From positions 110,920,001-110,984,000 of the forward strand of contig NC_058368.1 in assembly GCF_018350175.1 (NCBI RefSeq): a stretch of 64,000 bases of DNA, given 5' to 3'. This document shows, piece by piece, positions 1-64,000 of the stretch (the first letter of the stretch is position 1; the number at the start of each line of letters is the position of its first letter). The notes under the pieces are model-generated. The model did not search any database and had not been told where the DNA came from. It saw only the letters and a list, made by a program, of their open reading frames with translations. The stretch comes from Felis catus (taxonomy: Eukaryota). The position numbers and the translations under genes were made by a program.

Positions 1-75
1 GAGTACAATATTTGTGTACTGTTCTTTTTGTTTTTAGCTTTACAGTATAAAGGCAAAATACTCTTTTCTCTTTAA

Positions 76-404
76 AATTTTTTTTTAATATTTATTTATT
101 TTTGAGAGAGAGAGGGAGGCAGAGCATGAGCGGGGAAGGGACAGAAAGAGAGGGAGACATAGAATCTGAAGCAGGCTCCAGGCTCTGAGCTGTCAGCACA
201 GAGCCTGATGCGGGGCTAGAACTCACGAAGCATGAGATCATGACTTGAGCTGAAGTTGGATGCTTAACTGACCAAGCCACCCAGGTGCCCCCAAAATACT
301 CTTTTCTAAAGTTATTTAGGTTAGTTCTTTCCTTCTCTACCCTCTCCACTGTGGCTATTTTATTCATTTGTTATGATTTGTATTCAATTTTGGTTCCCAC
401 CCCC

Positions 405-450
<46 letters not shown>

Positions 451-719
451 GGTGTCAAATCAATTAAATGGAAGGAAGGAAAAGTATTTTTTTTAATGTT
501 TTATTTATTTTTGACATGAGGAGAGACAGAGCATGAGCAGGGGAGGGGCAGAGAGAGAGGGAGACACAGAACCCGAAGCAGGCTCCAGGCTCTGAGCTGT
601 CAGCACAGAGCTCCAGGCTCTGAGCACAGAGCCCGACATGAGGCTCAAACCCACAAACCGTGAGATCATGACCTGAGCCGAAGTCGGACGGTCAACCGAC
701 TGAGCCACCCAGGTGCCCC
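76..719 (-). mobile_element. Two CanSINEs (76-291 and 487-719) flanking a CA repeat
   Basis: Reverse-complement CanSINE bodies. TSDs aaaatactcttttct and aaggaaaagtattttt. Confidence 0.9.
406..447. repeat. (CA)n microsatellite
   Basis: Uninterrupted AC run. Confidence 0.98.
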
Positions 720-729
720 AAAAGGAAAA

Positions 730-3160
730 GTATTTTTAATGAATGGTAATAGAATAATAGGATATCTGATTGGGGAAATAATGAGCTTCAACCTCCATTA
801 TATTCCATATGCAAAAATAATTTAAGATTAGATCTAAATCAATCAAATATTACTACTGTAAAACTTCTAGAAAATACATAGGAGAGTATCTTTGCAACTC
901 TGGGGCAGGTAAAATTTATTTAGCTCATAGAAAGCACTAGCCATAAGAGAAAACATTGATAAGTTGGACTTCATCAAAATTCAACATTTCTACTCATCAA
1001 AAGATACCATTAGAAAGATGAATAGGCAGGGGCGCCTGGGTGGCTCAGCCGGTTAAGCATCGGACTTTTGATTTCAGCGCAGGTCGTGATCTCACATTCC
1101 AGCCCCACGCTGGGCTCTGCACTGACAGCACAAAGTCTGTTTGAGGTTCTCTCTCTCCTCTCTCTCTGCTCCTCCCCTGCTCATGCTCTCTCCAAAAAAA
1201 AAAATAATTAAAGGGGCGCCTGGGTGGCTCAGTCGGTTCAGCAACCGATTTCAGCTCAGGTCATGATCTCACGGTTTGTGAGTTCGAGCCCTACGTGGGG
1301 CTCTGTGCTGACAGATCAGAGCCTGGAGCCTGCTTTAGGTTCTGTGTCTCCCTTTCTCTCTGCCCCTCCCCCACTCATGTCTCTCTATCTCAGAAATAAA
1401 TAAACATAGATAGATAGATAGATAGATAGATAAATAAAATAATTAAACTTAAAAAAAGAAAGAAAGAAGGGGGCGCCCGAGGGGCTAAGTCAGTTAAGCA
1501 TCTGACTTCAGCTCAGGTGATAATCTCACAGTTCGTGGGTTTGAGCCCCGCGTCGGGCTCTGTGCTGACAGCTCAGAGCCTGGAGCCTGCTTTGGGTTTT
1601 GTGTCTCCCTCTTTCTCTGCTCCTCCCCTGCTCATGATCTGTCTTTCTCTCTACCTGTTAAAAATAAACATTAAAAAAAAATTAAAAAAAAAGAAAGATG
1701 AATAGGCAAGCTACATACTTATGTACTGGAAAAATGTTCTCTATCAATAAAGGATCTGTATTCAGAATACAGATCTCTGGTTAAAAAACCCTATAAGTTA
1801 ACAAAAAAGACAAAGAACACATTAAAAATGAACAGAAGTCTTCAATGGGCAACAAAAACACATTACAAATAGCCAAAAAGCATATGAAAAGGGACTCAGT
1901 CATTACTCATCAGAGAAATGCAAATTAAAACCCCAATGAAATACTACAACATCCCCCCTAAAATGGTTAAAAGAAGAGATGACAAGCCCAACATTGGTAA
2001 GAATATGTAACAACTTAAATCTTCAATTACTGCTTTGGAAAACTCTTCAGCAGTTTTTCTAGAAAGTTTAATGTACATATCTACTCTATGACCTAGCAAT
2101 ACTACTCAAAGGTATTTGCCTGAGAAAAATGAAAACATGTCCACAAAATATTTGTATAAATATATGCATAGAAGTATTAAAATCTGGGTGCCTGGGTGGC
2201 TCAGTTGATTAATCATTTGGCTCTTGATTTCGGTTCAGGTCATGATCTCACAGTTTGTGAGTTCAAGCCCCACATTGGGCTCCGTGCTGACAGTGCAGAG
2301 CCTGCTTGTGATTCTCTCTCTCTCTCTGCCCTTCACTCTCTCTCTCAAAATAAATAAATTGATTTTTTAAAAAGTATTAAAATCTGTCAGCAACTGAAAG
2401 TGAAGAGATGGAAAAACTTTTCTCATGAAAATTGAAGCAAAAAAAAAAAATCCAGGATAGCAATATTTATATCAGACAAAATAGACTTTAAAACAAAGAC
2501 TAGGGGTGCTTGGATGGCTCAGTGGATTAAACATCCAACTCTTGATTTCAGCTCAAGTCATGATCTCATGGTTTGTGGGATCGAGCCCCACACTGGGCTC
2601 TGTGCTGGTAGCAATGTCAACGCAGAGCCCATGCAGGGCTTGAACGCACAAATCGTGAGATCATGACCTGAGCCAAAACCAAGAGTCAGAGGCTTAACCG
2701 ACTGAGCCACCTAGGTGCCCCAGGAATGAACTACTTTAAGTGGATAGATTATATGGTTTGTTAGACATATCTCAATAAGGCTATAAAAAAAGGAATGAAT
2801 TGAATATACATATACAACATTGATGAATCTCAAAAACACTGTGAAAAAAAGAAGCCAAGTACAAAAGAATATCTACTATATGGTTCATTTACATATATAC
2901 TATATGATTCTATTTATATAATATTCAAATACAAATAATACTAATCTGTGGTAACAGAAGTCAGAAAGCGGATGCCTCTGGTAGGAGATACTGACTGAAA
3001 AATATATAATTGTTTATTTGTTATATATTTTGCTTTGGGTGGCTGTTCTATATTTTGATATAATTGTTCTATATTTTGCTTTGGGTGGTTGTTACATAAG
3101 TATATTTGTCACAACATATGAAGCTAAACAGAATCTGTGCATTTTATTTTACGTAAACTA
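730..3160 (+). mobile_element. Old L1 (L1M-type) ORF2 and 3' UTR fragments interrupted by SINEs
   Basis: Motifs such as gaaatgcaaattaaaacc, ggacttcatcaaaatt and cagacaaaatagactttaaaac. Confidence 0.8.
1029..1692 (+). mobile_element. Three tandem/nested CanSINEs
   Basis: Heads at 1029, 1213 and 1468. Outer TSD gaaagatgaataggca. Confidence 0.9.
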
Positions 3161-3501
3161 TACCTTAAAAAGAATATATCTTTTTTTTTTCTGGTTCAAA
3201 AGGTATCTACATTTTTATTTCTGATAGGTATTTTCAAAGTGCTACAAAAGTCATGCACCAATTACACTCCCACTAGCAATGCATCAGATTACCTACTTTA
3301 CCCAAAGTCTTCCCAGACAAAATGTTTTCTAACTTGGATTTGTGACAATTTGCTAAATTCAACAGTTTTCTCTCCAGATACTTTAAAAATACATTTTCTA
3401 ATTATCAGTGAGGATGAATTTGTAAATGTTTAAAAGCGAATTTTAATCCTAACCACATGCTTTTCATCTTCTTTTCTTTTCTTTAAAAAGAAGATATCTT
3501 T

Positions 3502-5175
3502 TTTTTTCAATATATGAAATTTATTGTCAAAATGGTTTCCATACAACACCCAGTGCTCATCCCAAAAGGTGCCCTCCCCAATACCCATCACCCACCCTCT
3601 CCTCCCTCCCACCCCCCATCAACCCTCAGTTTGTTCTCAGTTTTTAAGAGTCTCTCATGCTTTGGCTCTCTCCCACCCTAACCTCTTTTTTTTTTTTCCT
3701 TCCCCTCCCCCATGGGTTTCTGTCAAGTTTCTCAGGATCCACATAAGAGTGAAAACATATGGTATCTGTCTTTCTCTATATGGCTTATTTCACTTAGCAT
3801 CACACTCTCCAGTTCCATCCACGTTGCTACAAAGGGCCATATTTCGTTCTTTCTCATTGCCCTGTAGTACTCCATTGTGTATATAAACCACAATTTCTTT
3901 ATCCATTCATCAGCTGATGGACATTTCAGCTCTTTCCATAATTTGGCTATTGTTGAGAGTGCTGCTATAAACATTGGGGTACAAGTGCCCCTATGCATCA
4001 GTACACCTGTATCCCTTGGGTAAATTTTTAGCCCTGCTATTGCTGGGTCATAAGGTAGGTCTATTTTTAATTTTCTGAGGAACCTTCACACTGTTTTCCA
4101 GAGTAGCTGCACCACTTTGCATTCCCACCAACAGTGCAAGAGGGTTCCCGTTTCTCCACATCCTCTCCAGCATCTATCTATAGTCTCCTGATTTGTTCAT
4201 TTTGGCGACTCTGACTGGCGTGAGGTGATATCTGAGTGTGGTTTTGATTTGTATTTCCCTGATGAGGAGCGACGTTGAGCATCTTTTCATGTGCCTGTTG
4301 GCCATCCGGATGTCTTCTTTAGAGAAGTGTCTATTCATGTTTTCTGCCCATTTCTTCACTGGGTTATTTGTTTTTCGGGTGTGGAGTTTGGTGAGCTCTT
4401 TATAGATTTTGGATACACCCCTTTGTCCGATATGTCATTTGCAAATATCTTTTCCCATTCCGTTGGTTGCCTTTTAGTTTTGTTGGTTGTTTCCTTTGCT
4501 GTGCAGAAGCTTTTTATCTTCATAAGGTCCCAGTAATTCATTTTTGCTTTTAATTCCCTTGCCTTTGGGGATGTGTCGAGTAAGAGATTGCTACGGCTGA
4601 GGTCAGAGAGGTCTTTTCCTGCTTTCTCCTCTAGGGTTTTGATGGTTTCCTGTCTCACATTCAGGTCCTTTATCCATTTTGAGTTTATTTTTGTGAATGG
4701 TGTGAGAAAGTGGTCTAGTTTCAATCTTCTGCATGTTGCTGTCCAGTTCTCCCGGCACCATTTGTTAAAGAGACTGTCTTTTTTCCATTGGATGTTCTTT
4801 CCTGCTTTGTCAAAGATTAGTTGGCCATACGTTTGTGGGTCTAGTTCTGGGTCTATTCTATTCCATTGGTCTATGTGTCTGTTTTTGTGCCAATACCATG
4901 CTGTCTTGATGATGACAGCTTTGTAGTAGAGGCTAAAGTCTGGGATTGTGATGCCTCCTGCTTTGGTCTTCTTCTTCAACATTACTTTGGCTATTCGGGG
5001 CCTTTTGTGGTTACATATGAATTTTAGGATTGCTTGTTCTAGTTTCGAGAAGAATGCTGGTGCAATTTTGATTGGGATTGCATTGAATGTGTAGATAGCT
5101 TTGGGTAGTATTGACATTTTGACAATATTTATTCTTCCAATCCATGAGCAGGGAATGTCTTTCTATTTCTTTATA
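3502..5175 (-). mobile_element. Young 5'-truncated felid L1 (ORF2 C-terminus plus 3' UTR)
   Basis: ORFs 4356..5117, 4174..4359 and 3732..3998 are frameshifted pieces of the L1 ORF2p C-terminus. 18-bp TSD taaaaagaagatatcttt at 3484-3501 and 5176-5193. Confidence 0.95.
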
Positions 5176-8157
5176 TAAAAAGAAGATATCTTTAAGGAAG
5201 TGAATGGATAATATCACACATTGGGAGATAATATTTATAATGCATATGTGTGACAAAAGACTTCTATCCAGACTATATCAAGAATCTCTAAAAACTAGCA
5301 ACAAAAAAGCAAACATTCCAGGGTGGTTGGGTGGCTCAACTGGCTAAGTGTCTAACTCTTGATATCTGCTCAGGTCATGATCTCATCGTTCGTGGGATCA
5401 AGCCCTGTGTGGGGCTCTATGCTGACAAAGTGGAGCCTGCCTGAGATCCTCTCTCTCCATCTCTCTCTGCCACTCCCCTTTGTGCACACTCTCTCTCATA
5501 AGAAGCAAACATTCCAATTTACAATGTGCAAAAAATGTACAAAATATATGAACAGTTAACAAAAAAGATATGAGGATGTCAAATAAGCATGTGAAAAGAT
5601 GCTTAACATCATTATTCCCTAGGGAAATGCAAATTAAAACCTCAATGAGATGCTAATATACATCCACTAAAATGGATAAAATGAAAACAACTTATGTATG
5701 AAATGTTTATAAAGATATGGTACAACTGGAACTCTTATCTATCGTTGATGGGTGTTCAAAGAGTTCTCTCATTTTAGAGAACTCCTTGGTAGTTTCTTAA
5801 AAATTTGAATATATACCTACCCTATGACCCAGGAATTCTACTTCTAAGCATTTTCCCAAGAGAAACAGTGGTTCATATCCACAAAGAGGCTTGTGCAAGA
5901 AAGTTCATAGTATCCTTAATCATAATAATTAAAACAACCCAAATATGTGTCAACAGGAGAATGGATAAGGAAACTGTTCGATTTTCATACAACAAAACAC
6001 TACATAGCCATAAAAAGTAACAAATAACTGACACCTGCAAACCATGGATGAATCTCAAAACATCACACCAAAGTATACACACTGTATTCTATTTATACGA
6101 TTCAAATTTCAAAGTCTGAAAATGGGCAAAACTAATTTATGGTGTCAGAACTCAGAAAGTGTTTGGATTAAGGGAGAGTAGAAAATTCCCTGGAAAAAGG
6201 ACTAGGGTAATGGAAATGTTCTAGATCTTGTTTCAGGTAGTATTGCATGGGTGAATACAACTGTCAAAACTCATTCAACTGAAGACTTAAAATCCATTTC
6301 AAAAGCCCTAAAATGAAAATGAAATAAAGATATTTTCAGAAAAACATAAATGTGTGGCTTTGTCACCAACAGGTCTACATTAAAGGAAGTATGAAAGGGT
6401 AGTTTTCAGGCAAATTTCAGTAAAATGATCCCAGATGTAAGCTTGGAGATTCTGGGAGGAAAATACATAGCAACAAAAATGTTAAATATTAACTGTCTAA
6501 AACAATAATAGTATATTGTAGAACTAACACATACATAATTAAAATACATGACAAAAATAACACATAAGTCAGGAGAGAAGTATAAGGAGTAAAGATAATC
6601 TCAGGTCCTTTCATTGTCCAAAAACAAGTAAAAGTACTAATTTTATTAAACTCTAGTAAGTCAAAGATGCATGCGAGAGTCTACAGAGAATTGTAAAAGA
6701 GTATAATTAACAAACAAATAAAAGGGAAATATTGAAAAATAAAAATACTCAAAAAATCCAAAGAAAGCAATAAAGGGAGGGGGAAAAAACAGAACAAGTA
6801 GAACAAATGGAAAATAAACAGTAAGCTGATAAATTTAAAACCAAAGATAGCAATAACTAAATTAAATATAAATGGCTCTAAATAAAATCCTTCAAATAAA
6901 ACACATGAATTGTCAGACTGGATTAAAAAAAATTAAAATTATGCTGCTTATAAAAGAACCATTTAGATGAAATATAAATACATAGGAATATTGAAAGTCA
7001 AAATTAAAAATGTACCATACAAACTCTAAACAGACAAAGCTAGTGTAGTTGTATTGATAACAGATCAAGTAGACTTTATGGCAAGAAATATTTCATAATG
7101 AACAAAGATGAGAGATATTTCATAACCAAAAAAGGTAAAATTCAGCAGGAAAATGTAATAAATCTATATTTTTGCACCTAAAAACATAGCCTTAAATGTA
7201 CATAAAGAAAAAATAAAATTAAAAGGAGAAATAGAGAATTCCATAATCATAGTTCGAAATTTTAACACACACCTGTCGATACCTGTTAGAATAGGCACAG
7301 CCAAAGAATAAGAAATGATTTGAAGATCTGAATAACACAACAGTCTTGAACTGACATCTGGAGAATACTGTACCCAATGACTAGAGAATACACATTATTT
7401 TAAAGTTAAAAAATTTACTATATGCTGGTACATAAAACAAGTCAATAAATTTCAAAGGACTGAATTAATACAGATTGTATTCTCTGACCACACTCTAATT
7501 AAGGTAAATAGTAATTTCAAAGATCCTCATATGTTTGGAAACTGAGAATTACATTTCTCAGTAACTCATGGTTCAAAGCAGATATCACAAGAGAAATTAG
7601 AAAATAGCTTTTACTGAACAATAATGAAAATACTACATATAGAAATTTGTGTGACGCTGAGGTAAAAATTTGTGCTTAGAGGTAAACCTATCACTTTAAA
7701 ATGCTTATTATAAAAAGAACAGTGGCTGATAACGATTTAAGTTAGAAAATGAACACAAAATTTATGCTAAAGAAAGTAGAGGGAAAAAATTAAGGATAAA
7801 AGCAAACATTAATGACATAAAAAACAAGCAGAGAAAGGATCATCTTCATTGAAGACGTAGAAACTAATAAATCTCTGACAAAACTTACCAAGGAGGGGCG
7901 CCTGGGTGGCTCAGTAGGTTAAACATCTGACTTTGGCTCAGGTCATGATCTCATGGTCTGTGAGTTTGAGCCCCACATGAGGCTCTGTGCTGACAGCTCG
8001 GAGCCTGGAGCCTGGTTAGGATTCTGTGTCTCCCTCTCTCTCTGCCCCTCCCCTGCTCATGTTCTCTTTCCCTCTCTCTCAAAAACAAACATTAAAAAAA
8101 ATTACCAAGGAAAAATGAGAGAAAATAGAAATTTTCACTGCCAATAATCAAAAAGAA

Positions 8158-8370
8158 GGGCGCCTGGGTGGCGCAGTCGGTTAAGCGTCCGACTTCAGCC
8201 AGGTCACGATCTCGCGGTCCGTGAGTTCGAGCCCCGCATCAGGCTCTGGGCTGATGGCTCGGAGCCTGGAGCCTGTTTCCGATTCTGTGTCTCCCTCTCT
8301 CTCTGCCCCTCCCCCGTTCATGCTCTGTCTCTCTCTGTCCCCAAAAAAATAAATAAACGTTGAAAAAAAA
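8158..8370 (+). mobile_element. Young CanSINE (SINEC_Fc type)
   Basis: CpG-rich consensus-like body. TSD aataatcaaaaaga on both sides. Confidence 0.95.
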
Positions 8371-9840
8371 ATAATCAAAAAGAGGACTTCACTATAAATC
8401 CTACAGATTTTTATAATAAGAGAATATTATGAACAACTTTATCTTGACAAATTTAGAAATTTAGGTGAAATGGACAAATTCGTAGAAAAACAACAAACAA
8501 GTAGCAGCAGCAGCAAAAAAAAAAATCAGTCAATTAATTAATAGGATCTAACTTTCAAATAAAAGGAGTTGGTCATTAAAAACTTTCCCACACACTGCTG
8601 CTGTTGCCAACACGATGTGAGTCCCTTGGATCCTTGGATTCTAATGAAGTCAGGTGATGCTGCAGAATGAGAGACAAGCCAATTTGAGGGAAGTTTGGAT
8701 CCAGCCTCATCTAGAATTAGGATTAGGGGCGCCTGGGTGGCTCAGTCGGTTTAGCGTCCAACTTCAGCTCAGGTCATGATTTCACAGTCCATGAGTTCAA
8801 GCCCCGCATCGGGCTCTGTGCTGACAGCTCAGAGCCTGGAGCCTGCTTCAGATACTGTATCTCCCTGTCTCTCTGCCCTTCCCCCTGCTCATGCTCTGTC
8901 TCTCTCTGTCTCAAAAATAAATAAAAGCATTAAAAAAAATTAGAATTACGATTAGGCGTTTGATAAAAACAAACTCATCCAGATGCAAAATATCTTGATG
9001 CATTTTGCCAGTGGGAGGACAGAAGTGCCTGCCTGGGGAATGATGAACTCATGAAGAAGTGTACTAGATATTCAGTTCAGAAAATCTAGCATAGTACCAA
9101 AGCACAAGACCTCTAGCCTATATCAAGTAACAATGTCCTCAGCTCAAGGCCAACGTAAAGCCCATCTTTTTATTTTTTTTAACATTTATTTATTATTGAG
9201 AGACAGAGAGACATGCGCATGAACAGGGGAGAGGTACAGAGACGGGGAGACACGAATCTGAAGTAGGCTCCAGGCTCTGAGCTATCAGCACAGAGCCTGA
9301 CACAAGGCTTGAACTCACAAACTGTGAGATCATGACCTGAGCCAAAGTCGATCGCCTAACCAACTGAGCCACCCATGCGCCCCAAGCCCATCTTTTTATT
9401 GAAGTACATTACTAATGCTTGGCTTTGCACCAATCACACATTCAGGTTTGTCCTCTATAATTTCAAAGCTGATCTCTCACTCATGTGACCACATTATTTC
9501 CCTCTTCTTCCTGATATAAATCAGTCTCCTAGATACTCCAAAATTCACAATTAAATAGGGCTTGTAGCAACAGTGATGTTGTGCTATTGCCACTGAAGAG
9601 TTATAAGTATATTTGGATTATAGTTTTTTTTATCTGACATTAGTTTGTGTGGTAGTAGCACAACTTTAGAAAGAGTACATAATGGACTTAAAAAAAATTA
9701 AAGACAAGTGGGGCACCTGGCTGGCAGGCTTAGTTGGTAGAGCATGTGACTCTTGATCTCAGGATTGTGAGTTCAAACCCCATATTGGGTATAGATACTA
9801 CTTGAAAAAAAAAATCTACTTCTGAGTTTCTTTAATAACC

Positions 9841-9897
9841 GAAGAAGAAGAAGAAGAAGAAGAAGAAGAAGAAGAAGAAGAAGAAGAAGAAGAAGAA
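9841..9897. repeat. (GAA)19 trinucleotide repeat
   Basis: Perfect GAA run. Confidence 0.98.
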
Positions 9898-10369
9898 AAG
9901 TATCTAATCACAGCCCAGATATTAATTTATTCAGATGTATGAATACTTCATTATGAAACAAAACCATGAAAACTAAATGAAAGGAGAGAGAGGTCAAAGG
10001 GAAGGAAGTGTGGAAGACACTCCCACAAAGAGAACTCCAGGCCCAGATGGCTTCACGGATACATTTTATCATTTTAATAAGAAAATAATCTGGGGCACCT
10101 GGATGGCTCTGTCAGTTGAGCATCTGACTCTTGATTTCGGCTCAGGTTATGATCCCAGGGTCGTGGGATAGAGCCACAGCGTCAGGCTCCTCACTGAGTG
10201 TGGAGCCTACTTGGCATTCTCCCTCTCTCTCTGTCTCCCTCCCCCTGCCCCCGCTCCTCTCTCACTCGCTCCCTCCCTCTTTCTTTCAAAATAAATAAAT
10301 AAATAAACAAACAAACTTAAAAAAACAAACTAATCTTACATGAAATCTTTCGAAGAGTAGTGAAATTTT

Positions 10370-10800
10370 GCTATCTTACTCTGTGGAAACAAATAATCTC
10401 TAAGTCTCAGTGATTCAAAACAATGAGGGTTTCTTTCTCATGTTACGCTTCAGATGCAACAGATTTGTTGCAGCTCTTCTCCAAGCTGTGGGTATGCTGT
10501 GGCTCACATCCCTGTGATCCGAGCTGAAGGAACTATTTGGGATTTACTGTTATCATCTAATGTCAGAAGATAAAGAACAAGAGAGATGGCACAAAGACAT
10601 AATGGATCCTTTCAGACATAGTGTATGGCTTGTCCATTTACATGTCATTTGCCAAAGCAAGTCAGATGTTCAATCTCTACTCATTGGGTCAAGGAAATGT
10701 ACCTCCTTCATAGGTGCTACTACAAATCACAAAGGCAAGGATGTATGATCTCTTAGAGAAAAGGGGAGTGAATATCTGAATAGCTACATAGATTGCACAG
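10370..10800. mobile_element. MaLR LTR (old MLT1-like) inside L1
   Basis: aaacaaataatctctaagtctcagtgattcaaaacaatgagggtttctttctca resembles an MLT1 terminus and interrupts collinear L1 sequence. Confidence 0.55.
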
Positions 10801-10974
10801 TTCTCAACCAATTTTACTAAATCAGCATGATTTGATCGAAAGTCTGACAAGGACATTGTAAGAAAGGAAAATTACAGTTCATTCTCACCCATGACATAGA
10901 TGTGAAAGTTCTAAGTGAAATACTAGCAAATTGATTTTGGCAATATGCAAAAGTATGAGAAAGTTTTTAACAAC

Positions 10975-12180
10975 CTATTTTCTGTCTGTCTCTATAGATT
11001 TCTCTGTTCCAGGCATTTCATAGGAGTGGAGTCATGTAATACATGGTCTTTTTGTGACTGGCTTCTTTCAGTTAGCAAAATATTTTCAAGGTTCATCCAT
11101 GTTGTACCATGCATTGCTACTTTATTCCTTTTTTAAGGCCATAGAATGTTCCATTGCAAGGAAATGCCACATTTTGCTTATCCATTCATCAGCTGATGGA
11201 CATTTGGGTTGTTACTACTTTTAATTATTGCTAATTATGTTATTATAAATATTTGTGTACAAATTTCAGTGTATATAGATATGTTTTCATTTCTCTTGGG
11301 TATGTACCTAGGAGTAGTATTGTTGGGTCATAAGGTAACTATGTGTTTAATTATTTAAGGAACTGCCAGACTATTTTTCCAGAGTATCTGCACCATTTTA
11401 TATTTCCACCAGCAGAGTATAAGGGTTACAATTTCTCTACATCCTCTCCAACATTTGCTATTGTCTGACTTTTGGATTCTAGTCATCCTAATGTGTGGGT
11501 GTGGAGTGCCACTGAATCTCTGGGGGTTTGATTTGCATATCCCTGATGATTAATGATGTTGAGCATATTTTCAAGTGCTTATTGGCCATTTTCTATATTC
11601 CTTGGAACAGTATCTGTCCAGATCCTGTCTTAGCTCAGGCTACTATAACAAAATACCATAGATGGGGTGGCTTAAACAGCAGAAATTTATTTTCTCACAG
11701 TTCTGGAGGCTGGAAGTCCAAGATCAGGACACCAGCATTGTTGGGCTGTGGTGAAGTCTGTCTTCGTGGCTTAGAGACACCACCTCCTCACTGTGCCCTT
11801 ACATGGCCTTTCTTCAGGGCATGCACATGGGGGTTGGTAGAAGTAGGAAGAGAAAGAGAGAGAAAGATCTCTGGGTTCTCTTCTTAAAAGTACACTAATT
11901 AGACACTTATTAGATCATGGCTCTACCTTTATGATCTTATTAACCTTAATTATTTCTATAAAGGCCTCATCTTCAATACAGTCACAAGGGGGGGTTCGGA
12001 CTTCAACATATGAATTCTGTGAAGGAACACAATTCAGTCTACAGCAGGTCCTTTGTCCATGTAAAAAATTGGGCTGACTTTGTATTATTGAGTTTTAAGA
12101 GTTCTTGATACACCTTGGTTACTAGTACCTTATCACATATGTGATTTTTCTCCTATTCTTTGGTTTGTTTTCCTCTGTTC
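10975..12180 (-). mobile_element. Old L1 3' end (L1MB-like)
   Basis: tccattcatcagctgatggacatttgggttg, gatttgcatatccctgatg and related L1 3' motifs in reverse orientation. Confidence 0.8.
11626..12045 (-). mobile_element. MaLR solo LTR (MLT1A/B-like)
   Basis: taacaaaataccatagatggggtggcttaaacagcagaaatttattttctcacagttctggaggctggaagtccaagatcagg ... acttcaacatatgaatt. Imperfect 5-bp TSD gatcc/ggtcc. Confidence 0.85.
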
Positions 12181-12204
12181 TAAAATTTTCTCCATATCCC
12201 TGCA

Positions 12205-12757
12205 TATTAATCATACCTTTTTTTATTTTCTTTATTTTTGATGCTTTTGCATTCTGAGATCTTACTGACCCTGAGGAGACTGCTCCTTCCTAAGGCTAGC
12301 CAATTATTAGAGATAGTAAAGAACTCACCTGTCAGCATGCTTTTCATATGCAATATCCTAACTACATCCTTTATCAGGCTCTTACACTGCAGGTTGCTAT
12401 TCCTCTGCTCTAATCACCCCAAGGCCAGGTATGAGACAAATAAGGACAGTCCCCAAATCCCAGAGCCTGCTGAAATTACTCAAACTAGCCAATCCTAAGA
12501 CTGCTTACCCTGACTTGCACGTTTCTTCCCATAGAAACCAAGATAAAGGCTCTTACCCAGGTTCCCCCCGCCCTTCCCTCTGCTTCCCCACCAACCCTGG
12601 TGCTTTCCCAGGTGTATGCCCAGGTGGTCCCCTGTGGCATAGAGTGATCCCTTTCTCTTGAGATCTAAGAATATAACAAACTATGTTTTCAATGGCAGGT
12701 CTCCTCAATTGTTGGTCTCACCCTACCTGGGTAGTAATAAATCCTTGTTTTAATACA
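12205..12757 (+). mobile_element. ERVL solo LTR (MER74-like)
   Basis: ctgaccctgaggagactgctccttcctaaggctagccaatt..agagatag ... ttttcatatgcaa. Ends aataaatcc..ttttaataca. Confidence 0.6.
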
Positions 12758-12759
12758 TC

Positions 12760-13740
12760 CTGCGTTTTGGCAATTTATTATGTGCCTTGCTGGAATTTTG
12801 TGTTTATCCTGTTTGGCATTCATTGACCTACCTGGATCTGAGGATTTATAGTTTTTATCACATTTTTAAAAAACATTTCACAGCCACTCTTTTTTTAAAA
12901 TAATTTTTTGGCCCTTTCTTCCCTCTCTTCTATTTCTGTAAATACAATTACATGTGTCAGAATGATTAAGATTGTCCCACTGTCATCATTTTGGTTTTAT
13001 TTCAATTTTGTCTCATTTTACTTCAATCTTCCTCTATGCTTCAATTTGGATGGTTTCTATTGTTATGTCTTAAGGACCCTGATATTTTCATTTAGTATCT
13101 AATCTGTTTTGGACTCAATTCAGTGAATTTTCACTTCACTTCAGATATTGTATATTTTAGCTCTAGAAGTTCCATTTAGATTTTTTTTTGTATTCCATTT
13201 CTTTCTTCCTTATTTTCATGTTTTCCTTTAAATACTTGAGCATTTTATAATAGCTGTCCTAAAGTCCTTATCTGCTAATAATCATCATTTCTTTATCTCT
13301 TTCTATTGACTGATTTTTAATTTTCATTATGGCTTACACTTTTCTGGGCTGTTTTCAAATCTAGTAATTTTAGTTTGAATGGCAGGTATTATGACCATTG
13401 CATGACTGAATGTTAGGATTTTTTGTTTTAGTTGTTCTTTAAAGAGTTTTAAGTTTGTTTTGATAGGCAATTGACTTACTTGAAGATCAGTTTGGTCCAA
13501 TAATGCTTGTTTCTGAGCTTGCAAGAGAAGATCTAAATTGGCCTTTTTCTAAGGCTAGTTTAACCCGAGTACTAAAGTATAATCCTTCTGAGATCTCTAT
13601 GCCCCAGCTATCCAGCAAGATCTTTCCACAATGGACCTCAGAAACCTGAGTCATTTCTAGCCTTATGTGATCTCTAAGAATTATTTGGCTTATAGCTTCC
13701 TAGTAGATTGTCTTTGGCCATGTAAGTTTCACTCTATGCA
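12760..13740 (-). mobile_element. Old L1 5'/ORF1 region fragment; similar sequence recurs at about 17030-18950
   Basis: T-rich degenerate L1 ORF1-region motifs (ttcagatattgtatattttagctctagaagttccatt). Confidence 0.6.
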
Positions 13741-13745
13741 TGCCT

Positions 13746-15900
13746 TGTCAGACTGGATACTCCAAAAACCAGATGCCAAGAAGGGGATTTGACATGTAAC
13801 AGATTTATTGAAGTAAGTGCCTTTAAGGAAAAATAAGGAGCCAGGGTTTCCTAAGAGAGTTATAAGATTGCAGTGCAGATATGACCTTCAGAAAGAGAGA
13901 GGAATGAAAGTCAGGTTGAGTGGGAAACTATTCTAAGGAAGTTTGGAAAGCTAACAGGGAACCTTCACACCAAAGTCGCCCATCAGAGAAGTCTTGAATT
14001 TCTCAGGAACAGTCCTGCCTCACACCCCTGCTGAACTCAGTCATTAGCTAGGATTAACACGTGGGAAGTGTGGCTTTATTGTAAATGTGGAGCCAAATTT
14101 CAGAGTGCAGCAGCTGAAGCCACAAGTCAATTATGCTCCGCACAGTCAGAGATCTAAGAGGTACATTTTTGTGGCCACCAGAGATTTGCCCATTGTACTA
14201 CACAGATATACTTCTCCCCACCAATTAGAGAAAGACTCCTCCATGATTCCTGTTATCCTTTATTCCTGAGAGGAAACTCAGAAGTTGGAGGATAATAAGA
14301 CAAATCACAGCCCTCATAACTGTAATAGATCTCAGGGCTGCTACTGTACTCATGCTCTCCCATGATTCATTCTGAATTTTCCTCACCTGTACCCATCATT
14401 TTGGCAGGTCTTGGTGCTCTATTACCTGGGAGTGTGACCCAAACCAGCACTCCTAGGAAGTCTAAATCCTTGGTAATCATACCCTTCTCAGTCAGAAGTG
14501 GCTACATTTGTCCATTCATGTATACATGAATACATGTATACAAGTATTCAAGTATAAGGAAGTACCAGGAGGCACTCAAATGGATAAGTGGGCTTAAAAC
14601 ATATCCCTGCCCTCTTCCTGTAACAGCAGTCCTACCTCCTCCTGCTGATCAGGACCAATTACCTCTATCAATGTGGGGATTCTTCTTTTTGACCACTAGT
14701 CACTGGTCACAAGGAATCCAAAATTCCATAGTGGCAGCTATAACTTTTAGTTCACTAGCAGTCTTGCTGTGGCCTCTAGCAAGAACGTGCTCCTTTTGAA
14801 AACCAAGAACTCCAGTTTCACCAAACCCCAAAGCTGCAAGGATGAGAAATACAAAATCCCAGAGTAGGTCATTGGAAGTGATGCTAAGCGGAGCCTTTCC
14901 TCCTTCCATGCCTTGGCTCCCGGATCCATGGAAATAGAGCACCCAGTTATTTCTGTTGGGATACAGCATGCATAAATATCTCTGATTTACTATATATTCT
15001 ACACCCTGAAGAACAGCACATCATCCTTTCATAAAACTGCCTCTGAGCTGTCACTTCAGTTGCACCTTATAAATATTGGAGGTTGGCTGCTTTGAAATGG
15101 TACTGGATGGATACTACACTGATTCCCATGGCTATCAGACCATTCCCACATCTTCTTCATCGTGAAGTGGTTGGATGCTACACTGTATTTCCATGCTTGT
15201 GAATCAGGTATTCTGAAGTCCCAGGCTACTGGAAATCTTCAGGCAGGAAAGCATATATATATTCACAATAGGTATCCATCTCTGTGAAAATGAAACCCTA
15301 GTCCTTCAAGGATGGAAAAAGCCTGATATACTTGACTTACCACCTAGTAGCTAGTTGGTCTCCTCAAAGAATAACCATATGTCAGGAGCTTGACATTAGC
15401 CTCTATTGCTGCAGTTTTCAGTATACAAGTCTTACATGTCCTTTCTCTAGGACCTTAGTGAATGATGTGTACCCTGGGTCCCTACCATGGAACATTATTC
15501 TTTGGTTGGTCTTTTGATCTTACATAATTTATTCTAGCAAGTCCATTCACTTAGCCTCTTTAATCCATCTGTAAGGGCAACTCAGGCATTACTATTTCCA
15601 TGGGTGTTGGCCATAGCTTTTTCCAGGCTTCTAATAGTCAATTTGCTACATCCCCTAAGGTTCTCATAGGGTGTTATATCTCATGTTCTGAGGTGTGCGC
15701 CCAAGTCAATGAATTCTTCTTGACCTGGACTTATATTCCAGTCCCCTTGATCAAATACCCTAAAAATCGAATCCCAGAGGTATTTCCCTGGCTCCTTTTG
15801 GTAAGCTAGCTAATTCTTAAACTTCTTCTGGCATAAGGTCAATTACACTCTCTGCTTTTGGAGCTCTGAGAAGTGCATCTTCACGGCTGCCACACACTCA
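13746..15900 (-). mobile_element. Ancient ERVL remnant: LTR16-like LTR (about 13746-14180) plus internal pol/dUTPase-region fragment
   Basis: ORF 14700..14969 contains HGSGSQGMEGGKAPLSITSNDLL, typical of the ERVL pol C-terminal region. The adjacent LTR-like segment starts tgtc..ggatactcc..ccagatgccaaga..gatttattg. Confidence 0.7.
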
Positions 15901-15948
15901 AAGATTATTATCCAGACAAATATTGGAAGGGAACCAATACAGATTTCT

Positions 15949-17012
15949 TTTTTTTTTTTTGTATAGACATACAGCTTTATTTCAGCAGCACCAGATGAAC
16001 CAAGCAGACTAAAATAGCTCCATAAAGGCTCTAAAAATTAAATAGTTATTGAAAACACAGACTACAAAATTAGGCCACAATCTAGGGACTGTCCCTAAAC
16101 AGGTAACTATCTTTTAAAGATTTTATTTTACTTAAAAAAATTTTATACAGTTAGTACTATATTAGTTTCAGGTGTACAATGTAGTGGTTCAACGATTTTA
16201 TACATTACTCAGTGCTCATCATGATAAGCATACTGTTAATCCCTTTCACATATTTTGCCCATCCAGATACCCACCTCCTTTCTGGTAACCATCCCTTTGT
16301 TCTCTATAGTTAAGTGTCTCTTTCCTGGTTTGTCTCCCTCTCTTTCTCTTTGTTCATTAGTTTTGTTTCTTTTTTTTTTTCCTTTTATTTTTTATTTTTT
16401 AAAATTTACATCCAAATTAGTTAGCATATAGTGCAACAATGATTTCAGGAGTAGATTCCTTAGTGCCCCTTACCCATTTAGCCCATGCCTCCTCCCACAA
16501 CCCCTCCAGTAACCCTCTGTTTGTTCTCCATATTTATGAGTCTTTTCTGTTTTGTCCCCCTCCCTGTTTTTATATTATTTTTGTTTCCCTTCCCTTATGT
16601 TCATCTGTTTTGTCTCTTAAAGTCCTCATCTGAGTGAAGTCATATGATTTTTGTCTTTCTCTGACTGACTAATTTCACTTAGCATAATACCCTCTAGTTC
16701 CATGCACGTAGTTGCAGATGGCAAGATGTCATTCTTTTTGATTGCCGAGTAATACTCCATTGTATAGATATACCACATCTTCTTTATCCATTCAGCCATC
16801 CATAGACATTTGGGCTCTTTCCATACTTTGGCTATTGTTGATAGTGCTCCTATAAACATGGGGGTGCATGTGTCCCTTTGAAACAGCACACCTGTATCCC
16901 TTGGATAGATACCTAGTAGTGCAATTTCTGGGTCGTAGGATAGTTCTATTTTTAGTTTTTTGGGGAACCTCCATACTGTTTTCCAGAGTGGCTGCACAAG
17001 CTTGCATTCCCT
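15949..17012 (-). mobile_element. 5'-truncated L1 with about 400 bp 3' transduction
   Basis: 15-bp TSD ccaatacagatttct at 15934-15948 and 17013-17027. L1 3' end at about 16370-17012 (ORF 16626..16997 is the ORF2p terminus). Extra segment 15961-16365 has its own AATAAA and poly(A). Confidence 0.88.
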
Positions 17013-19619
17013 CCAATACAGATTTCTAAGCTCCTTCTCTACATAGCTTTCTCTTCTCTAGTATGCTGCCTTGTAAATTGTAGCCACCTTGGCCTCCCTG
17101 AGCTTATCTCCCTACCTCACCAACTCAGAAAAATTAACAGGCTCTCCTTGGATCACCACCTCCTTATCCTGTGATCCAGGAATTGTAAAAAGCCTGTGCG
17201 ATCATAGTGACCACTTCATTTTCCTTCTATGAAGGAAATGATTCATAAGGAAGGAAATCATTCATTCAGGGATGATTGTCCTGGGCTGCCTGTTGCCCAA
17301 CATCAAAGACAGCTGTTTCATTTTTTTATATTATCTTACCAAGTGCCTACAATAAAGCAAAACTTTTGACTTGTTAGACTTTAATATAAATTACTACTTT
17401 CACTACTTCTCTGATAATGCTAACTGTAAGGAAGGCTAGGAAAAGTAGTTTTTATTCCAGGCATTCATGGTTCAGTTACAAATCAGGACTTTTATTAATT
17501 TTTTTTAAATTTTTTAATGTTTTATTATTTATTTTTGAGGGGGGGAGGGGCAGAGAGAGAGGGAGACACAGAATCCGAGGCAGGCTCCAGGCTCTGAGCT
17601 GTCAGCACAGAGCCCTACACAGGGCTTGAACTCACAAGCTGTGAGATCATAACCTGAGCCAAAGTCTGACACTTAACTGACTGAGCCACCCAGGCGACCC
17701 ACAAATCAAGACTTTTATTACAAAAGAAGAAGCAGAGAACCGATATTGGGAGATGACTATTAATCTACTTCAGTATTCCAGGGTTATAGCTATTTTCTCT
17801 TGGTCCATGGAAGGTATCATTCCAACTATTTTCTGACCTCCACTGTGCTGTTGAGAAGTCAGTTGTAATTCTATGTATCATGCATTTACAGGGCTTGGTC
17901 TTTTTCTCTAACTGCTTTTCCATTTTTTCACTTCATTGGTGTTGTGTACTTTCAGGGTGATGTGTCAGAGAATGGATTTCATTTTCCTTATTCTTAGAAT
18001 TCACTGGGATTCCTGAGTCTTAAGCATTCGTTTTTTATCAATTCTGCAAAATTATCAGCTATCATTTCTTTGAACATTTCCCTCTCTCATTCTTTTTTTT
18101 TCCTTTCAGAATTGTATTTAGTCATATGTCAGACTTTCACATACTTCATCCATGTCTCTTAACTTCCACTTTATCTTTTCTACTTCTTATTTCCCTAGGC
18201 CGTTATCTGAGTAATTTCTTTAGATCTATTTTTCATTTCACTTATTCTCTCTTTAGTTCTAATTTACTATTTGACAACTCCATGAGGATTCTACTTTTAA
18301 TTATTTTTTAAAATTTATTCATTCACTTTGAGACAGAGACAGAGACAGAGCACATGAGCAAGGGAGGGGCAAAGAGGGAGGGAAAGAGAGAATCCAAAGC
18401 AGGCTCCGCACTCTCAGTGCGAATACCAACATGGGGCTCAAACTCACAAGTTTGAGCTGTCAGCACGGAGCCTGACGTGGGGCTTGAACCCACAAACCGT
18501 GAGGTCATGACCTCAGTCGAAGTTAGACACCTAACCGACTGAGCCACCCAGGTGCCCTTAACATCCTACTTTAAACTGCATTCCTCCAGAAAGGATTTGC
18601 ATTTGCTTCTGCCAGCCACCTGGTTCCATCACTTATCCATTAGTACTTTCAGCTACATTCTCACCTTGGGTTTCTGGGATAATACATGCAGTGTGAATTC
18701 TGACCCTAAACCTGTGTAAAGGATGGTTATGAGTTCTCAAGGGAAAGGTTGTTTGTTGTTTTGTTTTGTTTTGTTTTGTTTTTGCCATCCAGAGCCAAGG
18801 ACAAGGCAGATAAACTTCTCTACAACCTTTTCAAGGAGTTGGCTTTGTCTAATTCACTCTTTACTAAGGGTATCACTTTTCAAGGACTCAGCTTTATGTG
18901 CAGTGTCCAATACAACTTTGCATAGGCCCAGACTTTATCTCCTTTCACTTGAATGACCTGCTAAAACCATACTCTAAACCACCAGTTTAGACATGAGCTT
19001 CTATAACTGGAATTTTTTAGGATATCCAGCACACATGTTGTCAGATAGCTAGGATGCATACTGCCAGAAATGAAAAAGGAGACTTGGTTTTGATCTAACA
19101 ATGCTGAAACTTCAGAAAAGCTTCAACTGCACCTTCGTAAAGGCAAATAGAATTGTGAGTGCTATGAAGTTTGGGAAAGGAACTGTAGCATGACATCCCT
19201 AACTCCAATCCCAAGATTTCTTCCAACAAGCTTGCTCAGTGACAACCATGCCTCAGATTCTTACTAATCATTTTTAATATCATTCATTGACTCTTCAGCA
19301 AGTGTCCAAACTACCCAGGTTGTTTTCAATTTATTTGTTCCATACATATTAAGGTACATAATTATATAAAGACACTTGGGGAGGAGTGATAGTTACAAAG
19401 ATATAATTTAAGAGATAACTAGCATCACAAAACAGGATGTGAAACATATAATATTTGTTTAGATATATGTAGTATAAGCAATTAAAAAAATGGGAGTCTA
19501 CAGGAAAAATAGAGTCCCAATCATACAAGAGAGGCTCATAAACTTAAACATGAAAAGTTAATACAATATACAAGGATCAAATGAGTTATAAAGAATCAAG
19601 TACACCTGATACCCTAATG

Positions 19620-20260
19620 GCTATCAGATACATGGAAAATGAACAAAAAAAAAAAATCAAGTTGATGCCAAGTTTAAACCTGAGGAAACCATGGTACCAC
19701 TTTTAGAAACAAGAAAATCCAGGAGGGAAAAGAAAGATAGTTTGGGGAGAAATGAATCCAATGTAGATATGGTAAGTTTGAAGAAACAGCAAAACAATAA
19801 AGTGGAAATATTAGCAAAACGTGGAGATCAGAAAAATGTCAGTTCAGAACTAAATATCTTGGAAGAATATCCTCTAATACCCTCTGTGGTGGTAGTCAAG
19901 ATAGAAGAGCAGCGCACTTTCCTCAGGAAAACAGGGAAGAGTAGAAGGCTTAAGAAATGAACTTTAGAGGATGATGACAGGGAAAAAGGTAGGAAGATAA
20001 ATTATTAGTAGAGCAGAAAAGTGTTTGGAGGTGAGAAGAAAACAGTGGTGTGACCAAAAAGGTGAGAGTGTTTCAAGAAGAAAAAGATGATTCATGGCAT
20101 CAAATGCGACAGAAAATCAGGGAAAATAAGGACTTAAAGAAAGCCACTGAATCTAACAACTAGGAAATAATTGATGTCCATCAAAAGCAAGGTTTTATTG
20201 CTGTGGTAAAAATGGAAGCCAGACTCAATATGTAATGAATCAAATTGTAATTTTATTCTT
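19620..20260 (+). mobile_element. L2 fragment
   Basis: Purine-rich L2 motifs (catcaaatgcgacaga..aaggacttaaagaaagccactgaatctaacaactaggaaat). Strand assignment is tentative. Confidence 0.55.
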
Positions 20261-20977
20261 CAAGGTGTTAGGGTGCTTCCCTATCACTGTGACTATATTC
20301 TTTGTTCCTTCCTCCAGATGAAAGAAAATAGGTGCCACATGGCAGCAACCCTCTAAGCTATGAGTTGTAACCCCTTCCACTTACAACAACTCCACCTGGT
20401 CAAAGGACTAGAGCCAAGAGTCCCAATTATCACATGGATATCTACCCAATAGATTTCAAAACTTGACTCAGTTGATTGCCAACTCAGCTGCCACCGTCTT
20501 TGCCATAACCCACTTCTTTCCGTGACTTTTGGTAGCCACAGGCAACCAAGTCATGGCAATCCCATCAGCCTTGTATAGGCTCCCTCCAAGGCCATAAGAA
20601 TAACCCTAGCAATTTTTTAATTGTAATTCTGTGTTCTTTTTCTCCAAAAAGGGTCCTGAGATATGAAAGCATCAAGCTGCATAATACCTGGATCTCCCTA
20701 TATTAACCAGTAACTCATCCTCTCCAACATCGTAACATAGCCATGTTTGTAACATCGCCTTACCTGCTCCACTAATGTACAGACTTTGAGAAAGTCCAAT
20801 ATAGCCTCAAAAGATGAAAGCTGGGAATTGCTAGTCTACAGTTTGTTTCCCCAGGATGGAACAGAACTACAATACAGGGGTGCCTGGGTGGCTCAGTTGG
20901 TTGCATCTGACTCTTGATTTCAGCTCAGGTCGATTCCAGGGTCGTGGGATCAAGCCCCACATCAGGTTCTGTGCAAG

Positions 20978-20980
<3 letters not shown>

Positions 20981-21042
<62 letters not shown>
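20981..21042. repeat. (CT)n expansion within a CanSINE
   Basis: About 31 perfect CT units in the SINE CT tract. Confidence 0.97.
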
Positions 21043-21045
<3 letters not shown>

Positions 21046-21757
21046 CCTGTCCCCTACTTGTGCTTTCTCTCTCTCTCTGAAAAATAAAAAGAACTCCAAT
21101 ACAAGTGTCTCTCATTTAACATAGCACAACTTTAAAAAGTGCTGCCAAATCTGCAGAGATTAATTTTTTTCTTAACTACAGAAAGAGATATGTTATACAG
21201 TTCTCTTTTGAAGCTCTAAATGCCATGTTTATTCTTTTTTTTTAAGTCTTTATTTATTTACTTGAGAGACAGAGAGAGAGAATGAACACCATAGGGACAG
21301 AGAGAGAAGGGGACAGAGGATCTGAAGCCAACTCTGTGCTGAGAGCAGAGCCCAATGAGGCACTCAAACTCACAAACCTGAGCCAAAGTTGGAGGCTTAA
21401 CCGACTAAGCCACCCAGGTGCCCCACCATGTTTTTTCTTGTATTTAATGGAACATTTATACATGAAGAGCAGGTCTTTGTTGTATTGCTGCCAACTTCTT
21501 ATCTAAACAAATGAAGAACAAGGCACAGATACCCTCAGAATTTTCACAGGCAGTATGCAACAAGAGTAGAGAGTACCTCCACACTGAATGTATTATCCAG
21601 GGAATGAAGTCAGGATACATTGAAACAACTAGGACAACAGAACTAAAATTAAAGACCATGATTCGGCATTTTTGAATGAGACTCCAAAGGTACCATGAAC
21701 AATTAAATTTCATCATGAAAACTCACTATGCCCTGTGTATTTTAAATCTTATCCCAA

Positions 21758-21978
21758 GGGCACCTGGGTGGCGCAGTCGGTTAAGCGTCCGACTTCAGCC
21801 AGGTCACGATCTCGCGGTCCGTGAGTTCGAGCCCCGCGTCGGGCTCTGGGCTGATGGCTCAGAGCCTGGAGCCTGTTTCCGATTCTGTGTCTCCCTCTCT
21901 CTCTGCCCCTCCCCCGTTCATGCTCTCTCTCTGTCCCAAAAATAAATAAACGTTGAAAAAAAAAATTAAAAAAAAAAT
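21758..21978 (+). mobile_element. Young CanSINE (SINEC_Fc type)
   Basis: Consensus-like body. TSD aaatcttatccca. Confidence 0.95.
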
Positions 21979-23079
21979 CTTATCCCAGTAAGTCCTTACA
22001 ATATGTCTAAGATAAGTTACTCTTGTTCCCATTTCCCAGGTAGGAAAATTGAGGCAACAAAGCACCACACGCAAAATCACCAGTGAAGAAGTGGTTTACC
22101 ACAGCCTTTAGACCATCATTCTAATTCAGGTAATCTGATACTAATCTTAACTCTATTATATCATATGGCTTTTAATAAAAATTGAATGTTCATTCAATAA
22201 ATAGTTTTAAAAAGATAGAAGCCCCAGAAGTTTATATAATTTCAGAAAATATTCTGACACCACCACATACTCTTTTTGGAAAAAACAATTTTCTGAACTC
22301 AAATCTATCAAAAAACAACAAGGAAGATTATTGATGACAGAATTATCCATAATAAATCTTGTTTTTAAAGGTTTTCACAAGGCGTCATATGCTTTAAAGA
22401 TTTTAATAATACTGTTCAATGTAATAATTAGTAGCCACAAAGAAATTATCAGAGAAGCCCAAGAGATGCTGCCTGAAATGTATATAAATAATCTATGGCT
22501 TAGTTTGTAATGTCCTAAGACTTTGGAGTCATTCATATGAAACAGCCCAATACCTAGCATGCATTTTTATTGCATCTCTCTCCTAGAATACCAAGAGCCA
22601 TTGATGTGGAGCAAAAAACATTGCTGTATTAGTGCCCCATCTTCATCTCCATATACTAGTTCGGTCCAACAGAGGACCAAGTAGCTTATCCTCTATTAAA
22701 CCAGGGCACATAATGGCTCCAGGTCCTGGAAATGCTGGACCCTAAGCTCCCTCTGCAGGAGGTTGGGACTATCAGACTTCAAAGAGAACCTGATAATCAT
22801 TTTTACTCTAGGACAAGAGGGACATATAGACTATGTAAAGCCACTGGACACCTGTAATCTATATATTGCTATCTATTAAATAGATACTTGTGAAGAGCTA
22901 CTTGTGAAGAGAAAGAACCTTAACCAAAGACAGTGTGAAAGTCAATCTAAGGCAAAACTCATTTTATTTACTGCTTTGAGTTATACATTTCACAGGATCA
23001 TTTATTCTTTCAATGCCATGTGTAGCCACACATTTAGGTAAATAAGTCAGGAACTCAGGGAGCAGGGATTTAGTGTTTG

Positions 23080-23740
23080 GCTCATTGCTGTATTCCCCAT
23101 GACTGGGAAGGTGCCTGGCATATTTTAATGGAGGGAGACCATTAAAAAACAAAACAAATAAGTAAAATTTGTAGCTTGTCAGGTAGAGAAATGCTATATG
23201 AAAAAGTTAAAAAGGGGAACAAGAATGGGAAAAGTCGTAATTTTAAGTAAAGTCGCCATTTATGAGTAAAAATCAGTAAGGAGGTTGTCTTGAACAGTTG
23301 TTAAGAAATGTTGTGCATAGTAGTAGAAGAGTAAAAAGTAGTCAAGTCCTGGAAATTCTTTGAAGGTATAGCTGAAATAATGTAGGGGATGAGAGAAAGG
23401 GAGATGTCCAGGATTATTCCAAGATATTTCTGCTGAGCAAATGGAAGAATGGAGTTGCCCTTAACTAGGATGAGGAAAATATGGCGGAGCAGGAGGGAGT
23501 GAGGAAGAGATCAGGATCTTAATTTTGGACATGTTAAGTTTGAGATACCTATAATATGTTCTGGTGGAGCTGTTGAATGGACAGTTGGAATCTGAGTCTG
23601 GAGTTTAGGGGTCAAGTCCAGGCTGGAGAGAGAGAACTGAGAGTCATCAGTATGTAAATGGTATTTAAGGCCATGAATCTGGATGAGCTCACCAAAGGAC
23701 TACACAGAGAAAAGAGAAGGTCTGAGAACTGATCCCAAAT
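23080..23740 (+). mobile_element. L2 fragment
   Basis: ggaagaatggagttgccc..ttttggacatgttaagtttgagatacct..atggtatttaaggccatga. Strand assignment is tentative. Confidence 0.7.
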
Positions 23741-23956
23741 GCTTTTTGATTATTTAAACCACAAAATCATTATATCTCCTGCTTTCCCTTTGTTTACAGG
23801 GCTCACTAAACTATTATTAAGATAAAGTAATCAGATAAAATAAATTCATAATGATTGTCATCCACTATTCTTCCACAAAGCTATAAATCAACTGTCTAGT
23901 GATTCTTCCTAGGTCATCTTCAGGTTTCAAAATTAAGGTAAATAAACTGTTGTTTT

Positions 23957-25030
23957 GGGGGCACCCAGGTTAAGCGTCTGACTGTTTGATATCTGTTCAG
24001 GTCATGATCTCACAGATTCCTGAGTTTGAGCCATACATTGGCTGTGCACTGATAGCATATAGCCAGCTTGAGATGATTCTCCCTCTTTCTTTGCCCCTCC
24101 CCCGCTCACACACTCTGTCTCTCTCAAAATAAATAAATAAACTTAAAAAAAAAAATAAATCCTTTTTATTTAAAACACTTATTCATTTTTGAAAAACAGA
24201 GAAAGACAGAGCATGAGTGGGGGGAGGGGTAGAGAGAGAAGGAGACACAGAATCCAAAGCAGGCTCCAGGCTCCAAGCTGTCAGCACAGAGCCCAATGTG
24301 GGGCTCGAACTCACAGACCATGAGATCATGACCTGAGCTGAAGTCAGACACTTAACAGATTGAGCCACCCAGGCGCCCCAATCTGTTTCTTTTTTTTTTG
24401 CCCATAAGATTTTAAAGAAGGGTGGCTCAGTCAGATAAGTGTCTGACTTTGGTTCAAGTCATGATCTTGCAGTTTGTGGGTTCAAGCCCCGCATCCAGCT
24501 CTGTGCTGACAGCTCAGAGCCTGGAGCCTGCTTCGGATTCTGTATCTCTTTCTCTCTTTCTCTCTCTCTATCTCTCTCTCCCCTCCTCCCCCACTCATGC
24601 TCTGTCTCTCTCGCACGCGCTCTCTAAAAACTAAACAAACACTCCCTCTCTCTCTGCCCCTCCCCTGCTCATGCTCTCTCTCTGTCTCAAAAATAAATAA
24701 AAACATTAAAAAAAATTAAAAAAAAAAAGGGGGCGCCTGGGCGGCTCAGTCGGTTAAGTGTCCGACTTCAGCTCAGGTCATGATTTCGCGGTCCCTGAGT
24801 TCAACCCCACGTCAGGCTCTGTGCTGACAGCTCAGAGCCTGGAGCCTGCTTTGGATTCTGTGTCTCCTTCTCTCTCTGCCTCTCCCCTGCTCATGCTCTG
24901 TCTCTCTCTGTCTCAAAAATAAAAACATTAAAAAAAAATTTTTTTAAACTAAACAAACATTAAAAAAATAAAATAAAATAAAATAAAATAAAATAAAATA
25001 AAATAAAATAAAATAAAATAAAATAAAATA
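23957..25030. mobile_element. Cluster of five CanSINE units in mixed orientation
   Basis: Plus 23957-24155, minus 24162-24379, plus compound 24420-25030. Confidence 0.9.
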
Positions 25031-25032
25031 AA
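24969..25032. repeat. (TAAAA)n pentanucleotide repeat derived from a SINE tail
   Basis: About 12 perfect units. Confidence 0.97.
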
Positions 25033-26859
25033 GAAGGGTGCTACATTTATCTGCCTTCTGAGAGGTTTCCCAAATAACCACTTGTAACTAATTGATAGCA
25101 ACTATTTCTCAGCAATCCCAGGCTAGTTTTACCCTCTTCTCTTTTAGTTTGGCTTTCATCGCACCCATTGTAAGTACATACTTCAGGTTATCTGACTTCA
25201 GGATTACTTTTTTCAGAAAAGAAGAAAAATTATTATAATTCTTTGCCTTTACAGAGTCATCAGTTATCATCTTTTCCTAACAGTGTAGGAAGAAAATGTA
25301 GGCAGTTAGGACACTAGCAGGATAGTAGGACATTTTCCTTGTTTCTATATTTTTGCTTTTTATTAAAATGAAAAGAATGATTTCTTGTTGTCATCTTGTG
25401 ACATAAGTTTCCTACATCACCAAAGATTTCTTGATCATTTCCCTACGCAATTCTGCTAGTAGTTTTACTAACATGGGCCAATTTCCATTTAGGGCCCTTT
25501 AATTTATACTTTGGCAGAGTTCACAGAATAAATTAGCATTACAATAACCAGAATAAGAACAACAAAAACAAAAGGTATAGGCTCCTATTTACACATAAGG
25601 GAGCAAATTCCTATCCACATATTCATATCCTTAGTGATGGTCTTAAACTAAAATAGAGGAAAAAAGGGACATTTTATATACTGTAGAGCTATAACTTTTG
25701 ATAATGACTAAAGTTTTTTTTTTTAATTCTTAAGGTAAATAGCATATGTTATTCAATACAATTCTGTTGCCTAAAATAGTGACTGTATCTCCACTACCAG
25801 AACTCTTAAACTGAACTTCTAGTTCCAGCCATGATGGAGTAACAGGTACTGGTCTTACCTCAAACAACAATAAAACTGGACAAAACACATAAAACAACTG
25901 TTTCAGATACTGGACAGCAGATCAGGTCAATTTTATCAGAAATAAAAAGGCCCTAAATATATATGCACTTAATAACAGAGCTTCAAAATGTATAAAGTAA
26001 CTACTAACAGAATGGAAAGGAGAAAAAGACAAATCTAAAATTATAGTTGAAGATTTCAATATTCCTCCCTCAGCAACTGATAAAAGAAGTAGACTAAAAA
26101 TCAGAAAGATAAGAAACCTAAATACAGTATCAACAAACTTGATCTAATTGTCTTTTATAGAATACTATATTCAACTTCAACAAAATATTTATTTTATTTT
26201 TATTTTTATTTATTACCGAGAAAGAGTGTGAGCATAAGAGGGGCAGAGATAGGAGGAGACACAGAATCCGAAGCAGGCTCCAGACTCTGAGCTGTTAGCA
26301 CAGAGCCCCATGCAGAGCTTGAACTCACAAACTGCGAGATTATGACCTGAGCCGAAGTCAGACGCTTAACCAACTGAGCCACCCAGGCACCCCAAGATAT
26401 TTTTTTTTGAAAATACTTATTTTCAAGTATACACATTCATTTTAAGTTTTTTTTCAACATTCAATAAGATAAACCATATGCTGGGACATAAAACAGGTCT
26501 CAGTGGATTTAGGACCGAAATAATATATTCTCTGAAAATTAAATAAAAAATTGATAATAGTAAGATAGTTGGAACCGACCTAAATAGTTGATAATTGAAC
26601 AACAAAAGAAATCATAAAGGAAATTGGGAAATATGTTTAGCTGATTGAAATAATACTATTTAAATTTGTGGCATACAGTTAACATGGAAATTTAAAGCTT
26701 TAAATGTTCATATTAGAAAAGAGGAGGGGTGCCAGGATGGCTCAGTTCGTTCAGTGTCCAATTTCGGCTCATGTCATGATCTCATGGTTCATGGGTTCCA
26801 GCCCCACATCTATCTCTGTGCTGACAGCTTGGAGCCTGGAGCCTGCTTCGGATTCTTTG

Positions 26860-26897
<38 letters not shown>

Positions 26898-27039
26898 CCT
26901 CCCCTGCTCACACGCAAGCTCTCTCTCTCTCTCTCTCAAAAAAAAAAATAAACATTAAAAAAAATTTTTTTTAATAAAAGATGAGAAGTCTCAAGTCATG
27001 ACCTCAGCTCCACCTTTCAGGAGACAAAAAATAAAAGTT

Positions 27040-27670
27040 AATAGAAAAACTGCTTCTTCTACTCATAACACTTCTGACACTACCTGGAGTTAGCCCACAG
27101 CTTAAGGGCTCAGTGCAAGACTGTCCCTCACTTCAGACTCCAGTCACAAGTCTGGGCCTCTTCTACTTCTTACCAACTGGCTGTAAATCAGGAATTGCCA
27201 CAACCTCTTTCTTGGGTCTAATAATTTTCTAGAATGGCTCACAGAACTCAGGAAAGTGGTTTACTTGCTATTATCAATTTATTATAAAGGATACAATTCA
27301 GAAAGAGCCAAATGAAAAAGATGCATAGGAAAAAGTATGTGGGGAGGAGTGCAGAGTTTCCATGACTTTTCTGGGTGCATCATCCTCCCAGGACCTCAAT
27401 GTATTTACCAATTGGAGAGCTCTCCAAATCCCTTTGTTTAGGTTTTCATGGAGGTGCCACTATATAGATATAATCGATTAAATCATTGGCCACTGGTGAT
27501 GAACTCAATCTCTAGCCCTTCTCTCCCTAGAGCTCAGAGCTGAAAATTCTAATCCTCTTGTCATGTTGTTAGTTCCTCTCAGAACCAGCCCTTTTCCTCT
27601 AAGAGGCATCTCATTAGCAAAAACTCAGATGTGGTTGAAAGGGGGCTTCATTGTCATAAACTCAGGTATA
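27040..27670. mobile_element. ERVL LTR (MER21-like)
   Basis: ctgacactacctggagttag..ttaagggctcagt..cacttcagactccagtcacaagtc..ttattataaaggataca. Confidence 0.7.
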
Positions 27671-29424
27671 GGGGTGTCGGGCTGGCTCAGTCAGTAGAGC
27701 ATGCAACTCTTGATCTTGTGGTTGTAAATGTGAGCCACATGTTGGGTGTAGAGATTATCTAAAAATAAAATCTTTTAGGGCCACCTGGGTAGTTCAGTTG
27801 GTTAAGTGTCTGACTCTTGATTTTGGCTCAGGTCATGATCTCACAGTTCATGAGTTCAAGCCCTGCATCAAACTCCGTGTTTTTACAGAGCCTGCTTGGG
27901 ATTCTCTCTCTCCCTCTCTCTCTGCCCCTCCCGTGCTCACTTGCATGCTCTCTCTCTCTCTCTCTCTCTCTCTCAAAATAAACAAATAAACTTTTAAAAC
28001 ATCTTTTATTTTATTTTTTTAATTAAAAAAAATTTTTTAATGTTTATTTATTTTTGAGAGAGAAAGAGTGTGTGCAGCGTAGGAGCAGAGAGAGAGGGAG
28101 GCAGAGAATCCGAAGTAAGCTCCAGGCTCTGAGCTGTCAGCACAGAGCCCAAGGCGGGGCTCAGACCCATGAGTGGTGAGATCATGGAAGTCAGATGCTT
28201 AACCAACTGAGTCACCCAGGCACCCCAATAAAATCAGCAACTTTGATGAAATGAATAAATTATTTGAAGGAGGCAAATTACCAAAATTGATACAAGGAGA
28301 AATAATGGATGTGGATATCTCTTAAATAAATTGAAGGAAATTGAATTTGTATATTAAAATATTTCCACAAAGAAAATTCCCGGCTTTGTTGGCTTCCCTG
28401 GTGTTTCTTTATTGTTCTTTCTTTTTTTTTTTTAAGTTTATTTTAATTTATTTTTGAGAAAGATGCAGAGAGCAAGTGGCAGAGGGGCAGACAGAGAAGG
28501 AGACAGAATCCCAAGCAGGCTCCACACTACCAACACAGAGCCCTATGCGGAGCTCAAACCCATGAACTGTGAGATCATGACCTGAGCTGAAATCAAGAGT
28601 CCAACACTTAACCAAACTAAGCCACCCAGGCACTCCCTCCCTGGAATTTCTAAAAAACATGTAAGGAAAAAAGAAAATCAATATTTTAGAAAATAGAGGA
28701 AGAGAGAACACTTCCCAACTCATTTATAAAGCAACGTTAACAATGACACCAAAACCAAACAAGTACAATATAAGGGAAAAAAAAAAAAGGACTAAAATTC
28801 CTCCTTAACATAAATGTCAAAATCCTTAATAAAATATTAACCAACCAAATCCAAAACAAAACATAAAAAGGATCAAGTGATATTTAATCTCAGGAATGTA
28901 AGGTTGATTTCACATTCAAACATCAGTTAATATAATTCACATTAACATAATAAAGAAGGAAAATCCTAAGAACATCTCAGTTGTTATGGGAAAAACATTT
29001 AACAAAATTTAACATCTGCTCGAGCAAAGAGAAAGGGAAGAAACCTTCCTCAGTGTAATAAAAGTCATGTATATAAAACCTGTAACTAACATCATAATGG
29101 GAAAAAGCTGAATGTTTTCCCTCCAGTACAGGAAAAAAAGCAAGGATGTCCATTCACTCTCACTACTTCTGTTCAACATTGTCACATGTCCTAGTCAGTG
29201 CAATAAGGCAAGAAAAAATAATAAAAGGCATAAACATTGGGAAGGAAGAAGTAAGACTATCTTTATCTGTAGATGTTATGATTGCCTATCTGGGAAATCC
29301 TAAGGAATATAAAAAAAGAAGGAAGAAAAGAAGGAACAAATGAAATTAGGAAACCTACTAGAATAAATTAAGTGAATTTAGCAAAGTCTCCGAATACAAG
29401 ATCAAGATAGAAAAACAAACTGTA

Positions 29425-29651
29425 GGGGCGCCTGGGTGGCCCAGTCGGTTAAGCGTCGGACTTCAGCCAGGTCACGATCTCACGGTCTGTGAGTTTGAGC
29501 CCCGCGTCAGGCTCTGGGCTGATGGCTCGGAGCCTGGAGCCTGTTTCCGATTCTGTGTCTCCCTCTCTCTCTGCCCCTCCCCCGTTCATGCTCTGTCTCT
29601 CTCTGTCCCAAAAATAAATAAAAACGTTGAAAAAAAAATTAAAAAAAAAAA
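29425..29651 (+). mobile_element. Young CanSINE (SINEC_Fc type)
   Basis: TSD agaaaaacaaactgta. Confidence 0.95.
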
Positions 29652-31347
29652 GAAAAACAAACTGTACTTCTGTATATTAGCAAAACCAAGTGGAAAATGA
29701 TATTTAAAAACAATACTATTTATAATGCATCAAAAAAACAAAATACATAGAAATAAATTTAATGAATGACGTGTAATACTGGTATAAAACATTACAGACA
29801 GAAATTGAAGAAGATCTAAATAAATGGAGAGTTTATCCTCATGTATTGAAAGACTTAATATTATTAAGATATCAATTTTCCTCTAACTGATATATAGATT
29901 TAACACAATCCCAATTAAAAGCCAAGTAGACATTTTTTGTACAAGTTGAATCCTTTGATATTGATGTAGGATCAACAAATACCCAAATGCAACAGGTAAG
30001 AGGCAGACTTATATCTGTTGAACCTACTACAGGGAACAACTCTTAATTTCCCTGGAGGAGATGAGTTGCTAAAAGTAACAGGAATTCTATTAGAAAAGTA
30101 TATTATGTATAATAATCTCAGGTATTAATTCCAATCAAACTTAAGATAAAAAGAGGGGCACCTGGTTGGCTCAGTCAGTCAAGTGTCCAACTTTTGGTTT
30201 CAGCTCAGGTCATGATCCCATGGTTCGTGAGTCCGAACCCTGCCAGCTCATGGAAACTGCTTGAGATTCTCTTTCTCTGTCTCTCCCTTTGCCTCTCACC
30301 CACTCGTTCTCTCTGTCTCTCTCTTAAAAATAAAATAAAAACTTAAAAATAATTAAAATAAGATAAAAAGTATTACAATACTGTAATAAAGAAATTACGT
30401 TTTCCTTTGTTTCTCATGTCTATTTAATAAGTACCAAATCAGGTAAAGCCCTGGTAAAATACCAGATAATGCCACTTTATTATTATTGTTGTTGTTTTAA
30501 GAACAGGACAATCAAGAATTTTAGTGGTGTACCTCTTCCAGGTTGTACATATCTTATGGAATAGAAAAAGTCTGTACCAAATAAAAGGCACTATCAGATG
30601 GAACAAGGAAACTGGAAGAGTGCTGGGAGTCGTTCAAAAGAATAAAAGGATTATTAACTAAGTGGAATTTAAGTGAAAACAAAACAAAAAAGAATAAAAG
30701 AATTTAAGTAACACTTGAATATCATACAATCTTCAGATATTTTATAAATATTTTAAATGCTTTTACATTTATTTATTTTTGAGAGACAGAGACAGAGCAT
30801 GAGCAGAGGAGGGGTAGAGAGAGAGGGAGACAGAATCCGAAGCAGGCTCCAGGCTCTGAGCTGTTAGCACAGAGACTGACTCATGAGCCGTGAAATCATG
30901 ACCTGAGCCTAAATTGCACGCTTAACTGACTGAGTCACCCAGGTGCCCCAAGAACATACTTTTAATCATGTAAGGGTAAGAAGAGCTTTTAAAACAATGG
31001 GTCAGATATTTCATTAGGAACTCACTTCAGGAAGCCTGAGCATTCTAGGAAATAGAAGAGACTGCAGGTTATGTGATTAGCAAAGAGCAGATATCAGAGT
31101 ATGTATAGTGTGTGTCGTATGACAGGATGTGTTACGTAACTCAGTAACCATGGCAAGTAAAGAAGCAGGCGGAGAGGTAACTTCATAATTCTAAACTAAC
31201 AGAATTCTTAGAAGAATACAAAGCAGTGAATGGTTTGCTAATGAAACAAAGTTGGATGATGCTAATGCAAGATGCATGGCTGTCTTAATAGCTCATGTTA
31301 CATTTCTATTGTACATAAAATAAGAGGAGACTTGCCAATTTGTATTT

Positions 31348-31428
31348 TTAAGATTTAAAAGAAAGAACACTACCAGAAAAAAATCTGTTCCTCTTCCAAT
31401 TCTTCCCCTTAAAATGGCCATCTCCACC
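31348..31428 (-). CDS. CDKL3: CDKL3 terminal exon 13 homologue (distal)
   Basis: Acceptor ttctgattttag, phase 0, GGDGHFKGKNWKRNRFFSGSVLSFKS*. Homologous to recalled human GGDGHCEGKNLKRNRFFFW*. Confidence 0.78.
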   Translation of the reverse strand, partial: GGDGHFKGKNWKRNRFFSGSVLSFKS

Positions 31429-32119
31429 CTAAAATCAGAAACCAAGCCAGTAAGACCAGAAATAAGAACTTAATTACATGCTGCCAAAACCTTGACTGCA
31501 TTCACGTTAAATTATATGTAATAATATGTTTTATATAAACTACTAAATGATAAACATGCAGGTCAAGCCAAAAGATTTGCTTCAGTGCTGTCCTCAATTT
31601 CCATCCTCTTAAATGACCTTCATGATATGTTTAAATGCTGTTCCAGAATATTTAGTGTGGAACCAAATCTTATTTCACGCTTATCAAGTGTAATTGTTTG
31701 CTCAGAAATGTTTGGTGCTATTAGACATTGGGATCTCGTTTTATTACACAATTAGAAACTTTTCCTTCTATAATTATAAAGTTCTGAACCAAAGCTAAGA
31801 ATGACCATTGATTATACATGACTAAGACAACACAACATCAAATAAAATTATCTGACTTAATGTAAGTTGTAGTTTTATTAGAATGTACCAGTCGGGCAAT
31901 TTCTATAACTTAGTGTTTAAATTAAGAAAACATGAATAATTTAAAGACTAATAAATTTTTAAAAATTTAGGTGAATATACACATAACTACACAGGATTTA
32001 TGGTGTATCTGTAGGATTCTCTAGTCAGCATTTGTTGTGCGTGTAATATTAATAAAAAGGATTTTTTTTTAACCATACAATGATTCTGGGATTCCCTGAA
32101 TTTTCAGCTGCTACATTTT

Positions 32120-32173
32120 CTACTCTACACCTGGCAGGTTCTTCTTCCTTTCAGTTTGTGCATTTCCTGTATT
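32120..32173 (-). CDS. CDKL3: CDKL3 alternative terminal exon (proximal)
   Basis: Acceptor tactttttag, phase 0, NTGNAQTERKKNLPGVE*. Resembles a recalled alternative CDKL3 C-terminus. Candidate minus-strand AATAAA at 31874-31879. Confidence 0.7.
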   Translation of the reverse strand, partial: NTGNAQTERKKNLPGVE

Positions 32174-34020
32174 CTAAAAAGTAAATAGAAACAGGACCTT
32201 AATTGAGGAAATGATGAGTCTTTGGCTAAGGAAATATAGCCACAGATAAGTACTTATACTTTGCACCTGAGCTTTGTTTTATACGGGACACTCTTTAGCA
32301 AAGTATTCCTCATGACCATCATGAAACAGAACTGAAGGTGGCTTTTGTATGGGCTCTTTTCTCTCTTGCCTAACTCATCAGCAGTAATTTAGAGTTTCTC
32401 TTAGATTATGTTGTCTATTCAATATATGTATGTTGATATATAGATAGATAGATAGATAGATATGTAGATATATAGATATATGTGTGTGTCAATATGTACA
32501 CTAGTTCAGCATACATTTAAGATGCCTGAAGGAGTTGAATGTACAACTGGGAAGCACATGGATCTGACTAGATAATTCAAAAACAAGTCAATGGCACAGC
32601 CAGGAACAGAACAAGAAAGTTGCTATATCCTATCTTGCATTTTTAAAACCATGTCATACTCTATTGTGCCCTAAAATAATAAACTACCAATTCAAAGTTT
32701 AGTTTCTTAATTCTGACATTAACATATTATGAATGGGCACATATTGTGAATGGGCAGCACAAATAAACGACAACCATCACTGATTACTTCTCTAATAACT
32801 ATAACTGTTTCAAGATCACTCTTGAGAAGGTCAACTTTTAAGCGTTCTACACCACAGGAGCAAGAAGGGATTTTCCCTTCCTATTTATTTAAATGAAATC
32901 TTTAAATGAAAGAATTAAGAGTTCCTTTCTTCCTGCATTGGAATATAATTTTAGTTCCAGAGGCTCTCATGGGACAGTGGGATAAATACATGCAGCACGT
33001 TACTAGGAGCCAAAAACAGGGAACTAATTTAGTCAGTCATTTGAAGAATGTGCAAAGGGTGTGCTACTCAACAAGCTGCGACATCAGTAAGTCACCAAAG
33101 TTTAAAACTTTAAGGCCACCTCACTACTTTCTACGGTGAACTAAAAAGTGACCATTAGTGACTTTCTTGTTCTATCTAGAAAACATCTCTTTTCTGCAAA
33201 GTGGATTGTGGAGTTCTTAACAAGTTCTAAGCTAAAAATAAGGCCTAAGCATCACTTTGAAGATATATCTAACAGTATTTGATAACTCTTTAATCCAAAT
33301 GATGTAGCGATAGAACAGACTTGGTGAAAACACCTTCTTACATGGTTTCAAAGTCTCTCTATTTTGCTAATTTCTTCAAATTTCCTTAATAAGTATGTGC
33401 TAATTTCATCATGAATTTAAAAATATAATGAATTTTATTTATAACATGAGAAACTGATTTAATGAAGTTGCTCACCTTACAAATGTGTAGCATAGAAGGC
33501 CATTTCTATGATTTAATTCAGTGGGTGCTGAGCACCATACCCTTTTCTAAAAGAATACCTTTAGAGAGTATACATTTGGATACTGAGGATCTTGAAGATT
33601 TCCAAATAAATTCAAGACTCTCTCTGGGAGATAGGGGTTGGGATATTTCAACAATATTATCTGACAGCTAGCTGAGAACAAATCTTTGTAAAAACAGAAC
33701 TATTGGTGGAAAGCAAAGATGGCAGAATAAACTGAAGAGAAAACAGGAAGAAAGGAGCCCAGCATTACATACTACACACAGCATACATAACATTTTCCCT
33801 GGGTACCGTATATTCTAATCACTCAACGTTCAAATGAGGGTTAGTATTAATTACCCCAAAAAATAACTTTTAAAAACTTTTATTAATATGTTACGTTAAG
33901 AGAATATAAATCTGTTTCTCAGGTTCAAAGATCACAGAATTTTGAATGTTTATGTAACTTTTAGTAATAACTAAATTTACACACCAAGTCAAGGGTTCCA
34001 AACAGCACTCCTTACTAAAA

Positions 34021-34121
34021 CTATAAACAAAAAAGGTTTTTTTGATCCTTATTATGTAAAGTTGGTATTTTAGATGAATCGGTTTTCTTTGATTCCCTTT
34101 TCAGCACTTTTATCTGTTTAA
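34021..34121 (-). CDS. CDKL3: CDKL3 exon 12 homologue, running to an in-frame stop (no donor)
   Basis: Acceptor ttttgcaaaag. (V)KQIKVLKRESKKTDSSKIPTLHNKDQKTFFCL*, with TAG at 34021-34023. Confidence 0.82.
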
Positions 34122-34920
34122 CTTTTGCAAAAATATATACAACAGTGACAACTTGTTATTCCTACCTTGAAATTTTACTTTCCTTTTTAAGAGTTTCAAA
34201 TGGAAATTGTGATATCCACTAGAGTCAGTTTCTCAATATATTAAAATGGAACTTAATAAATCATCAGTTATAGTGGTAAAACATGCCAATCACAAATGAT
34301 TTGTTTTACCACTTTACAGATAGCCTTACAGGTATTAAAAGAAGACATTTATTTTTTAAATTCTGCATATTAAGTGGATCAGATAATTCCTCTTGAATTA
34401 TATTCAAGTACTATATTCTTGCTATTATAATAACTTTTCACAAGGTGTCACTGTTCTTCAAAGAAACAAAACATTTACTCTGTAAAAAAAAAATGTGTTT
34501 CATTTTAAGAGCTCAATACATGTTATAAATCTTTACTGTATCTTCGGATGCCAGAAGCATATATATCATTCCTGCTATTATATGGGCAAAAATCATGGAG
34601 AAACAAAGGAAACTGATTTACTCCAGGTCATATACGGAACAAAAATCACTTTCCTCAAATATTGTACGAACATTTCAACAATACTGAGCTACTGAAAAAT
34701 TTGTGTTTTAAAGTTTTCTTAATCCTTCTTTAAAAGTATCTCCTTTAAGACTTACCTCTTCTTTGACTATGAGAAAAGAAATTCTCATCAGCTGAAAATA
34801 TTTTTCAAAGCAATCTATTTTCTATCTAAATTATATTATAAATGTAAGCTATCTTACAAAAAAAAGGTCTTGTAAAAGATAACATCTGGAAATTTGTAAA
34901 GCTGTGCAACAGATATGTAC

Positions 34921-35083
34921 CTTCCATTCCTTTCATCTCCTTGGGCTGTATCGTGAAAGGCAGTTCTGGGAAATGGAATTCCTTCCTGTCAGATCTGGAA
35001 AAATTCAGCTTTCTTTTGTTTCCATTTGCTATTTGGTCATTTTGACCTGTTCGCTCATTAAATATACCCTTCTCCATTTGGCT
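34921..35083 (-). CDS. CDKL3: CDKL3 exon 11
   Basis: 163 nt, tttgtttag / G|gtacat. SQMEKGIFNERTGQNDQIANGNKRKLNFSRSDRKEFHFPELPFTIQPKEMKGME. Phase 0 to 1, open. Confidence 0.9.
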
Positions 35084-36471
35084 CTAAACAAACAAAGAAG
35101 TAAGAGTTAATTTTAAAAAAGATGTGTAACTATTTTTTGAATCATAAGCCTAAAATTGCCAGCCATTTGGAAGGTAATAAGATAGTCATAAAAGGTCTAC
35201 ATTTGCAAGGTTATTTAATAATTAAGAAGTAGAATAGAATACCATTAAACACATAAACAGATTGAATTCCAATAAAAGTTTCATGAAGCAAACTTTTAAA
35301 GATATATTGGATAATCTGAGAATACTAGTGTTGATCATGAGAAGCATAATCTTAACTTTTAATTTATAATCCTACTCATTGTACTCTGACTTTGACAAAC
35401 TGCTTCAGTTCATTTTATTAATAATTTATTTTCCATTTACAAAATGATGTACTCTGGACACATTGAAAACCTGAGAACCCAGAACTCTAGAAATGTGTTA
35501 CCTATTTTCACTCATTTGGCAACAGATGACAAAAAATCTGCTAAATTAATGAACACTCTACCACAATGTAATATGTAGTATGCCACTGTGTGAATATATA
35601 TTAATGCGCTTAATGACTTGCTTGCTCTTAGATAGATTTGTGTTGTTTTCATTTTTTATTATTATAAATAACATTATGCTTCAATTTTTAATAAGCTACT
35701 TCCCTATGTAAAACAGTAAGGCAATGAACTACACTGATTGCATTTTTCTTTAAAAAAAATTTCTTTAATGTTTATTTATTTTTGCGAGAGAGAGAGTGTG
35801 TGAACAGGGGAGGGGCAGAGAGAGAGGGAGACACAGAATCTGAAGCAGGCTCCAGGCTCTGAGCTGCCAGCACAGAGCCTGATGTGGGGCTCAAACTCGT
35901 GAACCGCAAGATCACGACCTGAGCTGAGGCTGGATGCCGTACCTACTGACCCACCCAGGGGCCCCACTGATTATATTCTTCTAGTGAAAAGTTTGATGTG
36001 TCTATTTGGTAATTGCCTTTAATCTATAAATAAGATATTAAAAACACTTTGGGGGCAGTAAAAGACCAAAAAGTCTTGTACCTTTTTTTTTAAAATTCTA
36101 TTTTTTTTTAAACTAATCTCTACACACTACGTAGGGCTCGAACGTATGAACCAGAGGATCAAGAGTCACATGCTCTTCTGACTGAGCTAGCCAGGCACCC
36201 CAAGTCTTGTGACTTTTAAGGGTGAAAATCTTAACTTTTTTTGTGCAAGTCACACATTAAATACAGAAATCAAATTATAAGAAATTAATGAAAACTGAAA
36301 GCACTAAGGAAATGATGGCCTATTTTCATCTCAGGAGGGAAAAAAAAAAAGCTAAAAGCACATTTTTTAAAATGTTGGAGCCCTAAAGATAGAAAAAAGG
36401 ATTGAATGGGGAGGGAGTCAAGGATAAAGTTTAAAAGAAGCCATATTTTAATGACTAGGTTCTTGCCTTAC

Positions 36472-36564
36472 TTGAGTAGGACCTAATCCTCTTGCCTGCT
36501 ATTAGACATAACCTGTACAATAGATTGTGAAGAAGTATGTCTCTTTTTCGCTCTTTCAGTCAAC
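36472..36564 (-). pseudogene. CDKL3: CDKL3 exon 10 homologue, disrupted (stop codons in all three frames)
   Basis: 93 nt, taatag / CAA|gtaagg. The homologous frame reads LTERAKKRHTSSQSIVQVMSNSRQED then TAG. The other two frames begin GTT GAC TGA and GT TGA. Confidence 0.85.
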
Positions 36565-37925
36565 CTATTATTTAAAAATGAAGGCAAAGTTATTAGAACT
36601 CCCCATAAGCACTTCTGTTTTAGCTTCAGTAATGAAGTGATATCATGGCAGTCTACAGTTTGAACACTGAGTGACAAAATGCAATCACATTGTGTAAATG
36701 CCAATTGATAGAAGTTGGTGAAAACAGAGCAGAGAACAACTTGCTCATGGCTAACATCAGTGGTAACAACCATGTTGTGGGCTCACTCCAGCTGGCCTAC
36801 TTGGTTTCTTGTATTTGTTCTAAATCTGGATCTCTTAACTACTGGTTTCTGAATTTCTGAGCTTGGTTTCCAAGGCTGGCTTACAACCATGGTTATTGCA
36901 ACTAGGGTTTTGGGGTCCTCTCAAGAACAAATGGGCTCTTGCTGTCTGTAGACTGTTGTACCTTTGGACTGACACAGAAACGTCCACTGGCCCACTGCTG
37001 CAGCCATTGAGCTTTACAACTTATAGCTCAAACCAGTCTGTTAGTATGGGCTTGGGATGCTGAATGTAGTCTCCTTCCTAACCCAGATTCATGGTAGTGT
37101 CCCTAAATTTAAAGGTTTTTTTTTATTATTTTATTTTAGAGAGAAAGAAAGAACAGGAGCATGGGAGAGGACAGAGGGGGAGAGAGACAGACAGACAGAC
37201 AGATAGACAGAGAATCCTAAGCAAGCTCCACACTCAGTGTGGAGATTGGTGCAGGGCTCCATCCCATGACACTGAGATCATGACCTGAGCCGAAATCAAG
37301 AGTTGGACACCCAATCAACTGAGCCACCCAGGTGCCTCTCCCTAAATTTAAAACTATCCCTGATGCCTTACTAAATAGACCCTTGCTATATACATCACAC
37401 TGCCCTTGATTAACCAGACTCATGGTACCAGTCTTTCAATCTGTATCAGTAGCTAAATCTACAACTGGCCCAATATGTTGTTTTCCTCCCCAAATACTTG
37501 ATCTTCAAAGGCTATTTGACTATAAACGATTATTTTCAACTATTCTCCTCCATTTAGAAAATCTGCTATGATACAGAAAAAAATGCTTACTTTGTTATAC
37601 CAAGGCACATCAGTCCCAGAACCTAGGTCATATCACCTTTTCTTCTTCAAATGGGAAGAAATTATCCTGAGGCTCTTGTTTTTAAAAGTGAGGTTTTTCC
37701 CAAAGGCATAGTGGAAAATTAGACATCTATATAGGTAATAAAAGTTAATTTCTTCTATGGCATTCTTAAGAAACACTCAGTAATGTCCTATTATTATAAT
37801 TTCAATATATCCTCAAATTCAGTTTATATACAGACACTATGAACTTGATTCCTTGAAACACCTTTATATAGGAATGTTGTATCACTTAGGTTCATTTCCT
37901 TCTGTCTTTTTCTGTCACAACTCAC

Positions 37926-38249
37926 CTTGGAGTGGGAAAGATGTGACTTGGGATTTGAAGCCACCAAATTACTGCTAGTTAGACTGATAGGTGGCATCAT
38001 CATACTACCTCCAGCATGTGGATCATTTTTCATTCCATTAGAGTTAGTGCCGGGATTGACAGGGTTTGGTAGTTCACTGATTATAGATTTTGTGTCTTGA
38101 GATATAGTATGAACATTTTCAATTGCATCCTGTTGACAATGTCCACCTTCACACTCTGTCTTTTTTGATTCTAAGATATCTCCTTTTCCTCCTTTGACTT
38201 TAATAACTCTGACTTTGATCTCCTTGTGCCTTTTCTCTTTTTCCATTTC
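37926..38249 (-). CDS. CDKL3: CDKL3 exon 9
   Basis: 324 nt, ctattccag / AAG|gtgagt. EMEKEKRHKEIKVRVIKVKGG...MPPISLTSSNLVASNPKSHLSHSK, within ORF 37824..38273. Ends in phase 0. Confidence 0.92.
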
Positions 38250-38324
38250 CTGGAATAGGAAATATCCAAACATCCAAAATCTGAGTCAGAAGAACAGTTA
38301 TTTTTATCATTAGAGTGCTACTTA

Positions 38325-38555
<231 letters not shown>

Positions 38556-40487
38556 TTATATAAAGTATTTTATCTTTAATGTACCAGTTAATCAATTAAT
38601 TTACGTGCTAACTACAGCATAAATAAGTTATTAAAAATGCATGTGTGCCAAGAGATGGTACAATATTTATTTAATACAAATGGCTTCCTGGCAAAGATAA
38701 ATCTTCCAAAAATTTTGGCATGGGAATTTACTATATAAAACTTTTAGAAAACTTTACTCAATAAAATTATTTTTTTAATTTTCATAAATGTATTATTCTT
38801 TCCAAGGAAAACCCAAACCATTTTGTCCTTTTTGTGTTTCTTCAAAGTAACAGTACTTAAAAGATGAACTAATTAGTTTCTGAAATCTTAGTCTAGATAA
38901 ATATTTTTAGTACAAAATGTAACAGAATACATCAATATTGAAGGGGGATGATTTTGGTTTTAGTTTGATTTTTTTATGTTACTTATTTTTTAATAGAAAA
39001 CCATTCACATGGCTCAAAACGTAAAAGGCTGTATTGAAAAGTCTCCTTCCTACCCTGCCCCTGAGTTGCACAGTTCCCCTCCCTGAAGCAGCTATTATTA
39101 TCACTTTGGAGAAATTTTATTTTATTTATTTTTTTAAGTGGCTGTACACAGAATTGGGTCTTGAACTCACCCCCCAAGTTCAAAAGTCACATCCTCCACC
39201 AACTGAGCCAGCCAGGTGTCCCCTAGTTTGTGGAAACTTTAAAATACCATTCCATGAGTAAATTCTTCCCTAGTTCAACCCAATCTTGACAGGGCTGGGC
39301 AGGGCACATGTCTAGTAAAGGGGAGTGTGAAGAGACGAAGAAAATAAACAGTGTGATTCATTTGGCTGAATAAGAAAATGTCATACTTCTGCCAAAACTC
39401 CTTTCATTGCAGAAGGCTCTGTGAAAGGGAGAGGTCACTTATCAAAGGAAAAGGTCTTCTCCAAACATTTTCTGAGAATTCGATCATTGGAATTCAAGAA
39501 CTTTCACCCCATCATGCTAAAATCCTAGCATCTAAGTATCCAGGAGAAATCAACTTGGTCTATGGAGAAGTGATATAAAGCAACTTTGTAATTCAATAAC
39601 TGGCACTTTTTTCATAAATGGATTTTCAATATACCTCTTTACATTTTTTATTTTATATTAAAATTCTTAAAATGCTTCAAGTTCTAAGTACTCTAAAGGA
39701 TTCTTTCTTCTTTGCCTTTTTCTATTATAGTATATCTTCAATGGCAGTTCCTGGAACTTTCCATGCCTAGTCTTAAATTCATCACATTTTCAAATGATGT
39801 CCATATTTTCTGACCTCACATCCAAAGACCAACTGAATGACTCTGCAATTAAAGAAAAAATTCTTCTTTCAAAGCCCAAATAGAAAACAGTGGGTTTTCT
39901 TTTAAAGAAATACAGCTGATTTATAAATATACACTGTCATTATATGTTACATATACAATGTTGGACACAGAAGGACTAGAGGCATGGTCCCTACGTTCCA
40001 GAAATTTCCATTTTGGTAGGGAGAATATGACAACAGGGACTGCAATAGAGAATAAATAAAGCAGAGGGAAAAAAATCATTCGGGAAATAAATGCCAACTA
40101 TAACATATAGATCAGAGAAGCTGTCAGAAGAGGAAAAACCAGACTATTCTGAGTCAGGGGTCCAAATGGGAATAAAGTTAAACAGTACTGATTGTTTATT
40201 TACTATCTTCTGGCCTATGATTGCCATTGAAAATGTGTGTAAAGAGCTTAGCATACTGCATAGGACATAGTAACTGTAATGAATGTTAACTACAATTATT
40301 TTTATTACAATTTTCATCATAACACCTGTGAGCCTACCATATACCTAGTCAATAGCGAGGAACTCAGTAAAGTTTTTGTTAAATTGAATTTTCTGTGTGT
40401 GTAACATTAACCTATGCAGCAATTCTCATGCTACTAAAACTTCCTAATATAAAACACTATAAAGTCCATAATCACTCAACATGCTTA

Positions 40488-40577
<90 letters not shown>

Positions 40578-42169
40578 CTAGAAAATGAAAAAAAAAAAGA
40601 TTCTAACATTAATAAGTTTCTAACAGGGCTCTATAAGGTAAAAATTAAATTGACCTATGTAGAAGTTAATTACCCAGAGCTAAAAAGATTCTTAAGAAGA
40701 TGGAATTAGACCTTAGAAATTTCTGACAGTGAGTTCTGACCATTTATTTCCGTAAGAAATTTGTACTTGTAAAGCATTATTGCAGGTTAAACATCCTATG
40801 ATTCTAGCCAAAACAGAAGTCGGTTTGTTTCAGCTGCAATTAGCAGAAATTAATTTGTTCTTTTTGATCCTCTTATCAGCACCATAAGGTGAAAAGTTCA
40901 TGGATTATTATTTCCCTTTTACAGTACTAGAAGCATAATTAGTGATTTACCATATGAGGATTTTAACTCATTGTCTGAATCCTAATCCAGTGCTCTTCCT
41001 ATAATACAACTTCACAAACCTTCAAGCACTCAAATCTTTCAATAATCCATTATAAGAACAACTCTTTTCTCTTACCCTATTTTGAGAATATTTCAACTGA
41101 ATAGAGATTTAAAAAAAAAACCCACAAAACAAAAATAGGTGATAGAAGTAATAGTTTTAAAAATAAGTTGAAAGGAGCCTGGGTAGCTCAGTGGGTTAAG
41201 CATCCAGCTTCGCTCAGGTCATGATCTCATGGCTCATGGGCTTGAGTCCCTCACTAGGCTCTGTGCTGACAGCTCAGAGCCTGGAGCCTACTTCAAATTC
41301 TGTGTCTCCCTCTCTCACTGCCCCTCCCCTGCTCATACTCTGTCTCTCTCTCTGTGTCTCTCTCTCAAATATAAATAAATATTTTTTAAAAATTAATCAT
41401 TTAAAAATAAGTTGAACATAAGAAATCTTTATATGGTTGTAAATAGAAGATATTTTTAACCAAAATATTAATGATAGAATTTGAATAAAATTCATTTGCA
41501 TCATAATTTTCATTCTTCCTTTTAAAAAAGGCAAAGAATAATAATAATTGGTAACTTTTATTGATGTTTACTGTGTGCCACACAACATTCCACCTAGCTT
41601 TTTCCTATTATTTGATCCCAGCAACAACCCTACAAGGTATATATTATTACTCCCATTGCACAGATAAAGAGACTGAGGCCCAGAGAAATCAATTTGTCTA
41701 AGATCTAATAAATAAAAGTGTAATTAAAATCCAGAAAAACCAAGGTAATTGAATATAATATTACCTTTTCATTTATGTCCAAATATGTATGTTTAAAGTG
41801 ATTCACAAAAAAAAGTTGTAAAGATCTGCTATACAACAATAAGAATATAGCTAACGTATAGCTATACTATACGTTTTGAAATTTGGTAAGAGGGTAGATT
41901 TCATATTATGCATTTTTTACTGTAATAAAAATATATTGAGTCACAAAGCAAAACTGAATTCATTATCCACTTTATGATGCGGGAATACCCATACCCTTAA
42001 AACTGCAACTAGTTAAAAATATATACTTATTTTAGAGTGTAACAGTAATCTGTCAATAAAATTTATTAAGAAAAATGTTAAAAAGTCTGCCCAAGTCATA
42101 GCCTATTAGAGGTAGACTAAATTAGTCCTTCTCTGAATAATATAACCAGAAAATTTAAATCTATGCCCT

Positions 42170-42454
42170 AGTTTGGAAAATGTAAAATATGATACTTTGA
42201 GAAACAGACTGGCAGTTTCATTAAAAATCAAACATACACATGGGGCGCCTGGGTGGCGCAGTCGGTTAAGCGTCCGACTTCAGCCAGGTCACGATCTCGC
42301 GGTCTGTGAGTTCGAGCCCCGCGTCGGGCTCTGGGCTGATGGCTCGGAGCCTGGAGCCTGTTTCCGATTCTGTGTCTCCCTCTCTCTCTGCCCCTCCCCC
42401 GTTCATGCTCTGTCTCTCTCTGTCCCAAAAATAAATAAAAAACGTTGAAAAAAA

Positions 42455-42494
<40 letters not shown>

Positions 42495-43040
42495 AACATA
42501 CACATACCTTAAACCCACCCACCGTTTCAGTCTTAGATATTTACTCAAGAGAATAAAACTATACATCTACACAAAGACATATACATGAATGTTCATAGCA
42601 ATTTTATTTGTAACAGCCAAAAATAGGAAACAACCCAAAACAAGGGAATAGATTAATAATTGCTACAGATCCATACAATGGACTACTACTCAGCAATAAA
42701 AAGGAATCCACTACTGATACACACAAAGCCATGAATGAATCTCTAAACCATAATGCTGAGTTGAAGAGTACATACTATGTAATTCCATGTATATATATTC
42801 TAGAAAATGTGAACTAATCTACAGTGACAGAAAGCAACTCAGAGGTTGTCTGGGAACTGAAATGATGGGAAAGATAGATTGTAAAAGGACAAAAGGACAT
42901 TTTGTAGGGTGATGGAAATGTTAGATATCTTGATTGTGGTGGTGGTTTCATAGGTGTATACACCTATCAAAACTCATCAAATTGCAAATTTTAAGTATGT
43001 GTAGTTTACTGTATATAAATTATGTCACAATAAAGTTGCT
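42170..43040 (+). mobile_element. Old L1 3' end (L1ME/MC-like)
   Basis: gaatgttcatagcaattttatttgtaacagccaaaa..ggaaacaaccc, ggtgatggaaatgtt, aaaactcatcaaattg. Confidence 0.75.
42242..42486 (+). mobile_element. Very young CanSINE (SINEC_Fc type) with long poly(A)
   Basis: 19-bp TSD aaaaatcaaacatacacat. Pure A run at 42460-42491. Confidence 0.96.
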
Positions 43041-45269
43041 TACAAAATTTAAATCTAGGAAATGATACATGCTTTGCCCAAATATTAAGATGTATTTTAA
43101 AGCTGCAATAGTCGGGGCACCTGACTGGCTCAGTCAGTGGAGCATGTTACTCTTGATCTCAGGGTTCTGAGTCAAAGTCATATGTTGAGTATAGAGATTA
43201 CTTAAAAATAAAACCTAAAATAAAATAAAAGTGGGAAGGAGTAATTAAAAACAAAAATAAAGTTACAATAATCAATTAAACTGGTACTTACACTAGACTA
43301 AAGAAAGAAATCAATGAAATAGAAACAGACCCAAGCATGTATAAGTATTTTGTCTATGATAAATGTGGCAAACCAAGTCACAGGATTATTCAAGTTGAAG
43401 AAAAATATTTACAACATATATGATAAAGACTAATATGCTTATTACTTCACAAATCTATATGAAAAAAGATGGTCTAATTGACAGTTTAATCATTCTTAAA
43501 TATTGTTTATATTATTTCTATAGATTTATATTATATATTATATACTAATAATTTTTCATTATTATGGCCAATTTATATTGTATTATATTAATAATAAAGG
43601 TAATATATTCAACCTTTCCTGTAATCATATAACTGCAACTAAAAAAAAGATGCTATTTTAAACTTATTAAATCGGCAAATATTTTGTAATGCCTGGCTGG
43701 CTCAGTCAGGGAGTATGTGACCCCTGATCTTGAGGTTATGAGTTTGAGCGCCACATTGAATATAGGCGTTACTTTTGAAAAATAGGCAAATAGAAGAATG
43801 TGGGTGTCTCAGTCAGTCGAGCATCAGACTCTTGATTTTGGCTCAGGTCATGATCCCAGGGTTGTGGGATCGAGCCCCATGTCAGGCTCCACACTGGGTA
43901 TGGAACCTGCTTAAGATTCTCTCTCCCTCTCTCGTTGCCCCTCCCCTGCTCATGCTCTCTCTCTCTTAAAATAATAAATAAACATTTTTTAAACAATAAA
44001 AAATAGGCAAATATTTTAAAAACTGTAATATCCAATGTTAGATTGAGAGTGGGAATTTATATCCAATGCTGCTTGGGAGTACTTGAGTATAAATCAGTAA
44101 AACCTTTCTGGGGGAAAATATAGAACAATATATCAAAACTTCTGAAAAATGGGGCGCTTGGGTGGCTCAGTCGGTTAAGCAGCCGATCTCAGCTCGGGTC
44201 ATGATCTCACGTTTCATGGATTCGAGCCCTACATCAGGCTCTGTGCTGACAGCTCAGAGCCTGGAGCCTGCTTTGGATTCTGTGTCTCCTTCTCTCTCTG
44301 TTCCCCCCCCCCCCCCCACTCATGCTCTGTCTCTGACTCTCTCCCTCAAAAATAAACATTAAAAAAAATCTTTTTTTTTAATTCTGAAAAAGTGTAAACC
44401 CTGTGGCCCGCTAATCATAATTCTAGGAATTTATCCTAAAAAATAATAAAATAAGTTCAAAAAGACATATTTAAAAGATGTTCACTAGGCTGCCTGGGTG
44501 GCTTAGTCACGTGAGCATCTGACTGTTAATTTTGGCTCAAGTTATGATCTCATGGTTTCAGGGGAATCCAGCCCCACACTGGGCTCTGTGCTGATGGTGG
44601 GAAGCCCGCTTGGGTTTCTTTCTCTCCCTCTCTCTGCCTCTCCCCTGCTCATACTTTCTTGCTCTCAAAATAAATAAATATTTCAAAATTAATTAATTAA
44701 TTAATTCAATAAAAGACATTCACTAAAGCATCTTTACCGATAGTGACAGAGAAAACCTGAAAACAAATGTTCAAAATTGTAGGATCAGTTAAACAAACTA
44801 TATTATAGTCATACAGTGGAATACCATGTAACCATTGAAAATTATGATATAGTTCCATATTTACTGAGATGGTTACATAACAAACAGGTCACACAACACT
44901 GTGTGAAGTATGACATCTTTTAAAAAGCATAAATTTCTATGCATGTATTTGGTTGACAAAAGCCTAGAAGTATGTAAATCAAAATATCAACAGTAATTTT
45001 TCCAGATTGTGGGAAAACCTTAACTTCTCCTTTTTGTTTATCATGTATTTTCTACTTTTTCTATAATCATTACGTATTCTTTGTAGAATTAAAACTATGA
45101 TATATAAAATAAATTCAATTGAAAATGTAGTAAATAAATCTGATTCTTACGAAATTCTAGTTCTCTCCAGATACCAATGAAATCATTTTTTCCTTTAAAA
45201 ATAGTCTTTAGATGTTACATATCATACGGTTAGTAAGTTTACCTAAATAGCAAAAGCAACAATTAATAT

Positions 45270-45500
45270 TAACATTTGTTGATAGTTTATCAAAGGCCCT
45301 GTGCTCAGAACATTTTCACCATTACCTCATTTAATTCTGCAGCCCCAGAAAATGAAGACTGTTAAAGCTGTTTTATAGCCCAGTAAACTGGGGCACAGAG
45401 ATTAAGTGACTTTCCCAAGGTTACAGAGCTAATTAGTGACACAGCTGAGTTTTAGTCTATGTGATTCCAGAGCCCCTTCTGATAAACACTACACCATATT
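45270..45500. mobile_element. MIR; further MIR pieces at about 22010-22080, 41560-41720, 46960-47110 and 53700-53840
   Basis: MIR core aaactggggcacagagattaagtgactttcccaaggttacagagcta. Confidence 0.75.
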
Positions 45501-46148
45501 TGCTTTGAAATTTAGGTAACCACTTTTTTTAAAGGGCTATACATCAGAAATAAGATACCTCACTTGACCTGGGAAAGGAAATTGGCTGGATAGAAAAAAT
45601 AAACAGAAGCAGATTTAACTTTCCACAGTAAATTCTCTAACTTTTTGAATTTTGTACTGAGTATATTGGCATATTTATTACCGAGTTTAAAATAAAATTT
45701 AAATTTTAAAATAATTAGAAAGTGCTATACAGTATAATGTTTTTGTTTTCTTCAAATTCAGGGTGAATTTATAAAATTAAAACTGCAGCTGCCAATGCCT
45801 TGTAGATATCTTACGATACCAGTGTACAAGGAGCAGATCCCTAACTTGGGTAGACTGGCTGTTAAAAGGTGGTGATAAACACTGCAAGTCCTTTGAATTT
45901 TTCCAGTTTATCCCTAATTATCATTAAAATTGGGATAAACTAAAAATAATGGACAGGATTATCCTAGGGAGCTTTCAGTTTTATAGTCTATGAATTTTAA
46001 TTTCTCTGGACTAAAGACATAAAGACAGAAGAATATAGAAACTGTTAACAGTTAACATTACAAATCCTTTTGGAATTTCATTAAAGTAATATCCTAAAAC
46101 TGTATTATAATTTATGCAAATTTCCCCATAATATGTCCTTAATTCTTA

Positions 46149-46340
<192 letters not shown>

Positions 46341-46581
46341 CTAAAATCAAAATAAATTGCTATGTGACTTGCATTAAATTACTAAAAAGGGAGAATAACA
46401 ATTATGTTATTTTTTTAAGGTTGAAGAAAGCACTATCTGAATACAGCGTAAAAGTTCATAAGTTTCCCCAGTAATCTGTTGATAGCAGGTAAGCAGTAGA
46501 AAATTTAAAACCACCAGGTTCGTTTTCATTTCCCAAATTATAAGACATAATATATGATGCTATCAAGAAAAGCGCAAACTT

Positions 46582-46809
46582 GGGGCGCCTGGGTGGCGCA
46601 GTCGGTTAAGCGTCCGACTTCAGCCAGGTCACGATCTCGCGGTCCGTGAGTTCGAGCCCCGCGTCAGGCTCTGGGCTGATGGTTCGGAGCCTGGAGCCTG
46701 TTTCCGATTCTGTGTCTCCCTCTCTCTCTGCCCCTCCCCCGTTCATGCTCTGTCTCTCTCTGTCCCAAAAATAAATAAACGTTGAAAAAAAAAATTAAAA
46801 AAAAAAAAA
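46582..46809 (+). mobile_element. Young CanSINE (SINEC_Fc type), antisense in CDKL3 intron 5
   Basis: 17-bp TSD aagaaaagcgcaaactt. CpGs intact. Confidence 0.96.
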
Positions 46810-48124
46810 AAGAAAAGCGCAAACTTTTACATATTTCCATATGGGCATCTAAATAGCTTAACCAACAAGTGTTCGTCAGCAAAGCCTTACTCAAAACAGC
46901 TAAAATATCTAAATTATTTAGAAATAGCAATATTGCAAAGAAGAAACAAGGCTATGGAGTAGTAGTAGAATGGAAAGAACCATAAACAGCAGTGGAGAAA
47001 GCTAAGTTCTAGCGCCAGTTTTGCTATAACTAGGGCTGTGCACTTGGGCAAATCTCTTTCCTTTCTATGCTTCAGTTTCCTTATCTGTAAAAGGACAAAA
47101 GTAATCCTATCATCTCTAGGGTTTTTTTCTAACATTAATCTAATAACGAGAACTTTAAAGATGATCCAAAAAAGTATGATGCTCTAAGACTCTGAACTAA
47201 ATCTTTAATTAATATTTATCCAGATTTCATGATTTTTATGGTTGCTCACAGTATCTTCTTCATGATCTGTAATTACATGTTTATGTATAGCCTCTCTACC
47301 ACAAAAGGGGCTCCTCAAACTCCTCATTCAAAAATATATAAAAAAACAAATCATTGAAACTCCTTGAGCAAGGCTAACCATCAAAATGTTTGGATAGTCA
47401 AGGCAGATCATCATAATTCAGCTCTCATCAAGTGTATTTTTAATTACTTTTTTAATTTAATAAAAAATTAATGTTTATTTATTTTTGAGAGAGAGGCAGA
47501 GACAGAGTGCAAGCAGGGGAAGGACAGAGAGAAAGACACAGAATCTGAAGCAGGCTCCAAGTTCTGAGCCATCAGGCACAGAGCCCACCAAAGGGCTTGA
47601 ACTCACAAATTGTGAGATCATGACCTGGGCTGAAGTCAGACGCTTAACCAACTGAGCCACCCAGGCACCCCTCAGCAAATGTATTTTTGAATAAGTTATA
47701 TAGGTACCTGGTTATTTATTGTGGCTAAAAAAAAAAAAAAATTCTCAGTAACTTTCTATCTCCAACTACTTTAAAAGACATCTAAATCAACTCTATTATT
47801 TAAAAGTCCTCTTTCAGAGATGCAAATATTTGTAGAAGCCAAAACTTTAGAACAACTTTCAGACAATTTGAAGTAGTTTCCTACTGTACTATTTTTCTTA
47901 CTATCAATCATTAGCAAATGTCTTAGCTACTTACATCCTAGCAAAGAAAATATTATTTACAAAAACAGAGAATTTTCTACTTTCTTTATCAGCCCAAGGC
48001 TTCCACTTGCTGCCATCTACCAAAACAATATGCTTCCCTGTTCTTATAAAGAAAAAACTGAATCTGAATATCAAGCAGACGTGATCTGGCAATATCTATT
48101 TCAGGCATTTAACAGTATATTTCA

Positions 48125-48286
<162 letters not shown>

Positions 48287-50639
48287 TCATACCTTTTCTA
48301 AAAAAATTTTTAAATAAAGTTGCAGCCAAAGAAAAAAGAATAGTTAAGTGGTATCACTTATAAATTTTCACCTTAGTGTCATAACCCAACTTTAGGATAT
48401 ATATAAACATTATCACATTTTATTAATAATATTAAATAGCTTATATTTAAATCACATGAGAAGCCATGTAGTAGTCCAGATGAAAAGTAACTATAATTCT
48501 AAAATTGTTTCAAATACTTATATAAGGACATTATGATAAATGGTTTATTAATTAGAATAATTGAATACCAAAATCATCTTGTTTTTTAAGGAATATAAAA
48601 AATCTTAAATATTTTACCATTTACATTTACTTATCTTAAGGTGTTGTGAGTCATTCATAATTCCAACATTTTCCCATTAATCAGTTTTTCTTTTAAGTTT
48701 ACTTATTTATTTTGAGCAAGTGAGTGCAAGCAGGGGGAGGGGGCAGAGACAGAGAGAGAATCCCAAGCAGGGGCTAGGGGCTCCATCCCACAAACTGTCA
48801 TGACCTGAGCTAAGATTAAGAGTTGGACATTTAACCAACTGAGCCACCCAGGCGCCCCCGACATAACCAGTTTTTAAAAGATAGTTTATATTACGAAGAC
48901 TTTTAAACAGATAAAAAGCAGTCCTATCTCACATTCAGAAGAAATATAAACACTACAGTGAGGGGGTACCTGGGTGGCTCAGTTGGCTAAGTGTCCGACT
49001 TCAGCTCAGGTCATCATCTCGTGGTCTGTGAGTTCGAGCCCTGCATCGGGCTCTGTGCTGACAGCTCAGAGCCTGGAGCCTGCTTTGGATTCTGTGTCTC
49101 CCTCTCTTGCTCTGCCCCTCCTCCACTCATGCTCTGTCTCTCTCTCTGTGTCTCAAAACTAAAATAATAATAATAATAAAAATTTTTAAAAAATGCTACA
49201 GTAAGATATATCTTTCTCTAATCCAATTGATAAAAATTATAAGATTCAGTAACTGCTGTATCGGTGAAGCTATGGAAAATGAATACTCCCACGTACTGTT
49301 TTGGGAGTGTAAACTATACTTATTTGAAGGGAAAATTGGCAAAAGTTATCAAAATAAAAAATGTACATACTTTTGGGGCACCTGGGTGGCTCAGCTGGTT
49401 AAGCAACTCACTCTCAATTTTGGCTCAGGTCTTGATTGCATGGTTGTGAGATGGAGCCCTGCATTGAGCTCTGCACTGGGCACGGAGTCTACTTGAGATT
49501 CTCATTCTCCTTCTACCCCCCTCCCCAACTCCTGCTCATTCTCTCTCTCTCTCTCCCCTTCTCAAAAAAAGGAAAAAAAATGTACATACTTTTGACCAAC
49601 TTTATTCCTAGGAATTTATACAAAGATCTGCCCACCCTTGAACACAAAGATAAATGATAAAAGATAAATAATAAGCATTATTTGTGGTAGAAAAAAAATG
49701 GAAACAACCTAAACATCCATCAACAGAAGAAAGGCTATGTAAAATTTTGTATAATACACAACAAAATATTATTCACCTGTTTAAAAAGATAAGGTATGTG
49801 ATAATATAAAGTGATTCTGGGGTGCCTGGGTGGCTCAGTCAGTTAAGCATCCGACTATATATTTCAGCTTAGGTCATGATCTCACAACTCATGGAATCAA
49901 GCCCTGAGCCACTGCTTGGGATTCTCTCTCCTCTCTCTGCTCTTCCCCCTGCTCATATGCTTGCTCACTCGCTCTCTCTCAAAATGAATATTTAAAAAAA
50001 AAATTTTAATAAAAATTAAACAAAAATAAAGTGATCTCCAGGAGGGGCCCCTGAGTGGCTCAGGGGAAAGAGCATGCAACTCTTCATCTCAGGGTCTTGA
50101 CTTCAAGCCCCATGCTGGGTGAACAGATAAATAAATAAATATTTAAAAAAAATTTTTTTAAGTGATCTCCAAGATAAACTCTCAAGTGAAAAAAGCAAAA
50201 TTCAGTAAAGAAATCCTGGAAGATCTATATAAATGGAGAAATATTGTATATTCATGAATAGGAAGACTCAATATTGTCAAAATTTCAGTTCTTCCCAACT
50301 TGATCTATAGATTCGGTGCAATCCCAGTCAAAATCCAATTTGGATACCAACAAACTGATTCTAAAGTTTATATTGTTGGGATACTTGGGTGGCTCAGTCG
50401 GTTGAGCCTCCAACTTCAGCTCAGGTCATTATCTCGTGGTTCGTGAGTTCGAGCCCCATGTTGGGCTCTGTGCTGACAGCTCAGAGACTGAAGCCTGCTT
50501 TGGATTCTATGTCTCCCTCTCTCTCTGCCCCTCTGCCACTCACGCATGCGTGTTCTCTGTCTCTCTCTCTCTCTCTTTCTCAAAAATAAATAAATATTTA
50601 AAAATTTAAGTAATATTTAAATTTATATTGTTTATACAT

Positions 50640-51503
50640 AGTTTAAAAAGAGACACCATGCTCAAAATTGAGTCACTTGTGCTAAGCCCACATCACCAAA
50701 CTGAAGCTTAATACTTAACTTAATTTGTTTCAACTTATCCCAGAAATGGGATATTAAACTAGTCAGTCTGGAATTACCTGATCAGCACTCCTGAATGCTG
50801 CCTGAGTTTCTGCCAGACAGAACCCTGCCATTCTCTAAAGGAAGGTGAAAAATAATCTATTCTTTACTAGTAACTTCCTTGCCTTGCCCTCTTTTGCCTA
50901 TGTAAGTCTTTCTATTTTGTACAGCCCTTTGGTGTGCCTTTCTATCTGCTAGATGGAATGCTGCCTGATTCACAAATTGTTGAATAGAGCCATTGAAATT
51001 TTTTTAATGTTTTTTTAAATTTATTCTTGAGAGTGGGGCGCCTGGGTGGCGCAGTCGGTTAAGTGTCCGACTTCAGCCAGGTCACGATCTCACGGTCCGC
51101 GAGTTCGAGCCCCGCGTCGGGCTCTGGGCTGATGGCTCAGAGCCTGGAGCCTGTTTCCGATTCTGTGTCTCCCTCTCTCTCTGCCCCTCCCCCATTCATG
51201 CTCTGTCTCTCTCTGTCCCAAAAATAAATAAACATTGAAAAAAAAAATTAAAAAAAAATTTATTCTTGAGAGAGAGAGAGACAGAGCATGAGCGAGGGAG
51301 GGGCACAGAGAGAGCGGGACCCAGAATCCAAAGCAGGCTCCAGGCTCTGAGCTATCAGCACAGAGCCTGACGCAGGGCTTGAACCCACAAGCGGTGATAT
51401 CATGACTTGAGCCAAAGTCAGATGCTCAACCGACTGAGCCACCCAGGCACTCCGAGCCATTAAGATCTTTAACTTTTACTCAGCTGAATTTTGGTTTTTA
51501 ACA
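50640..51503 (+). mobile_element. ERV1-type solo LTR with two nested SINEs, inserted in L1
   Basis: LTR-like body ending ..gccattaagatctttaac..tttttaaca. L1 ORF2 sequence is collinear on both sides (ctaaagtttata | tggtaaggcaatagaccagaagagcc). Confidence 0.65.
51035..51255 (+). mobile_element. Young CanSINE inserted into the tail of an oppositely oriented older SINE (51259-51452)
   Basis: TSD aaatttattcttgagag on both sides. Confidence 0.93.
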
Positions 51504-51835
51504 ATATGGTAAGGCAATAGACCAGAAGAGCCAACATAATGTTGAAGAAGAACAAAGTCAGAGGAAAGATACCCCTTAACTTCAAGACATATTATAAAGC
51601 TACAATAATCAAGACACTGGTATTGGTGAAAGAATAAACAGATGAAGAGAACAGAATAGAGTCTAGAACTAGACTCACAAGAATAACTAAACTTTGACAG
51701 AGGAGAAAAGACGATTTAAACTGAACAAAGGAGAAAGGACAATCCAGTAGAGAAAGGAAAATCTTCAACAAATGATACTAGAACAACTAGACATCTATAT
51801 ATGGGGGGGGGGGGGGAAAGAAGCTAGACACAGAT

Positions 51836-52070
51836 CTTTTTTTTTTTTTTTTTTAATTTTTTTTTCCAACGTTTATTTATTTTTCAGACAGAGAGAGACA
51901 GAGCACGAACGGGGGAGGGGCAGAGAGAGAGGGAGACACAGAATCGGAAACAGGCTCCAGGCTCTGAGCCATCAGCCCAGAGCCCGACGCGGGGCTCGAA
52001 CTCACGGACCGCGAGATCGTGACCTGGCTGAAGTCGGACGCTTAACCGACTGCGCCACCCAGGCGCCCCG
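51836..52070 (-). mobile_element. Young CanSINE (SINEC_Fc type)
   Basis: TSD gaagctagacacagatctt. Confidence 0.95.
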
Positions 52071-52911
52071 AAGCTAGACACAGATCTTAACATTTTCACA
52101 AAAATTAACTCAGAATGGATCACAGATATAAAAATTATATACAAAACTATAAAACTTCTAGACAATAATATAGGAAAAAATCTAGATGATCTTGGGTTAG
52201 GTGATGAGTGTTTTTTTTAAGATTTTTAAAATGTTTTTTATTATTTTTGAGAAAGAGAGATATAGCATGACCGGGGGGGAGGGGGTGGGGGGCAAAGAGA
52301 GAGGGAGACACAGAATCCAAAGCAGTCTCCAGGCTCCAAGCTGTCAGCACAGAGCCCGATGTGGAACTTGAACTCAGGACTGTGAGATCATGACCTGATC
52401 TGAAGTCAGACGCTTAACCAACTGAGCCACCCAAGGTGCCCCTGAACTGTACAATTTAAATGGGTGAATTTTATGGTATGTGACTCATATCTCAAAAAAT
52501 TGTTGTAACAAAAGTGTAGATTAAACTAAGTAGATGCACTTATGGAAGTAGATAAAACTGTAAAGAAATACGAGGAACTGAATATAATAAAAATCAACAA
52601 GATGGTTACTTTTGGGATAAGGGAGAGTGATAAAATTGGAACAGGGAACATGGAGGGCCTTCAGGGGAGCAGAAAAATTCTATTTTTTTATTCAAGTGTA
52701 ATTAATATATATTAGTTTCAAGTGTATAATGTGATTCAACAATCCTATACACTATACACTACTCATTGCTCATCATAAGTGTTTCTTAATCCCCTTCACC
52801 TATTTCAACCAACCCTTAACTCCAAAATTCTATTTTTTGATCTGTTGCTAAGACTGTACATTTGTTGTGCTGGATTTTTTGTATCTCTGTGTTGTTTCAC
52901 AATAAAACGAT

Positions 52912-53126
52912 TTTTTTTTCCCAACGTTTATTTTTATTTTTGGGACAGAGAGAGACAGAGCATGAACGGGGGAGGGGCAGAGAGAGAGGGAGACCCAGAA
53001 TCGGAAGCAGGCTCCAGGCTCTGAGCCATCAGCCCAGAGCCTGACGCGGGGCTCGAACTCACCCACCGCGAGATCGTGACCTGGCTAAAGTCGGACGCTT
53101 AACCGACTGCGCCACCCAGGTGCCCC
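52912..53126 (-). mobile_element. Young CanSINE (SINEC_Fc type)
   Basis: TSD aaaacgattttttttt. Confidence 0.93.
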
Positions 53127-54180
53127 AAAACGATTTTTTTTTAAAGATGCACTAGTAAATTTATTTCAGACATAACGTGAAGTCCCATAGAAGCCAAATT
53201 TACCACGTACAAGTCACCAATTTTGGCTCTGTGGAATACAAGAGATTATACCTGTTCTCAAGGAACTTATCTTTCAGCAGGAAGCATTTTTTTTTATTTT
53301 TTTTTAACGTTTAGTTATTTTTGAGACAGAGAGAGACAGAGCATGAACGGGGGAGGGGCAGAGAGAGAGGGAGGCACAGAATCCGAACCAGGCTCCAGGC
53401 TCTGAGCTATGAGCCCAGAGCCCGACGTGGGGCTCGACCTCACGGACCTCGAAATCGTGACCTGAGTCAAAGTCGGACGCTTAACCAACTGAGCCACCCA
53501 GGCGCCCCAGGAAGCATTTTTTTTTAAAAAAAGCTAGAACTAGATCATATTAGTATTAACTGGCACAAAATTTACACACAATGAACAAGAAGATTTAGAA
53601 GGGGATATGATTTGGGGGCAAGGGTTAGGAATAGCAGGTGCATGAGAAAAGGAATTTAAGATATCATGAAGAGAGGGTAAAACTGGGACACAGATCTTAT
53701 GGGGTTACACTTATTGAGTATTTATTATATTTTAATCTTTTTCATTCATTTAGTCATTTGATTCTTACCACAAACCTATGAAGATTGTCCTATTATTATT
53801 TCCATTATACAGATAAAGTAACTGAGGCACAGAGATGGTGTACGTAGGGATCAGTGGGAAGTATAGTTGAAAAGGTACTTAGGGGTGTCTGGGTGGCTCA
53901 GTCGGTTAAGTGTCCGACTTCGGCTCAGGTCATGATCTCACAGTTTGTGAGTATGAGCCCCACGTCAGGCTCTGTGCTGACAGCTCAGAGCCTAGAGCCT
54001 GCTTCAGATTCTGTGTCTTCCTCTCTCTCTGCCCTTCCGCAGCTGTGCTCTGTCTCTCTCTCTCTCTCAAAAATAAATAAACATTAAAACAAAATTTTTT
54101 TAAAGAAAAGGTACTCAGGAATGACCTTGGGCCAGTTAGTTTACCTGTGTTTTATACCTTTTATTTTAAATGGGGATGAT

Positions 54181-54620
54181 GAGGAGGATGGGCAAAATGG
54201 GTGAAGGGTAGTAGGAGATACAGACTTCCAGTTACAAAATGATTAAGTCACAGGAATAAAAGGCACAGCATAAAGAATATAGTCAATAGATATTATGGTA
54301 GTATTTTAAGGTGACAAATGGTAGTTACATTTGTACTGAGCATAGCATAATGTAAACAGATACTGAATTGTTGTATTGTACACCTCAAACTAATGTAGTA
54401 TTGTGTGTCAACTATTTTCTTTTTTTTTTTTTTTAAGATTTTATTTTAAGTAATGTCTACACCCAACACGGGACTTGAACTCACAACCCTGGGATCAAAA
54501 GTCACATGGTCCACAGCCTGAGCTAGCCAGATGCCCTTCAACTATAGTCAAATAAAAAAATATTTTAAATAAAATATCCATATTATCTTTTATAAAAATT
54601 TTAAAAAATAAAATAAAACA
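54181..54620 (+). mobile_element. Carnivore/L1MA9-like L1 3' end inserted in a MIR
   Basis: Near-TSD aaatgggg(a/g)tgat at 54168-54180 and 54621-54633. MIR core continues after it (gtaaagcatttagaacagttcctgg). Confidence 0.7.
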
Positions 54621-55322
54621 AAATGGGGGTGATAACAGCAGCACCTTATCACAGAGTCATTGAGGAAATAAAATTGTTTAATGCATGTAAAGCATTTAGA
54701 ACAGTTCCTGGCCACGAAGTAAATACTCATTAAAGTTAGATATTATTGTAAAAACAGAATAATGATTTCTAGAAAAGGTGTTTGAGAATTATCCATGTCC
54801 CCCACCCCACCGCCAGTTCTTGTATTAAGTTGGACTACTTGGTCCCTTTATGCACATCAAGATTTGTTATTTATATATTAGATTGCCATTTCATGTACTG
54901 TTTCTACTGTTTCACAAAAGACTGAGACAATGCTACTTTCTAAAGTATCTAGAACAGCACAATCTAAAAATTGTTTGCCAGACTTTGTAAAGAGGGTGCC
55001 ATATTCTGGAAAATAGGAAACTTGGCAGTTCCTATGGTAATGCCAGCAGAGCGAGGTAAATGATTTTGAAATCTTTGCAGAATGTAGAGGTTAAAGAGAA
55101 ACAGACGTCACTCTGCCATGGTGGGGGCACAGCTTAAAGCAAGCACGGATACAACCTGAGGGATGTCAGCACAGGTCACCTGGGGTTGGGGCCACTCAGC
55201 AGCAGAGGGCAAGCGTGGTAACACCATTATCTAGCAGGGCAGGTGCCTACGGGGTCTGTCTGTTCTTTTTAGAGGCATCCCTTTCTTATCTCCAACCCAG
55301 AAGCAGAAGGCAGAGGGTGTCA

Positions 55323-55580
<258 letters not shown>

Positions 55581-55981
55581 CTAAAAAACAAACAGAAGAT
55601 GCAATACATTAAAATGAGAATTCATTATCTAGAGGATCACTCAAAAATTATACAGAGATAATCTAGCTAATTAAGACAGTAAAGCTATTTTCTTACCACA
55701 GGCAAAGGATTAACTGCACAATGCAAAAGCTAAATAAGTACATATTTTCAATTCTTGTCACCTCAAAATGAAATGAAGCCAAGAAAACAGATATAATACT
55801 AAAAAGGAAAATCACATTCCTAAAAAGAAAGGTAATCAAAAGAACATAATGAAAAACAGGTTAACTTTCCTTTAACCCTGTGCCATTCTAGATACAACTG
55901 CCCCTTCTCTCATTCCTTCACAGCTAAACCTCTTGAAGACATTATCTTTACTAAGTCTTTTTTTTCTCATCACTCATTTAT

Positions 55982-56124
55982 TCCTTAAAGTAATATAACC
56001 TTAAAGTATATAAAGTAATATAATATAAAGTAATATAACCTTAAAGTAATATAACCTTAAAGTAATAATATAATATTCCTTAAAGTAATCATTCCTTATA
56101 TAAGGAATATAAAATATTCCTTAA
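55982..56124. repeat. AT-rich imperfect minisatellite (unit ccttaaagtaatataa) with an 18-bp palindrome
   Basis: Several complete and partial copies of the 16-mer. attccttatataaggaat at 56091-56108 is a perfect palindrome. Confidence 0.9.
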
Positions 56125-56836
56125 TGTCATTTGTTCCCACATTCTATCAGACTGCCCCAATATGTATCTTACTTGACATATTAGAGTAAAAATGTTGCCA
56201 ACTATTCCTCCCTTCCTGATTTCTGGGACCTAAAATTCTCCCAGTCCCTTCCATTTCGGTGGCAGTTCCTCTTTCTCTATTTGTCTCTTAAATGTAGGAT
56301 TCTGGTCCCAGGCTTTCTTTTCTCACACATCCTGTTCCCTGGGCAATGACATCTACTCATTGGTTTTTTTACCACTTTCGTCACCTATCACGGAGACACC
56401 ATATTCTCTTGGCTTTCTTCCCACCTCTTGGCTGCTCCATCTCAATCTCATCTACACTTCTAGCTTTAGTAACAATATACTGATAGTTTCCAAATTCTAT
56501 CTCTAACCAAGATATGTCTCCTGATTTCCACAAAGATTGGAAGTCCACAAGAAGTCTGACAAGGCTGACCCACACACAGCTCAAACTTAGCAAATCCAAA
56601 ACTGAATGCTTCATTTTCTCCCCAAAACCTATTTTCAACAGTCCTTTAGTTCCATGGATGGAACAAACATTGACCCCATATCTCAAGCCAGAAACCAAGA
56701 CATTTTTCTCCTTCAGCTCCAATATATATTTTTGTCCCTAGTTCAAGTCCCCTCAACTCTCTCACCAAAATTACTACATTGCCAAATGGTCTCCCTGAAT
56801 TCATTCTGATCCCCTCCAATCCACTCTCACAGTACT

Positions 56837-56886
56837 ATTTTATTTTATTTTATTTTATTTTATTTTATTTTATTTTATTTTATTTT
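56837..56886. repeat. (ATTTT)n pentanucleotide repeat derived from a SINE tail
   Basis: About 10 units at the tail of a minus-strand SINE (56837-57110). Confidence 0.95.
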
Positions 56887-57599
56887 ACTTTAGAGAGAGA
56901 GATCATGAGCAGGGGAGAGGAGCAGAGGGGTAAGGAAGGAGGGAAGGAGAGAGGGAGAGAGAGAGAGGGAGATTTAGAGAGAGAGAGAGAGGGAGAGAGA
57001 ATCTCAATCAGGCTCTATGCTGCATGGGGCTTGAACCCACGACCCTGGGAACATGACCTGAGCCCAAATCAAGAGTCAGACACTCAATCAACTAAGCCAT
57101 CCAGCTGCCCTCAGAGTACTATTTTAAAATCACATGTGTGGGCACCAAGCTGGCTCAGTTGGAAGAGCATGTGATTCTTGATCTCAGGGTCATGGGTTTG
57201 AGCCCCACGCTGGGTGTAGTAATTACTAAAAAAAAATAAACTTTAAAAAAATTACATGTGTGATCATGTCACTTCTCTGCTTAACATTCTTCAAGGATTT
57301 CCAATCCCATAGAACAAATTTGAAACTCCTTAAAATGGCTTATAATGCCTTCTAGAATTTGGCCTTCACTTCCCTAGCCTATACAATATTCGTTTCCTAA
57401 ATTTCCAAGGTTTGTCTCATCTCTATGCACTTGCTGATGCTGTTCCAATTGCCTAGAACACTTTGCCTGGCCACCTATTTCCTTAGGTCATAGCTTATAT
57501 ATTTATATTAGTAATATAAATTTATGTTAGTATTTAAGTAATCTCTACACCCAACCTGGGACTTGAATTTACAACCCCGAGATTAAGAGTCACAGACTA

Positions 57600-57838
57600 G
57601 GGGCGCCTGGGTGGTGCAGTCGGTTAAGTGTCCGACTTCAGCCAGGTCACGATCTCGCGGTCCGGTCCGTGAGTTCGAGCCCCGCGTCGGCTCTGGGCTG
57701 ATGGCTCAGAGCCTGGAGCCTGTTTCCGATTCTGTGTCTCCCTCTCTCTCTCTGCCCCTCCCCCGTTCATGCTCTGCCTCTCTCTGTCCCAAAAACTAAA
57801 TAAATGTTGAAAAAAAAAATTAAAAAAAAAAAAAAAAA
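57600..57838 (+). mobile_element. Young CanSINE nested in an older short SINE
   Basis: TSD aagagtcacagacta. Confidence 0.93.
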
Positions 57839-57879
57839 GAGTCACAGACTACACTGACTGAGCCAGCCAAGTGCCCCTA

Positions 57880-60320
57880 TTTAATGGTATTCTTTATTTC
57901 AATTTCTGATTGTTGATTGCCAACATATAGAAATACAACTAATTTTGGTATATAAATCTTATATCCCATAACTGCAATAAATTTACAAATTAGTTCTGTT
58001 AATTTTATTGTAGATTCCATAGGGTTTTCTATGTAGATGATCATATCACTTGTAAATAAAGACAATTTTACTTCTCAAAAAAATAAGGCACCATTTCACA
58101 CCCACTAGAATAGCCACAATCAAAATGACAAAAAACAAGTATTGGGGAGGAAGTATATTGTTGGTGGGGATGTAAAATGATACAGCCACTTTGGAAAACA
58201 GTATGGCAGTTTCTTTCTTTCTTTCTTTTTTTTTTTTTTTTTTGACAGTTTCTTTAAAAAGTTAAAACATAAAACCTATGACGCATGTGGTATTTTTTTA
58301 TGTAAGCTCTACACCCAACATGGGACTTGAACTCATTACCCCCAAGAGCAAGAGTCACACGCTCTACTGTTGGAGCCAGCCAGTCACTCCTACCCATATA
58401 GTATTCTTAACTTGACTTATTTTACTTCTTTCTCCCTAGTTCCTGGTAGTTTGGTAAACCAACAGTCCCCCAAATCATGGGGAAAACCAGAAGCCTAGCA
58501 GCTCCCAGAGAAAGAAGGACAGTGTCTTATCCCCTCCAAAGCCCCTTTCCCAGGTAGCTGTCATTATTTGATCTGACAAATCACTGAAAAATCCCACTAG
58601 AAATCTTCCATTTATTTGATTGAAAGTAGAGCTTGCCCAGTGCAAAAAGCCTTTCTCCTGGGGCCTTGGTCAGAAATAATTAGCACACCATAATTAGAAC
58701 ACTATCAAGAAAGCAAAAAGACAACTCATAGGAGAAAATATTTGCAAATTCCATCTCTGATAAGCATCTAGTATCCAAAATATATAAAATACAACTCAAC
58801 AATAAAAAGACAAATAAGCTAGTAAAGCGGGCACCTGGGTGGTCCAATCGGTTGAGTGTCTGATTTTGGCTCCAGTTGTGATCTCATGATTCGTGAGCTC
58901 AAACCCCACATTGGGCTCACTGCTGTCAGATGAGCCCACATCAGATCCTCTGTCCCCCCCACCCTGTCCCTCCCCTGCTCGTACTCTCTCTCTCAAAAAT
59001 AAACATTAAAAAAATGTTTAAAAAATAATAAAAATTAGTAAAGGACCCGAATAGACATTTCTTCAAAGAAGATATGCAAATAAGAATTTGCCAGTTCTGA
59101 ATGTTTCATTTTAATGGAATTTATGCTGTGTGGTTTTTTACATCTCAATTTCTTCATTTAACGTGAAGTTTCAAGGAGCTTTCATGGTGTAGCATGTATC
59201 AGTACTTAATTCCTTTTTATGGCTGAATATATTTCACCATATGGATATTCCTCATTTGTTTATCCATTCATCAGCTTGATACATATTTGAGTTGTTTCCA
59301 CTTTTTAGGTATTATGAATAATGCTGCTATGAATATTCTTGTGCAAGTTTTTATGTGAACACATGTTTTCCATTCTATTGTGTAGATACCTAGGAGGAGA
59401 ATTGTTAGGTCACATGGTAGTTCTTTATTTAACCTTTGGAGGAATTGCCAAACTGTTTTCCATACCATCTGCACCATTTTATACCACCACCAGCAGCGTA
59501 TAAAGGTTCCAATTTCTCTACTTCCTCGCCAAAATTTGTCATTGTCTGCTTTTTAAATTACAGCCAGCCTGGTGGGTGTGAAGTGACTTCTCATTGTAAT
59601 TTCGATTTGTATTTTCATAATGACTAATGATATTGAGCACATTTCATGTGCTATCAGCCATTTATATACCTTTGAAAAATGTTAAATTGGGTTATCTTTT
59701 TATACTTGAGTTGTATTTTGCATATCCTGGATATTTATCAGATATATGATTTGCAAATATTTTCTCCCTTTCCTGTGAACTTTTTACTTTCTTTTCTTTT
59801 CTTTTTTAATGTTTATTTACTTTTGAGCATGCGCACATGCAAGGAGGGGACAGGATCTGAAGTGGGCTCTGTGCTGACAGCAGAGAGCTGAATGTGGAGC
59901 TTGAACTCATGACCCGTGAGATCATAATCTGAACCCAAGTCAGATGCTTAACTGACTGAGCCACCCACGAGCCCCTGAACTTTTTATTTTCTTGATAGTG
60001 TCCTTTGATGCGCCAAAGTTTTAATTTTGATGAAATCCAATTTATTATTTTTTTGATTGCTTTTGCTTTTGATGTCATATGTAAAGAACTATTGCCTAGG
60101 GGCGCCTGGCTGGCTCAGAGAGCAGAGCATGCAGCTCTTGGTTCACACATCACATTGGGTGGAGAGATTACTTAATAATAAATCTTAAAAAAAAAAAAAA
60201 AGTATCGACTAATAAATGGTCACACAGATTTTCACCTACATTTTCTTGTAAGACTTTTATAGTTTTACCTCTTATACTTAGGTCTTTGATAAATTTTGAG
60301 TTAGTTTTTGTACATAGTGT
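57880..60320. mobile_element. Mosaic of old L1 fragments in both orientations
   Basis: ORFs 57877..58065, 59271..59477 and 59806..60078 are ORF2p-like. Orientation switches near 58080 and 59090. Confidence 0.75.
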
Positions 60321-60499
60321 GAACTATCAGACCTAGAATTCAAACAAGGAGTTTGCTTCTCCTTTACTTTGTGGTGGAATGTACCAGAACTACATAAAAT
60401 TCCATACTGAAGTCTGATTTATCACCTGAAACTAATATTACCCTGTACACTAAATGGAATTTAAAGAAATTTAAAAAGAATTTTAAAACGTAAAGATTT

Positions 60500-61594
60500 T
60501 TTTTCAAGTGTTTATTTATTTTGAGATTGAAAGAGAGACTGACCAGGGGAGGGGCAGAGACAGAGGGAGGGAGAGAATCTCAAGGAGGCTCTGCTCTGTC
60601 AGTGCAGAGCCCAGCATGGGGCTCAAACTCATGAACTGTGAGATTCTGGCTTGAGCCAAAAACAAGACTGAGCCACCCAGGCGCCCCAATGAAACTTTTT
60701 TTTTCAATGTCTATTTTTTTAAATGTTTTATTAATTTTTGAGACAGAGAGAGACAGAGCATGAGCAGGGGAGGGGCAGAGAGAGAGGGAGACACAGAATC
60801 CGAAGCAGGCTCCAGGCTCCGAGCTGTCAGCACAGAGCCCGATGCGGGGCTCGAACCCACAAACCGTGAGATCGTGACCTGAGCGGAAGTCAGACACTTC
60901 ACCGACTGAGCCACCCAGGCGCCCCATCAATGTCTATTTTTGGGAGAGAGAACAAGTGGGCAAGGGGAAGGGGGGGAAAACAGAGGATCTAAAGGGGCTC
61001 TGAGCTAACAGCAGGGAGCCCAATGTGGGGCTTGAACCCATGAACTGTGAGATTATGAACTGAGCTGAAGTTGGATGCTTAACCGACTGACTGAGCTACC
61101 CAGGCACCCGCTCCTCCAAAAAAGATTTTTAAAAATCTGATTGACTTATTTATTGTTTTTTTATTAAAAACATTTTTTAAATCTTTATTTTTGAGAGAAA
61201 GAGAGAGAGAGAGTGAGTGGGGAAGAGAGAGAGAGAGAGAGGGAGACACAGAATCTGAAGCAGGCTCCAGGCTCTGGGCTGTCAGCACAGAGCCCAATGC
61301 GGGGCTTGAACTCACGAACTGCGAGATCATGACCTGAGCTGAGGTTGGACGCTTAACCAACTAAGCCACTCAGGTACCCCTGATTTATTTATTTATTTAA
61401 TGTTTTATTTATTTTTGAGAGAGAGACAGAGTGTGAGCGTAGGAAGGGCAGAGAGAGGGAGACAGAATCCAAAGCAGGCTCCAGGTTCTGAACTGTCAGC
61501 ACAGAACCTGACACAGGGCTAGAACCCATGAACCGTGAGATCATGACCTGAGATGAAGTTGGATGCTTAACCAACTGAGCCACCCAGGTACCCC
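60500..61594 (-). mobile_element. Array of five same-orientation CanSINEs
   Basis: Bodies ending at about 60687, 60925, 61109, 61380 and 61594. Confidence 0.9.
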
Positions 61595-61928
61595 TAAAAA
61601 TCTGACTATAATACTTCTGTTTATACAGTCGTGTGTGCTTAAATGTTAACACTCATCTGAAGAGAGAGTTCTAATTTCCCTATCATCTAACAGCCTCAGA
61701 AAACCCAATTTTAAGTCACCCAGAACTTCAATTAAATAAACTTTCCAGTTGGATGTTATACAATTAAATGCTAATGTGCATATGAAAAAATAAGCTAGTA
61801 GTTTCCGGAAAAAGGCTGAATAGAATGCCTGAGGTAGACCAAAAGACTGGGGATTCCCTTATGCCCTAAAAACCAAATGGAATCCTTGACTGAATCCTGA
61901 TCTTAATAAATCACTTTAAAAGACATTT

Positions 61929-62154
61929 AGGGGGGCGCCTGGGTGACGCAGTCGGTTAGGCGTCCGACTTCAGCCAGGTCGCGATCTCGCGGTCCGTGAG
62001 TTCGAGCCCCGCGTCGGGCTCTGGGCTGATGGCTCAGAGCCTGGAGCCTGTTTCCGAGTCTGTGTCTCCCTCTCTCTCTGCCCCTCCCCCGTTCATGCTC
62101 TGTCTCTCTCTGTCCCAGAAATAAATAAACCTTGAAAAAAATAAAAAAAAAAAT
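61929..62154 (+). mobile_element. Young CanSINE (SINEC_Fc type)
   Basis: TSD ttaaaagacatttagg. Confidence 0.93.
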
Positions 62155-64000
62155 TAAAAGACATTTAGGAACAATTAGCTACATTTTAATATAAATTTGG
62201 TATTAGATGATGTTAAGGAATTATTTTTAATTGTGTAGATGTAATCATGATTCTGAAGTTATACAGGAAAATTTGCTTTTTTAAACAGATAGATAGTGAC
62301 GTATTTAGAAATAAAATGTCAGGGTACCAATAATTTAAAATACTTCAGAAAACAAAATTGATGAAGCTCACGTAGCAAAATATTGTTAAAACATATTGCA
62401 TATTAAAATGTTAAAAATAACATTATTCAAATAATAACAATTTCTTATTTGGAAGACTAGGAGTTTAAAATCCAAAGCAGAGTTAAGAAAACTATGCAGG
62501 GGCGCCTGAGTGGCTCAGTCGGGTTAAGTGTCTGACTTTGGCTCAGGTCATGATCTCGCAGTTTGTGAGTTCCAGCCCCCCATTAGAGTTGCTGCTGTCA
62601 GCCTGTCAGCACAGAGCCCGCTTCAAATCCTCTGTCCCCCTCTCTCTCTCTGCCCCTCCCCAACTTACGCTCTCTCTCTCAAAAAATATAACAATCCTTA
62701 AAAATTAAAAAAAAAAAAAAAGAAAAAAACTATGCAAAAGTGGCCTAAATTTAGGAAAGCAGGACTTTGTGGAGTAGGAGGTGGGGTGGGGCTAAGAAAG
62801 ATTGACAGTGCTTAGTTATTAGTCAAAATTATTTATAATTCATAAAGGTTACTGAAAAACGAATAAAATTTAAGAAGCTCCATATGGGTAGGAGCTAAGT
62901 CTTTTACTCAAGGTTCCACCCTCAACTCCCACTACAATCAATGATTGTTACTGGAAGATGCTCAATAAATATTTATTGAATAAATGGATGAGGGGAAAAA
63001 TAACCATGTCTTCCCCATAAGGGCCAAATATTTGCATTTACACTTTGCTTCCAAAATGGTTTCAAAGAAACTTTTTTTTTTCAGGATTCACAAAACTTTA
63101 TTCATTTAGAATTAACAAGCTGTTCACATATCACTTAATAATGTTTCACAAGCTTGTAGGACATGGATTATCTTTGAGGAATTATTTTGATTTGCATGAA
63201 GTTTACAACTTTGTGCACCGTATGGTATTTTCCCTGTAAGTAAATAATAAGCAGTCTGAATTATCACATGAATTCTAAAACTTTGAGGGTTTTTTTAAAT
63301 TATTATAATGAAATACTAGCATGGTGAGATGTAATGTTTACAGTTTTAATCTGTCAGACCCATTTCCTCTAAAATAATTAGCTGAAATTATATGACATCA
63401 CACTAGCTTCCATTAAAGCCAGACACAGGCAACTCTCATTTGTGTGTTTGATAGTGGGCGACCAGTGGTGCATGTCACCACAAACAGAACATAATCTCAT
63501 GCTACATTGTTTGGGTATTTTATAATATATTTTCAAAATTTTTTATTCAAATATAAATTGACACACAGTGTTACATTTGTTTCAGGTATAAGAGGCTTAT
63601 ACTATTAAGCAGATCAAAATTTTAAATTATAAAAACAACCAGAATGAAAAAGATAATTAACTAGTTACTGCAACTAAACAGTAAATTTTTATTTAAGCTG
63701 CCTAAAAACCAATAGAAAGCATATTTTCTATATTTTATAAAAAGAAAGTAAACGAGTACTTCTGGAGATAAAAAGCCTTTACTGGTACTGAACTATATCT
63801 GACTTCATAAATTCTTATTAAAAGTAACATGGGGGATGCCTGCGTGGCTCAGTCAGTTAAGCATCCCACTCTTGATTTCGGCTCGGATCATGACCTCACA
63901 GTTTGTGAGATTGAGCCCCATGTCAGGCTTCTGTGCTGACAGCGCAGAGCCTGCTTGGGATTCTCTCTCTCTGTCTCTCCCTGCCCCTGCCCGTGCTCTT

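Follow-up and report, generated by a model that had tools for sequence, protein, structure and literature searches.

The window, a stretch of 64,000 nucleotides of the domestic cat genome (Felis catus, NCBI RefSeq assembly GCF_018350175.1, contig NC_058368.1, positions 110,920,001 to 110,984,000), carries the gene CDKL3 on its minus strand. We obtained 168 protein matches, and nearly all of the named ones are CDKL3, with more than 100 entries bearing this name. Exon 9 is most similar to a Felis catus protein (99% identity), and the precomputed Pfam assignments of the CDKL3 matches are PF00069 and PF07714. The kinase exons follow each other in order on the minus strand, the introns of the gene have GT-AG borders, and neither a stop nor a frameshift was seen in the kinase exons within the window. 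With exon 9 as query, the 2.43-Gb genome of the cat itself yielded a single match, at the window. A retrocopy preserving the CDKL3 mRNA form was thus not found in this genome. One Mustela model fuses PPP2CA to CDKL3; a search of the window for PPP2CA exons detected none. The features upstream of exon 10 are given below, with positions counted from the first letter of the window and a circumflex marking exon boundaries:

38364..38549, minus strand: CDKL3 exon 8, with an exact 3' end at 38364 (AAG^GTAAAG) and an approximate 5' end
Between exons 8 and 9: intron 8, 114 nt
37926..38249, minus strand: exon 9, 324 nt, ending ...CAC TCC AAG^GTGAGT in phase 0
37920..37928, minus strand: exon 9 donor AAG^GTGAGT, retained beside the inferred 5-nt loss
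37824..37925, minus strand: intron 9 read-through, 33 extra codons (VSCDRK...SVCI) followed by TAA at 37826-37824

The end of exon 9

Exon 9 is open in frame 1 from its first base to its end. Its length of 324 nt and its donor AAG^GTGAGT in phase 0 had been proposed in an initial annotation made from the cat sequence, the coordinates and frame of which proved exact. Other mammals differ from felids at precisely this position: the non-felid exon ends with ...N S R followed by a stop, i.e. ...AG^GT(G/A)A, whereas the felid exon ends with ...S K^. All seven non-felid genomic ORFs that were fetched read through the donor as 'SR' of the N(S/A)R type and then terminate. A second felid genomic ORF (P0138, 95% identical, from independent reads) reads ...SHSKVSCDRK..., the same as the window. 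The intron 9 read-through of the window thus has a counterpart in P0138.

Across exons 9 to 11, non-felid proteins read ...SH(S/P)NSR^LTERAKKRRTSSQSIGQV.SNSRQED(A/T)GPTQ^SQMEK, with 110 and 31 alignment columns for exons 9 and 10 that correspond to 329 and 94 nt. From these proteins we infer that the ancestral exon 9 had 329 nt and ended in phase 2 and that the ancestral exon 10 had 94 nt. The 5-nt loss can be placed at the very end of exon 9, where the exact deleted bases are likewise deduced. Losses of 5 and 1 nt had been suspected from human CDKL3; protein models and genomic ORFs of other mammals, not human sequence, now support them.

The claim that no phase-2 GT precedes the read-through stop at 37824 was borne out, as the stretch that follows the donor of exon 9 has nine GT dinucleotides, none of them in this phase. 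Inside exon 9, upstream of the donor, there is one weak phase-2 GT (CAA^GTCACA, 37947) that the initial annotation does not mention. It gives no rescue because the ancestral frame of exon 10 contains a TAG.

Exon 10 and its reading frames

36472..36564, minus strand: exon 10, 93 nt; both splice sites are canonical (AATAG^G at the acceptor, CAA^GTAAGG at the donor)
36556..36558, minus strand: premature TGA reached when translation continues from exon 9 (...HSK VD-stop)
36483..36487, minus strand: 1-nt loss and the resulting TAG in the ancestral frame (QED-stop), deduced from protein model comparison

Exon 10 combines canonical splice sites with stops in all three frames (VD-stop..., LTERAKKRHTSSQSIVQVMSNSRQED-stop-VLL and stop-LKER...), exactly as first described. 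Three-frame stops in 93 nt are unremarkable in random DNA, and their weight comes from the clear orthology of exon 10 with a coding exon, which tblastn against the window detected with 75-93% identity and E values of 1e-8 to 5e-11. When exons 9, 10 and 11 are joined, they read ...HSKVD-stop with the TGA 84 nt before the exon 10/11 junction; the joined translation agrees in this with the prediction made beforehand. The position of the stop exceeds the distance of 50-55 nt upstream of the next exon junction. Whether other splice sites could keep exon 10 coding into exon 11 was addressed with 1974 GT/AG combinations near exon 10: 166 were open, and none was open with both annotated exon 10 sites.

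Compared with QED(A/T)GPTQ in non-felids and QEDVGPTQ in the lion model, the models of cat and lynx are one residue short where the single nucleotide was lost. As the loss is found in the cat and lynx and not in the lion models, it is later than the 5-nt loss. Of the two losses, that of 5 nt is common to Felidae and that of 1 nt is not, the residue being kept in the lion model. The old frame of exon 10, which is visible in four felid models only, shows the 1-nt loss (cat, lynx) and three lineage-specific changes in 31 codons (A to V and V to F in lion, E to K in lynx), compared to one such change in 54 codons of exon 11 in cat, Lynx canadensis and lion, both being small numbers.

Joining of exon 9 to exon 11 in felid gene models

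34921..35083, minus strand: exon 11, 163 nt, open, starting in phase 0 and ending in phase 1

Exons 9 and 11 joined give an open reading frame. The frame is kept because exon 11 begins on a codon boundary; its phase 0 start and full openness are as originally reported. The join ...SHSK^SQM(E/D)K is present in all 15 NCBI-type felid models among those listed (10 species; 14 XP_ entries and 1 GAB entry), which are gene models that might in part have been propagated between felids by protein alignment and not from RNA of the same species. Longest-open-frame pipelines that file NMD candidates as non-coding would show this join even if exon 10 were mostly included. Coverage of the main felid cluster extended to 15 of its 51 members, with the NCBI model of Felis catus itself outside the covered set. 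In the five remaining felid models, which are UniRef-only entries and Lynx pardinus, exon 10 is forced into the protein, and each lesion is marked by a missing or odd residue. Among non-felid mammals, 113 of 115 models keep exon 10 and none joins exon 9 to exon 11, in agreement with the proposal of a lineage-specific phase change, which turned out to be common to Felidae. The two non-felid exceptions are P0024, which has another exon, and P0068 (Rhinolophus ferrumequinum), which stops after exon 9 and has 455 aa. A non-felid genomic ORF runs straight through exon 10 and reads ...QEDTGPTQ^VRQEASH.

Felid ORFs from read assemblies that match exon 9 or intron 9 and exon 10 were of the genomic type only, and none spanned a junction. 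Of the words sampled from positions 34000-38560, a share of 0.98 recurs in 14 DNA runs of the same organism, which come from at least 11 studies. In RNA runs the share is 0.20-0.43, and such word shares are uninformative on splicing. We found no splice-site features in the window that predict exon 10 skipping, and the sites look intact. Outgroup DNA was sought in metagenome contigs, where two loci with 34-36% identity were discarded as unrelated low-complexity matches. Literature searches yielded nothing on CDKL3 in Felidae; as listed, pairing CDKL3 with Felis gave only canid retrovirus work and pairing it with exon skipping only unrelated work, and the titles and abstracts found with the term nonsense-mediated contained nothing on CDKL3 splicing.

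The C-terminal tail and constraint on the protein

34016..34121, minus strand: exon 12, 106 nt to a GTAAGG donor (ancestral 98 nt)
32120..32173, minus strand: alternative last coding exon, NTGNAQTERKKNLPGVE-stop
31348..31428, minus strand: alternative last coding exon, GGDGHFKGKNWKRNRFF...

In exon 12 the ancestral ...NQEKQE end is replaced, and an in-frame TAG lies at 34023-34021 (...PTLHNKDQKNLFCL-stop). This exon is missing from all 15 NCBI-type felid models among those listed, which end few codons past exon 11 in out-of-frame or novel exons. Joined straight to exon 11, the exon at 32120..32173 is read out of frame as EYRKCTN-stop, as in a Panthera uncia model, and the exon at 31348..31428 is read out of frame as GWRWPF-stop, as in the Neofelis, Prionailurus bengalensis and Leopardus models. 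The initial annotation expected the 9-to-11 join to restore an in-frame kinase lacking about 33 aa. The in-frame part of this expectation holds; its account of the tail does not, since the window carries a disabled exon 12 as well. Keeping the frame thus amounts to a partial rescue, and the whole C-terminal tail appears remodelled.

Among 12 felids we counted 13 amino-acid changes in 345 columns of the kinase region, 11 in 106 columns of exon 9 and 7 in 54 columns of exon 11. The corresponding counts for 13 non-felids are 103 in 345 columns of the kinase region versus 123 in 110 columns of exon 9, so that the kinase-to-exon-9 change ratio of felids (0.37) is close to that of non-felids (0.27). 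Expressed per 100 columns, exon 11 has 13.0 changes versus 10.4 for exon 9 in felids, a difference that is not significant with seven exon 11 changes, and 75.9 versus 111.8 in non-felids. No stop or frameshift interrupts exon 11 in any of the 12 felid species that were compared, and seven of these species share an identical exon 11; amino-acid counts for this exon cannot separate weak constraint from drift. A comparison of felid and non-felid change ratios for signs of whole-gene decay found no loss of constraint in the kinase region. The kinase domain of felid CDKL3 thus appears to stay constrained while the tail is remodelled.

Discussion

We consider it moderately probable that the loss of 5 nt left exon 10 of felid CDKL3 dead, that the 9-to-11 join keeps the frame, and that this was accompanied by a wider remodelling of the tail under continued constraint on the kinase. 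In such a history, five bases would have been lost in the felid stem lineage at the end of exon 9, just upstream of the donor, which stayed intact. Exon 9, which formerly broke off two bases into a codon, would then have ended on a codon boundary. In other mammals exon 10 is a conserved coding exon of 94 nt (...LTERAKKRRTSSQS...); in felids it would be read one frame off with a TGA at the third codon, and the 9-to-11 join would be the only simple route to a protein continuing past exon 9. Gene models suggest that this join represents the main coding mRNA. Exon 10 would be a dead former coding exon that later lost a further nucleotide on the cat/lynx branch and, if still spliced in, would give a kinase of the 455-aa type (...HSKVD-stop) or an NMD substrate. 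The disabling of exon 12 and the felid ends soon after exon 11 would belong to a broader change that affects the disordered C-terminal tail as a whole. Judged from sequence and gene models, our verdict is that exon 10 is probably a lineage-specific dead exon, which is already implicit in the RefSeq models, and that felid CDKL3 represents a clean but fairly ordinary exon loss in one family.

Mammalian gene evolution includes cases in which one lineage loses a constitutive coding exon and keeps the frame by skipping it. Felid CDKL3 resembles such cases in that exon 10 encodes protein in almost every other mammal, is omitted by the felid models with the frame kept and has acquired further lesions. 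It differs in that the enabling mutation, a 5-nt deletion, lies in the upstream exon 9 and thus outside the lost exon, and in that this one deletion poisons exon 10 and at the same time allows it to be left out in frame. In the ancestral gene, skipping the 94-nt exon 10 would itself have shifted the frame. The two losses also recall compensated frameshifts, as 5 nt and 1 nt sum to 6 nt, so that exon 10 of the cat returns to the ancestral frame for its final four codons (GPTQ). However, three stops (TGA, TAA and TAG) lie between the two indels, and frame compensation consequently fails to rescue exon 10.

Alternatively, felid CDKL3 could have undergone a plain C-terminal truncation, in which exon 10 is mostly included, the main product is a kinase of about 455 aa (...HSKVD-stop) or NMD-degraded RNA, the 9-to-11 join is a minor form promoted by annotation pipelines, and exons 11 onward are in effect left untranslated and drifting. 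The canonical splice sites of exon 10 in the window agree with this, as do the multiple lesions 3' of exon 9 (the 1-nt loss in exon 10 and the end of exon 12), the many different short tails after exon 11 in felid models and the rate of change of exon 11, which is not slower than that of exon 9 in felids. A 455-aa form ending after exon 9 has, moreover, been modelled in the bat (P0068). Considering this model and the immediate stop upon read-through of the ancestral donor, a short form seems to be tolerated. A short human isoform of CDKL3 is likewise put at a similar length in the initial annotation. Felid ...HSKVD-stop would be nearly equal in length to the bat form and share its composition of kinase domain and exon 9 region, whereas read-through differs, ending at once in the ancestral gene (...SR-stop) and adding 33 residues in felids. 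On the other hand, the intact state of exon 11 in all 12 felids compared argues against truncation, as does the use of the 9-to-11 join by all 15 listed NCBI-type models, several of which belong to multi-isoform sets that are usually built from RNA evidence. Overall, we regard a truncation as unlikely, if still deserving serious attention.

Poison exons, i.e. NMD-coupled unproductive splicing, occur for example in SR-protein genes, where the classical examples are highly conserved, alternatively included and regulated. It is improbable, in our view, that exon 10 of felid CDKL3 acts in this manner, with both forms being made, inclusion and NMD setting CDKL3 dosage by tissue or stage, and selection keeping the exon together with its splice sites. 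Like a poison exon, exon 10 brings in a stop more than 50 nt before a junction, at a distance of 84 nt, and its skipping gives a coding mRNA in frame; its splice sites have also been retained since the felid ancestor. Unlike the classical examples, exon 10 looks like a decaying former coding exon, known here from sequence and gene models, which gave no sign of regulation. It seems to be decaying further and not to be conserved, with the 1-nt loss in cat and lynx and the old-frame changes in lion and lynx, and too little time has passed since the event for intact splice sites to signal selection. The wider idea that one 5-nt deletion created an NMD switch by which felids set the CDKL3 level, or the choice between a 455-aa and a ~520-aa kinase, in a tissue-specific manner is equally doubtful. 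If it were true, felid CDKL3 would show how a coding exon gave rise to a poison exon in nature, and at a dated point.

That CDKL3 as a whole is becoming a pseudogene in felids is very unlikely. Several lesions in the tail would fit this, and one report describes losses of CDKL3 in several other vertebrate groups, namely Neognathae, Neobatrachia, Cypriniformes and Anguilliformes (PMC12075339). However, every felid model has an open kinase region, which accumulates changes at about a third of the rate of the tail with a ratio similar to that of non-felids, and which is encoded in the window by exons lacking stops and frameshifts. An artefact of assembly or annotation confined to this genome, a caveat of the initial annotation for which we found no supporting point, is largely refuted and hardly credible. 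Models of 10 further felid species end exon 9 in the same way, as does an independent ORF from felid read assemblies; the residue at the 1-nt loss is absent from both cat and lynx models; and the 14 DNA runs contain 0.98 of the sampled words.

Taken as the loss of a coding exon, the CDKL3 case would illustrate a neat mechanism, in which one small deletion both disables an exon and renders its omission harmless. All cats would thereby have lost two parts of CDKL3, a conserved stretch that is basic and serine-rich (ERAKKRRTSSQS) and the ancestral end of the tail, but not the kinase domain, and felid CDKL3 could serve as a natural deletion experiment on a poorly understood kinase with a tail to which no function has been assigned. 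UniRef-only felid entries force exons 10 and 12 into CDKL3, whereas RefSeq-type models skip both. Due to this conflict, felid CDKL3 entries are inconsistent and unsafe for naive alignments or selection scans.

Results

Exon structure and reading frames

The region concerned belongs to a minus-strand mammalian gene whose introns contain carnivore SINEs. Translation of 38249-37926 yields an open frame of 108 residues with more than 100 matches named cyclin-dependent kinase-like 3 (CDKL3) in a protein search, the best being a Felis catus entry (99% identity), followed by other felids (94-97%). Full-length models compared with the window by tblastn place kinase and tail exons collinearly on the minus strand, and the locus is single copy in its own genome (2.43 Gb, 71 contigs searched). 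The exons discussed are (slashes mark exon borders):

38249-37926, minus strand, exon 9: 324 nt, ending ...CAC TCC AAG/GTGAGT
36564-36472, minus strand, exon 10: 93 nt, AG and GT sites kept
35083-34921, minus strand, exon 11: 163 nt, open from the first base
34016-34121, minus strand, exon 12: 106 nt to a GTAAGG donor, compared with 98 ancestrally; disabled

The coordinates and frames that the initial annotation gave for exons 9 to 11 all proved correct against the window sequence and its translations. Exon 10 reads VD and a stop in the frame given by exon 9, LTERAKKRHTSSQSIVQVMSNSRQED, a stop and VLL in the ancestral frame, and a stop followed by LKER in the third. Exons 9, 10 and 11 joined give a product ending in ...HSKVD, its TGA lying 84 nt upstream of the next junction; exon 9 joined directly to exon 11 (the 9-11 join) leaves an open frame. 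Read-through past the exon 9 donor adds 33 codons before a stop at 37826-37824. As had been claimed, no phase-2 GT precedes that stop (0 of 9 GTs past the donor); a weak one occurs upstream, within exon 9. Of the 1974 GT/AG site combinations tested around exons 9 and 10, 166 give a frame open into exon 11, and the two annotated exon-10 sites are used together in none of these. With the strong exon 9 donor and the exon 10 donor kept, only micro-exons of 24 or 27 nt are open, and these need a cryptic acceptor.

Intron 8 (38250-38363, minus strand, 114 nt) is unusually short for CDKL3, adjoining introns measuring about 1.3 kb to several kb. tRNA-derived carnivore SINEs lie in introns 9 and 10 (about 37140-37330, 36120-36200 and 35770-35960, minus strand), one intron copy having a (CTGT)n tail at 37181-37211; the whole window holds at least 20 SINE heads.

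Comparison of felids and non-felids

We compared 20 felid with 115 non-felid CDKL3 models. Fifteen felid models show the 9-11 join, reading ...SHSK/SQM(E/D)K, although some may stem from other felid models via protein alignment. These are 14 RefSeq XP_ models and one from GenBank, covering ten species (Panthera tigris, P. leo, P. uncia, P. onca, Neofelis nebulosa, Lynx rufus, Acinonyx jubatus, Prionailurus bengalensis, P. iriomotensis and Leopardus geoffroyi). Exon 10 is instead forced into the remaining five models (UniRef-only entries for cat, Canada lynx and lion, together with a Lynx pardinus entry), in which a residue is missing or changed precisely at the lesions (...SHS-R/LTER..., and QED-GPTQ in cat and lynx). 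The 9-11 join occurs in none of the 115 non-felid models; 113 contain exon 10 and two end differently.

Small ORFs predicted on read-assembly contigs provide evidence independent of gene models. All seven non-felid genomic ORFs fetched read ...SR and then stop, as expected from ...AG/GT(G/A)A, and one non-felid ORF continues through exon 10 into intron 10 (...QEDTGPTQ/VRQEASH). The window's own reading, ...SHSKVSCDRKRQKEMNLS..., recurs in an ORF of another felid that shares 95% identity with the window. In addition, 14 DNA runs of the same organism contain 0.98 of the words sampled from 34000-38560. Assembly error, which the initial annotation had allowed for, was thus not borne out: the other felid models with the altered exon 9 end, the independent felid ORF and the DNA runs all but rule out an artefact of this assembly.

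The proposed ancestral lengths of 329 and 94 nt agree with the 110 and 31 alignment columns of exons 9 and 10 in non-felids, with the reservation that these lengths derive from a protein alignment. On these lengths, skipping of exon 10 would shift the frame in non-felids, whereas felid exon 9 ends at a codon boundary, so that one deletion both ruins exon 10 and makes its skipping in frame. The 5-nt loss at the end of exon 9 (37926-37928) and the 1-nt loss within exon 10 (36472-36564) total six bases, and the last four exon 10 codons (GPTQ) are therefore back in the ancestral frame in cat; with three stops between the two indels, frame compensation brings no rescue. Missing from the exon-10-skipped protein is the conserved stretch LTERAKKRRTSSQSIGQVMSNSRQEDAGPTQ.

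The 5-nt loss is common to both felid subfamilies and absent from hyaenas, meerkat and caniforms, from which we infer that it arose in the felid stem lineage. Cat and lynx models show the 1-nt loss and the lion model reads QEDVGPTQ; judged from these protein models, this loss is younger and probably confined to part of Felinae.

In non-felids, read-through of the exon 9 donor meets an immediate stop (...SR), as in the 455-aa bat model P0068 (Rhinolophus ferrumequinum). The felid 5-nt loss removes this stop, hence the 33 additional residues (window 37824-37928, minus strand). A felid product including exon 10 would be nearly equal in length to the old short form.

Constraint and the remodelled tail

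Minimal amino-acid changes per alignment columns in 12 felid and 13 non-felid species
Region; felids; non-felids
N-terminus to exon 8; 13 in 345; 103 in 345
Exon 9; 11 in 106; 123 in 110
Exon 10; not counted; 30 in 31
Exon 11; 7 in 54; 41 in 54
Exon 12; not counted; 25 in 34

In felids the kinase region has about the same protection relative to the tail as in other mammals, which speaks against loss of the gene as a whole. In non-felids exon 11 changes more slowly than exon 9; in felids it does not, and its seven felid changes, all singletons, are too few to tell weak constraint apart from drift. Read in the old frame, exon 10 changed R to H, G to V and A to V on the felid stem, A to V and V to F in lion and E to K in lynx; these small numbers are compatible with decay.

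In exon 12, the ancestral ...NQEKQE end is replaced by KNLFCL with an in-frame TAG at 34023-34021 (...PTLHNKDQKNLFCL and stop), and none of the 15 listed NCBI-type felid models includes this exon. From exon 11 these models continue out of frame into the two last exons of the ancestral gene (GWRWPF and EYRKCTN, each followed by a stop) or into other exons farther downstream, near 18044, 14839 and 6308; their tails after exon 11 are short and varied. The farther exons, which tiger and lion RefSeq models use as alternative 3' ends, lie at about 18044-17997, 14840-14703 and 6308-6267 (minus strand), with peptide matches to the window of 83-100%, and may represent read-through into a downstream transcription unit.

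Discussion

The observation behind the initial annotation is confirmed; its interpretation of exon 10 as a poison exon, with an in-frame kinase restored by skipping, is supported in part. The 9-11 join is open and used in 15 models, but exon 12 is disabled as well and the rescue is partial. With exon 12 disabled and the ancestral last exons out of frame, felid CDKL3 retains its kinase domain together with the exon 9 region and exon 11, not the ancestral tail. We consider it most likely, with somewhat better than even confidence, that exon 10 is a former coding exon, now dead, and that 9-11 splicing bypasses it as part of a remodelling of the tail.

The chief alternative is that exon 10 is still included and the protein simply truncated. 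As the exon 10 splice sites appear undamaged, inclusion at some level is probable a priori, and gene models would show 9-11 proteins only even if inclusion were common, where NMD candidates are filed as non-coding. Set against the 15 models with the 9-11 join, we regard this truncation as rather unlikely. Exon 10 shares its stop and junction geometry with classical poison exons, yet these are defined by alternative inclusion, NMD coupling and conservation, and the conservation of exon 10 leans the other way, if on small felid numbers; a selected NMD switch is possible but unsupported and, in our view, improbable.

According to one report, CDKL3 has been lost from several vertebrate groups (PMC12075339), and the gene would thus be dispensable in some lineages. 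Its loss as a whole in felids is very unlikely given the similar protection of the kinase region relative to the tail. A further study describes an alpha-J helix directly after the kinase domain as required for CDKL3 activity; from this stated position, the helix would be expected upstream of exon 9 and thus unaffected. PMC12976563 describes a CDKL3 C-terminal domain that is intermediate in length and serine-rich in places. Our search for literature on CDKL3 in felids found no paper. Among known kinds of event, the felid change comes closest to a coding exon being lost in one lineage while the frame is kept, although the causal mutation here lies in the upstream exon. The finding adds one more example of this kind and is already implicit in the RefSeq felid models.

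Two further CDKL3 models deviate. In the 848-aa Mustela lutreola model P0025, CDKL3 is fused to a PP2A-type phosphatase catalytic domain (PF00149, precomputed), probably by read-through into the adjoining gene; exons of this phosphatase were sought in the window and not found. The Prionailurus iriomotensis model P0004 has a 22-residue insertion after ...YLHNNN in the kinase domain, absent from other felid models and probably a retained intron piece in the annotation.
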